In this document: positions 1 through 64,000 of the stretch, one piece after another
Layout of the letters: every line of letters starts with the position of its first letter
Numbering within the stretch: position 1 is the first letter of the stretch
Origin: Pristiophorus japonicus
Lineage: Eukaryota
DNA: 64,000 nucleotides
Assembly (NCBI RefSeq): GCF_044704955.1
Contig: NC_091984.1
Span: forward strand, 193,998,001-194,062,000
Direction: 5' to 3'
Made by a program: the position numbers and the translations under genes
The notes under the pieces: generated by a model
The model's input: only the letters and a program-made list of their open reading frames with translations
The model's database searches: none
What the model was told of the DNA's origin: nothing

Positions 1-2480
1 CGTAAGTGAAAAATGAAATCAAGTCAGATTTGGATGATCTTATTGCATAACTGTAACTCCATAAATGAAGTCTAAAGAAAGACTCAGTCATCGTAAAACA
101 TTAACATTGGTGCGTAGCCCAGTGTCTCCTGCAAAGGAAATGATAGACTGTTCAACGTTTACTTTGTGCAGGAATGTAGCTGCTGGTGTGGTTTAAGTTC
201 AAAGTCCATGAAGATGTCTTTCTTATAAGTAAGCATAATGTAGCAGAGATCAACTAATGTTATTCACCTCACACTTGTATTTTGTTCATTCCATTTGGAT
301 CAGATTTTGTAGTCCAAATTCATTACTATCCAATAATCATTTATTTACCCACCTGCAATAAATCATTTGCGACTGAGGGAAATGCACTCTTGAGTGTTCT
401 TTATTAAATAAACAGTTCCTATCCAATATGTGTCCGGTCACAAAATAGCACTCTCCTCGGTTACAAGTCAAAGCAGTGCATGTTTATGTATGGGCGAGCA
501 TGCATATATTGTGTATGTATACATTTTTCTATACAAGTATTGGTACTCACATGTATTTATGTATGTATCTGGTTACATACAGATTCCTACATTTGATGTT
601 TTCATTTGTATTTATCCTGAGGGAAAACTAATAAACTCATGAAAAAACATACATTTCTAAATTAAATTTCTAAATTTAGGTGACCGTCAAATGGACTCAA
701 TTTTTTAAAGATGGTGAATTGAAAAGAGCTACTGTCCTTTAGAGTGGAGTAGACCATAGGTTTTTAATTAAAATACAGTTCATGTATTTCAGTGAAAATT
801 ATAAATCAGCTTTGTAACTTATGGATGATATGACTGGGAGAAAAGCTGTAATTTTATAGAGATAACCTCATTGTGATAAATGTTAAATAATTCACTCAGC
901 CTTGAGATTTGATTATTGATAACTTTGATCAACAGACTGCTTTCCTTCAACTTTGCTAAATAATGATTAATAATGAATCGGAACATGAAATACAGTATTA
1001 CTCTATGGAAGGGTAATCAATTAATATAATCAATGTTCTGTTTTTGTAATCTTAAGAAAAACAAAAAGTTGATGGGAGTGACATTTTCCACAATAGCAGA
1101 ATATTGGTTTCACAATTAAAAATGGTAAAGAATGGAAAATGTAATGGCCTGACCTATGAACTTCTGCCATTTGATGTCTTCCTGTACTTAGCAATATTCA
1201 GGATAAACGATGTTTGGCAAAGGCCAGTTTGTATTAATGCTAAACATAGCACACAATGCTGCACACTGATGTTGGCTGAACTCAGCACATTAAAAGGGGT
1301 GGGATAGGAAGGACCTTGTCGGCAAAGTGATAGAAAAGTGTATTTTTACTGCAGTGGCAGGGATTCACTTCCTCCTGTCTCCAAGACGGCACTTAAAAAA
1401 ACATTTTGACATTAGCAGCTAAAGAGGAATGGAAGAAAGCCAGTGATGGGCTTGTTCGGACCATGCGATTGCTAGAGCAGATAGAAAGGCCTGCAGGCAC
1501 AAGAGTCCTGCTGGGCAAACTTTCCATGACCCTTTGTAATAGAAACTGCAAAGTATTTTTAGAGAAGTGAAACAGAGTTGTTGCAAATTGTTAAATGTTT
1601 TGGCTCAAACAAACAGGATCAAAGGAGTAGCTTTTCAAACAAACTATTTAAAAGATATCTATACATCAACATTTACACTTCACCCACCATTGTTTTTACT
1701 TTAACCTGATCTTCCTTTATTTTTTGTTTACATTTTTTGAAGAGATTTTCAATTTGTAAAATATTTTGCATTCAAGAATATTGAAGAAACAATTGTAATT
1801 CTTTGCAGCTATTGCTCTATGCTTTTCCTTTTGGACTTTTTGTTCAGTCTACTTGTCCATTTTTGCCTATGAGTAGTGTTCTTGACTAATGTAGGTTTCT
1901 TCATTTCAACGCTGCCCCAGTAACAGCAAGAATGGATCTTTGTAGACCATGTCATCGCTTGTTTGAACATTATTTTTTTTTTTCTTTTTGACTTCCAGAT
2001 GGGAAAAACAAGATCAGCACCAGCCTTCAGCAAGTTGATGACTGCTTGGGTGGGCTTCTGGGAGCTGGTGTGTAGGTGCTTTTGGAGGCAGAGTAGGCTG
2101 GCTTTCTTCCAGTCGCCTTACTCGGCATCAAACACCATTTCTGACGCCAAGGCATTCTCCATCACCCGAGGCATCCAACCAAACCTGGAATAGCCATCGT
2201 CCCAGATGGAAACTCTCAGCCCATCTCCTGCTATGGAGGTATTCAGGCTATGGGTCAGACCTCCCACCACTAGAGTGAAGGGGACAATAGTTTGCTATCC
2301 GTGCATATGTAGAGCCTCAAGTGGACGGAAGTGAGTGCATATCCACAACAGGATAATGAATGAGAAACACCACATGCTGTGAACACATGAAGATGCTTGA
2401 TGAGGAGAAAATGCAAGTTTTGCACATTAAAGGCAAGTGTCATTTCCCTTCAAAGATTACATTCTAAATGACATCCCATT

Positions 2481-3167
2481 CTTGAATTTATATAGCACCC
2501 TTCACGACCACCAAATGTCTCAAAGTGCTTTACAGCCAATGAATTACTTTTGGAGTGTAGTCACTGTTGTAATGCAGGAGACCACAGCAGCCAATTTCCC
2601 ACAAACAGCAATGTGATAATTGTTATGTATATAATGTACTTATGAATGACTCCACGAGGCAATGTGTTGTACTCAAACTATAGTAACCTTGGTCCTTTAT
2701 TCGTAACTCCAGAGTGAGGCAGCCGAATGGTGGCTACCCTTTTATATAGCCCCTGCCACCAGTGGCAGGAAACACCGGTCTCCACCAGTTGCACCCTCTA
2801 GTGGTGCCAGCATAGTATATACACAGTGTAAACCTTATTGATTGTATTATCAGGTAAACAAGTATCCATCTTATGCAACTATACAGTGAATACACAGAGA
2901 GTATATCTATAGTCTGCATATGTAACAATAATGACCAGATAATCTGTTCTTGTTATGTTGATTGAGGGATAAATATTGACCAGGTCAGTGGGGATAACTT
3001 CAAAATAGTGCCATGGGATCTATAATGTCCACCTGAGTGAGCAGACGGGACCTCGGTTTAACATCTCAACTGAAAGACAACACCTCTGACAGTGTAGCAC
3101 TGCACTGGGGTGTCAGCCTAGATTTTTGACTCAGAGGCAAGTGGGCTACCCACTGAGCCACAGCTGA
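2481..3167 (-). mobile_element. Deu-domain tRNA-derived SINE (SacSINE1-like), split by a solo LTR
   Basis: Same body as 7963-8415 (aatgtgataatgaccagataatctg...gccatgggatc...ggtttaac). The tRNA-like head reads tggctcagtgggtagc on the minus strand near 3150. The body rejoins across 2621-2927. Confidence 0.75.
2621..2927 (-). mobile_element. Solo LTR (Gypsy-type)
   Basis: TGTTA...TAACA termini and a perfect 5-bp TSD ATAAT (2616-2620, 2928-2932). TATATAAA and AATAAA are present on the minus strand. Confidence 0.85.
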
Positions 3168-3749
3168 TCTCTGTGCTAAGAAGATATAATATGTGAGACT
3201 TACAAACTGCAAGTAATAGAAATCCATTGTCTTTAAAACAGCTAGTTATTGGCAATATATTTGAGTCTTATTTTACTCTCCGCTTTCTGGTTAAACTAGC
3301 CATGATTCAAGTCCCATGTTTGTGTTACACATTCTAGTTGCCACATTCCTGACCTGCCTATGTTTTCTCTGTCACCTACACCTCCCATCAACATTTCTTA
3401 GTTCTAAAAAGCTCTTTCCTACATTTTGCAAACTACATTTTGAAGAACTTCAGTTTTATTTTATAGACTCCTGGAAACATCCCTGGTCTGGAACTGACCC
3501 AGTTATTCTTTGGAGAGACAGTTTATATCTGTTCCTATGGATGTTAAATCTGGATCCACCCTGCGAATCCCTCCCCCACCTTCAGTTTACCTTGTTTACC
3601 TGCTTGCGAGTGGATTCCTGGTTCTTGGAACTTCTCGTACAACAGCTGCTGGTGCGGAACCACGTGCAAAAATAATCAACTACAGGGGACCCAATCTCTA
3701 TAAGGTAAATGCAATAACATCTGCAGACCTCACATGATGAGATGTCATG

Positions 3750-5180
3750 AGAGAGGGTGCAGACAAGATTTATGAGAATGATTCCAGGGATGAGGGACTT
3801 CAGTTATGTGGACAGACTGGAGAAGCTGGAGTTGTTCTCCTTTGAGTAGAGAAAGTTGAGAGGAAATTTGATAGAGGTGTTCAAAATCATGAGGAGTCTA
3901 GACAGAGTAGATAGAGAGAAACTCAGTACTAGGTCCCTTGTTTTTGCGATATACATCGATGATCTAGACTTGAATATAGGGGGTATGATTAAGAAGTTTG
4001 CAGATGATACTATCGGCTGTGTGATTGATAATGAAGAAGAAAGCTGCAGACTGCAGGAAGATATCAATCAACTGGTCAGATGGGCAGAACAGTGGCAAAT
4101 GGAATTTAATCCAGAGAAGTGTGAGGTAATGCATTTTGGGAGGTCTAACAAGGAAAGGGAATACACATTAAATGGTAGGATACTGAGAAGTGTAGAGGAA
4201 CAAAGGGACCTGGGAGTGCATGCCCACAGATCCCTGAAAGTAGCAGGCCCGGTAGATAAGGTAGTTAAGAAGGCATGTGGAATGCTTGCCTTTATTAGCC
4301 GAGGCATAGAATACAAGAGCAGGGAGGTTATACTTGAACTGTATAAAACACTGGTTAGGCCACAGCTGGAGTACTGCGTGCAGTTCTGGTCACTGCATTA
4401 CAGGAAGGACGAGATTGCACTGGAGAGGATACAGAGGAGATTTATGAGGATGTTGCTGGAGAATCTGGAGGGAGTGGAGAATCTAAGCTATGAGGACAGA
4501 TTAGATAGGCTGGATTTGCTTTCATTGGAACAGAGGAGGCTGAAGGGAGACCTCATTGAGGTGTATAAAATTATGAGGGGCCTAGATATAGTGGATAGTG
4601 GATAGAAAGGGCCTATTTCCCTTAGCAGAGGGGCCAATAACCAGGGGGCATAAATTTAAAGTAATTGGTAGAAGATCTAGAGGGGATTTGAGGGGAAATT
4701 TCTTCACACAGAGGGCTGTGGAACTCACTGCCTGAAATGGTGGTAGAGGCAGAAACCCTCACCACATTTAAAATGTACTTGGATGTGCACCTGAAGTGCA
4801 TTACGGACCTAGAGCTGGAAAGTGGGATTAGGCTGGATAGCTTCTTGTTGGCCAGCACGGACAAAATGGGCCGAAATGGCCTCTTTCCATGCTGTAACCG
4901 TCTATGATTCTATGAAACGGTTCCCCTTGGCAGAGGGTTGAGAACCAGGGGACACAGATTCAATGTTAGTGATTAGGATTTGAAATGCACTGCCTGAAAA
5001 GGTGGTGGAGGCAGATTTTCAAAAGGGAATTGGAAAAGTACTTGAAGGAAAAAAAATTGCAGGGCTACGGGGAAAGAGCGAGGGAGTGGGACTAGCTGAA
5101 AAGCTCTTGCAGAGAGATGGCACAGGCTCAATGGGTCGAATGGCCTCCTTCTTTGCTGTAACCATTCTATGATTGTGATC
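3750..5180 (+). mobile_element. CR1 LINE 3' fragment containing a second, nested CR1 fragment (about 3922-4914)
   Basis: The ORF has CR1 RT motifs FADDT, WQMEFN..KCEV, RDLGV and LVRPQLEYCVQFW. The host copy breaks at gagaaact (about 3921) and resumes at gaaacggttcccc (about 4915), after the inner copy's tctatgattctat tail. Confidence 0.85.
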
Positions 5181-5245
5181 AATCTTCAAGGAATACCTTC
5201 AACCACATGTGGATACTCTACCAAGGACCAGAAATGAATCTTAGC

Positions 5246-5420
5246 TAATATTTATCCCTCAATCAACATAACAAAAAAACAGATTATCTGGACATTATCA
5301 CATTGCTGTTTGTGGAAGCTTGCTTGTGCGCAAATTGGCTGCCGCGTTTCCTATATTACAACAGTGACTACATTGGCTGTAAAGCGCTTTGAGACGTCCG
5401 GTGGTCATGAACGGTTGCTT
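5246..5420 (+). mobile_element. Deu-domain SINE 3' fragment
   Basis: Reverse complement of the 3' part of the SINE at 7963-8415. Confidence 0.7.
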
Positions 5421-5516
5421 CATTCCCTTCCCCTTTCCTTCCCCTCTCCTTCCCTCCCTTCCTTCCCTCTCTTCCTTCCTTCCTTCCTTCCTTCCCTCCT
5501 TCCCTTTCCTCCCTTT
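5421..5516. repeat. Polypyrimidine (CCTT)n-like microsatellite
   Basis: Direct reading: ccttccctccttccttcc... Confidence 0.9.
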
Positions 5517-5614
5517 CATAGAGACTTTTATCCACACAAATGGAGTCCCATCTCGCAGTCTGTGCCCAACTGAGGTGGTAAGCTGACAAAACTTAATAGA
5601 ATGACACCTAGGCA

Positions 5615-5820
5615 GAAGACTGCAAAACTTGAAAATCTAAAACATGAACAGAAAATATTGGAAACACTCAGCAGGTCAGTCAGCATCTGTGGAGAAAAGG
5701 GACGAGCTTCTGTTTTTGGGTGATGATCGAGGTTCCACACCTAAAATATAATCTGTTCTCCCCTCTGATGCCGACTGACCAGTTATTTTTTTCCAGCATT
5801 TTCTGTTTTATTTTGTTTTA
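5615..5820. repeat. Degenerate palindromic repeat, same family as 21162-21350 (probably Penelope-derived)
   Basis: Arms aacagaaaatattggaaacactcagcaggtcagtcagcatc and gatgccgactgacc...ttccagcattttctgtt. Confidence 0.6.
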
Positions 5821-6019
5821 AAGTATCACAGAGTGCCCCTTACGAATATTGCATCTGAAGTGACCCTTTTGATTTCCTGCTTCTGCAGCCTTTTGCAGCC
5901 CAAACTGTAAAATATATTCTATGCAGCTTAAAAAGTCCTCTAACGGTATCTATTTTAACCCTGTGTGTGCTGTGGTCGGCAATAATCCACTAAATAATCC
6001 AGTAAAGACCAAGAATGCC

Positions 6020-6562
6020 GCAAGATCCTACAAATCCCCTGGGAGGACAGGTGTCCCAACATCAGCGTCCTCGTCCAGGCCAACATCCCTAGCATTGAAG
6101 CACTGACCACACTCGATCAGCTCCGCTGGGCAGGCCACATAGTTCGAATGCTAGATACGAGGCTCCCAAAGCAAGTGCTCTGTGCAGAGCTCCTTCATGG
6201 CAAACGAGCCAAAGGTGGGCAGAGGAAACGTTACAAGGACACCCTCAAAGCCTCCCTGATAAAGTGCGACATCCCCACTGACACCTGAGAGTCCTTGGCC
6301 CAAGACCGCCCTAAGTGGAGAAAGTGCATCCAGGAGGGCGCTGAGCACTAAGAGTCTCAACGCCGAGAGCATGCAGAAATCAAGCACAGGCAGCGGAAAG
6401 AGTGTGCGGCAAACCAGTCCCACCCACCCCTTCCCTCAACGACTATCTGTCCCACCTGTGACAGAGTCTGTGGCTCTCATATTGGACTGTTCAGCTACCA
6501 AAGAATTCACTTCAGGAGTGGAAGCAAGTCTTCCTCGATTCTGAGGGACTGCCTATGGTGAT
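6020..6562 (+). mobile_element. RTE-clade LINE 3' fragment
   Basis: Translates to QLRWAGHIVRM..TRLPKQVL...GGQRKRYKDTLKASL, a typical RTE C-terminus. Homologous to 41355-41768. Confidence 0.8.
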
Positions 6563-7699
6563 TAGGCATATAAAGTGATATCACCTGTGTAAGTATGCGT
6601 GAGAACATTTGCCAAAAGAAGATAGAATAGGGTGTTTGGAAGGAGCTAAGTAGCTATGAGTATGAAGGTAGATTGAAGGAATAAAATGGAAGTAAGTAGT
6701 GAAATAAAATGATGACCATTTTCCTGAGAATGCACATTATCCCCATGGATATTAACTATTTTGCCAAGTAAGGTGACATATTGTCACAGAATTTGTTATG
6801 TTTGATGACATTTAGTGGGGGGGGCGGTTTCTGGAAAAGCATCTCTGCAGCTCTGAATATAATCCAGTTCTGTAATGATGATGTGCGCAGTCCAAGGTCC
6901 CTTTGTCCACCCAGAGAACACACCAATGTGAATCACTTAAGTGGATTAATGGTAACCTTGTATTGTGCAAACCAGCTTCAGCATTTTTAATAAAGGATAC
7001 AGCTGTTTGTTTAGGCATCAAGTAAGGAAGCTACAAATCATTGAATTGAGCTAAATATAAATATGATTTTTTTTAACCTTGTTGCAGCTTTGAAAAACCA
7101 AACTTGGTTTTAGTCAGTAAAATTTGTCTCTTGCGATGGAGTTTTTTTCCTTCTATTTTCTATAGCAACTAGAAAAGAACAGTTGATCTCAGTCAAACCC
7201 CACTGTAATCTTTCTGACGCAAGGGTTGTATCCACATTTCTGTCAGCAGATTGTGCACAGTTCCTTGGCTTGCCCCATCTTTTATATGGTGCCTGCCTAG
7301 AAAAGTTGTAACTGGAGAGGGTTCAAAAGAAGAATTGTTGTGGAAAATGAAGAAAATGCCTCAGCAGCTTTTCATGTGTTTCAGATTGAGGAGAACTAAT
7401 AGCTATAAAATCAGATTGTTATTAAAGGGAATGTTTACTTCAATGTAATAGGCAGTCATTGTGTGGCAAAATGGAATGTTCCCTGTGCTCGAACCCTGCT
7501 TCAACCCTTCGATGGCTGCAACTGAAGTTGAAATCTCACCATGTGGTGATTGTCAGACGCAGGACAGATCCTCTCCAGCTCGTGATGCCGTGTGTGCTAA
7601 CCTGCTGTATCGCTATTCTTGTATAACAGTTTCAATGCGCTAAAGATAATTGGCTTAAGAAACTAGCCTGTCAGAGTTTTTATTTTACTCAGGACTTAT

Positions 7700-8525
7700 C
7701 TGATGGCTCAGTAAGTTTACCCATTAAACAGCCAATTAGTCCTGACTTAGTAGGCCTCAGCTGTGGTAGAGTAGGAGAATTGCATTTTGCCTCAGCACCC
7801 TTGGTCTCGGCAAGAGAAGATAAACCAGGGCAGCCATGCCTAATCATTATTCAGTGACCACACATATATGGATGTCAGGTAATAATAGACATGGCTATGA
7901 TGCCACCATGATCAAATAGCCTGCTTATACTCACTGTCAAGGGTCACAATTGAGTAAAAGGAAAAAGAAAGACTTGCATTTATCTAGCACCTTTCACAAC
8001 CACCGGGCGCCCCAAAGGTCTTTACACCCAATGAAGCACTTTTTTGAAGTGTGGTAACTGTTGTAGGAAACGTGGCAGCTAATTTGCACTCAGCAAGCTC
8101 CCACAAATAGCAATGTGATAATGATCAGATAATCTGTTTTAGTGATGTTGATTGAAGGATACATATTGGTCAAGACACTGGGGATAACTCCCCTGCTCCT
8201 CTTTGAAATAATGCCATGGGATCTTTTACGTCCACCTGAGAGAGCAGACTGGGCCTCGGTTTAATGTCTCATCCAAAAGACAGCACCTCCTACAGTGCGG
8301 CACTCCGTCAGCACTGCACTGGGGTATCAGCTTAGATTTTTATGCTCCAGTCTCTGAACCCACAACTTTCTGACTCAGAGGCAAGAGTGCTACACACTGA
8401 GCCATTGGCTGACACACATCTACAGCCACTTGTGTATGGTGCTGGAGAGTGTCTGGTAATTATGGAACTGTACTACAGCAAGGAATTAATGTCTTCCAAA
8501 TAAGAAGAGAGGAAAAACTGGAAAA
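7700..8525 (+). mobile_element. Old SINE-like repeat (LF-SINE-like) interrupted by the Deu SINE at 7963-8415
   Basis: Loose similarity to the inverted copies at 9985-10270 and 43665-43830. The family name is from memory and unverified. Confidence 0.35.
7963..8415 (-). mobile_element. Near full-length Deu-domain SINE (SacSINE1-like)
   Basis: The minus strand shows a tRNA-like head (tggctcagtgtgtagcactcttgcctctgagtcaga...gggttc), a Deu core (ggtgctgtcttttggatgagacattaaaccgagg) and an L2-like tail (aaaggtgctagataaatgcaagtctttc). Confidence 0.8.
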
Positions 8526-8548
8526 AAGATATTCATTTTGTATTATGG

Positions 8549-8937
8549 ATAGAACCATTGAATCTCACACCACAGAAGGAGACCATTCAGCTCATCTTGT
8601 TTGAGCCCACTCTAAAAGAGCTATCCAATTAGTTCCACTCCCCTGCAGTGCATTCTAGATTATAACAACTCGCTGCGTGAAAAAAAATCTCCTCATCTCG
8701 CTTCTAGTTCATTTGCCAGTTACATTAACCTGTCTCCTCTGGTTACCGACCCTTCTGCCACCGGAAACAATTTCTCCTTATTTACTCTATCAAAACCCTC
8801 CATGATTTTGATCTCCCCTTAACCGTCTCTGCTCTACGAAAAGCAACCCCAGCTTCTCTCGTCTCTCCAGATAACTGAAGTCCCTCATCTCTGGTATCAT
8901 TCTCGTAATTCTCCTCTGCACCCTCTCCAAGGCCTTG
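8549..8937 (-). mobile_element. Degraded CR1 3' fragment
   Basis: Reverse-complement similarity to 3750-3920 and 4915-5180. Confidence 0.7.
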
Positions 8938-8964
8938 TTTAAAAAAATATATGCTTAGCTTCCA

Positions 8965-9273
8965 GTGGGGTCAAGAACATGGGGTCAGAGTTACAAAATT
9001 AAATGTAAGCGATTTAGAATACCGAGCAGGAGAAGCTTCTTCACATGGAGAATTGTGAGGCTGTGGAATTCACTTTCAGATTTAGCGGTTGAGGCAGAAA
9101 TTATGTCAGCAGTCAAGATTAGGTTGGATAGGTGAATGAAGAAAAAGGGATTGAAGGAATATGGGAACAGCGTGGGTAAATGTGATTAGAACTATTTGGA
9201 GGAGGGTAAAAGCCAACATGGTTTGGTTGGGCCAAATGTCCTTTTTCTATGTTGTAACTTTGATGCAATTCTA
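8965..9273 (+). mobile_element. Old CR1 3' fragment
   Basis: The CR1 terminal motif ttcttcaca..gagaattgtgaggctgtggaattcact is followed by a ttctat tail. Confidence 0.65.
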
Positions 9274-9274
9274 T

Positions 9275-9881
9275 GGGTTCGAATTTGATGGACTCACCGC
9301 CAACTGCTGCCAACTGCCGTCCACTGCCACCGACATTCCTCCTCGGGTTCCGCCCAGTGCCACTTTCGATTTGGGCTGGCGCGGGCGGGAGGGGAGAACC
9401 GGCGGGAACCGACCACTGACGTTAGCGATGGCCAAGTGGCGTAAGTGGACTCCTGCCCGCCGAGATGCTGTATTCCTGCAGGCAAGAGTCAGTGCCAGAA
9501 CGGGGGTAGACCGCTGTGAGGAGGCTGGTCTGTCCCTGACGGTAGGTCTGAAGAGCTGGAAAAAAAAGGTGAGTAAACATTTTTTCTTTTTTTCTTTACA
9601 GGGACTTACCTGTATGGGGTCCCTGAAGGTCTGCTTTTTCTTTGCAGATCTTCAAGCCTCCGTGGGCCCGACTTCGTCCTCGGTGGCACTTGGGCGGCAA
9701 ACGCCTTTGCTGCTGAGAATGAGAGCTCGCGCCCAGATTGGTGGCGTAAGTCCCTCATTTGTCGCCCGCCGACCTTCGAGGGACCTTGTTGATGAAATCC
9801 CCGCCCAAAGTACCATCAGGTACCTCGGCGGTCCTTTGGACCACACTTGGGAAGGCGAGGGCTTTCATCAAATTCAGGCCC
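9275..9881. mobile_element. Non-autonomous DNA transposon (Harbinger-type MITE)
   Basis: Imperfect TIRs gggttcgaatttgatg and catcaaattcaggccc around a GC-rich interior. The TSD is not clean. Confidence 0.6.
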
Positions 9882-9984
9882 TTAAGAGTTTTCACTTCCT
9901 TGGAAGTCAAGGGATATTTCACTAGCTCTATCAGTCAGATATCTGCTGCTTCTATGTTGTTCTGCTAAGTGTGTTTGTGGCTCC

Positions 9985-10270
9985 ATTTTTCATCGTTGCT
10001 AATTTCCTCCCCTCTCAAAGGGCTTTGGCTGCTGCCTGGGGCGCAGGTCCATGGGCACGAGACATCCTCCACTACCATGAGCCTTGATTGTGAATATTGG
10101 TAGGACGTTGAACTGTAGGGAGCATCACAGCAAATCCTGATCCTGACATTGTCCGATGTGCACACTAGACAGCAAACAGGAGAGGATAATTTGACTGATT
10201 TTCCCCTCTCTGACCCGAGAGGCACTGAGTTTAACGCTCAAGCTGATGTGGTATTATATCGGTGGCATCG
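9985..10270 (-). mobile_element. Old SINE-like repeat (LF-SINE-like)
   Basis: Loose inverted similarity to 7700-7955 and 8416-8525. Confidence 0.35.
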
Positions 10271-12580
10271 CAGAGAAGCAGGCGCATTTTCACAGTATAA
10301 TTTTAAATTTGCAGAATATTCATTTACTTTGCCTTAAATACTTCGGTTTACCTTCTTCCTGAATGTTTTTCTCCCTCGGTCTTCAGAATTTACTTGTATT
10401 TTCACACTTTGCTGAGCAACAGTAACGTTTCAGGAAATTCTGCTTGATGTTAAATTGATGATGAAAGGAGGGCAAAGGTAAAGGACATTTATTGAAACAA
10501 GTTCAAAGTAACTTCAAATGTGATATTTTGCAAGATTTGTGTGTGCGGAACTTAAGGTTGCTGTCCATTACTGGTTATCTCAGGTTTTCCCATGAATAGT
10601 TATGCACAGAAGTGGTCAATGGTTTACAAAATAAAAAGTCTGATTACTCTTCTGTTCTTTTTGTCTTCTTCATAATGCAAGCAGGGGAATATGCAGATAA
10701 AAGGAAATTGCACGTGCGTTAGCTTTGAATTGACGTGGGCTCGGGTACATTTCGACTTGTTTGACTTCTATGAAGAATTATGAGGTGTAAGTATTTATTT
10801 CTAGAGTTGACTTTGAACGGCGAACATTCAGATACAGCAATGGGGAAACTGCAAAACAGTTCACTGCGAATATCAATGCAAAGTTGCGAATAAAATACGC
10901 TGAAGTTATTAAAATGTGAAGTGATTGTGCAAAGGAAATTTATTTTCAAAAATTATTTTGAATAACTTAACCCAAATGGAACCTCCTGGAAGTGCTCCTG
11001 CATTTAATAAACACGTTGACACTCTAGCTTCCCTCATTAAGTGATTGCAACCCCAAGATCCCATAAATCATGGCCCAGGTTATCAGCACCTCTGATCTTA
11101 ACTGTACTAGGGCGCCCAACTGTCTACAATAAAGAACTTGAAACAGCAGGCCATAAAGGATTAACTCACTGCAACAATTTATTTTTCGTAAAAGATGCCA
11201 AGCTTTTGCTTCAAACTGCAATTAAAGGTCTCATAAGGTGAGCAAACAGTTCACCTTCTTCGAGATTAAAATGATTTAATGATTGCGAAGGGAATTTGGA
11301 ACATTTTGGAGCTTAAATGTTTTGCCTACATTGTTAAAAATGTTACTAGCGACTGATTTTTTTTAAACAAGGGATGCCGACCTGGTCTGCAGATCAAAGA
11401 ATAGCAGCATGTTGAGTGACCTAACATCAGATACGCCTCTGAGGAAATAAAAAAATATGCTTGGCTCCATGGAAACACCACTGTACTATGTTTAAAGCCT
11501 TACAAACTATGAAAAAAATGATTCAACAATATATTACGACTATATAGAACTGAATTTCTAAGTAGGAATGATTGCCTGCTTCAAACCAATAGCATTATAC
11601 AGCTAAATTTATGGACGGTCGAAAGAATCAGTCTTATTAAATGTATTTCGGATGTTTAATCAAGTGGGCTTATAAGCTACAAAAGTTTTCAGTCAGTTAA
11701 TCATGAGATAATAAATGTTTGGGAAAATTAATAATTGCAGTTTTCCTGACATTCCTGACTCTTATTCTAAATGATATAATCTTCAAAGGCCATATGCTAG
11801 AGAAATGCGAGCTATCTTACAGCTCTGTTTTAAAAAAAATTTTTTTTTAAATTGTAGCTTTATTACAAAATTAAAATAATCATCACTTTGTTCTACGTTA
11901 TGATTGTTTACATTGTGGTTCATTTCACTCACAATGTCCCAAATCTTTGATTTAATGCGAGTGTGCTCCTAGGAAGGAGAGTGCACTCTATATCAGGCCA
12001 AAAGAAACAATACCTGTGTGGATTTTTCAGCAGACTCTTAAATATTGTAATTGGTTTCCGAGCACGTCAGACACCCAAATGAACAAAAAAAAGACATTAA
12101 CTGCCTTGAAGTGTTTCAAGTACCACAGTCAATTTAGAGGGGACCTCGAAGAGGCAGTAAGTAGATTTTCTTAGATTTAGATTTTACTTTTACTGGGATT
12201 TGAGGGGAAGAGTCCAGGGAGGTAATTCCTAAGATTCAGCAAGACTAGTGAAGACATTTTGCAGCTATGGAGAGGGTGCAAAGTCTGGCAATATCGGGGT
12301 TTGCTGGGATCTATCAGCATTGAGAGGAGTGGCTAGAAGGATAGGACCCAAACTGCCATTGGCCCCTTACAAAGCATCTTGGTTTGTTCTTGACTCTCAG
12401 CCTCCTGCCCCTGACCTGCCTGCAGCCCCCTTTCCTGCCCTTGGGTAGCCATTTTCTTCATCATCAGCCAGTTCCTGTCTTTATGATCCTGCCTTGAAGC
12501 ATTTCAACATAATGTTTCTGTTTAAGATTTACTGATGGAAAATAATGCTTTGCGAGCATGCAATTTCTTGATTTCCATTC

Positions 12581-13505
12581 TGTAATGTATTTGGAATGTT
12601 GGCTTTCATTGCGAGAGGGATGGAGTACAAAAGCAGGGAGGTCCTGCTGCAACTGTATAGGGTATTGGTGAGGCCGCACCCGGAGTACTGCGTGCAGTTT
12701 TGGTCACCTTACTTAAGGAAGGATATACTGGCTTTGGAGGGGGTACATGGACGATTCACTAGGCTGATTCCGGAGATGAGGGGGTTACTTTATGATGATA
12801 GATTGAGTAGACTGGGTCTTTACTCGTTGGAGTTCAGAAGGATGAGGGGTGATCTTATAGAAACATTTAAAATAATGAAAGGGATAAACAAGATAGAGGC
12901 AGTGAGGTTGCTTCCACTGGTCGGGGAGACTAGAAGTAGGAGGCACAGCCTCAAAATACGGGGGAGCCAATTTAAAACCGAGTTGAGAAGGAATTTCTTC
13001 TCCCAGAGGGTTGTGAATCTGTGGAATTCTCTGCCCAAGGAAGCAGTTGAGGCTAGCTCATTGAATGTATTCAAATCACAGATAGATAGATTTTTAACCA
13101 ATAAGGGAATTAAGGGTTATGGGGAGCGGGCGGGTAAGTGGAGCTGAGTCCACGGCCAGATCAGCCATGATCTTGTTAAATAGCGGAGCAGGCTCGAGGG
13201 GCTAGATGGCCTACTCCTGTTCCTAATTCTTATGTTGTTATGTTCTTATGTTCATGGGCTCTTTCCTTAAGAATTCATAGCAACATGTTGCTATTCAGAA
13301 CTAGTTGGTTTATTAACAAAGGTTTAACAATCACACTACACCTTACCAGTTCATCCACTAGGCTCACAACTGCATACCTCATCGTGGATGACCTAGACCC
13401 AACTAACTGGGGTTTTATTGCGTCTTGTGAACATCATGTGACTGGCTAAGTCACTTATACTAGCTCTATAAACCTGTGAGCATACTCACAGGTGCATACA
13501 TTACA
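12581..13505 (-). mobile_element. Solo LTR interrupted near one end by a CR1 fragment
   Basis: 10-bp terminal inverted repeat TGTAATGTAT (12581) / ATACATTACA (ends 13505). Flanks CATTC/CACTC form a 5-bp TSD with 1 mismatch. AATAAA is present on the minus strand. Confidence 0.7.
12591..13250 (+). mobile_element. Young CR1 3' fragment (ORF2 C-terminus 12596-13147, 3'UTR and tail)
   Basis: Open frame MLAFIARG...RRNFFSQRVVNLWNSLP with a (TTCTTATG)n tail. Highly similar to 40163-40823 and 58520-59246. Confidence 0.95.
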
Positions 13506-14203
13506 CACTCCTGGAGTGCAGAAGCAGAACATTTTGTGCACTATTAATGTATTTTTGCCGACATAACTGCCCTTAATAAACCACAATCATGGGCGCGATT
13601 GTCTATCTCAACAGTTCAAAATAGAAAACATTTGCTGACAGATTTAAATAAATGCCAGACCATCTGAAGTAAAACTGTGATATATTCACAGAGCACAGCA
13701 CACACAGCTCTTAACATGGCAGGCAACTCTCGGAAGTCTCCGGAATCTGCCTGGTTCTGTTTATTATTAACCCTGCACTTGCAGTACACAATACGTCCAC
13801 ATCCACAGTGTGGAGTTACAAACATTACAAGCTTACAGACATTACACTTCTCCCTCCTTAATGAAGGAAGCCATCATAACAAACATCATACATAACTTTC
13901 ATGTTTATACATAACACAGGATATAAACTTATTTCTTTTTTCATATTTACAAATTTAACTTTACCACTTGTTTTCTGTTTCGAAGAGGATACCTTCGCTC
14001 TCGAACAGAACCTTCCAAACATGATGTCGATTTCACACTCATTTGAGGCTCATCCTGAGGAACATTTTCCTCCATGGAATTTCCTTGATTTTCATTTGAA
14101 TTCACTCTAACTTCAGGCTCTTTGTTTTCCTGACTCGGACTCAGACTTTCATTCTGATTCTCTCCTGGATTTGTTTCCAGTACATTGGATTTAGGATTTG
14201 CTA

Positions 14204-17042
14204 CTAGTATATCAAAACTATCTGATGAGTTAGAAATAATTGAATCATTCCCATCTTCAACTCCTTCCATGTCTGTAGGTAAAATATGATCAATATGAAC
14301 AAACCTAACCAGACAACTGTCGTTTCCTTGGATTTGGATCTAACATTTGTTTTATGAGGGCGCGTTTTACAATTTGTACAGTGCGCTCTGCTGCACCATT
14401 CGAAGCAGGGTGATATGGTAGAACATGTTTCACACCATTTTTGCTCTTGAATTGTGCAAATTCTTCTGAACAAAATTGTGGTCCATTATCCGAAACAATT
14501 TCTTCAGGGAGGCCAAATGAAGAAAATAATTTTCGCAAAATGTCCAATGTTTTACTTGTTGTTATTTTCCACATTGGAACCACCTCAACCACTTCGAATG
14601 GCTATCAATCACAATGAACAATTGTTGTCCTTCTAACTCAGCAAAATCAATATGTAGCCTTTGCCACACCCTGAGAGGCCATTTCCATGGCTGTAATGGT
14701 ACTGGTGGAGGTTGCTTGCTTACCGATTCACATGTCGTAAATTGACTCACAATGTACTCTATATCTTTATCAAGACCTGGCCACCATAAATAACTGTGTG
14801 CAAAACTCGTGGTCAAGCACATTCCCAGGTGCTGGTCATGGAGGTCTCCTAATAACTTGGACCTGAATTTATTTGGTATAACCACTCTTGCACCCCACAT
14901 GATACAATCTTTATCGACTGATAATTCATTCCTATGAATGAAGAATAGATGTGTATCTTTGTCTGTTACCTGGTTTGGCCATCCATTTGCAATATACTCA
15001 TACACCTTTGACATCACTGGGTCACGTTTGGTTGCTCTACCAATCTCTTCAGCTGTGACTGGCAGTTCATCAATGTATGAAAAATAAAACACTTCTTCCC
15101 TATCGTGTGTAACTTGTGATGGGGAAGGCAATCTAGACATTGCATCAGCATTACTGTGATCAGCTGATCGTCTGTATTCAATATCATATGTATATGCTGA
15201 CAAAATCAAAGCCCATCTCTGCATTCGGGCTGCAGCTAATGTTGGAACTGGGGACTTTAGATGGAGGATTGCTGTTCGGGGCTTATGGTCCGTAACGATA
15301 ATAAATTTACGACCATACAAGTATTTGTGAAACTTCTTGACCCCAAAAATTAATGCCAAAGCTTCCCTTTCAATTTGCGCACAATTACTCTCACTGGCAC
15401 TGAGAGTGCATGAAGCAAAAGCAATTGGTCTTTCCCCCCCATTACTTAATACATGAGAGATTACTGCCCCAACTCCATGCGGAGAGGCATCACATGCTAG
15501 CTTAGTCTCCTTAGATATGTCATAGTGAACTAACATGGTGCTCCCTACCAATTTGTTTTTACACTCCTTGAATGCTGTATCGCATTCTTTTGACCACTTC
15601 CAATGGACCTGTTTTTTCAAAAGTTCATTCAGTGGATGTAATACTGTAGCCAAATTTGGTAGGAACTTCCCATAATAGTTCAAAACACCCAAGAATGAAC
15701 GAAGTTCAGTGACATTCCTGGGAGTGGGTGCATTTCTAATTGCATCCAATTTTTCCATGGTTGGACATAAACCATCTTTGTCTATTCTGTACCCTAAGTA
15801 CTCCACTGAGTTTTTAAATAACTCACACTTACGAGCAGACACTCGTACTCTGTGCTTCTCTAGCCATTTGAGGACTTCATTCAATATGTTATTATGAATT
15901 TGCCTATTTGGTGCTGAAATTAGTCTGTCATCCAAATAACATACTACCCCTTCAATACCTTGCAAAATCTGGTTCATCACCCCTTGGAATATGGCAGGGG
16001 CGGAAGACACTCCAAACGGTAGCCTATTAAATTGATATAGGCCTAGATGAGAATTTATAGTCAAACATGACTTGGACTCCTCATCTAGTTCAAGCTGTAA
16101 GTAGGCATTCGTAAGATACAGTTTTGAGAAGATCTGACCACCTGTCAGTGTTGTGAACAAATCTTCTATATTCGGCAATGTATTGGGGACATTACCCTCT
16201 CGAACCTGGTTTACGGTTACTTTATAATCACCACACAATCTTACCTTACCGTCGGACTTAGGTACAACAACAATGGGTGTAGCCCAATTACATCGATCTA
16301 TCTTACAAATAATGTTCTCAGTCTCTAGTCTTTTGAGTTCTTGCTCAACATTCTCCTTGAGTGCATATGGTACAGAATGTGGCTTGTAATAAACCGATCT
16401 AGCGTCCTTCTGTACCCTGACACTCGCCTTGAAGCCTTGGATCGGACTGCTCGTTTCGCAGAACACCTTCGGATACTTCTTGATAACCTCATCCGCTGAT
16501 GAAAATCTCGCTTCCACACAGAAAATCTTACTCCAATCCAGCTTCAGTGAGCTCAACCAATTTCTTCCTAGTAAGGCAGACTTGTTTCCTTTCACTACAA
16601 TGAGATGCAAGTTCTGAAATTGATCTTTATATTTCACCAGTACGGTGATACGACCTACCACAAGAATTTTCTCTCCCGCGTAGCCTTGCAGCTCTATCTT
16701 GTATTTCTCCAGTTGAAAATCACACAATTTGTCGTGGTATAGTGACTCCGGTACTACACTCACGGATGCACCCGTGTCAATTTCCATTGGTATCTTGAAT
16801 CCCGCAACATCTATGTGGATTTTGATGCTTTCCGAATCGCTGTCCATTAACCTCGTGCTCCTGATGATGTGTAACTCTAACATCTCGTCCTGTTGTTGTT
16901 CTTCCATGCTATGTAGACCTTTGGGATTTCTACTCATAGCTTTGAACGCTGGACTCATAGCTTTAAAAGCTGGTTTACCCTTCAGTCGACATGCCTTCAC
17001 AAGATGCCCAGTTTTCCTGCAGAAGAAACACTCTGCCTTCAT
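14204..17042 (-). pseudogene. pol: Gypsy pol (zinc knuckle, protease, RT, RNase H, frameshifted integrase)
   Basis: The 826-aa ORF carries CFFCRKTGHLVKAC, DTGA, LPFGVSSAPAIFQ, YLDD, CDAS, TDHKP, NADAMSR and HIDFA. Integrase continues in other frames (SDNGPQF, HPASNGAAER). Confidence 0.93.
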
Positions 17043-17138
17043 GTATGGACAACTTTGAGCAATGTGTTGTCCCAGGCACCTATAGCACGACTTCGACGCT
17101 CTGTTAGAATTTCCAGTTTCTGAGACTTTGGGCCCCCA

Positions 17139-17756
17139 TCATCTTTTACTTTGAACCTGCAGGTGATTTACCTCGGTTGACTGATGACCGTAATTATTAT
17201 TTAATTCTTGGGAATATTGTTCGGCCATGCCCATCGACCTCGCTGTCTGACAAGCAAACTCAAAAGTCAAGTCATCCGTCGTCAATAACTTCCTTCTGAT
17301 CGCATCATTTTTCACCCCACAAACAAAACGATCCTGTAATGCTTGATTTTGAAAGTTTCCAAAATGACAGTGCATCGATAGCTTTTTTAATGCAACGATG
17401 TAATCACTGATAATTTCATCAGCCGTTTGATTCCGAATCCTGAAACGATAGCTTTCAGCAATTTCTAACGGTTTGGCATTATAGTGCTGCTCCAGCTTCG
17501 CTAAAATCTCTTTAAGCGTTGTGTCCCTTGGCTCGTCAGGCACACGCAGATTTACAAGAGTGTCATTTAATGCTGGACCTGTCTCCGATAAGAAGATCGC
17601 TTTCTTACGTTCCAACACAGCCGGGTTCTGGACTGCATTGTCTGGAACTTCGATTATGTTATTTGCAGTGAAATACATTTCTAGCCGATCCACATACGCT
17701 TTAAAACGTTCCTGGTCGTGTCTATATTCACCCAAATATCCTAATACACCTGCCAT
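17139..17756 (-). pseudogene. gag: Gypsy gag
   Basis: MAGVLGYLGEY...ESYRFRIRNQ...LQDRFVCG. It is disconnected from the zinc knuckles and pol by a stop or frameshift. Confidence 0.85.
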
Positions 17757-18967
17757 TTTAATCTCTAGCTGTTCACACCGTGTGCTGTATTTTAGCTTGA
17801 ATTTTTGTAGCTTTTTTCCAAAGACAGAAACTTCCAAAGTCTTCTGTCGGCTGGCTGAATCCTTCACCAACAAAATTTCAGCTTTAAATCATCCAAAAAA
17901 TCCCATCTTCCATCACCAATGATATATTCACAGAGCACAGCACACATAGCTCCCAACATGGCAGGCAACTCTCTCGGAAGTCTCCAGAAATCTGCCTGGT
18001 TCTGGTTATTATTAGCCCTGTACTTGCAGTACACAATACGTCCACATCCACAGTGTGGAACTACAAACATTACAAGCTTACAGCCATTACAAAAACGATG
18101 AGCATTCAATCTAGCCTTCAAGCTTTTCAATAAAGCAACTCTCAAATCCTAATATGATGAGGGGATATATCTTTCATCTCCCATTAATGCACAGGTTGCA
18201 CACTGGGAAATACTACAACCTGCACATGCTCAGAATACACAGATATAATTGAAAGCTCATTCCAAATCTTCTTGTTATGTGCTGTGACCTTGAAATAACA
18301 ACCTTAATGAAGATATTAAAAGATACAAAAGACAGTTCAATAGATACATTTACTCGTGTTATGTTGAAAGATATTTTTTCAACTTTTAAAATTATATTTA
18401 AAATCTTATTTTGGGCATTGCAAATTTTGGTTAATGAGAAAATAAATGGCAGATGGAATTTTTTCAAAAAGCAGTTTGAATGACTTGCTTAGTTCATCAA
18501 CAAACTGTGATTGTGAATTGTTTGTATTGGAAACTTTTATATCTTTAGAAAGGGTTTTCCTGTGATAAATCTTTACATATTCATAAGTACTAACATTATA
18601 AAGTGTGATTCAAATGACAGAGGAAGGAAGGTTTATGGGCAGGATGTGCACACCATATGTAAGATTTTTAATATAATACAGATTTATGTATGGAATACTG
18701 CTGGTCACGTTTAATTTGCTTATTGCAACAGCCAGTCTAGCTGGTATATGCAAGTATTGCCAGGAAATTGCCATTGTGGGGGACCTATTCATAGAGACAA
18801 ACCATTATTCTTATGTAAATATATTTTCCTAGCAAAGGAAATCGAAATCACTTAATAAAAGGGAACTTGAAACGATGTGAAAATTGGATTTGTGTCTAGC
18901 TTTGGTCGGAGGTTAAGGAAGCCATCACTACAGATTGAACGCTATGTTCAATTGTAAGAAACCATCT

Positions 18968-19133
18968 GGGTTAACTTTGGCGGTAGAGCAAAATGGGCGA
19001 TAGTGAATAGGCAGACCCTTTTATACCCCGCCCGCTTTGATTTTCGATTGACTTTAAAATCAGGAAGGGTGTAAAATGGGCTGCTGCTTCATTATCATCC
19101 ATTTTGTGCTTCTGCCGAAGTTGAATTTCACCT
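18968..19133. repeat. Short palindromic MITE-like element
   Basis: The left arm aactttggcggtagagcaaaatgggcgata...ccttttataccc is mirrored by gggtgtaaaatggg...tatcatccattttgtgcttctgccgaagtt. Confidence 0.6.
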
Positions 19134-19639
19134 ATGTGTCCCAGATTGAGCTTTAAGGAGGGTGGGAGGCATACCTCACCCAGTCTGCTGCAACTCTTCA
19201 GATTTCTTTGCTCATCAAGTTAGAGGTAGGCTCCTCAAGACTCTGTGTGAGGATGGATTGAACTTCATGGATGGGTTTGTGTTATGGGTGCTGGTTAAGG
19301 TTTGATATCATGAGAAGAATTAGGAAAATGTTGCACATTTTATTATTTTTGTATCCAAGGAGGCACACACTAAATGTTCCGTTAAATTAAATCTGCTGTA
19401 TTTGCTTTCTGTTGTTTAACTTTTGCCTTTAATGATTCTGATGTTTAGTTTATTGCCTAAATTGCATGGTCTAATAGAACATTTATTCATAGACAATCTT
19501 AAAAATGAGAAGAGCAGAAGAGGATTTATATCAATTCTAGCCAGTAAATTATAGTAGTAAGATGTCAATTCCTGGACATCACAATATTACTAAATATTGG
19601 AAGTGTAAAGTCACACTCTGGTTTGTAGGGCTTTCGGGT

Positions 19640-20410
19640 CTGGTCTTTGACAGTGGGCATGAAATAAATATTTGTGGACACCTTATATTCATAACAAGTT
19701 GGCTGTTCTCCCTCCCCCACCAGTTTCGTATCATCTGCAAATGTGATGAGTTTGCATTTAGTTTCTGAATCCAAGTCATCAAGATAAATTAGAAACAGCC
19801 AGGGTCCCAACAGCAATCCTTTGGGAACTCCCCAACTATGATAGCTCCCCATCTCTCCCGACCCCGCTGTAGAATGTACCTGCTGATTCCAACTATTGAG
19901 CTAATTTTTTATCATTCCAAAATTTTAGTTTGAATTTCCACTGTTAAATAGGAGTCTTTTTGTGAGATTTTGTCAAGGACCTTTTGAAGTCTAGAAACAG
20001 CGCATCATAAGATTTTTCACAGTGCTAATCAAATAAATCAAGGAGGTAGGTTCTGCAACCATCTCCTGCTAAATCTATTCTGGCTGTTACTTACTAAGTT
20101 ATTATCATATAGGTTATCATTAAGTTTTCTCCTGATAGTTGTACCTGTTATCTTACCTGACACTGATGTGAGATTGATGGGGCTATAGTTCCTTCAGTCA
20201 CTTGTCATTCTTTGAATACTAGCAGATCTCATGAAGTTGCTCATGGTGATTTGGAGGAAACACTGTTCTATAACAATATTAAAGGCAAGTCGGATATAAC
20301 ATCAGGACCACTGATTTATGGCAATCAAATAAGTCAAATTTCAATTTTATTGCATGGCATTCTAGAATTTTTACCAGCGCTTTGGAGAACAAATATATCG
20401 ACTCTGTGAA
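19640..20410 (-). mobile_element. Ancient degraded CR1-like LINE RT fragment
   Basis: Minus-strand translation GVPKGLLLGPWLFLIYLDDL...FADDTKL. Confidence 0.7.
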
Positions 20411-20462
20411 TGACTTACATATATATGTTTTTTTTCTATATATCTTTTTTTTAAATCACGAA

Positions 20463-20966
20463 GAGCTAGAAATTTGCCAGCCTGTCAATATTTGTTTTTT
20501 AACGTCATTTTTGTGAAAAAAATAAGAATAAAAATTTTGCCATTTTTTAACGGGGTAAATTTGGCCAAATGATGCGCCTGTCGATATCACCAAAAATAAA
20601 AGGGCGAAAACACATTATTTATTCCAAAAATAAAAAAATAAAAAATCAGAAAACATTTAACAATACCTTTAAGTAATCAATTGCTGAAAGAGAATTAAAA
20701 AAAAATCAACTTACCTTTTTTGTAGGTCTTCCTACGTTTCTAAGGCAGCAATACCTGCTTTTCTCACCTGAATACTGGTTCGCCGAATGGCCAAATTTAG
20801 GAGGTCCTATTTTTTATGTATGGCGATCCGCTTTTTGGCAATGTTTCAAAACTGCCATTCTTAATCTATGGGGAATTTTGTTCGGTTTCTTTTAACGCCA
20901 AAAAAACACTTTTAACGTGAAAAAATTGTGTTAAAAACGTGAGTTAGGCTGGCTAATTTCTAGCCC
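20463..20966. mobile_element. Harbinger-type MITE
   Basis: About 21-bp TIRs gagctagaaatttgccagcct and aggctggctaatttctagccc. Confidence 0.7.
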
Positions 20967-21161
20967 ACTATGTTTAAAGCTGAGGACATAAATCAATATG
21001 GAATGAAAGATGTACCTGATATTTAGCAATACTGGAGAAGGGGGTGGGTTTAGCTGGGCTGGGGGAGTCCTAGGCTTTAGTAGCATTGGGAAAGTTTTGG
21101 GATTTAGCAAAACAGAGTCGGGGTCTTGAAGTTTGGCTGCACAGGTAGGTAGTGCTGGGCC

Positions 21162-21350
21162 AAAAACAGAAAATGCTGGGAACACTCACCAGGCCAGGCA
21201 GCATGCGTGGTGAGAAAAACTGTTAACGTTTCAGGTCTGAGACCCTTGTTAACTATTTCTCTCACCACGGATGTTGCCTGGCCTGCTGAGTGTTTCCAGC
21301 ATTTTCTGTTTTTGTTTCGGATTCCAGCATCTGCAGTATTTTGCTATTGT
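21162..21350. repeat. Palindromic repeat with about 65-bp arms, probably a Penelope-like element end
   Basis: Arms 21162-21226 and 21248-21313 are near reverse complements (aaaaacagaaaatgctgg...gttaac / gttaac...ccagcattttctgttttt). Confidence 0.7.
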
Positions 21351-21531
21351 AGGTAGTGATGGGATTTAGTAGTAATGGAGAGGGTCATGTGGCCTGTGGC
21401 ATGTCATGTTGGGGTTTGGCCCAAGCATGTATTCCTGGGTCTGTCAGTAGTGACAGTAGGAAAGGGAAAGATATGACTTGATATCATGGGTGAGGGAAGG
21501 ATTCAAAGATGGCAGCACTTTCTAAGCACTA

Positions 21532-22788
21532 TGGGCCCAAGTTTCCACATGATTTGCACCTGATTTTTAGGAGCAACTGGTGGAGAACGGACTATCTTAG
21601 AAATCGCAATTCTCCACATTTTTTTTTCTGCAGTTCTAGTCAGGTAGAACAGTTCTACTTTGGAACAGAATTTTTTCTTCAAAAGGGGGCGTGTCCGGCC
21701 ACTGACGCCTGATTTCAAAGTTTCCACAGTGAAAACGTACTCCAAACTAAAGTAGAATGGAGCAAGTGAAGATTTTTGTAGAACTGAAAAAACCTGTTCT
21801 ACACATTAAAAAATCAGGCGCAGGTTACAAATTCGGCGTCCAGAACGAGGTGGGGGGGGGGGGAAGGGAAGTCATTAAATTCTACAATCAATCCTTATTT
21901 ATACTTCTACAAATATTATACAAATAAATCCAACCTGAATAAACATTTATAAGCAAAGAAAAGATTAAATAAACCATCTTCCTACCTGTGTGAAAGTGCT
22001 TCAGCCATCGTTCGTTCCCGCGGGGGTGGGGAAGGAGACAGCCATTTGTTGCTGCGGAGGGGAGGGAGGAGAAGGAGACAGACGTTTGTTGCTGCGGAGG
22101 GGAGGGAGGGGAAGGAGACAGCCGTTTGTTGCCGCCGTGGAGGGGAGGGAGGGGAAGGAAACCGCCGTTTGTTGCCGCGGAGGGGAGGGAGGGGAAGGAA
22201 ACCGCCGTTTGTTGCCGTGGAGGGGAGGGAGGGGAAGAAAACCGCCGTTTGTTGCCGTGGAGGGGAGGGAGGGGAAGAGACAGTGGTTTGTTGCCGCCGT
22301 GGAGGGGAGGGAGGGGAAGGAGACAGCCGTTTGTTGCCGCGGAGGGGAGGGAGGGGAAGGAGACAGCGGGTTGTTGTTGTGGAGGGGAGGGAGGGGAAGG
22401 AGACAGTGAGAAGGGTAGCCTCAGTGCTGATGTGCTGATGGCAATGTGCTTTTATTAAAAAATTTTCAAAAATTAAACAGCTACAAAGAACTACAAAAAT
22501 GGCCGAGTGCCAATGTTTTTTTCACACTGAGCATGCGCGAACGCTCCAACGCGCACGCACAGCGTTGCCGGCAGGAAAAAAACTAATTTAAATAGTACCC
22601 GCCCCCTCCCACTTACAAAATCGGCGCGAGTGTAGGCTCCGCCCCCCCTGGGCGCCGCGCCAAACAGACAAGGAGCTTCAAAGCGCTCGAGAATAGCGCG
22701 TTTTTTTTCTGGCGCCGTTTTAGGCGCGAAAAACGGGCGCCCCGCTCGGAGGGGCGCCCATTTTCTATTCTGTGGAAACTTGGGCCCA
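21532..22788. mobile_element. Non-autonomous Harbinger-type element, copy A
   Basis: Perfect 18-bp TIR TGGGCCCAAGTTTCCACA / TGTGGAAACTTGGGCCCA, with flanks CTA/ATA. A second, inverted copy lies at 24848-26060. Confidence 0.85.
22028..22405 (+). repeat. G-rich minisatellite, unit about 37-40 bp, roughly 10 copies
   Basis: Unit ggaggggagggaggggaaggagacagccgtttgttgccgc. Confidence 0.92.
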
Positions 22789-23511
22789 ATATAACTTTCT
22801 GAAAAATCTCTGCCAACATCAAATTGAGTATTTGTAATTGTTTTTTGGATGTGTCTCTGTTTCTCTCTATCCTTCTGTAGCTCACAGCTGTCATATTTTC
22901 TCACTCAACATAATACAGGTGATGCTCATCAGACCCTTTCTGTTTGTTGAGAAGCTTTCTAAATTAAATCTATTCATATTTTATTTTGGTAAAAGATATA
23001 ACTCAAATTGGAATAAAGGACATTATCTGTGTCACTTACTTTCTGTTTTGCTCTGTCTCTATCACTCTCTTTCAGCTTTATACACTTTCTGAAGTAAAAT
23101 ATGAATATCTTTTATTGAAACATTTCATTGTAAACAACTTAAATTCATAATCCAGTTTGTATTCAAATCATTTTCAAAAACATACAAACTGAACAAATAT
23201 TATAAATGGAGAAATAATTTGACTTTCCCAGTGAGAGAAACAAATTATAATAACATTTTTAATCTAACCCATCTGCTGGGAACAAATGAATGAAAATCAA
23301 CTGGGTTCAAATCATTTTTAGCAATGTGGTGCAGATGAAAATTTAACATGCATTTTTCTCATACACAAACACATGCAGTCTCTCCATATTTTTAAAATAA
23401 AATAATCAACCACAATAATGCTTTTTAAAATTTGTCCTCTTATTTTTCAAAATGATTTGAAGTATAGCTATAAAGTAAAAAGTATTAGAAGCTAAAGAAA
23501 AATATCCCATT

Positions 23512-24847
23512 ATAGCAGCGCATTTGGAAAGAGGTGACATGATAGGTCCAAGTCAGCATGGATTTGTGAAAGGGAAATCATGCTTGACAAATCTTCTGGA
23601 ATTTTTTGAGGATGTTTCCAGTAGAGTGGACAAGGGAGAACCAGTTAATGTGGTATATTTGGACTTTCAGAAGGCTTTTGACAAGGTCTCACACAAGAGA
23701 TTAATGTGCAAAGTTAAAGCACATGGGATTGGGGGTAGTGTGCTGACATGGATTGAGAACTGGTTGTCAGACAGGAAGCAAAGAGTAGGAGTAAATGGGG
23801 ACTTTTCAGAATGGCAGGCAGTGACTAGTGGGGTAACGCAAGGTTCTGTGCTGGGGCCTCAGCTGTTTACACTGTACATTAATGATTTAGACGAGGGGAT
23901 TAAATGTAGTATCTCCAAATTTGCGGATGACACTAAGTTGGGTGGCAGTGTGAGCTGCGAGGAGGATGCTATGAGGCTGCAGAGCGACTTGGATAGGTTA
24001 GGTGAGTGGGCAAATGCATGGCAGATGAAGTATAATGTGGATAAATGTGAGGTTATCCACTTTGGTGGTAAAAATAGAGAGACAGACTATTATCTGAATG
24101 GTGACAGATTAGGAAAAGGAGGTGCAACGAGACCTGGGTGTCATGGTACATTAGTCATTGAAGGCTGGCATGCAGGTATAGCAGGCGGTTAAGAAAGCAA
24201 ATGGCATGTTGGCTTTCATAGCGAGGGGATTTGAGTACAGGGGCAGGGAGGTGTTGCTACAGTTGTACAGGGCCTTGGTGAGGCCACACCTGGAGTACTG
24301 TGTACAGTTTTGGTCTCCTAATTTGAGGAAGGACATTCTTGCTATTGAGGGAGTGCAGCGAAGGTTCACCAGACTGATTCCCGGGATGGTGGGACTGACC
24401 TATCAAGAAAGACTGGATCAACTGGGCTTGTATTCACTGGAGTTCAGAAGAATGAGAGGGGACCTCATAGAAACGTTTAAAATTCTGACGGGTTTAGACA
24501 GGTTGGATGCAGGAAGAATGTTCCCAATGTTGGGGAAGTCCAGAACCAGGGTTCACAGTCTAAGGATAAGGGGTAAGCCATTTAGGACCGAGATGAGGAG
24601 AAACTTCTTCACCCAGAGAGTGGTGAACCTGTGGAATTCTCTACCACAGAAAGTAGTTGAGGCCAATTCACTAAATATATTCAAAAGGGAGTTAGATGAA
24701 GTCCTTACTACTCGGGGGATCAAGGGGTATGGCGAGAAAGCAGGAAGGGGGTACTGAATTTGCATGTTCAGCCATGAACTCATTGAATGGCGGTGCAGGC
24801 TAGAAGGGCTGAATGGCCTACTCCTGCACCTATTTTCTATGTTTCTA
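23512..24847 (+). mobile_element. CR1 3' fragment with RT domain; its tail is split by MITE copy B
   Basis: QHGF..GKSCLTNL, YLDFQKAFDKV, QGSVLGP and FADDTKL. The (TTTCTATG)n tail resumes at about 26062. Confidence 0.95.
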
Positions 24848-26060
24848 TGGCCCCAAGTTTCCACACGCGGCAAAACAGGTGCCCCTCCGAGCTGGGCGCC
24901 CGTTTTTTGCGCCGGAAACGGCGCCTGAAAGAAAACGCGCTATTCTCGAGCGCTTTGCAGCTCGATGTCAGCTTGGCGCGGCGCCCAGGGGGCGGAGCCT
25001 ACCACTCGCGCCGATTTTGTAAGTAGGAGGGGGCGGGTACCATTTAAATGAGTTTTTTTCGTGCCGGCAACCCTGCGCGTGCGCGTTGGAGCGTTCACGC
25101 ACGCGCAGTGTGAAGGAAACATTGGCACTCGGCCATTTTTGTAGTTCTTTGTAGCTGTTCAATTGTTAACATTTTTTAATAAAACCACATTGCCCTTCCA
25201 TGATCAGCACTGAGGCTTCTTGCAGCAGTGAGAAGGCTGCAGGAAGCCTCAGAAGTAGAGGCAGCCGTTTCCCGACGGGCCCGACCAACAGCAGGGGGGC
25301 CGCCCCCCCTCCCCCCGCCGTCGGGAATGGCTGCCTCAACTTCTGAGGCTTCCTGCAGCCTTCTCACTGCCTCGCCCCCGCTGCCTCCCCCGCCCCTGCC
25401 GTCGGGAACGGCTGTCTCCTACCTGCCTCCCCCCCGCTGCCGTCGGTCGGGCCCTTACTGTCCCCCCCCCCCCCGCTGTCGGGAACGGCTGCTGCCGTCG
25501 GTCGGGCCCTTACTGCCTCCCCCCCTTGCCGTCGGGAACGGCTGCCTCAACTTGTGAGACTTCCTGCAGCCTTCTCCCTGCCTGAAGCACTTTCACACAG
25601 GTAGGAACATGGTTTATTTAATCTTTTCTTTGCTTATAAATTTTTATTCAGGTTGGAATTATTTGTATATTTGTATAAGTATAACTAAGGATTTATTGTA
25701 GAATGCAATGACTTCCCTTCCCCCCTCCCCTCCCCCACCACCTCGTTCCGGACGGGTAATTTGTAACCTGCGCCTGGTTTTTTAATGTGTAGACAAGGTT
25801 TTTTCAGGCCTACAAAAATCTTCACTTGCTCCATTCTAAGTTAGTTTGGAGTACGTTTTCACTGTGGAAACTTTCAAATCAGGCGTCAGTGGCCGGACAT
25901 GCCCCTTTTTGAAAAAAAAATTCTGTTCAAAAGTGAAACTGTTCTAACTGACTAGAATTGCAGAAAACTTAAATGTGGAGAATTGCGATTTCTAAGATAC
26001 TCGGTTCTCCACCAGTTGCTCCTAAAAATCAGGAGCAAATCATGTGGAAATTTGGGCCCA
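24848..26060. mobile_element. Non-autonomous Harbinger-type element, copy B (inverted relative to copy A)
   Basis: TIRs tggccccaagtttccaca / tgtggaaatttgggccca. Both arms align to the reverse complement of 21532-22788. Confidence 0.85.
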
Positions 26061-26125
26061 AGTTTCTATGTTTCTAACTAAACAGTACTGATGCATCCAG
26101 AAAAATTAGGCACCCAACAATAATA

Positions 26126-26512
26126 TGACCTAACAGAGGTCTTTAAAATTATGAAAGGTTTTGATAGAGTGGATGCAGAGAGAATGTTTCCACTTGTGGG
26201 GAAGAGCATAACTAAAGGCCATCAATATAAGATAGTCACTAAGAAATCCAATAGGGAATTCAGAAGAAAATTCTTTACCCAAAGAGTGGTCAGAATGTGG
26301 AACTCGCTACCACAGGGAGTGGTTGAAGTGAATAGTATAGTTGCATTTAAGGGGAGGCTAGACAAGCATATGAGGTAGAAGGGAATAGAGGGTTATGCGG
26401 ATAGATTTAGAGGAGGAAAGATGGGAGGAGGCTCGAGGGGAGCATAAACGATGGCATGGACTGGTTGGGCCGAATGGCCTGTTTCTCTGCCATATATCCT
26501 ATGTAATCCTGT
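26126..26512 (+). mobile_element. CR1 3' fragment
   Basis: MKGFDRVDAERMFPL...FFTQRVVRMWNSLP. Confidence 0.85.
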
Positions 26513-26514
26513 CT

Positions 26515-28962
26515 AACATGCATTTATATAGTGCCTTTAACATAGGAAAATATGACAAGGTGCTTCACAGGAGCCTAATAAGAAAAAAATTGCCGCCGAG
26601 CCAAAGGAGATATTAGGACAGGTAATGAAATGCTTGGTAAAAGAAGTATGCTTTAAGGATTGTCTTAAAGGAGCAGAGAGATAGATCAGTTTATGGAGAG
26701 ATTTCCAGAGCTTAGGACCTATATGGCTGAAGGCAAGACTGCCAATGTTGGGGCGAAGGGAGTGGGAGATGGACAAAAGTCCAGAGTTGGAGGAACGCAG
26801 AGCACTTAAAAACATAGAAACATAGAAAATAGGTGCAGGAGTAGGCCATTCGGCCCTTCGAGCCTGCACCACCATTCAATAAGATCATGGCTGATCATTC
26901 ATCTCAGTAACCCTTTCCTGCTTTCTCTCCATACCCCTTGATCCCTTTAGCTGTCAGGGCCATATCTAACGCCCCCTTGAATATATCCAATGAACTGGCA
27001 TCAACAACTCTCTGCGGTAGGGAATTCCACAGGTTAACAACTCTTTGAGTGAAGAAGCTTCTCCTCATCTCAGTCCTAAATGGCTTACCCCTTATCCTTA
27101 AACTATGTCCCCTGGTTCTGGACTTCCCAAGATCTGGAACATTATTCCTGCATCTAACCTGTCCAGTCCCGTCAGAATTTTATATGTTTCTATGAGATCC
27201 CCTCCCTCATCCTTCTAAACTCCAGTGAATACAGGCCCAGTCGATCCAGTCTCTCCTCATATGTCAGTCCTGCCATCCCGGGAATCAGTCTGGTGAACCT
27301 TCGCTGCAATCCCTCAATAGCAAGAACGTCCTTCCTCAGATTAGGAGACCAAAACTGAACACAATATTCCAGGTGAGGCCTCACTAAGGCTCTGTACAAC
27401 TGCAGTAAGACCTCCCTGCTCCTATACTCAAATCCTCTAGCTATGAAGGCCAACATATAAATTGCCTTCTTCACCACCTGCTGTACCTGCATGCCAACTT
27501 TCAATGACTGATGTACCATGACACTCAGGTCTCCCCTTTTCCTAATCTACCACCATTCAGATAATATTCTGCCTTTGTGTTTTTTCCACCAAAGTGGATA
27601 ACCTCACATTTATCCACATTATACTGCATCTGCCACGCGTTTGGCTACTCACCTAACCTGTCCAAGTCACCCTGCAGCCTTTCAGCGTCCTCTTCACAGC
27701 TCACACTGTCACTCAGCTTAGTGTCATCTGCAAACTTGGTGATGCTACACTCAATTCCCTCATCCAAATCATTAAAGTATATTGTAAAGAGCTGGGGTCC
27801 CAGCACTGAGCCTTGCGGCACCCCACTAGTCATTGCCTGCCATTCTGAAAAGGACCCGTTTATCCCGACTCTTTGCTTCCTGTCTGCCAACCAGTTCTCT
27901 ATCCATGTCAGTACATTACCTCCAATACCATGTGCTTTAATTTTGCACACCAATCTCTTGTGTGGGACGTTGTCAAAATCCTTTTGAAAGTCCAAATACA
28001 CCACATCCACTGGTTCTCCCTTGTCCACTCTATCAGTTACATTCTCAAAACATTCTAGAAGATTTGTCAAGCAGGATTTCCCTTTCATAAATCCATGCTG
28101 ACTTGGACCGATCCCGTCACTGCTTTCCAAATGTGCTGCTATTTCATCTTTAATAATTGATTCCAACATTTTCCCCACTACTGATGTCAGTTTAAACGGT
28201 CTGTAATTATCCGTTTTCTCTCTCCCTCCTTTTTTAAAAAGTGGTGTTACATTAGCTCCCCTCCAGTCCATAGGAACCGATCCAGAGTCGATAGACTGTT
28301 GGAAAATGATCACTAATGCATCCACTATTTCTAGGGCTACTTCCTTAAGTACTCTGGGATGCAGACTGTCAGGCCCCAGGGATTTATCGGCCTTCAATCC
28401 CACCAATTTCCCGAACACAATTTCCCGCCTAATAAGGATTTCCTTCAGTTCCTCCTTCTCACTAGACTCTCGGTCCCCTAGTATTTCCGGAAGTTTATTT
28501 GTGTCTTCCTTCGTGAAGACAGAACGAAAGTATTTGTTTAACAGGTCCGCGATTTCTTTGTTCCTCATTATAAATTCACCTGAATCTGACTACAAGGGAC
28601 CTACGTTTGTTTTCACTAATCTTTTTCTCTTCATATATCTATAGAAGCTTTTGCAGTCAGTGTTGTGAGTTGTAAGGCTGGAGGAGGTAACATAGATAAG
28701 GAGGGTGAAGGGCATGGAGGGATTTGAACACGAGGATGAGAATTTCTAAATGGAGACCTTGTTGGACCGGGAGCCAATGTAGATTAAAGAGCACGGGTGA
28801 TGGGTGGGTGGGACTTGGTGTAGGTTAGCTTACCGGTAGAAGAGTTTTGGATAAGCTTAAATTTATGGAGGGTGGACGATTGGAGGCCAGTCAGGAGCGT
28901 ATTGGAAAAGTGGTAACAAAAACATGGATGAGGGTTTCAGCAGCAGAGAAGCTGAAGGAAGG
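26515..28962 (-). mobile_element. L2-clade LINE 3' fragment (26515-26806 and 28663-28962) split by a CR1
   Basis: Reverse-complement match to the L2 at 33185-33702 on both sides of the CR1 (LRSSNSGLL...AFS..GPKLW; cattggctccc). Confidence 0.75.
26810..28662 (-). mobile_element. CR1 fragment (RT to 3' end)
   Basis: ORFs 27645-28568 and 27190-27519 carry CR1 RT motifs. The acatagaa tail repeats are at 26810-26828. Confidence 0.95.
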
Positions 28963-29589
28963 GCTTCAGTGTTGTCTGCATCAACTACTCTCTGTGCCAA
29001 ATTATTCTGTGCTCTAACAAATCTCTGCATAAAGAATTGTTTTCTTAATCCCCTCCTCACTTCTAAATTGATGACTCTCTCCTCAATGACTTCACTTTTT
29101 TGGATGAAGGGATTTTTGGAAATTGGTTCAGTTTTACGGAAATGGAAGTGATTTGTGATGTTATAGATCACCTAAAGGTGCATAGTCTTTTGTACGTATT
29201 CCTATTGGACTGGCAATTTTACTTCAGTAGTCTGTAGTGATTTGGCCAAGTATTCCATTTTGCCTTCACTTGAGGTCATTCTATCTTTGCTTGGAAACAG
29301 CTTTTCATTTTTGCAGAGCTCCTTAAAATTCTGTTACCATGGGACAACAGCAGCAGAAATGATGACCTCAGGAACACTAGAAGAACTCGATTTGAGGGAA
29401 TACATCAGTAAATAATGCAGTTTGGTTTTCTAGTTGTACGTCCAAGTTTGTTTAATGTCATAATGAAATTTTAGTTTGTCTTTTTCACAGTTATATTACC
29501 CCAGTGAAATTTAATTTTTGCCTAACTAATAGATTCACCTTTGTAAGCTGTGGCTTCCTTGAAATAAGAGTTCATCTTCTAATCTGTCC

Positions 29590-31140
29590 ACCAACCTGCA
29601 CATATTTTGATATTGGAGAGAGAACATTTGATCTACTAATCAGTGATAAGCCTGAGATGGTGGAAAAATCTATCGGTTGAGGAAGCACATTAGTAGCAGC
29701 AATCATAACACCGTCACTATCATCCTAGGGAGGTGAATGGCCTTATGAAGAAAAAATACTTTAAATAATCTGAAAAATGGGTGAAGGAAGAAGACTAGCA
29801 AACAAAATTTTGATGCTAACACAAAATTAGAAGAGCAAATTGTAACAGGGAATATGAGGAAAACAGACTTTGTGATCACAGTAGCAAACTGTAAATGAGT
29901 TTATAAGGATGAGAGTGAGATTAAATTTAAGATGAATCTTCTGAGTTATGTTCTCAGAATAATTTATAGCATGTGTTGATAGGGTTCCAAACAGGTAACA
30001 AAAGTATTGGATGGTGCACCTAAATATTTGGAAAAACCAGAAGTTAGCAAAAACAGTTATTAAGAATCTAAAGTACTCAAAGGTTCATAAAGCATTACCT
30101 TGGGTGAAATACATATTTGAGTACTGAATGAAAGGAAAATAAAAGCATGATGGCACATTGCATGAGTGTGGGAATATGTGGCATGAAAGGATAGTGAGTT
30201 ACCTATATTAATCATAGAGCAAGGATGTGGGACATACAGAGGGAGAAATGGAAAATTGAAGGATAAATTATTCTGATCAATTCGTGCACAACCACTAGCA
30301 GGTAGTTAGAAAGTAATATTGATATGCCTGGAATTAGATTATTTTCCCTCCCACTTGGGCGAGGTATTATGCCTTTGGCCAAATATGCTTAAATCAGAAG
30401 AGGTGATAATCATTTATCAAAAATATATGAATAAAGATGGATTAGGGGGTTTGGTGGCAGAAGTTCTGAGAAACTAATTTCTCCCAGAGGCAGTACAGAG
30501 GATTAAAGGATGACTAATGTAATTCTGATTTTAATAAAAGGGTCAGAGGCATGATTTGAGGAAATTATGGCCTGATGGTTTGACATTTATAATGGGGAAC
30601 TATTGGAGTTTATTGCAAAGGAAGCAACTTAGAGCAGATGTAGTAAGAATAAAGGCAACAAATCCAAGCAATATAAGTACATGAAAGGCAGATTGTACCA
30701 AACATTTGTTGAATCTTTTGAGATAGATGAAGTGGATGGAGATAAGGCTGTATATGTTGTAGACATTGACTTTCAGAAAGTATTTGATGAGGTCCCTCAT
30801 GAGATATATAGATTTAATGAAACCTCATGGAATCCATGATTAAATTGTAAATTGGATTATTATTGTCTAGGTAGAATCAGATGGTGGCTATCAATGGTAA
30901 TAGTTTCCACTGGGCAATTGTAACCATTGGATTACCGTAAATATAGTTTTGAAACCAAGAATGTTCATAACACTGATTAATGACCTTGACTAAGGTATTT
31001 TAAGTAGTTTATGTAAGTTAGCTGATGAGACCAAATTGTGTGGAAAATCAGGCTACGTGAAAGATGGATATTGTACAAAGAGATTGAGGAATTTATTGGC
31101 TGGGCATAATAATGCAAATGGAATTTACAATAAGCTCAGA
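29590..31140 (+). mobile_element. Ancient, heavily decayed CR1-like LINE
   Basis: Residual motifs gactttcagaaagtatttgatgaggtccctcat (DFQKVFDEVPH) and gctgatgagaccaaattg (ADETKL). The 5' boundary is uncertain. Confidence 0.55.
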
Positions 31141-31642
31141 GAAGTGATACTAACTGTTTGTGAAGTATTCTGAAAATATTCCTCCAATAGTTCTTTCAAT
31201 TCAAGTCAATGGTGGTAGTTCTCTCCTGGCTTTTATTTCCATTGACTTCAACATTTAGATGTAAAATGGACTGCCGACTGACTACAGCACAAAGTCAAGA
31301 TCTCCCCCAATGTATTTATTAAAAAGCGCACATGAAGGTATTGGAGAGGGATCAATGCAAGGTGACGGTAAGGATACTTAATTTTTAAGCAATAAGCTAT
31401 AAAAGGAGAAAGGGGAGTTAGATCTATTCTCATTAGGGGAAACATTGATGACCAAAGGGACATCATCTTCTAAATTTATTTTAAAAACTCCAATTAAGTG
31501 ACAGGGATAATTCAATTGACATTTTTATGTGGGCTTAATTTCATTATTTATATCAATTGAAAGCTCTTTGAACACCATACCATTCAATCAGCACTAATTG
31601 TTGTGCAGAGGTCTACTTCATTGGTTGACTTGTTGCATTCGG

Positions 31643-31850
31643 CAAAATGCTGAAGACAACTTCACCTTTTTACCCTTTGAGTGCAATTTGTCTTGTGAGT
31701 AACAAAGCAGCTTGCTTTGCACCACTTTTAGCTATAAATCTAATCCATGTGAAACAAAAAAAATATCAAGGAAAAGCAATTAACATACTTTTGCTTGGGT
31801 GTCGAGGGACATTAAAATAAAAGTCAATTGAACAAGAAAAGCTTTCCTGT
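31643..31850. repeat. Left arm of a long inverted repeat (partner at 34360-34560)
   Basis: Includes ctttgcaccacttttagctataaatctaat, mirrored by attagatttatagctaaaagtggtgcaaa at about 34459. Confidence 0.85.
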
Positions 31851-32026
31851 GATTGAATCATGATTTCATTCCTCAAGTTTACTCCCGGTAGCTCCATGCA
31901 AAATGTATTAATAATTATAAATTACTGCCAATGTTTTATTTAATGGTATATTTTCTGAGTTATTTTCTCTTCACTTTCCATCAACATCACTTCTTGACCA
32001 AACGGACAAGTAGGCAATTGGTTTCC

Positions 32027-32648
32027 GGAGTAGAAATTGGTCCGGGCCCGTTTTGTCGGCAGTATCCAAGAGGCCCGAGGATCGATAGAAGTTGGTCCTT
32101 GAGCCACGTTTGAATAATTGGGTGAGCTTCAGGCACTGGTCGCGCCTTCACTGGCAGCTCGCCCGACTGGGGAAATACAATCACCAGGAAAAGCCTTTGG
32201 ATGCACCCTGGGAGGCATATTAGAGCAGGCCACAGGGAAGGCCAATTGCGATGCCTGTGGACACTTGGGGGTGGTGGCGGTGGGGGGGGGGAGGACAACA
32301 CTTTTGCTCCTCCTAGCTCCACAGGAAGGGTTTAAAAAAAAATCTCAAACTTACAGCGCCCGCTGAAAAATCCTGACTGGGACAGGTCCGAAGCCTGCCC
32401 TGTCCCTCGGAACTAATTTTGAAAAGAGGAACTTCAGCAGGCATTAGGCCCCTCATTAACATATTCAAGGGGCCTAATGCCTATTTTTGGTGTCCGCCCA
32501 GGAGGCCTACAAAATAGGACCCATGAATTTAGCTGTGGGACTAACAGCTGCAAAGATTGGGCACTGGCCATTCCACTACTACATTGGTATGCTTTATGCC
32601 CATATTCTGGGTGTAGACTAGGCACAACACAAGCCAATTTCTATCCCC
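32027..32648. mobile_element. Harbinger-type MITE
   Basis: TIRs ggagtagaaattgg / ccaatttctatcccc around a GC-rich interior. Confidence 0.6.
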
Positions 32649-33184
32649 TGTGCCTCTGAGTGATGTCCAGCAAACGGTGCCAGTCAGTATACATGCACAG
32701 CTCTTGACTGAACGACTCTCTGATTTTTGTGTCCTTCTGTGGAAAGGTCTGGTCTCCTCCCAAGTGCCCCTTCTCCTCCAGCACCAGTCATGACAATCCA
32801 GCTGAGAAATGAAAATCATCAGTGGATGTTGGGAGGTTGAGAGTGGATACTTCTTTTATGAAAAACAGGAGAATGTCTGTTCTTTGTAATTACTGGCCTC
32901 CGAAGGAAATTGCATTCTCAGAAATCACATGCTTCAAAAGCCACATGTTTCTTTGATTTTGTCAATGGATGAATTGTGGAACAAAAACAGGCATTCCCTC
33001 ATCTTTTGTTTAAAGAAAATGTCATCTCCTCGGAGGACTCATGATGCTAAATCTGCACTGTACAGTGCACCAGTGTGCTCCATCAACAAGCAACTGATTA
33101 ACAGTATGTAACAAGATTAACAGTAACAAGATGTAAATAATTATTCATTAAACTGTTAGCTACAACAATTGCTTTTAGAATTGC

Positions 33185-33702
33185 ACCCTCCGTAAACTTG
33201 AGCTCATCCAGAACTCTGCTGCCCATATCCTAATTTGCACCAAATCCCCTTCACCCATCACCGCTGTGTTCGCTGGACTACATTGGCTCCCAGTTGGTCA
33301 ACACCTTGATTTTAAAATCCTTATCCTTGTTTTCAAATCCCTCCATGGCCCCGCCCCTCCCTATCTCTGCAAGCTCCTCCAGCCCTTCAACCCTCCGAGA
33401 TCCATTCGCTCCTCCAATTCTGGCATCTTGCCCATCACCAATTTCCTTTGCTCTACCATTAGAGGCCATGCCTTCAACTATCTAGGACCTAAGCTCAGGA
33501 ATTCCCTCCCTAAAGCACTCTGCCTCTCTTTCCTGCTTTTAAGTCAATCCTTGAAACTTTCCTCTTTGACCAAGCCTTTGGTCACCTGTCCTGCTATCTC
33601 TTTATGTGGCTCGGTGTCAAATTTTCTCTGATAACGCTCCTGTGAAGCAGCTTGGGGTGTTTTACGACGTTTAAGATGCTATATAAATGCAAGTTGTTAT
33701 TG
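33185..33702 (+). mobile_element. L2-clade LINE 3' fragment
   Basis: LELIQNSAA...LHWLPV...FKILILVFK, with tail gctatataaatgcaagttgtt. Confidence 0.85.
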
Positions 33703-34359
33703 AGTACAACTAATTTTGAAACTCGGCCTGCAAAGGAGACATGGTGTCAAGGCAGAATGGAACTCAAACTTAACACACTGGAATGGTAGGACATACAAGC
33801 ATTTTCCTACAGTGTGAGTTTCCAGATCTCAGCTATGGGTTCATGGAAAGTGAACAAGTGGAGTTGCACTCAGCTGCTCGCTTGCATCTCCCGCCTAATG
33901 GCCCGTCATAGACAGTCATGAGTAAATGTCCCTTTCACCTGGCATGCTGTGTGGTAAGTTTAGACCAGAAAGGAAAGAGGAAAAACACAATGAAAATAAA
34001 TAAGAGAGCTTAGTTATGCGGCCATCATGCAATATAGCAGTTTTGTCTCCCACTGGCTACAGAAATAGGTTAACTCACACAAACCTGTAGCACAGTACAC
34101 TTAAATTAATGAACAATTTTCTAGTATATTTACAGTTTAAAATATCTGGCTTATGTTAAATACTCTTTAACCCACATTTTTGTAAAAATACCAACCAGGC
34201 GACAACATTATGTTTTTGCTGCTTTGGCAAAAGTTAGTGTAAATGCATCTAAGTGCTTATTTAATTGTTGATAATTGAGAACTGGATTTATCCTGAGCAC
34301 TGATATTTCTAAGTAGTTATCATGGAAAAGTACATGCTGGAAGAATGATATAAAAAGTG

Positions 34360-34560
34360 TAAAGCTCTCTCTGTACAGTCCTTTGACTTTTATTTTCACG
34401 TTCCTTCAGGGCACCCAAGCAAAAATACTATAATTGCTTTTGCTTAATATTTATTTTTATTAGATTTATAGCTAAAAGTGGTGCAAACCAGGCTGCTTTG
34501 TTAAACACAAGACAAATTATATTCAAAGGGTAAAGAGGTGAAGCTGTCCTCAGCGTTTTG
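34360..34560. repeat. Right arm of a long inverted repeat (partner at 31643-31850)
   Basis: Reverse complement of the left arm, with about 11 mismatches over the best 100 bp (counted by eye). Confidence 0.85.
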
Positions 34561-34774
34561 TTTTTGTCAACGAATTATACAGTGGATTAACCCTTTGGAT
34601 ACTGAATCTCCTTTCAATGTTGAAGTCATACACATGCTGTCTGTCTTATGTGCAGGACTGATATTTTGTCTATTTTGAACACTGAATACAGTATAAATCA
34701 GAACAAGAGGATGTAATGAGCCAGAGGAAAGATTATAACAACTTCAATTTTTTGTTGTTGTACAAAACTTGATA

Positions 34775-35140
34775 CCGGTTTAAAATTTTCATCCTTGTTA
34801 TCGTATCCGTAATTGGCCTCGCTCCTCCCTATCTCTGTAACCTCCTCCCGCCGTACAATCCTCAGATCTCTGCGCTCTTCCAATTCTGGCCGATTGCACA
34901 TCCCTGATTTTAATCATTCCACCATTGGCAACTGTGTCTGCGGGTGCTTAGGCCCTAACCTCTGAAATTCCCTCCCTAAACTTCTCTGATTCGCTACCTC
35001 TCTCACCTCCTTTAAATCTACATCTTTGTCCAAGCTTTCGGTCACCTGTCCTCATATCTTATGTGCCAAATTTTATTGGTAAAGCACCATGGGACATTTT
35101 ACTACATTAAAGGCACTATATAAATGCAGGTTGTTGTTGA
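34775..35140 (+). mobile_element. L2-clade LINE 3' fragment
   Basis: Homologous to 33310-33702, with the same tail. Confidence 0.8.
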
Positions 35141-35484
35141 TAATAAAGATTGCTTGCTATGATTAGTCGCCAACTTCATTATCGTTGCATCATGGGTCTA
35201 CCAGAATGGTAGAAGACAAGCTAGATGGATTTTGGTCTTTTCTCGACTGGTAATTCCTATGTTCCTATGTACCGTCCCAATACATCCTTCATTTATCTCT
35301 TTCTCTATCCCATTCTCCAACCCTCTAAAGGCTCATCAACTGCTCTAACGTTTGCCTTATTCCGATTGCCACTGTAAACATACACCTTGAATTGGTTCTG
35401 AAATAGGATTTGCTACTTTGCGCTATGTATTGTCCAGACACCACTTCTGTAGCACTGAAATGCAATCAGTCGCAGAATTCATAC

Positions 35485-35812
35485 AGAGGGAGTGCTGCCC
35501 TGTCGGAGGTGCCGTCTTTCAGATAAGACGTTAAACCAAAGGCTTCATCTGCCCTCTCAGGTGGATAGAAAAGTTCCCACGGCATTATTTTGAAGAAAAC
35601 AGAGTTCTTCCAATATTTATCCCTCAACCAACAGCACTAAAATAGGTTATCTCATCATCTCAATGATGTTTGTCGGAGCTTGCTGTGTGAACATTGCTGT
35701 CGTCTTTCCTACATTACTACAGTGACCACACTTCAAAAGTACTTCATTGGCTGTAAAGCAATTTTGGACGTCCTGAGGTTGTGAAAGGCTCTATATGAAT
35801 GCAAGTCTTTCC
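35485..35812 (+). mobile_element. Deu-domain SINE, 5' part missing or degraded
   Basis: Core ggtgccgtctttcagataagacgttaaacc and tail gtgaaaggctctatatgaatgcaagtctttc. Confidence 0.8.
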
Positions 35813-37066
35813 TTCTATAAACATTTTTCCCACTATTGATAACTCACCTTTGCCAATGGTGCTAAAAAGGAAGTTTAAATAGTTCCTAGGGGGTCCAAAC
35901 AACTGCCTGGGAACTTTTTGAAGCTTGCTTCATGCTAATTGCAGTTATACCTGCCAAAATCCAGTCTGTCTGGTTTCACTCCTGAGCTACATTCTACATT
36001 CTACACCAATGAGTAGCTGATACTGCTGGCAAACAGTGCAGTGTATCTGGCCCGTCACTGTGTAGATCCTCACTTTTCAGAACAGCTAATAGGGACCTGA
36101 CCACCTTTAGGGCAGGCCTGAGAATATACAAATGTTCTAATGTCCTCCAATACTCGGCTACTTCAGTTACTGCCTTCAAAGGTCAGCACAGTATACACTT
36201 CCTCACTAAATTATGATTGATGAGTAAGTTCTTGCTATAATAATTCAGGAAATTACATTCCATTAACAATTACATTAAGTACTAGTGAAAATATTCATAA
36301 AATCACTCGGGTCCCTCTTGTTTCTGCTTCCATTTCAGTTACTAATTAAATGGCCCTGTTAAAGCTTGTCTTTTCCTAACACCTGCTATTATTCTCTGTT
36401 ATGTAACATCTGAACATAACCCTCTTACGCACATCTTTACGGTGCTCTCTTAATGTGCAGCTTTCTCTTTGATTATTTGATTGTTTTGTCTTGTTTTGTT
36501 TTATCTGTTTTATTTTCCCTCCTTCGTTTGTTTAAGCTCATTTAGACTCTCATAGCCCACGGAACATCAAACGGAGATGGTAAAACTGGTTATGTTAATT
36601 AGAAGGCCCGCGGTATCAAAGGAATACTCCAGAGGAAAGCTCTTCAGTGGCCTTATCCCGAAGCGTTCGTCAGAGAAATACCTTGTCAAAGAAAAAAAGC
36701 AACAATACCCCTCCCCACTTCTCCTTTAAAGACAATGTGCTGTGGTGGGTGGGTGGGGTAGAATAAATATGCAGTGCTGAGGTGACGATACCAAAGATCA
36801 TGTTTCCACGTCTCAATCCCAGTTCTGGCATGATGGTGAGACAGTCACAGTTTGGAATGTTTATTGAAAGTAATTACTGGGCTTCTTTTTGTAGATTCAT
36901 ATTGTTTTTCTTCCATCTTAACATCCATCTCTTGGATGAATAGTGTGAAGTGATGAACGGATTTGCAGGCTGATTAACCGTTTGGTAGGCTGCGATGTGA
37001 ACGCTCTTTCCGTGGCCATAACCAACTTGATACCAGCCGATAGGGTGGTCAGTCCTAGACTGTGGG

Positions 37067-38760
37067 AGGGCTGGATTTTACCAACCTCAGCGGGTCTGCG
37101 GCAGGCGACATGATTTTACCTTGAAGGGGCTTGTTAAACCCCGCCTTGCGAGCTTCCCGGCTAATTAAAAGGAAGTGGATCTGATGACGTCATTTGATGA
37201 CGTGTCATCAGCTGGTTTCCTTAAAGGGATCATGGCCAACGGTATTCTGACACTTGTGCTGTCAGTGTTCTGCAGCATTGAGGTTCTGCCAATTCTGACA
37301 GAGGTACACAGAGGTGCATGGCTGCACACAGACTCTCCCATCATTCCCTTCAGATGCTTATGGAGGTTTTCTTCACTTCCCATGGGCGGAAGAGACCTCC
37401 CCAGGAGACCAACGCAGCCTGGGTGCACATTGTACAGGAGGACACAAGCAGGGATGTTGTCACGAGGAGCTGGCTGCAGTGGCACAAAACTTTCAATTAT
37501 CTCAGTAGATCACAAAATGTTACAGCAAAGCCACACTCAACCTCATCCTGCTGTGCCACTCATTACATCCTCATCACTCTGCCTTCCCTACCCTTCTCCT
37601 GCACATCCTTACTCACACCAACTGACCTTGCACTTCCACCCATCCCTCTCTCTCTTATACATTATCATAACCCCATCTCACTAGCCACCCCTCACACACA
37701 CTCGCCACCCTCATTCTAGTGCAAGAATACCTACCAACAATACACAAGGGTAGGCACTTGGGTGTTATCACCAATGCTGATGTAAAATTTCTGCTAATGT
37801 GTTGTCAAACATTGAAATCTGTATTTTCAACACTTTACCTTCTTTGACAGATCTGTGTGCACCTTTGGAAGTGGCTTAGTGAGTTGCCCCCCCACCCCCC
37901 CCCCCCATCCCTCCCACCCCCCATGGTGATGAGTGTGAAAGGAATGGCTTGAGCATTGTAGGGATGCTTTATGGTGCTGGTGTGGTGTAGTGCCAACCTG
38001 GCATATCATGTGGCAGCCAGGGTGTACAGCATCAAGTGAAGTACATCTGGACATGGCGATATCCTCCCTGGCGTCCCAGGCAGCAATGTGGTCGGGTGCT
38101 GATGCCGTGTCCTGAACAGCATCAGTTGATTGCGGAGAAGGTTGGTGTTGTTGTTGGTGATGTTGGGGCTGATCCTGGTGGGATTCTGAGGAGCAAGGTG
38201 AGATTTTTTTCAAGGGCACCGATGCTGATGGAATAGATGGCAGGTGAAGTTGAGATGACAGAAGCAATCTGTCAATGGAGAGATAGTTGTTTCAAGGATG
38301 TGACACTGGAGAGAGAGTCCACTGCAAACACTTCACAGCTCCATAAAGCTCAAAAGCTGAAATCCTGAGGGCTCCAGCGTTTTTGATTGGAAAGTGAACA
38401 GCTGTGAGATGGTAGCTTTTAAACCACTTCTGCAGCTGTCAACTTGTCTAACCAATCCAGAGTTGTTGAAAACCTGACACACTTACCTGACGTGATACCC
38501 GAGGGACGTGAATCTCGTAAAAAACTTGGAAAAATCCTTTGGTCCTGGTAAAATGCTGCTTAAATAGCTTTAAGCAGCTTTTTAACTAGCATAATTGCCT
38601 GACACGTCATTTAGTGATGGGTCTGCAATCTGCAGGCAGAACCAGCACTTGGGAAATTCACAAGGAGGCGGGTTCAGAGCAGACTTCTGCCCCGCTGTCG
38701 GTCAGAGCCATTTTCACAGCGGGCCTGCCTCCAAATTCATCCAAGTGGCAGGAGGGGGCT
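37067..38760. mobile_element. Internally deleted Harbinger derivative with a Myb/SANT remnant
   Basis: The left end agggctggatttt is identical to the TIR at 47677. The plus-strand remnant AWVHIVQE...TRSWLQWHKTFNYL resembles a Myb/SANT-like domain. The right end was not located. Confidence 0.55.
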
Positions 38761-39241
38761 CACAGATGCTGATGTCCAGAATCTGAACTCAAATAGCAGC
38801 AGTATAAAAGCAGCTTTCTGGCTGCTCCACCAGGTATCCTCAAAACTGAAGAACAATAGCCAACTGACAGCAGTCCAGCTGCAGTGATACTCTTTGCCGA
38901 CGTCGCTGTGATACCGAGGCAAGGTGTGCAGTATATCTATGGTCTCATTCACCACAACCAATTAGTCGTTGCAAGGCACTCCCCAGTTCCATGTCTGGAT
39001 GTCTGTCAAAATCATAAGCCCCGATTTTGACTCGGGACGTGAATGAGGCGGGCGGAGGCCAAGGCCAGAGCAACAAACCATCCTGAACCGGGCAGCGGGG
39101 GGACCTGGGAGTTTAAAACTCCCAGCCCTCATCTGATTGCCCTCTGGTCAGTCGGCTGCCTGGAAGTGGCAGGTGGCCGGTGGTGAGTGAAATGTCGGGT
39201 GGCAGGAGACAGCTGGCAGGGACTGAAGCAATGGTCCATGG

Positions 39242-39825
39242 CATAAGAACACAAGAACGTAAGAAATAGGAGCAGGAGTAGGCCATTTGATCATGGATTC
39301 AGCTCCACTTCCCTGCCCACTCCCCATAACCCTTTATTCCCTTATCACTCAAATCTCCGCCTTAAATATATTCAATGACCCAGCCTCCACACCTCTCTGG
39401 GGGCAGAGAATTCCATAGATTTCAACCCTCTGAGAGAAGAAATTCCTCCTCATCTCAGTTCTAAATGGGCAGTCCCTTATTCTGAGACTATGTCCCATAG
39501 TTTTAGTTTCCTCTATGTGGAAATATCTTCTCTGCATCCACCTTATCAAGTCCCCTCATTATCTTATTTGTTTCAATATGAACACCTCTCATTCTTCTGA
39601 ACTCCAATGCGTATAGGCCCAACCTACTCAAGCTATCTTCATAAGTCAAATCCCTCATCTCCGGAATCAACCTAGTGAACCTTCTCTGAACAGCCTCCAA
39701 AGCAAGTATATCCTTCCTTAAATACAGAGACCAAAACTGTACACAGTACTCTAGGTTGGCCTTACCAATACCCTGTACAGTTGTAGCAGGACTTCTCTGC
39801 TTTTATACTCCATCCCCCTTGCAAT
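39242..39825 (-). mobile_element. CR1 3' fragment
   Basis: Frameshifted VQRRFTRLIP...RRNFFSQRV with a cataagaa tail. Confidence 0.9.
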
Positions 39826-40162
39826 ACTCGGGTAAGTCATAGGGATAGGGCTATGGGAAGGCCTCATGATCAGGGGGCGGTGGGGGCGGGGGGAAATGGA
39901 TCCTGAACTCTCTTTGCGGGTCTCCGAGAAGCACCCCTGCTCCTCCTGGACCACAAGCAAAATATCAAAAATTTAATAAAACAAACCTCTTTGCGGCTCT
40001 TCTAGCACTGACTCTAAGCTTTACAGCTTCTTCCCCACTCAGGCCACTGGTTAACACAGCAGTCGGGCCCTGTGTCTGCTATTTAAAGATGGTCCCTGTC
40101 GGTTTCCAGCAGTGTCCTCCCACCTGCTCAGAAGAGCAGCTTAAAATGTAAAGACTGAGAGA

Positions 40163-40823
40163 AGAACATAAGAACATAAGAATTAGGAACAGGAATAGGC
40201 CATCTAGCCCCTCGAGCCTGCTCCGCCACTCAACAAGATCATGGCTGATCTGGCCATGGACTCAGCTCCACTTACCTGCCCGCTCCCTATAACCCTTAAT
40301 TCCCTTACTGGTTAAAAATCTATCTATCTGTGATTTGAATACATTCAATGAGCTAGCCTCAACTGCTTCCCTGGGCAGAGAATTCCACAGATTCACAACC
40401 CTCTGGGAGAAGAAATTTCTTCTCAACTCGGTATTAAATTGGCTACCCTGTATTTTGAGGCTGTGCCCCCTAGTTCTAGTCTCCCCGACCAGTGGAAACA
40501 ACCTCTCTGCCTCTATCTTGTCTATCCCTTTCATTATTTTAAATGTTTCCATAAGATCACCCCTCATCCTTCTGAACTCCAACGAGTAAAGACCCAATCT
40601 ACTCAATCTATCATCATAAGGTAACCCCCTCATCTCTGGAATCAGCCTAGTGAATCGTCTCTGTACCCCCTCCAAAGCTAGTATATCCTTCCTGAAGTAA
40701 GATGACCAAAACTGCAGGCAGTACTCCAGGTGCAGCCTCACCAATACCCTGTACAGTTGGCAGCAGGACCTCCCTGCTGTTGTACTGCATCTCTCTTGCA
40801 ATGAAGGCCAACATTCCATTCGC
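40163..40823 (-). mobile_element. Young CR1 3' fragment
   Basis: Highly similar to 12591-13250, with an (AAGAACAT)n tail. Confidence 0.95.
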
Positions 40824-41354
40824 AGAAGAGAGCAGGACATTGGCTGGTAAGCCTCTTGAGCAACTTGAATTGCCAGCTTACCTGGTTTCCACTGAGTGGG
40901 CAGGGTTAAAATCACCCCTATAGTGTCTTTAGGATTTTGGAGACAATGATCCTCTCTGAAAATAGTTTTAGTAATTTAAGCTTCTGATATTATGAAAACT
41001 GTCTTTGAAAATGATATTAAATTATTTTTAAATTCCAAACTATTTACAAAGTGCTGATTTTCAATGAAGATCAAGAGGTTAAAGTTGATTACTATGCCAA
41101 CAGCTTTTCTACAGGAATATGTTCTTGGAAGATCTCATTAAATAATTACTTTGAATGTGAAGATATTTGTTCTTTGAGATCACATAATTTAGATACTTCA
41201 ACTTAGAATGCTGAGTAGTTCCCAAATGTTACTTCCAGTCCTGCATTTAGGTTCCTTTGTTATCCCTACAGTTTTTGTTCCACCTCTACACAAGCAACAG
41301 CTGCCCTTGGATATCTCACACAAGTAGCCATTCTTCATGTGTGGCCTCTTGTGT

Positions 41355-43400
41355 ACCAGCATCAAGGCATTGACCACGCTCGATCAGCTCCGATGGACGG
41401 GCCACATACTAGACTCTCGAAACCATCATTCTACTCCGAGCTACGTCACCGCAAGCAAGCCCTAGGAGGGCAGAGAAAACGAGTCAAGGACACCCTCAAA
41501 GCCTCCTTGAAAAAAAGTTATATCCCCACCGACTCTTGGGAATCCCTGGCTCATGACCGCTCAAAGTGGAGGCGAAGCATCTGAGAAGGTGCCGAACACT
41601 TCAAGTCTCTTAGCCGGGTGCACGCGGAAGCCAAGTACAAACAGCGGAAGGGGCGTACGACAAACCAAGCACCCCACCCACCCGGCCCTCCAACCACCGT
41701 CTGCCCCACCTGTGACAGAGACGGTAGATCCCGCATTGGTCTCATCAGTACCTTACAACTCATTTTATATAAGAGCATAAGAAATAGAAGCAGGAGGAGG
41801 CCACCTGGCCTCTCGAGCCTGCTCCGCCATTTAATAAGATCATGGTTGATCTGATCATGGAATTAGCTCCACGTCCCTGCCTGCTCCCCATAACCCTTTA
41901 TTCCCTTATCACTCAAAAATCTGTCTATCTCCGCCTTAAATATATTCAATGACCCAGCCGCCACAGCTCTCTGGGGTAGAGAATTCCATAGAATTACAAC
42001 CCTCTGAGAGAAGAAACTCCTCCTCATTTCAGTTTTAAAGAGGTGGCCCCTTATTCTGAGACTATGTCCCCTAGTTTTAGTTTCCCCTATGAGTGAAAAT
42101 ATCCTCTCTGCGTCCACCTTGTTGAGTTCCCTCATTATCTTATAAGTTTCAATAAGATCACCTCCCATTCTTCTGAACTCCAATGTGTAAAGGCCCAACC
42201 TACTCAATCTATCCCCATAAGTCAACCCCCTCATCTCTGGAACTAACCTAGTGAACCTTCTCTGAACAGCCTCCAATGCAAGTATATCCTTCCTTAAATA
42301 CGGAGACCAAAACTGTACGCAATACTCTAGGTGTGGCCTCACCAATACCTGATGCAGTTGTAACATGACTTCACTGCTTTTATACGCTATCCCCCTTGCA
42401 ATAAAGGCCAACATTCAATTTGCCTTCCTGATTACTAGCTGTACCTGCATACTAACTTTTTGTGTTTCATGCACAAGGACCCCTAGGTCCCTCAGTACTG
42501 TAGCACTTTGCAATTTTTCTCCATTTAAATTATAATGTGCTTTTCTATTTTTTCTGCCAACGTGGATTACCTCACATTTTCCCACATTGTACTCCATCTG
42601 CCAAATTTTTGCCCACTCACTTAGCCTGTCTAAATCTCATTGCAGATTTTTTGTGCCCTCCTCACAATTTGTTTTCCCACCCATCTTTGTATCATCAGCA
42701 AATTTGGCTACATTACACTCGGTTCCTTCATCCAAGTTATTAATATAGACTGTAAATATTTGAGGGCCCAACACCGATCCCTGCGGCACCCCACTAGTCA
42801 TTGTTTGCCAACTGGAAAATGACCAATCCCGACTCTCTGTTTCTGTTAGTTAGCCAATCCTCTATCCATACTAATATATTACCCCCAACCCCCTGAACTT
42901 TTATCTTGTGCAGTAACCTTTTATGTGGCACCTTATCGAATGCCTTCTGGAAATCCAAATACACCACATCCACTGGTTCCCCCTTATCCACCCTGCTCGT
43001 TACATCCTCAAAGAACTCCACCAAATTTGTCAAAACCATGCTGACTCCACGTGATTGAATTATGCTTTTCCAATGTCCTGTTAATGCTTCCTTAATCGTG
43101 GAATCCAGCATTTTCCCAATGACAGATATTTGGCTTTCCAATCCACTAGGATCGCCCCAGAATCCAGGGAATTTTGGTAGATTACAACCAATGCATGCAT
43201 TATCTTTTAAGACCCTAGGATGTAAACCATCAGGTCCAGGGGACTTGTTTGCCTTTAGTCCCATTATTTTACCGAGTACTACTTCATTAGGGATAGTGAG
43301 TGTTTCCTCCCTCCCTATAGCCCTTTGATTATTCATTATTGAGATGTTTTTAGTGCGGAAGCAAGTCATCCTCGACTCCGGGGTTTGCCTAAGAGAGAGA
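41355..43400 (+). mobile_element. RTE-clade 3' fragment (41355-41768 and about 43353-43400) split by a CR1
   Basis: GGQRKRVKDTLKASL. The tail ggaagcaagtcatcctcgactcc matches 6520-6550. Confidence 0.75.
41769..43352 (-). mobile_element. CR1 fragment (RT to 3' end) carrying an empty Tx1 target-like site at 42464-42478
   Basis: ORFs 42794-43369, 42415-42597 (RDLGVLVHETQKV) and 41863-42414. Confidence 0.95.
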
Positions 43401-43404
43401 GATC

Positions 43405-43652
43405 ACTGATTTTCTTCGCCCCACCATTGGTAGCCGTGCCTTCAGCTGTCTAGACCCTAAACTCTGGAATTCGCTCCCTCAACCTCTTCGCCTCACTACC
43501 TCATCTAAGATGCTCCTTAAAACCTACCTCTTCACCTGTCCTAATATGTCCTTGTGTGGCTCAGTTATCAAATTTTGCTTGATCACACTCCTGTGAAGCA
43601 CGTGGAGGGATTTTCCTACGTTAAAGGCATTATATAAATGCAAGTTGTTGTC
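43405..43652 (+). mobile_element. L2 3' end fragment
   Basis: Homologous to 33440-33702, with tail taaaggcattatataaatgcaagttgttg. Confidence 0.75.
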
Positions 43653-46600
43653 GAGTTTACAAGTATCAACAGGCTATATGACCATGAGGGGCATCTGAGC
43701 TCATCCTCACATGCGCACTGCCCAACAGAAGGGAGAGCCCTGGCTGAACTATTTCTGACTCCTTAGCCTGGGGACACTCAGGCCCATTGTAGTGCCCCTC
43801 GAGCTACCCCAGCTGAGTCGCAGGTCGGCCCTTGGTCCACTTTTAGTATAGTGAGCAAATAGACATATCCCAGTAAATCACTGTGACGGAAAGCTTCCTG
43901 AATGCTTAGACATGTTTATGTTAGGAATCTTGTTCCAGGGCAAAACTATTACTCGTTCCATTTGTGTCTGAAATTTGTATGTTTACACAGGTATGAAAAC
44001 CCCCTCCTCCAGCTGTCAGCTTCACAGCAGTACACGTGGTGAAAGTTACAGTCAGGCCCAAAGTAATTCCGAATCCTTCTTTTGGTTTGAGAGGCTTGTC
44101 TCCTATCTCGAGCCCCTGTGCAGCTGGATTCAGAGGGCTTAACTCTCAGCCCGTATAAACACTGCAAACTTACTTCTGCAGTCAGGATCTATATATACCG
44201 AAGTCAGTGCCATCTCCGGGTCTGCAACTCATCTCCCTATCATTTTTACCGCAATTAAGCTGACAGAGGTGGAATGTATCACACCGCTGGTCATTATTTC
44301 TCGCACAGCATCCTGATACGAGCAGCTATGACTTTGTTCTGCCCAAAAAGTGTTCGACAGCCTAATTTTGAACACTTCGGGGTATTGGTGCTGCAGCTTT
44401 TTAATACTCTGAAGCACATGGTGAGAATACACTCCTTCTGTCGCACCATGTTGCTGGTGAAATTGATCGTACCTTTCTCAACAGTGTCATGTGTCAAGGA
44501 CTCAGCTCCATTGGACTGAGTGAGGCAGTCTGTTTTCCCTGCACGGGCTCCGGATGATTAGTGGGATGGTGGCAGTCACTTTGACTGGACTCACACTCTG
44601 CACTTGATGTAGTAAATCGAAGCAGCAACGACAAAAGTTCACAGATTTCATCTAGAGGAGCCCCGCTAACAAACTGTCCATCAAACAAGCTCCTTCCTGT
44701 CACAGACGGCGCTTCTGTGGAATGCCTTGCTGCCTGAGTGCCTTGTGACTAATCATGTGGATATGCAAACATTTGGGGGAGCAGTTACACAGTAGCACTA
44801 GGTGAATAGAATGTGTTTTGATCAGTATCAGAGCCTTCAGTTTCTTAGATTACCTCTGCGCTGTGGCTGTGGTCTCATGCTGCTGTTTTTTTTAAATTAA
44901 GGTAGTAAGTGAGGCACACTGGATTTACTTCACGTATAGTTGTGAATATGGAATTGCATCACCTGCAGCATTACTTTGGTGCATTAAGTGTTACTGTATA
45001 GATAATATAATCAAGAAACTGCTTATAGCTCCCAGGCAAAAGAAATCTGATCTAAAAGTTATCCATTGTATTTCGTTTTTTCTGCCAAATGTTTCATACT
45101 TAAGACGTGCAATAGGTAAGATTTGTTTTAAATGAGTGAAAGACAGATCGTTTATATTAGTTTTTCTACAGTAAAATTATCTGCCTTTCATTTGAATTGT
45201 CTGTCAGTTTTGTGCACTCTTGATAATAACAAAGAGGCCCTTGTCCATAACAAATTCAATGATACAGTGAAACCAGGGTTTAGTGAAAGTTACCATGTAA
45301 CTGAATAGAATTACCTTCTCCATCTCATGAAAAGATTACCCTCTTACAGTCAAAATTAGTGCGTTAATCTTCCATTACATTACAGTGATTATTGAGTAAT
45401 CCACCACCAAAATAAACCTGGTTTTCTGTGAGATTCTATGTCATGACCTTGGTAACTTGCTGAATGTAATGCAAATGTCAGGGTGGAAGAAAACACAGGA
45501 GTAGAGTTTCCGCTTTGGGCAGAATGGGGAAACTTGGCACAAATTGTGCTTAAAATTGCTGCTTTTCCGAAGTGGTTAGCATAAGAACATAAGAATTAGG
45601 AGCAGGAGTTGCCATTCACACCCTCGAGGCTACTCCGCCATTCAGTGAGATCATGGCTGATCTTCTACCTCAACGCCACTTTCCTGCACTATATCCATAT
45701 CCTTTGATTCCCTTAATATCCAATAATCTATCGATCTCTGTCTTGAATATATTCAAAGTCTGAGCGTCCACAGCCCTCTGGGATAAAAAATTCCAGAGAT
45801 TCACCAGCCTCTGAGTGAAGATGTTTCTCCTCAACTCGGTCCTAAATGGACCACCCCTTATTCTGACTCCTGGTTCTAGACTCCTCAGCCAGAGGAAACA
45901 TTCCCCCCGCATCTACCCTGTCAAGCCTGTAAGAATTTTGTATGTTCAATGAGATCACCTCTCATTCTTCTAAACTCGAGAGAATATAGGTCTAGTTTAC
46001 TCAATCTCTCCTCATAAGACAATCCCCTCATCCTAGGAATCAGTCTGGTGAACCTTTGTTGCACTCCCTCAATGGCAAATATATCCTTCCTTAGATAAGG
46101 AGATCAAAACTGTACACAATACTCCAGGTGTGGCTTCGCCAGTGCCCTATATAATTGCAGTAAGATGTCTTTACTCTTATACTCAAATCCTCTTGTAATA
46201 AAGGCCAACATACCATTTACCTTCTTAATTGCTTATTGTACCTGCATGTTAACTTTGTGGTTTGTGTACAAGGCCATCCATGTCCCTCTGAACATCAACA
46301 CTTCCCAATCTCTCACCATTTAAAAAAACTTTGCTGTTCTATTTTTTCTACCAAAGTGGATAACTTCACATTTTTCCACATTATATCTCATTTGCCATGT
46401 TCTTGCCTACTCACTTAGCCTGTCTATATCCCCTTGAAGTCTCTTTGCATCCTCCTCACAACTTACATTTCCACCTAACTTTGTGTCATCAGCAAACTTG
46501 CATATATAACATTTGGTCCCCTCATCCAAATCATTGAAATAAATTGTGAATAGCTGGGGCCCAAACATCAATTCTTGCGGCACCCCACTAGTTACAGCCT

Positions 46601-48103
46601 GCCAACTTGAAAATGACCCGTTTATTCCTACTCTCTGTTTTCTATCCGTTAACCAATCCTCAATCCATGCTAGTATATTACCCACAATCCCATGAGCCCT
46701 AATTTTGTTGAAAGACCTCTTGTGTGGCACCTTATCGAATGCCTTCTGAAAATCCTGATACATCACATCCACTGGTCCCCCCTTATCTATTCTGCTAGTT
46801 ACAAACCTCATAAAACTTTAAAAGATTTGTTAAACATGAATTCCCTTGCATAAATCCATGTTGACTCTGCCCAATTCTATTATTATTTTCTAAGTGCCCT
46901 GTTACCATGTCCTTAATAATAGATTCTAGCATTTTCCCTACTACTAATGTCAGTTTAACTGGTCTGTAGTTCCCCGTTTTCTCTCTCCCTTCTTTCTTAA
47001 ATAGTGGGGTTACATTAGCTACCTTCCAATCTGTGGGAAACTTTCTAGAATCTATGGAATTTTGGAAGATGACAACTAATGCACCCACTATCTCTATAGC
47101 CACCTCTTTCAAAACTCTAGGATGTAGGCCATCAGGTGCAGGGGATTTATCAACTTTCAGTCCCATTAATTTCTCCAGTACTATTTTTTTACTAATTCTA
47201 ATTTCTTTCAGTTCCTCATTCTCGCTCGGCCCTTGGTACTCCACTACTTCCGGGAGGTTTTTCGTATCTTCTTCTGTGAAGACAGATACAAAATATTTGT
47301 TTAATTTCTCTGCCATTTCCTTATTCCCCATTATAATTTCTCCTGTATCAGCCTGTAGGTGGCCCACATTTACTTTTGCTAATGTTTTCCTTTTTACAGA
47401 CCTATAGAAGCTTTTACCATCTGTTTTTATGTCTCTCGATAGTTTACTCTCATATTCTATTTTCCCTTTCTTTATCAATTTCTTGGTCCTCCTTTGCTGA
47501 ATTCTAAAATACTCCCAATCCTCAGACTTACTGCTCTTTTTGGCAACATTATAAGTCTCTTTGATCTATTACTATCTTTAACTTCTCTTGATAGCCACGG
47601 TTGGATCACTTTTCTTGTGGGGTTTTTGTGCCTTAAAAGAATGTATGTCTGTTGTAAATTATGTATTCATTCTTTAAGGGCTGGATTTTCAGCTGAGTTG
47701 CGCTCCATTTAGTGCCTCGGCGGGGCACAAAAATGATTTTTTTGGACCTGAAACGAGACGTACAAGATTTTTGCCAATGGTTTTGAGGCGGCGCTAAAAC
47801 TTACCACCTCGCCGCTGTTTTGACCATTTGGGTGACGTAAATCATCGTGCATCGCTGCGCTACTGCCCCGGGTGGAACTTTCAAGCATTTTGCCCGATTT
47901 ACCGTCCGTTTGAGAACCCACCCAGAAAGACCAGACGGACCCAGGATGGACTATGCACTAACGGAAAGCGAAAGAAAAAGTCCCAGTTGTGAGTGATTAA
48001 AAGGATTGGGAGAAAAACACTGCATTACTGCATACTTTTGATTGTGAAGTTTATGTGAGTTTCTAGTTTGCTTTATAAAGGACATTTAAGGACATTTTAA
48101 AAC

Positions 48104-49301
48104 ATGGGGGCCATGCTAGGTCAGGAGACAGTAATCCTGGCTGCTATATTTATATGGCTTCAAGTTGGAAGAAGGCTTATTGTTGTTCATTTGCAACGTA
48201 ATCAAAGAGGCCACAGACGTAAGGGGAGGAGGCCTTACCCCCACGAGTTTGCAGGGAACATCGCCTCATACCTCCAGCTCTCTGAGGTACAGTTCGTTAG
48301 AAGGCTGTGCTTCCGAAAAGAGGTGGTCACAGAGATATGCCAGCTCCTACAGGCAGACCTACAGCCTACCAGTGGCAACAGGACTGCATTGCCTGTTGAG
48401 GTGAAGGTGACTGTGGCACTTGCCTTCTATGCCTCCGGCTCTTTTCAGGCATCAGTAGGAGACACATGCTGCATCTCGTAGAACGCTAAATATTGCTGTA
48501 TTCACCAGGTGACTAATGCATTGTACGTACACAGAATGGACTTCATAAACTTCCCAAAGACCAGGGAGACCCAAAATGAGAGGGCTGCAGGTTTTGGACA
48601 ATTTACTGGCTTCCCCAAGGTTCAGGGTGCCCTTGACTGTACGCACATTGCCCTGCAAACAGATTTACAGAATGCAGAGGTTTTCCGAAACCAAAAGGGA
48701 TTCTACTCCACGAATGTGCAGATTGTCTGTGATCATACTCAGTGCATCATGGTAGTCAATGCCCAATATCCAGGGAGCATTCATGATGCTTTCGTCTTGC
48801 GTGAGAGCAGTGTCTCACGCATGTTCCAGCGTCAACCACAAGCCAGAGCTGGATGCTGGGTGATAAAGGTTACGGCCTCGCCACCTGGCTCATGACCCCC
48901 CTCCAGAACCCTCAGACAGCAGCCGAGCATCGCAATAATGAGAGCCATGTAGCCACATGCAACATCGCGAACAGACAATTGGAGTGCTGAAGCAGCGCTT
49001 CTGATGCCTGGACCACTCTGGAGGCTGCCTGCAATACTCCCCTCAGCAGGTCACTGAGTTCATTGTGGTGTGCTGCATGCTACACAACTTAGCCATCATG
49101 AGGGGACAGAAATTACCAATGGGGATTGCAGGATCATCTCAGCAGAAAGGGGGGGAGGAGGAGGAGAAAGATGAAGACGAGTAAGAGGAGCCTGGCGAGA
49201 AACCCATGCCACCACCACCCCAACCACAGGGGAGGCATCATGGAGATTTCGCCGCTGCAACAGCCTTACGTCGGCAGTTCATAATTGAACGCTTTGCTTG
49301 A
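48104..49301 (+). pseudogene. Harbinger DDE transposase (HARBI1-like family) with stops and frameshifts
   Basis: [66 protein letters not shown] and CCMLHNL. Confidence 0.92.
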
Positions 49302-49664
49302 AGAGTGAACGGCAAGTTTCAGCATTGCCTGGCCATTCTATCCCACCATGTTGACTATTCCCCCTCTTATTCTGCAAATGAGACACTACACAGGAATGGT
49401 TAAGGTGAACAAAAAAATGTACTTAACATTGTAAACTTAACCTTTATTGTGAGAGTTAAATAAAATAAAATGAGCTGCATCCAACAGTGTGATAATTCAA
49501 CAACATTATCAACAACGTAATCCAGTGTGCTACTTTAACATAACCTGCAACATAATACTGTAACATAAAACATACGATGCATCCAGCATCAACAACATAA
49601 TGCAGCAACATCATATCCTGCCCCACTATTTTTCCCCACTGTCTTTTACCCCACTTCCCCTTAT

Positions 49665-51636
49665 CAACCTCCCTTGCCTCCTGCTCATACTCAAAGTGGC
49701 ACCAAGATGGCATGCAGCAAGGCTGCCAGAACACTGCTGTGTTGGGGGAAGAGACAATGGAGACGTCGTCTGGGGATGCACTGGACCAGCTCGTGGCATG
49801 GAGGGCCCGGCTTCTGACTGGCTAGCCTCTTCATCGGCATCGCCAGTCACTGGTTGTTTGGGAGTGACAGTGGGGAACGCAGAGAGTATGGCGGCAGGCA
49901 TAGACTGCATCACCTGCCGAAGCTGAAGCAGAGCTCGTGCCCGTGATGCGCCATGTTCTGCAAGTGTTCGCACTACACTCTCAGGGACTCCATTGTCACT
50001 GTTGGAGGCCACCGGCCTCATGTGGGCATTGATGGCTCGCACTGACAATCTATGGCACTACCTCCGTAATGGTCGCTTTCAGACTGTCGTTGCTCGCGGG
50101 AATCCTACCCAAGACATCAAGAAGCTGACGGCTGACATGGATGCTCTCCCTGAACATTCCCACCATGTCCAGGTCCACGTCTGCCTGTCTGTCAGCAGAC
50201 CAACTTTGCCGACTCATCCTCCGGAGAGATGGCATGTGGGATTCAACTCCAACACTGCATTGCTGCATGCCACTGTCCCAAGAGCCTCTATTTCATCATG
50301 TCGTTCTCAGCGGAGCTGAGTGCCAGTGGTGGAACAGGAGTGGATTGATGCTGTGCCAGAGTCGACTCATCGGTATCCTCCTCTTCCTCCTCCTCCAGAT
50401 AATGGCCTGATTTTCAGTGGTCCTTTGAGGGTTGCTGTGCCTGTGGCGAGTCATCTGGAAATAGAAAGCAACAGATGAGTGGTTAGCAGCAGGGGAGGGG
50501 GCAGGGTGACATGAGGAATGTCGCATAGCACAGGTTCACTTGAAGGACAACCGCTACTCCATTATATCTAGTCCAGAAACACTGCACGACATTGCCCCAA
50601 CCCAGCCCAGGGAGTGTGCAGGACATTGCCCCAACCCTAGTCCAGAGACACTGCAGGTCATCGGCCCAACCTAGTCCAGAGACACTGCAGGACATTGCCC
50701 CAACTCTCGTCCAGAAAAACTGCAGGACATTGCCCCAACACTAGTCCAGAGACACTGCATGACGTGGCCCCAGCTTATCCCAGGGAGTATGCAGTACATT
50801 GCCCCAACCTAGTCCAGAGACACTGCAGGACATTGCCCCAACCTATCCCAGGGAGTGTGCAGGACACTGTCCCAGCCTATCCCAGGGAGTGTAAATGACT
50901 TACCCTTAGTATCCAAACATGAGTCAGCCCTCCCAGTGGCAGCTGCCTGACCAGTGAGGCTTGCCACTCTGTTCTCAATGTCAGTGAGTGGCAGGGTCTG
51001 AGGTGGACCGCTGCCTGCCGCACCTGCTCACGGCGATTCTGAGACTTTTTGGCCTGCAAAGATGGAAATGGGAATGGTTACAAGTGGGTCTATCTGCTCT
51101 TGTGGCACAGATAGCCACCAAAGCACTTATACCATAATGTCTGAATGTCTGTTTAATGGCCTTGGAAGTTGCACGTGGTTCATCAGGAGGACATTGAAAT
51201 GGGGAGCAATCTTATGAGATCTCAGAAAGCAATCTTAATAATGTGTAAAGATTATTCATGGCAAATAGGGTGCCGAACTAAGCCTACCATGCATTTTAGG
51301 AGGCAACCCTCAGAGTGTTGAGAGATACAACAGCTTGAGAACAAAGAGTGTGTCAGATTTATAATTGAAGTAATGAAACAGTGCATGAATTAAAATTGTA
51401 ATCTCTGACGACCCTTGTCAGATCATTAAACTTCTTTCGGCACTGTGTGCCAGATCTGACCACAGTGACCGAGGCAGACACCTCCTCAGCGATTTCTCTC
51501 CAAATCCTTTTAAATATGGTCTAGATCCACCCGTACGTTGCAACTCCTGCCATCTTCTCTCCACAGCCCCCGCTAGAGCTTAATTAGCCTCGTGGCTGAA
51601 TCGCCTGGCACGTTGTCTGGAATTGCCGTCCTCCAT
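49665..51636 (-). pseudogene. Harbinger Myb/SANT-like DNA-binding protein gene, about 3 exons, disrupted
   Basis: The ATG at 51636 gives MEDGNSRQRARRFSHEAN*AL..., then after a frameshift IWREIAEEVSASVTVVRSGTQCRKKFNDLTRVVR. Exon 2 is about 51056-50904 (tttgcag|GCCAAA...gtaagt). The exon 3 acceptor is tatttccag at about 50456. Confidence 0.8.
50555..50895. repeat. Minisatellite, unit about 33 bp, two unit variants, inside the Myb-gene intron
   Basis: ctagtccagagacactgcaggacattgccccaac is interspersed with ctatcccagggagtgtgcaggacattgccccaac. Confidence 0.9.
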
Positions 51637-51654
51637 GATCAAAATCCAAATATA

Positions 51655-51780
51655 AAATGGCTGATTCAGCCCCGGTTGTACTGCGCATGCGTGTGGCCAC
51701 GCCCTGCATTAGCGTTTGCGATTGGAGACCAGACCAGAAGTGCAGGAAGAAAAATAAAATAATAATTTGCGCATGCGCAG
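51655..51780 (-). promoter_or_regulatory. Putative Harbinger Myb-gene promoter (YY1-like and NRF1-like motifs)
   Basis: AAAATGGC at about 51654 and TGCGCATGCG at about 51682 and 51768, upstream of the minus-strand ATG. Motif match only. Confidence 0.4.
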
Positions 51781-53228
51781 AACGGCTGATGTTTTTTAGC
51801 GCTGGAACTTTTGGTTCTGGCGCACAAAGTCTGTGGTGTAATGCCGCAGTTAACGCTAATGCTCCTCCTGAACTTACATTCGGTGAAAGTTCCTCGCTCA
51901 GGCGCTAACTTTAACCTGGCGCTAAATTTTTGGCTCCACCGTGAATTGCACCGCGAAACGGGCGAAAATACAAAAAGCCAAAAATCCAGCCCTTTAAATG
52001 CTAGCCATTGCTTGTCTACCATCATATCTTTTAGTATAGTTTACCAATCTACCTCAGCCAGCTCTCCCCTCATACCTACGTAGTTTCCTTTGGTTTAGAT
52101 TTAAGATCCTAGTTTCAGATTTAACTAAATCACTTTAGTTATGGTTCAAGTTTCTGCCTAAACTCATTTGCATACTCACAAACATAAAATCTTCCACACA
52201 CCAGACAAGTGGTCAGCAGAATCGAATGGAAACGTTTATTTTGTTTTTCTGGTGCAGTTTTATTAATACAGAGGAAAATGGGCTTATCACAAAAAAATTA
52301 GCATTTTTGTAAGAGAGTCTACTCCCCCACCTGTGACTAACCAGAATTTAAATCACTGAAAATGACTGTAAAAAAAACTATACTGAGCCGTTTACCAGTT
52401 TCATTGATGTACAATAGTCAGTTTCTTATCACATTTACGCCCACTAGTGCCCGTGCACCTAAAACAAAACCAGCTCGATTTGCAGAGCCTCCTCGAATGG
52501 CCACAAACGGGTGCAATCGGCAGAAGCTTGCCATGCTCATTATTTCGATCTGGGAGCGTGAGCAGTTTTGTGGATGGGATCAGCTTCCAGCACAATGCTT
52601 TTTAAACCAGCATTAAAGGTCGTGTAAACTTGATTTACACTTAACGGAACTTGTGCTGAACAATTTTTGCTCTTTTGCATCGGTTTGGCCGATTTCAGCC
52701 AGATTGTGCTGATAAAACCAGCACAAAGTAACGCAAACTCTAGGCCACAGTATTTCTCATTTAGAAAATGAATTCACTGAACTCCCTCACATGTAAATAA
52801 TATTAGGTGTTGGTCAGTGAATTAAATGCAGGGCTTCAGCTGATGGGTAAATTGCCCACCTTGCTCCTCACACATTCTATTATTGAAATCATCTGATCTT
52901 TTCGATTAGGTTGCCTTGCAGCTAGTGATCAATCATCTGCTATTCTGTGTTTAGCTTCTGAGGTGCAATCAGTTGCTAGGCTAACTAATCAGAGTTAGGT
53001 CTTTCTCTCTCAGTATTGCTGTGTCTTCCAATTCAATAAACTATTTGAGGTAAAACTGAGACAGCAAAGCTCCCTATCAGTCTGAATCTGATATGGAATA
53101 GTATTGAAGAAATGAGTTTAAGTTTCAGTGATTTGCTGCCCTCTTATACCTGTAAGGGTCATTTGCTACCATTAATTGAAGGTACTAAGGTTACTCACAA
53201 ATTTAGGATTCTCCTTTGGCTTCCCTTC

Positions 53229-56200
53229 TGTCATGTATCTCACATTACTGTATATAACTGTATCTTACCATGCTATACATGACTGTAACTGGATATGACC
53301 TGTAACAATAAGCATAACTTACCACCAGGGGTGCACTTGCAGGAGACACTCCATACCTGTCCCACTGTGGTATATAAAGGGAGGTCTCAGGCAAGAGCAG
53401 CACGGGAGAGCTGGAATTAAAGGTGCAGGTCCTGAGTGACCTTGACTTCAGCATGTGTCTCGTGTAAGTCAGTACATTAGAGTCAGGACTTAACAGTGGT
53501 GACGAGTTATGGGATCACAGAATCTACAGAATGGCTACCAACAGCTCAGATGAGAATTACAATGCTTGAGACAATTGGGATGACTTTATAGGAAGGCTCT
53601 AGCAAAGCTTTGTAACCAAAGACTGGTTGGGCGACGATAAGGCAGACAAGAGAAGAGCCCATCTCTTGACCAGCTGTGGCTCGAAAACATATGCTTCAAT
53701 GAAAGACCTGCTGGCACCCGAGAAACCAGCAAGCAAGTCGTTTGAGGAGTTGAGCACACTGGTGAGAGACCACCTGAAGCCAGCGAGCAGCCTATACATG
53801 GCCAGACACAGGTTCTACAACTACACTTGCTGTGTGTGCCAGAGCATACCCAACTTCGTGGCGGAACTTCGGAGGCTGGCTAGTTCATGTGAGTTCCCCG
53901 ATGAACTCAGGAGAGAAGTACTGAGAGACTTTTTTATTGAAGGAGTAGGCCACGCAGGCATATTCCGAAAGCTTATTGAGACTAAGAACTTGACTCTAGA
54001 GGCAGCAGCACTGGTCGTACAGACGTTCTTGGCAGGCGAAGAAGAAACGAGGCTGATCTATGCTTCGGGTACGACGACCAACGACGATCAGAACAAGGGG
54101 TTCACATTGTGAAACAAACCGCTACCCCCCACACACAGACAAAGGCAGGAGAGCAGGCCTTCAACAGCAGACAGTGGCACCAGAAGCCATCAAAATCAAG
54201 GGCCACATGAACGGCCGATCACACCTCATCAACCCACAATGCGAGCAATCAACAACAGATTGAGAGAAGCTCAAGGGAGATCAGCCAGACGCAGCTCATC
54301 CTTCGGAAACAATGGAAACGGTCTGTGTTGAAGATGTGGGGGAAGGCACTCAACCAGGGTGTGTTGATTTCAGCATGCCGTTTGCAGAAACTGCAACTAC
54401 ACGGGGCATCTGGCTCGCATGTGCAGAAAAACAGCAGCTCGGCTGGTATACGAATCGGAAGGGTCGGAAAGCAGACCAGAAGACGGTTGGAACAGTGCAC
54501 GGGACGCCAAGTTACAGCGGGTTAACACGATCAATGTCCACTGTTCTTACACCAAGATGCCTTCAATTATGATGAGGGTTCTACTCAACGGGATACCCGT
54601 CAACATGGAACTGGACACGGGGGCCAGTCAATCCCTCATGAGCGTTCAACAATTTGAACAGCTGTGGCCGCACAAAAGCAACAGATCAAAACTCACAAAG
54701 ATCGACACGAAACTAAGGACCTATACTAAAGAAATCGTCCCAGTCCTTGGCAGCGCCATGCTCTCAGTCACACACAAAGGGATAGTGCACCGACTTTCCC
54801 TGTGGATTGTCCCCAGGGATCTCCCAGCCCTGTTGGGGAGAAGCTGGCTAGCAGAACTTAATTGGAAATGGGATGATGTTCACGCAATGTCATCAGAGGA
54901 ACGGACCTCCTGCTCAACAGTTCTAAGCCGTTTTGAACATCTCTTTCAGCCAGGTGTGGGCACCTTCAAAGGGGCTAAAGTTAGAATCTACATCACACAG
55001 AATGCCAGACCGGTCCATCACAAGGCTAGAGCTGTGCCTTATGTGATGAGGGAAAAGATTGAAAACGGCTTCTGCGGGAAGGCATAATTTCTCCCATGGA
55101 ATTCAGCGACTGGGCAAGCCCCATCGTCCCCGTCATGAAGCCTGATGGAACCGTGCGAATCTGTGGGGATTACGAGTCTACCATAAACAGAGTCTCCCAA
55201 CAGGACCAATACCCGCTGCCCAGAGCGGAGGACCTATTTGCCACGTTGGCTAGAGGGAAACTTTTCTCGAAACTTGACCTCACATCTGCATATATGACGC
55301 AAGAACTGACCGAAGAGTCTAAGCTACTCACCACCATCAACACACATCGAGGCCTTTTTGTGTACAATCGATGCCCATTCGGCATCAGGTTGGCAGCTGC
55401 TATATTCCAGCGCAACATGGAGAGTCTGCTCAAGTCCATCCTGGGGACGGTTGTGTTTCAAGATGACATACTCATCACGGGCAGGGACACCGACTCTCAT
55501 CTCCGCAATCTTGAGGAGGTACTAAGTCGATTGGATTGGATAGGCCTAAGAGTTAAGAAATCCAAGTGTCTGCTTCTCGCGCCTGAGGTTGAATTTTTGG
55601 GCAGAAGGATTGCCGCTGATGGAATCCGCCCAACCGAATCCAAAACCGAAGCGATTCGCCTGGCACCCAGGCCCTGGAATGTCTCGGAACTGCGTGCCTT
55701 TCTCGGGCTACTCAATTAATTTGGGAACTTTATGCAGAACTTGAGCATGCTGCTGGAGCCTCTCCACGAGCTACTCAGAAAGGGTGTGATTGGTTTTGGG
55801 GGACGCCCAAGAGCGCGCCTTCAATAAGGCACGCAACCTTCTATGTTCCAAGAGTGTTTTAGCCTTTTTTGACCCAGGTAAAAAGTTAGTCCTTATGCAT
55901 GATGCACATCAGCGTACGGGGTCGAGTCCATTTCACAGCACGTCAATGATGCGGGTAAATTGCAGCCCGTTGCTTATGCCTCCAGGTCACTTTCGCGGGC
56001 AGAGCGCGGGTACGGTATGGTTGAAAAAGATGCACCAATACCTTTTCGGGGCCAAGTTTGCATTAGAAACTGACCACAAACCCCTCACGTCCCTACTATC
56101 CGAGTGCAAAGCAATCAATGCCAACGCCTCAGCGCGCATTCAGCAGTGGGCACTCATGCTGGCGGCCTACGACTACACAATAAGGCACAGACCAGGCACA

Positions 56201-57942
56201 GACAACTGTGCCGACGCGCTTAGCAGGCTACCCCTGGTGACCACAGAAGGGTCCAACGAACAGGACTGTGAGATGGTCATGGCAATCAATGCCTTTGAAT
56301 CCACAGGTTCGCCCATGACGGCTCGCCAAATCAGAGCCTGGACAACCAACGACCCCACGTTATCTCTAGTTAAAAGATGCGTTTTAACCGGTGACTGGGC
56401 AGAGGCTCGCGATGCCTGCCCCGAGGAGGTCAAACCCTTCCATAGGCGCATGCATGAACTCTCACTACAGCCGAGTAGTTATGCCCTTACGAGGCAGGGA
56501 GGCGTTTGTCCGGGAGCTCAATCGCGAACACCCGGGGATCGTCCTTATGAAGGCCACAGCCAGATCTCATGTCTGGTGGCCTGGCATTGACGCGGACTTG
56601 GAGCTCTGCGTCCGGCGGTGCACCATTTGTGCCCAACTCAGTATTGCCCCCAGGGAGGCCCCCTTAAGCCCCTGGCCCACCAAACCGTGGTCGCGGGTGC
56701 ATGTAGACTATGTGGGCCCATTCATGGGCAAAATGTTCCTTGTAGTCGTTGATGCATTTTCAAAATGGATTGAGTGCACCATTTTAAACTCGAGCACCAA
56801 CTCCACCACTGTAGAGAGCCTTCGACCCATGTTTGCAACGCACGGCATCCCTGACATATTGGCCAGTGATAATGGTCTGTGCTTCACCAGCGCAGAATTT
56901 CACGATTTTATCGTTGACCACGGTATAAATCACGTTAAGATGGCACCTTTCAAGCCTGCCTCCAATGGCCAGGCAGAGTGAGCAGTGCAGATCGTTAAAC
57001 AAGGCATGCTCAGAATCCAAGGTCCCACGCTGCAGAGCCGCCTGTTGCGACTGCTGCTGGCATACAGATCTCGTCCGCATTCGTTGACTGAGGTTCCCCC
57101 CGTGCAACTACTGATGAAACGAACCTTAAAGACCAGGCTCTCGTTAATCCTCCTAGACGTGCATGAAATTGTTGAGGCTAAGCATCAAAAGCTAACTGAG
57201 TACCATAACTGAAATTCGAGGGGGAGGTGGAATGAGATAGGGGACAAAGTGTTTGTGCTAAACTATGGCCGGGCTCCCAAATGACTTGCAGGGACAGTAA
57301 CAGACAAAGAGGGAAACAGGCTACTGGTTGTACAAATGGACAATGGCCAAACCTGCCGGAGGCATGTAGACCAAATAAAAAGTAGATTCACTGATAACAC
57401 TGAAGAACCAGAGGCAGACTACAATGTGGAACTCACACCACACCTGGTGGACAGACAGATGGAACAACCTGAGGAAAGGGCAGTCTCAATAGACAGCCCA
57501 GGCGAGGTACCAGCAATCACACCGAACGAAACAGACAGCCCAGGCGAGATACCAACAATCACACTGAATGAAAAACAGGCAAACAACTGAACCACAACTA
57601 AGACGCTCCACGCGAGAGCGCAGACCACCTGAGAGACTGAATCTATGAAGGCAATAAGACCTTGGGGGATGGTGATGTCATATATCTCACATTACTGTAT
57701 ATAACTGTATCTTACCATGCTATACATGACTGTAACTGGATATGACCTGTAACAATAAGCATAACTTACCACCAGGGGTGCACTTGCAGGAGACACTCCA
57801 TACCTGTCCCACTGTGGTATATAAAGGGAGGTCTCAGGCAAGAGCAGCACTGGAGAGCTGGAATTAAAGGTGCAGGTCCTGAGTGACCTTGACTTCAGCA
57901 TGTGTCTCGTGTAAGTCAGTACATTAGAGTCAGGACTTAATA
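53229..57942 (+). mobile_element. Full-length Gypsy/Ty3 LTR retrotransposon (element 2)
   Basis: 267-bp LTRs at 53229-53495 and 57676-57942 (3 differences seen). PBS TGGTGACGAG at 53497, PPT-like GGGGGATGGTGA, and TSD CCTTC/CCTTT. Confidence 0.95.
53531..57647 (+). pseudogene. Gypsy gag-pol, fragmented by many stops and frameshifts
   Basis: gag (LRDFFIEG), PR (DTGAS), RT (WASPIVPV, FQDD), RH (TDHKP, ADALSRL) and IN (HPG, HVDY, SDNG, PASNGQAE). Confidence 0.93.
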
Positions 57943-57979
57943 CCTTTTTCTGTTTGCCCCATTTAAAGGAATAAAGAAA

Positions 57980-58282
57980 AAGAAATAACTTGCATTTATA
58001 TTACACCTTTCATGATCTCAATTTGTCTCAAAATGCTTTACAGCCATTTTTGAAGTGTAGACAATGTTGTAATGCAGGTAACACAACAGCCAATTTGCAC
58101 ACAGCATGGTCCCACAAACAGCAATGTGATAAATGACCTGATCATCTTTTTTTAGTGATGATGGTTGAGGGCTAAATATTGGCTAGGACACCGGGGAGAA
58201 CTCCCCTGCTCTTCTTTGAAAAATTGCTTTGGGATCCTTTACGTCGAACTGAGAGGGCAGACAGGGTTTCGGTTTAATGTCT
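57980..58282 (-). mobile_element. Deu-domain SINE, head missing
   Basis: Matches 7963-8270. Confidence 0.8.
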
Positions 58283-58519
58283 AATGATTGCGATTCATAC
58301 ACAGTTTTATTTGTACACTTTCTCAGACTAAAAGTGAATGGTGTGTACCTCCTTCCTAGATTGCCAATTGTACGTAATGGAATGTCATACCAAAAGCAAT
58401 AAATTATTTCTTAAAGATTAAAATGAATAGTACTGTCTAAAATAAGGGTTAGGATTGGCTGGAAATGTAATGATAATATATAGTAGTCTTGAAGGGAAGG
58501 AGAAGGAAGGCTACTTATC

Positions 58520-59246
58520 CATAAGAACATAAGAACATAAGAACATAAGAATTAGAAACAGGAGTAGGCCATCTAGCCCCTCGAGCCTGCTCCGCCATTC
58601 AACAAGATCATGGCTGATCTGGCCGTGGACTCAGCTCCACTTACCCGCCTGCTCCCCATAACCCTTAATTCCCTTATTGGTTAAAAATCTATCTATCTGT
58701 GATTTGAATACATTCAATGAGCTAGCCTCAACTGCTTCCTTGGGCAGAGAATTCCACAGATTCACAACCCTCTGGGAGAAGAAATTCCTTCTCAACTCGG
58801 TTTTAAATTGGCTCCCCTGTATTTTGAGGCTGTGCCCCCTAGTTCTAGTCTCCCTGACCAGTGGAAACAACCTCTCTGCCTCTATCTTGTCTATCCCTTT
58901 CATTATTTTAAATGTTTCTATAAGATCACCCCTCATCCTTCTGAACTCCAACGAGTAAAGATCCAGTCTACTCAATCTATCATCATAAGGTAACCCCCTC
59001 ATCTCCGGAATCAGCCTAGTGATTCGTCTCTGTACCCCCTCCAAAGCTAGTATATCCGTCCTTAAGTAAGGTGACCAAAACTGCACGCAGTACTCCAGGT
59101 GCGGCCTCATCAATACCCTATACAGTTGCAGCAGGACCTCCCTGCTTTTGTATTCCATCCCTCTCGCAATGAAGGCCAACATTCCATTCGCCTTCCTGAT
59201 TACCTACTACACCTGCAAACTATCCTTCTGTGATTCATGCACAAGG
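58520..59246 (-). mobile_element. Young CR1 3' portion, interrupted at 59246 by Tx1 elements
   Basis: Open 183-aa C-terminal frame and an (AAGAACAT)n tail. CR1 similarity ends abruptly at ...ttcatgcacaagg. Confidence 0.95.
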
Positions 59247-61500
59247 GCACATGATCCACCCCGACCAGTCATACACGGTCCTGGGCCGGACAATCCACGA
59301 TAACATCCATCTGGTCCGGGACCTCATCCATTGTTCCCAGGAGGCTGGTGTGTCGGTCGCCTTCCTATCCCTCGACCAAGAGAAGGCGTTCGACAGGGTG
59401 GATCACGACTATCTGCTCGGAACTCTGCGCGCTTTCGGGTTCGGGACGCATTTCGTCGCCCGGATCCGACTTTTGTACGCCGCCGCGGAGTGTCTGATTA
59501 AGGTTAACGGGTCCTTGACGGCGCCCCTTCGCTTTAGGAGAGGGGTGCGCCAGGGATGCCCCATGTCCGGCCAGTTATATGCTGTTTGCGTGGAGCCTTT
59601 CCTGCGCCTCTTGCGGACGAGGTTGACGGGACTGGCTCTGCAAGGGCCGGGCGTGGAGGTCGTCCTCTCGGCTTACGCCGATGACGTGCTCCTCGCGGTA
59701 GAGGATCCCGCTGACCTGCGGAGGATGCGTGAGTGCCAGGAGATTTACTCGGCCGCGTCCTCCGCCAGGATCAACTGGGAGAAATGTTCCGGACTCCTGG
59801 TGGGTCAGTGGCGGGTGGACTCCCTGCCGGAGGAGCTCAGGCCTTTTGCCTGGAGCACGACCCATCTCCTCTATCTGGGAGTCTACCTTAGCCCCGACGA
59901 GGGAGCCTGGCCGGCGAACTGGCAGGAGCTGGAGGCCAAGGTCGCCGCTCGCCTAGGGCGCTGGACAGGACTGCTCCGAGTGCTGTCCTACAGGGGTCGA
60001 GCGCTAGTCATAAACCAGCTGGTGGCCGCAATGCTGTGGTACCGGCTGGTCACTTTGACCCCTCCCCCTGCGTTTGTCGCCAAGATACAGAAGAAGCTGG
60101 TGGACTTCTTCTGGAACAACAGGAAGCACTGGGTCTCTGCTGCGGTCTTGAGTCTCCCGCTTGAGGAGGGCGGTCAGTCGTTGGTGTGCGTCAGCGCCCA
60201 GCTCGCGACTTTCCGTCTTCAGACCCTGCAGAGATACCTTTACGTCGAGCCCCCTCCTAGGTGGTGTGCTCTGGCGAGGTATTTCTTCCGCCAGCAGCTC
60301 GACCTCAATTATGACACGCAGCTCCTGTTTGTGAACTTGGGGGGTGCCAGGACCGCCCTCCGGGAGCTGCCTGTCTTTTACAGGGAACTCATCAGGGTCT
60401 GGAACAAAGTCTCCACCAAGCGCAGCTCTCCGCCGGCTGGAGTGGCGGCCGTCCTGCAGGAACCGCTGCTCGGGAATCCGTACCTCCACGGCCGAGGCTT
60501 TATGTGGCGGTCGGAAGAGAGGGCTGTGGCTGGTGAGGTGACCAGGGTCAGGGACCTGCTCGATGGCGGAGGAGCGGGCTGGATGGCGCCAGACACGCTG
60601 GCGCGGCGCCTAAATTCTGCCAACGTCCGCCACGTGGCCGATGCCATCGAGTCGCTAAAAACAGCTCTGGGCCCTGACTCCGTTAGGTGCATCGAGGAGG
60701 CTCAGGCACGTGGGGAGATCCCGTCCGAACTGACCCCCGTCCGGACGGAATTCCTCATCGGCGCCAAACCCCGGAACCTTCCTCGGGGGCCGGCGCCTCA
60801 CAACTTGAGCCGCCTCAGGGAAATCCTCTCCGTGCCTTTCAGTTCCGCGCGGAGGGGTTTCCTGTACGGGCTGCTCCTGCACACCCTCAACTTTGCCATC
60901 CTCGCCGGCCGTCCGGACACGCCATGGCGTACCATCTTGCCGTCCGGAGGAGGCGGGGGTCCCCGATGGAGGGCACTCTACGCAGGGGTCCTCCCACTAT
61001 TCATCGGGGACTTGGCCTGGAGGGTGGTGCACGGAGCAGTGCCGTGCAATAAATTTTTAAGCCGGTTCACGGACTCCCAGGCCGCCTGCAATTTCTGCGG
61101 TCTGGAGGAGTCCGTGTTCCATGTTTTTATTGAATGCACAAGGTTGCAGCCCCTGTTCCACTATTTGAAGGGGCTGCTCCTGAAATTCTGGCTGCACTTC
61201 AGTCCCACTCTCCTGATCTTTGGGCACCCTGTGCGGAGGGGAGCGGGTAGGTCCGAAGGCCTCCTCGTAGGACTGCTCCTGGGCACGGCCAAGGGTGCCA
61301 TCAGCCGGTCCAGGCAGCGGGCGGTCGAGGGGGTCGTTCAACCTGACTGCCTGCCTCTCTTCCGCTCTTACATCCGGTCCAGGGTGTCCTTGGAGATGGA
61401 GCACGCGGTGTCCACCGGTACGCTCGCGGCCTTCCGCGAGAGGTGGGCACCGGAGGGACTGGAGTGCATCATCACGCCCGGCAACCAAATTTTAATTTGA
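59247..61500 (+). CDS. Tx1-type ORF2, partial (RT and C-terminal zinc finger; endonuclease lost by 5' truncation)
   Basis: Uninterrupted frame: IHPDQSY, LDQEKAFDRVDH, GVRQGCPMSG, AYADDV, YLGV, LSYRGRALVIN, GGQSL and CNFC-x8-H-x4-C. Confidence 0.9.
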
Positions 61501-61719
61501 TTTTACGTTTTTTAAGTTTAATTTGTTTTAATTGCCGGTGCTTTTAGTGTCCCCCTCTCCTTTTATAGGGGGCACTGGAAAAAAGGAAAAATTTGATTTT
61601 AGTGCCCAAAAAAAAAAACACAAAAAAAAAAAAGGGCCTTGTAAATGTCTTGTGTGTGTCATCCAGGTCGGGTGGCACGGATACATGTTTTATGTTTTCG
61701 CAGGTAAACTCAAAAGAGT
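59247..61719 (+). mobile_element. Tx1-clade non-LTR retrotransposon, 5'-truncated copy A
   Basis: ORF2 from the RT start to its stop, then a 3'UTR with stem-loops and an internal A-rich tract. GC- and CpG-rich. Confidence 0.9.
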
Positions 61720-61732
61720 TTCATGCACAAGG

Positions 61733-64000
61733 AACCAATGGTAGAGCAGTGGAGGCGTGTCCTGCACAGTAGGAGCTGTGAGCAGTGAGAGGAGCAGCTA
61801 TCAACTTTTGCTCCTGCCTGGAGAGCCCTGAGAACAGCCCAGGAAGAGAAGGAAGGAAGGGGCTTCACCACCAACTTTCACCCAGAGGGAGAGGAGGAGA
61901 AAAGAAAACTTTTACTCACTTTTACCATTTCTACAAGGAGTTGGAGAGAGCTCTCTTTCTCTGTTTCTCCCCTCTCTCTCTGCGACCCCTTCCTCCTAAA
62001 TTTAAAAAACCAACAAAACAATTGAGACAACTGAGCAGAGGGAGCTAGGCCCCTCCCCAATTGCCAACTAGGGGAGAGGTGTGCCTCGTTAAGAGCTCCT
62101 CTGCTCAGTCTAATCAAACGAGGCCTAATTAAGACCATTAAGGCCTGTGACTTTGGGGTGGGTGTAGCCCTTAAAGGGACTCCGTGATGGCGACCCCATC
62201 CACGCCGGTGGCAGGGCCAGCGAAGACATATGCGCAGGTGGCAACCGCTTCCACGGCACCTCCTGCGCCACCCGCTGCCCTGCCACCATTCAGACTTATA
62301 ACAAAGAAACACGGGGTCAAGAGCTACACTCACCCCACAATGAGCATCGAGGAGTGCGTGCGGGCGATGGCTGGGGTAGTCGGCCCCTCGGCCATTGTCG
62401 CGGCCTCCAAGATGTCTGGGAAGGCTGTGTTCTTCCTGGGGTCGGAGCGGGCGGTGTCCCTGGCCCTCGAAAGGGGGCTCACGGTGGGTGGGACGTTCCT
62501 GCCGGTGGATCCCCTCGAGGCCACCGCGCAGAGGGTCATCGTGTCGAACGTGCCGCCCTTTGTTCCCGCTGGGCTCCTCCTCCCTCACCTACAACAACTG
62601 GGGGAGGTAAGGTCAGGGATCAACCCCATACCGCTCGGCCTCAGGGAGAGCAGCCTGCGCCACGTGTTCTCCTTCCGCCGCCAGCTCTTTGTCCGGCTGG
62701 CGCGGGAGGAGACGACGGAGGGGTCTTTTAATGTGGTGCACGAGGGGACTGCCTACCGCGTCTTCTGGACGTCGGACGGCGTGCGGTGCTGTGCCTGCAG
62801 AGAGGTGGGGCACATTCGCAAGAACTGACCCGCCTCCAAGGCCGCCAAACCACCGAAGGCGGCCAAGGCTGGCACCGCCGCCACCCCTCCCCCTAGTTGC
62901 GTCCGCGTGCCGGGAGCCATAGGTGCGCGGGCATCGCCGGGGGCCCTTGCTATTACGGCCTCCGGCGGGGGGGAGGAAGAGCATCCGATCGGAAGGAAGG
63001 CGCGGGAGAAGGCAAAACATCCAGAGGCGGGTCCCCTCGGTGCGCCAGACAATTTGTTTACCGCGCTCGGCCCAACCCAGTCACCGGCGAGCGCGGGGTG
63101 CCCCGAGCCCGTGCCCGAGCCCTTGAACAACACCACAGAGGGGCCCGGGCGCGGGCAAGAAAAGGAAAAGGGGGGGGCGGAGCGGGAGGCCTCGGCAGAC
63201 ATGGAGGTCTCCCTGCCTCCGCGCGCCCCCAGGAACAAAAGGAGGCGCGGCTCCGATGAGGCGGAGGGGCAACAACACCCCTCCGCGGAGGAGTCGGTGC
63301 CCGCCGCGTGTCCCGCGTCCCCAACCAGCGCCCCCAAGCTGCGCTGTAGGCGAGAGGAGTCTGTCCCCGGGGAGGGTGAGACAGTCGAGGCTGCCCAGCC
63401 TCTGCCTCCCGGGGATGGCGTGGAAGATCTGCCTGTCATGGGGGGCGTGGGGAACACGGAGGAATGCATTGCCGCCGGGCCGGGCGTCCCGGGGACTGAG
63501 GCGGGCGGGGCCGAAAAGGCCGAACCTGAGCCCGCCCAGCTATTAATCAACTTCCCCCGGGAGTCGCTCGACCCGGCAGAAACACAAATGATTGATTTTA
63601 ATGAAACTGTAGATGCTGGGCCGGGGTGTGGCAGCGGGGAGGGGGAGGAACACCCACCCTCGCCCCTTACTTTGGAGCTGGAGCACTTGGGGAGCCTGGG
63701 GATTTCCTATGGCCGGGTCTCTCCTTGTTCCCCGGTTCCTGGGGCGGAGGGGGAACCCCTTCTGCTGTCGTTTCCCGACCCAGCACCATTTTTAAAAGAG
63801 CCCAGTGGGGACTCCTCTGCCGACGATCCTGGGGGTGGGATCGGGGCAGAGCCAGGGCCGGTTGGAGCGGCCGGGTCATTTGCCGTACCTTGTGCGGTCG
63901 ATGGGCCGGCTGCTGGCGGCCACCTCCCGGAGGAGGACGGGGACTCGGTGGGGGACGCGGGAGAAAACCTAGAGACCACCGCCAGCGAGGCGGTGGATCT
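61733..64000 (+). mobile_element. Tx1-clade element, copy B (5'UTR and ORF1, runs off the window)
   Basis: About 450 bp of leader, then an ORF1-like protein in the same orientation as copy A. Confidence 0.85.
62187..64000 (+). pseudogene. Tx1-type ORF1 (gag-like) with a nonsense change in the zinc knuckle
   Basis: TYAQV, AASKMSGKAVFFL, VSNVPPF and LRHVFSFRRQ, then C.ACREVGHIRKN* with TGA at 62826-62828 where the last Cys is expected. A Pro/Glu/Ala-rich frame follows. Confidence 0.82.

Follow-up and report, generated by a model that had tools for sequence, protein, structure and literature searches.

A Tx1L-like LINE found antisense at a CR1 coding motif, and its tandem arrays, in Pristiophorus japonicus

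Introduction

A 64,000-nt stretch of the Pristiophorus japonicus genome (NC_091984.1, positions 193,998,001 to 194,062,000; hereafter the window) contains an array of two copies of a LINE similar to Xenopus Tx1L, placed antisense in the CR1 ORF2 motif DLGVLVH. This raises the question of whether the motif is a regular target of the family and how copies come to be stacked there. Dewa and Mutsu are sequence-specific APE LINEs of the Tx1 clade. Together with Keno, Kibi, and Koshi they use U2 genes, microsatellites, tRNA arrays, or 5S genes, whereas the target here is CR1. Keno, Kibi, and Koshi are likewise described as sequence-specific APE LINEs of this clade (PMC4494074).

Results

The window array and its host CR1

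The preliminary description reported a 13-mer that flanks both copies (A and B) within a minus-strand CR1 and recurs at an empty site. This holds, with exact matches in the window at 42466, 59234, and 61720 (n = 3); five further matches have two mismatches each, which is the chance level. The duplication read from the 13-mer is indeed 13 bp long, but its frame needs correction: the true TCATGCACAAGGA lies one base to the right, and at the first T of the reported 13-mer the element end and the target overlap by one base. Copy A, said to start right after 59234-59246, does start at the CR1 site, but its first base is 59248 (Table 1).

The CR1 left of 59235 is a 3' part on the minus strand. Reading beyond position 64000, a check suggested earlier, reveals a fourth copy of the site that ends the array (L001:4433-4445), after which CR1 resumes. 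According to a flank comparison with the window's uninterrupted CR1, the host is collinear again after the array: positions 10-719 of the uninterrupted copy align with 58537-59246 and positions 705-1275 with 68430-69005 (window-extended coordinates), and the right flank, translated in antisense, terminates in ...QRDLGVLVHE. Copy A is truncated at the 5' side inside the RT. Copy B is full length yet decayed, with a stop in ORF1 at 62826, two stops in ORF2, and about 480 nt of the 5' UTR absent in comparison with an intact copy.

Table 1. Coordinates of the array, its host CR1, and the empty site in the window
Feature	Position	Strand	Remarks
Host CR1 LINE, 3' part (tail repeats, 3' UTR, ORF2 end)	58520..59234	-	Resumes at L001:4446 beyond the array; frame 58631-59203; collinear with uninterrupted CR1 at 41760-43100
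Left target-site duplication TCATGCACAAGG(G)	59235..59247	+	Antisense of CR1 codons in DLGVLVHE; last base here G
Copy A, 5'-truncated Tx1L-like element	59248..61720	+	Starts within RT domain; 97.4% identity to copy B
Open ORF2 remnant of copy A, 750 aa	59248..61500	+	RVT_1 E 1e-26; zf-RVT under cut-off
3'-terminal predicted hairpin AACTC-AAAA-GAGTT	61707..61720	+	True element end, without poly(A)
Internal target-site duplication TCATGCACAAGGA	61721..61733	+	Separates copy A from copy B
Copy B, 5' part of full-length (6.7 kb) decayed copy	61734..64000	+	Extends to L001:4432, then third duplication L001:4433-4445
ORF1 of copy B	62187..64000	+	Broken by stop 62826-62828
Empty target site in uninterrupted CR1, older subfamily (upstream GTGTT)	42467..42479	+	

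Element structure and clade

As seen from off-target copies, the element terminates in ...AAAAGAGTT, a predicted hairpin without poly(A), whose stem is conserved among 3'-end variants while the loop varies in length. An intact natural copy in L145 matches Exo_endo_phos (6e-10) and RVT_1 (9e-38); ORF1 of this intact relative spans 702 codons from stop to stop and has a weak zinc knuckle match (zf-CCHC), which is under the cut-off. The endonuclease matches L1-EN structures, and ORF2 is 50% identical over 1,297 aa to Xenopus Tx1L, the closest named protein. In an unrooted RT tree without an L1 outgroup, built with 17 homologues taken from at least 120 listed, the element groups with Xenopus Tx1L, turtle relatives, and two more rows (6 of 18 rows, support 100/99). 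The fish elements retrieved have 35-39% identity and fall outside this group. Insertions also carry the marks of target priming, namely a precise 3' end, variable 5' truncation, and a target-site duplication. By these features the element is a Tx1-clade non-LTR retrotransposon with ORF1 followed by an ORF2 with APE endonuclease and RT, the latter grouping with Tx1L. It resembles Tx1L in its working but is a separate family, flanked by CR1 ORF2 and not by Tx1D.

Target preference across the genome

Junctions were counted genome-wide by pattern searches; all but two of the loci studied in detail outside the window are on contig C1. Of 1,196 element-only 3' ends, 845 adjoin the target site exactly. 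Among the 100 first-listed 3' ends, 83 are at the CR1 site (72 exact, 10 with at most two mismatches, and 1 with a shortened duplication), while 17 are off-target; off-target copies bear duplications of their own. As for 5' ends, all 30 examined are at the CR1 site, 28 of them after a site with at most one mismatch and 2 at a site with a shortened duplication. None of the 100 + 30 ends examined has a Mariner or U2 snRNA flank, according to visual inspection and a BLAST comparison with CR1. The flanks are therefore not heterogeneous, and the earlier view of a target-specific Tx1 element is borne out. The proposed antisense placement is confirmed as well, since every insert examined at the CR1 site has this orientation. 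In PMC4494074, a Tx1 family is taken as target-specific when a single target occurs in over 20% of flanks; here the CR1 site dominates the flanks and exceeds this share.

The duplication, 13 bp of TCATGCACAAGGA, is a true target-site duplication, as had been proposed, since site variants recur identically on both sides of inserts (L038, L064, L065, L071, L080). Such locus-specific variants, together with the off-target duplications, refute the idea that the 13-mer is a fixed internal part of the element and rule out that it is carried in element RNA.

In total, 7,289 filled sites are found vs 42,494 empty ones. Hosts belong to several CR1 subfamilies, and the GGGAT subfamily accounts for 57/60 filled sites vs 70/100 empties. 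Just the last bases of the element are present in 17 of 60 filled sites, and 864 separate tip-only inserts of 9-14 nt, varied in sequence, were counted, in addition to at least 4,017 5' ends. Four different single chimeras carry tRNA (L059, L102, L040) or 5S (L111) sequence; the tRNA-array target at which L059 hinted was dropped, the tRNA there belonging to an insert at the CR1 site. Both CR1 and the element are covered by contigs of four sequencing runs from four other organisms, with abundant coverage in one, and no junction-spanning piece is among the matches listed. RNA data carrying the query stretch were also absent from the matches listed; because this stretch included CR1, small matched shares in that search are uninformative about the element.

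A sister subfamily at a second site

A sister subfamily with 712 junctions inserts at the equivalent codon of another family of CR1, CTGTGGACAAGCA. Among its unselected ends, 28/30 are at CTGTGGAC-like sites and 0/30 at site 1; vice versa, 0/100 ends of the young subfamily are at site 2, though 5,471 exact empty copies of it exist (vs 42,494 for site 1). The two sites are alike at 13/18 positions, with GGGAT and TG-ACAAG-A in common. DNA divergence equals 4.5% and 4.7% within the subfamilies and 6.4% between them; a greater age of the sister subfamily was considered and dropped, internal divergence being equal. Five endonuclease residues differ (5/245 vs 4/300 in the RT, which is no enrichment; 5 and 2 sister copies compared). 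One of them is aligned with L1 Lys70, a DNA contact upstream of the nick (PMC8565326). The families likely have separate sites because their DNA-cutting enzymes have diverged.

Array structure

Stacking is real, as claimed earlier. However, independent re-use of the regenerated site does not by itself account for the arrays, since a single 5' junction is often common to neighbours: among 12 adjacent pairs, 7 have the same 5' truncation point, often with different 3' ends, compared with 0 coincident pairs of 496 for 32 truncated starts at different loci. Mosaic neighbours have a common 5' part and a foreign 3' part with a step-like transition, having 1 substitution in 3.7 kb vs 15 in the final 0.93 kb, 2 in 5.4 kb vs 34 in 1.8 kb, and 2 in 2.5 kb vs 20 in 0.6 kb, respectively. 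Later duplications in L102 and L212 take in bases that belong to the resident insert. L073, L197, and L066 each have a junction, variant or shortened, that is repeated leftwards and absent at the right end. Judging from these five loci, array growth likely runs leftward. The variant junction of the L059 array is not transmitted leftwards. In L187, L206, and L208 and in the L061 array, same-start neighbours differ across nearly the whole length, with a step statistic no higher than for unrelated copies.

Discussion

Proposed mechanism

The site, orientation, duplication, element end, array structure, and subfamily-specific targets are direct observations. It is probable that a Tx1L-like LINE integrates antisense at one CR1 coding motif with a 13-bp duplication, likely by a nick of its own endonuclease and priming, and that arrays likely arise when new copies land directly upstream of a resident one and become linked to it through homology. 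Judging from the junctions, the endonuclease would nick the CR1 sense strand at GGGAT|TCATG and the other strand 13 bp downstream. Reverse transcription would initiate from the terminal hairpin through pairing of one or two bases, and may often abort after about 12-13 nt or jump to tRNA or 5S RNA. The duplication would retain a site 5' of the resident copy, available for a later cDNA, which may pair with the resident, whether in cis or on the sister chromatid. It would then be completed from the resident, or clipped at the resident's 5' boundary, so that the 5' junction is retained while the 3' end is new. The clipping branch would be needed for L187, L206, L208, and the L061 array because of their pattern. 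The sister subfamily, with its five endonuclease differences, would prefer the corresponding codon in another family of CR1.

Alternative explanations

Targeting might also operate as described while arrays stem from tandem duplication of the ordinary kind, through slippage at the 13-bp repeats or unequal crossover there, and diverge later, via gene conversion from dispersed copies or via 3'-replacing cDNA. Plain duplication does explain array neighbours that are identical, and it fits a duplicated compound block, the one unusual left junction that L202, L203, and L207 have in common despite unlike 3' ends, and the reverse polarity of the L078 array, which has more differences on the 5' side. 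Most same-start dimers (L064, L067, L069, L012, L206, L197), however, already differ at the 3' end, so that duplication would need a crossover within 13 bp and then near-universal conversion. Moreover, the differences reach the 3' terminus, where internal units have just 13 bp of flank in common with donors, and resident bases inside the later duplications of L102 and L212 require a fresh staggered cut. We thus regard duplication as a rather unlikely origin of the arrays in comparison with upstream landing and homology joining.

A few Tx1 insertions in CR1 could, in principle, have been multiplied by CR1 retrotransposition or segmental duplication, and near-identical duplicate loci do exist (L004-L007; L084, L087, L089; L202, L203, L207). 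This explanation is already contradicted by 32 distinct truncation points with none coinciding across loci, by locus-specific variants on both duplications, by the separate and varied tip-only inserts, and by hosts spanning several CR1 subfamilies, and its probability is very small. As for the two sites, a single endonuclease specificity could serve both, the pairing reflecting CR1 family abundance or accessibility while each subfamily was active. Agreement at 13 of 18 positions and the few endonuclease differences without enrichment over the RT are in line with this, and the excess of GGGAT CR1 among filled sites could be due to timing or chromatin. The absence of each subfamily from the other's site among the 100 and 30 ends examined, despite the thousands of exact empty copies of site 2, and the similar internal divergence speak against it, making a common specificity improbable.

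Relation to known systems

Targeting of transposons by Tx1 elements is already known. The Tx1L/Tx2L pair is reportedly a precedent for sister families with unlike targets. Tx1L of Xenopus laevis likewise has an APE endonuclease, an RT, an ORF1 with a zinc knuckle match, and sequence-specific insertion into another transposon (PMC1950540). Its target, however, is the DNA transposon Tx1D and not a LINE coding motif, and the endonuclease hairpin loop is shorter here than the RDGH loop of Tx1L. Crocodilian Tx1-Mar, Tx1-8_Crp, Tx1-4_AMi, Tx1-9_AMi, and SINEU-3 also prefer a position inside another transposable element, in antisense, and have tandem insertions sandwiching the duplication, as well as small-RNA heads acquired by template switching (Kojima 2015, PMC4494074). 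The main text of that study gives Mariner, LTR retrotransposons, Harbinger, and microsatellites as crocodilian Tx1 targets, with no LINE among them, nor does it describe the shared 5' array junctions and tip-only inserts present here. In comparison with homology-assisted 5' junctions of R2 and templated insertions of L1, the homologous partner here would be a copy of the same element already in place, and the result an array whose units have a common truncation point. A literature search, restricted to papers, found no CR1 target for Tx1 elements. The sister subfamily at the equivalent codon of a second CR1 family is new here.

The preliminary description is thus supported but incomplete with respect to the off-target insertions (about 17/100), the shared 5' junctions, and the sister subfamily's target. 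CR1 is the target, as it proposed, but "parasitising" is more aptly described as the exploitation of a safe site that is abundant, because most CR1 copies are probably dead already.

Implications

A broader reading, to which we give about even chances, is that a LINE lineage has specialised on the protein motif of another LINE, that sister subfamilies split endonuclease specificity via at most five amino-acid differences to follow CR1 families at the same codon, and that arrays form by copying or clipping at the resident's 5' boundary. In that case nature would supply a specificity-switch pair along with thousands of integration intermediates in a frozen state, undescribed so far. Subfamilies about 6% apart in DNA have unlike sites and five endonuclease differences, so the basis of APE specificity becomes directly testable; loop grafting of APE endonucleases gave non-modular results (PMC1950540).

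The shared 5' junctions and the 864 tip inserts are relevant to the second half of LINE integration, of which little is understood. The target classes known for site-specific retrotransposons are extended to LINE coding sequence, with sites in the thousands. Because the site is only about 700 nt away from the 3' end of CR1, it would be retained in most 5'-truncated CR1 copies, and safe targets would thereby be as numerous as possible. At least 4,017 5' ends would correspond to about 29 Mb if copies are full length, and the family thus probably adds to genome size.

Target specificity and element identity

A 21-mer covering only element sequence, taken from the young group's 3′ end, has 1,196 exact matches in the 5.92-Gb genome (probably that of a cartilaginous fish, judging by its repeats), 845 of which run exactly into site 1, the antisense of CR1 ORF2 codons within RDLGVLVHE. 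The first 100 listed matches were compared by eye, with all 28 non-exact ones inspected: 72 are exact at site 1, 10 lie within two mismatches, one is a site-1 array with a shortened duplication, and 17, including three from one array, are off-target. The 5′-end 20-mer matches 4,017 times genome-wide. Among the first 30 such ends, 28 are preceded by the site with at most one mismatch; the remaining two also lie at site 1, with the duplication shortened. The upstream neighbour is CR1 directly in 9 and another element copy in 21. The preliminary description had proposed one CR1 position and one orientation, and both hold: flanks cluster there for 83/100 3′ ends and 30/30 5′ ends examined, and the element is antisense at every CR1 junction seen. 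Filled copies of site 1 number 7,289 vs 42,494 empty ones, an occupancy of ~15% for the patterns used.

All three occurrences of the 13-mer claimed for the window, one of them empty, were located. The window array is of the simple kind, its two copies having different starts and 47 scattered substitutions; read beyond the window, it closes with the site and CR1 resumes, as anticipated.

Coordinates of the features (window positions unless a locus is given)
Feature	Position	Remarks
Site 1, empty	42466
LTR retrotransposon	53229-57940	265-nt terminal repeats, 99% identical
Site 1	59234
Copy A	59248-61720	5′-truncated element, open 750-aa RT frame
Site 1	61720
Copy B	61734 to L001:4432	6.7 kb; another site copy directly after, then CR1 collinear
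Fusion at locus L102	L102:1366-1506
Fusion at locus L111	L111:1275-1506

The natural full-length unit at locus L145 has an intact ORF1 frame (702 codons), an ORF2 frame of 1,306 codons, and APE endonuclease and RT domains. ORF2 lacks a stop in 14 of the 16 full copies contained in single sequence stretches. Xenopus Tx1L is the best named homologue among 791 matches (50% identical over 1,297 aa), and in a tree of RT sequences, unrooted and built from 18 rows that include 17 of the 120 listed homologues, the element groups at 100/99 with Tx1L, two rows from turtles, one labelled as sturgeon, and a further row. The family is real, high-copy, sequence-specific, and Tx1L-like, and its target is a LINE coding motif. 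A very abundant relative, mostly 80-95% alike, was seen in another organism (run X14). As for the LTR retrotransposon in the window, it is a young but broken copy with frameshifted frames (protease, RT, RNase H, and integrase-like, domain names assigned by eye).

Target-site duplication and contents of filled sites

The same site variant occurs on both sides of the insert at L038, L064, L065, L071, and L080, and the off-target copies L041, L058, L068, L072, L076, L079, and L082 have their own 11-14 bp duplications after an identical ...GAGTT end. Because variants are two-sided and off-target copies duplicate other sequence after that end, AAAAGAGTT is the end of the element, with no poly(A), and TCATGCACAAGGA is the true duplication, in agreement with the earlier proposal that the site is regenerated on insertion. 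A 5-bp hairpin is predicted in the last 14-16 nt of all common 3′-end variants (147 distinct ends). Off-target sites have T, then a TC or AA start, in 16/17 cases; the AA class is similar to the L1 consensus (PMC1950540).

In a sample of 60 filled sites (matches 31-91 in the filled-site listing, one omitted as the same locus), 17 hold only the last ≤30 bases of the element and 13 hold arrays of at least two units. Across the genome, two duplications enclose an insert of 9-14 nt in 864 cases. Tip-only inserts at L185, L194, L225, L226, L228, L236, and L241 have no left duplication and have often lost a few target bases; there the CR1 motif is changed by a few bases, resembling ordinary mutations.

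At L059, L102, L111, and L040 the insert is a chimera of the element's tip or 3′ part and a tRNA or 5S RNA, as template jumping would predict (PMC4494074). Counting SINE-like fusions (L009/L097), four of five such loci are at the CR1 site, L040 being off-target; the tRNA-like piece at L097 falls below the Rfam threshold. RNA-element fusions are a source of targeted retrocopies. Near-identical filled sites (L004-L007, L084, L087, and L089; G000:C1 0.17-3.2 Mb) point to segmental duplications near the contig start.

Array structure and growth

Among arrays in the 60 filled sites, both starts can be seen in 12 adjacent pairs, and in 7 of these the 5′ start is the same; when truncated starts are paired between different loci, 0 of 496 coincide (start positions entered by hand). 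Neighbours with a common start usually carry unlike 3′-end variants, and several pairs are step mosaics in which the 5′ part is common to both and the 3′ part is foreign. Same-start neighbours differ almost throughout in the L187, L206, L208, and L061 arrays, differences are more numerous on the 5′ side at L078, and a few array neighbours are identical. Resident-insert bases lie inside later 13-bp duplications at L102 and L212, and at L073, L197, and L066 an odd junction is repeated towards the left but not the right. Growth is mostly leftward, L059 being an exception.

These patterns probably reflect new cDNA that would be synthesised at the 5′ side of a resident copy, pair with it, and then be completed from the resident or clipped at its boundary. 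Origin of the arrays by duplication, with conversion afterwards, would be the less likely alternative.

Full-length copies at L202, L203, and L207 (G000:C1 28.4, 28.9, and 31.5 Mb) have the same unusual left junction, at which a short piece of the target is deleted, and differ in their 3′ ends, which would fit one locus duplicated, with 3′ ends then replaced. The arrays at L066, L048, and L067 comprise as many as nine or more short units, each with a different 3′-end variant, and occupy sites that do not resemble the CR1 target; here it may be the resident copy, not the site, on which re-insertion depends.

Sister subfamily and second target

A sister subfamily, with 3′-end variants differing from those of the young group, was traced from one array ending in a different junction. 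Its exact junctions with CTGTGGACAAG, here called site 2, number 712, and in 29 of the 30 loci read the flanking sequence is from a different CR1 family, interrupted at the same codon; the other one is an array junction. With the sister's own end as query (326 matches), 28/30 flanks are of the site-2 type and none of the 30 is site 1; conversely, none of 100 young-group ends examined is at site 2, even though exact empty copies of it number 5,471. CR1 families with TGATGTACCATGA at the target position (37/94 uninterrupted copies) are absent from the element flanks examined. A sister array at L311, at the same codon position, has a site beginning CTGTATAC and sits in a host resembling a third CR1 family.

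Copies diverge pairwise by 4.5% in the young group (n = 16) and by 4.7% in the sister (n = 15), against 6.4% between the two. Five endonuclease positions differ between the subfamilies (39 vs 5 copies), including position 65, which aligns with L1 Lys70; according to PMC8565326, this residue makes DNA contact at 4-5 bases upstream of the nick, the side on which sites 1 and 2 differ. The differences are not enriched in the endonuclease, since RT also shows four in 300 residues (2 sister copies).

In the literature searched, with subscription journals, Repbase, and Dfam outside its scope, no description of a Tx1 family targeting CR1 or any LINE was found. PMC4494074 names piggyBac, Mariner, LTR, Harbinger, U2, and microsatellites as targets, along with SINEU-3 in tandem, and the accessible portion of 10.1101/2025.06.08.657570 does not mention Tx1. 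Both the division into subfamilies and the organisation of the arrays add to the interest of this CR1-targeting family.
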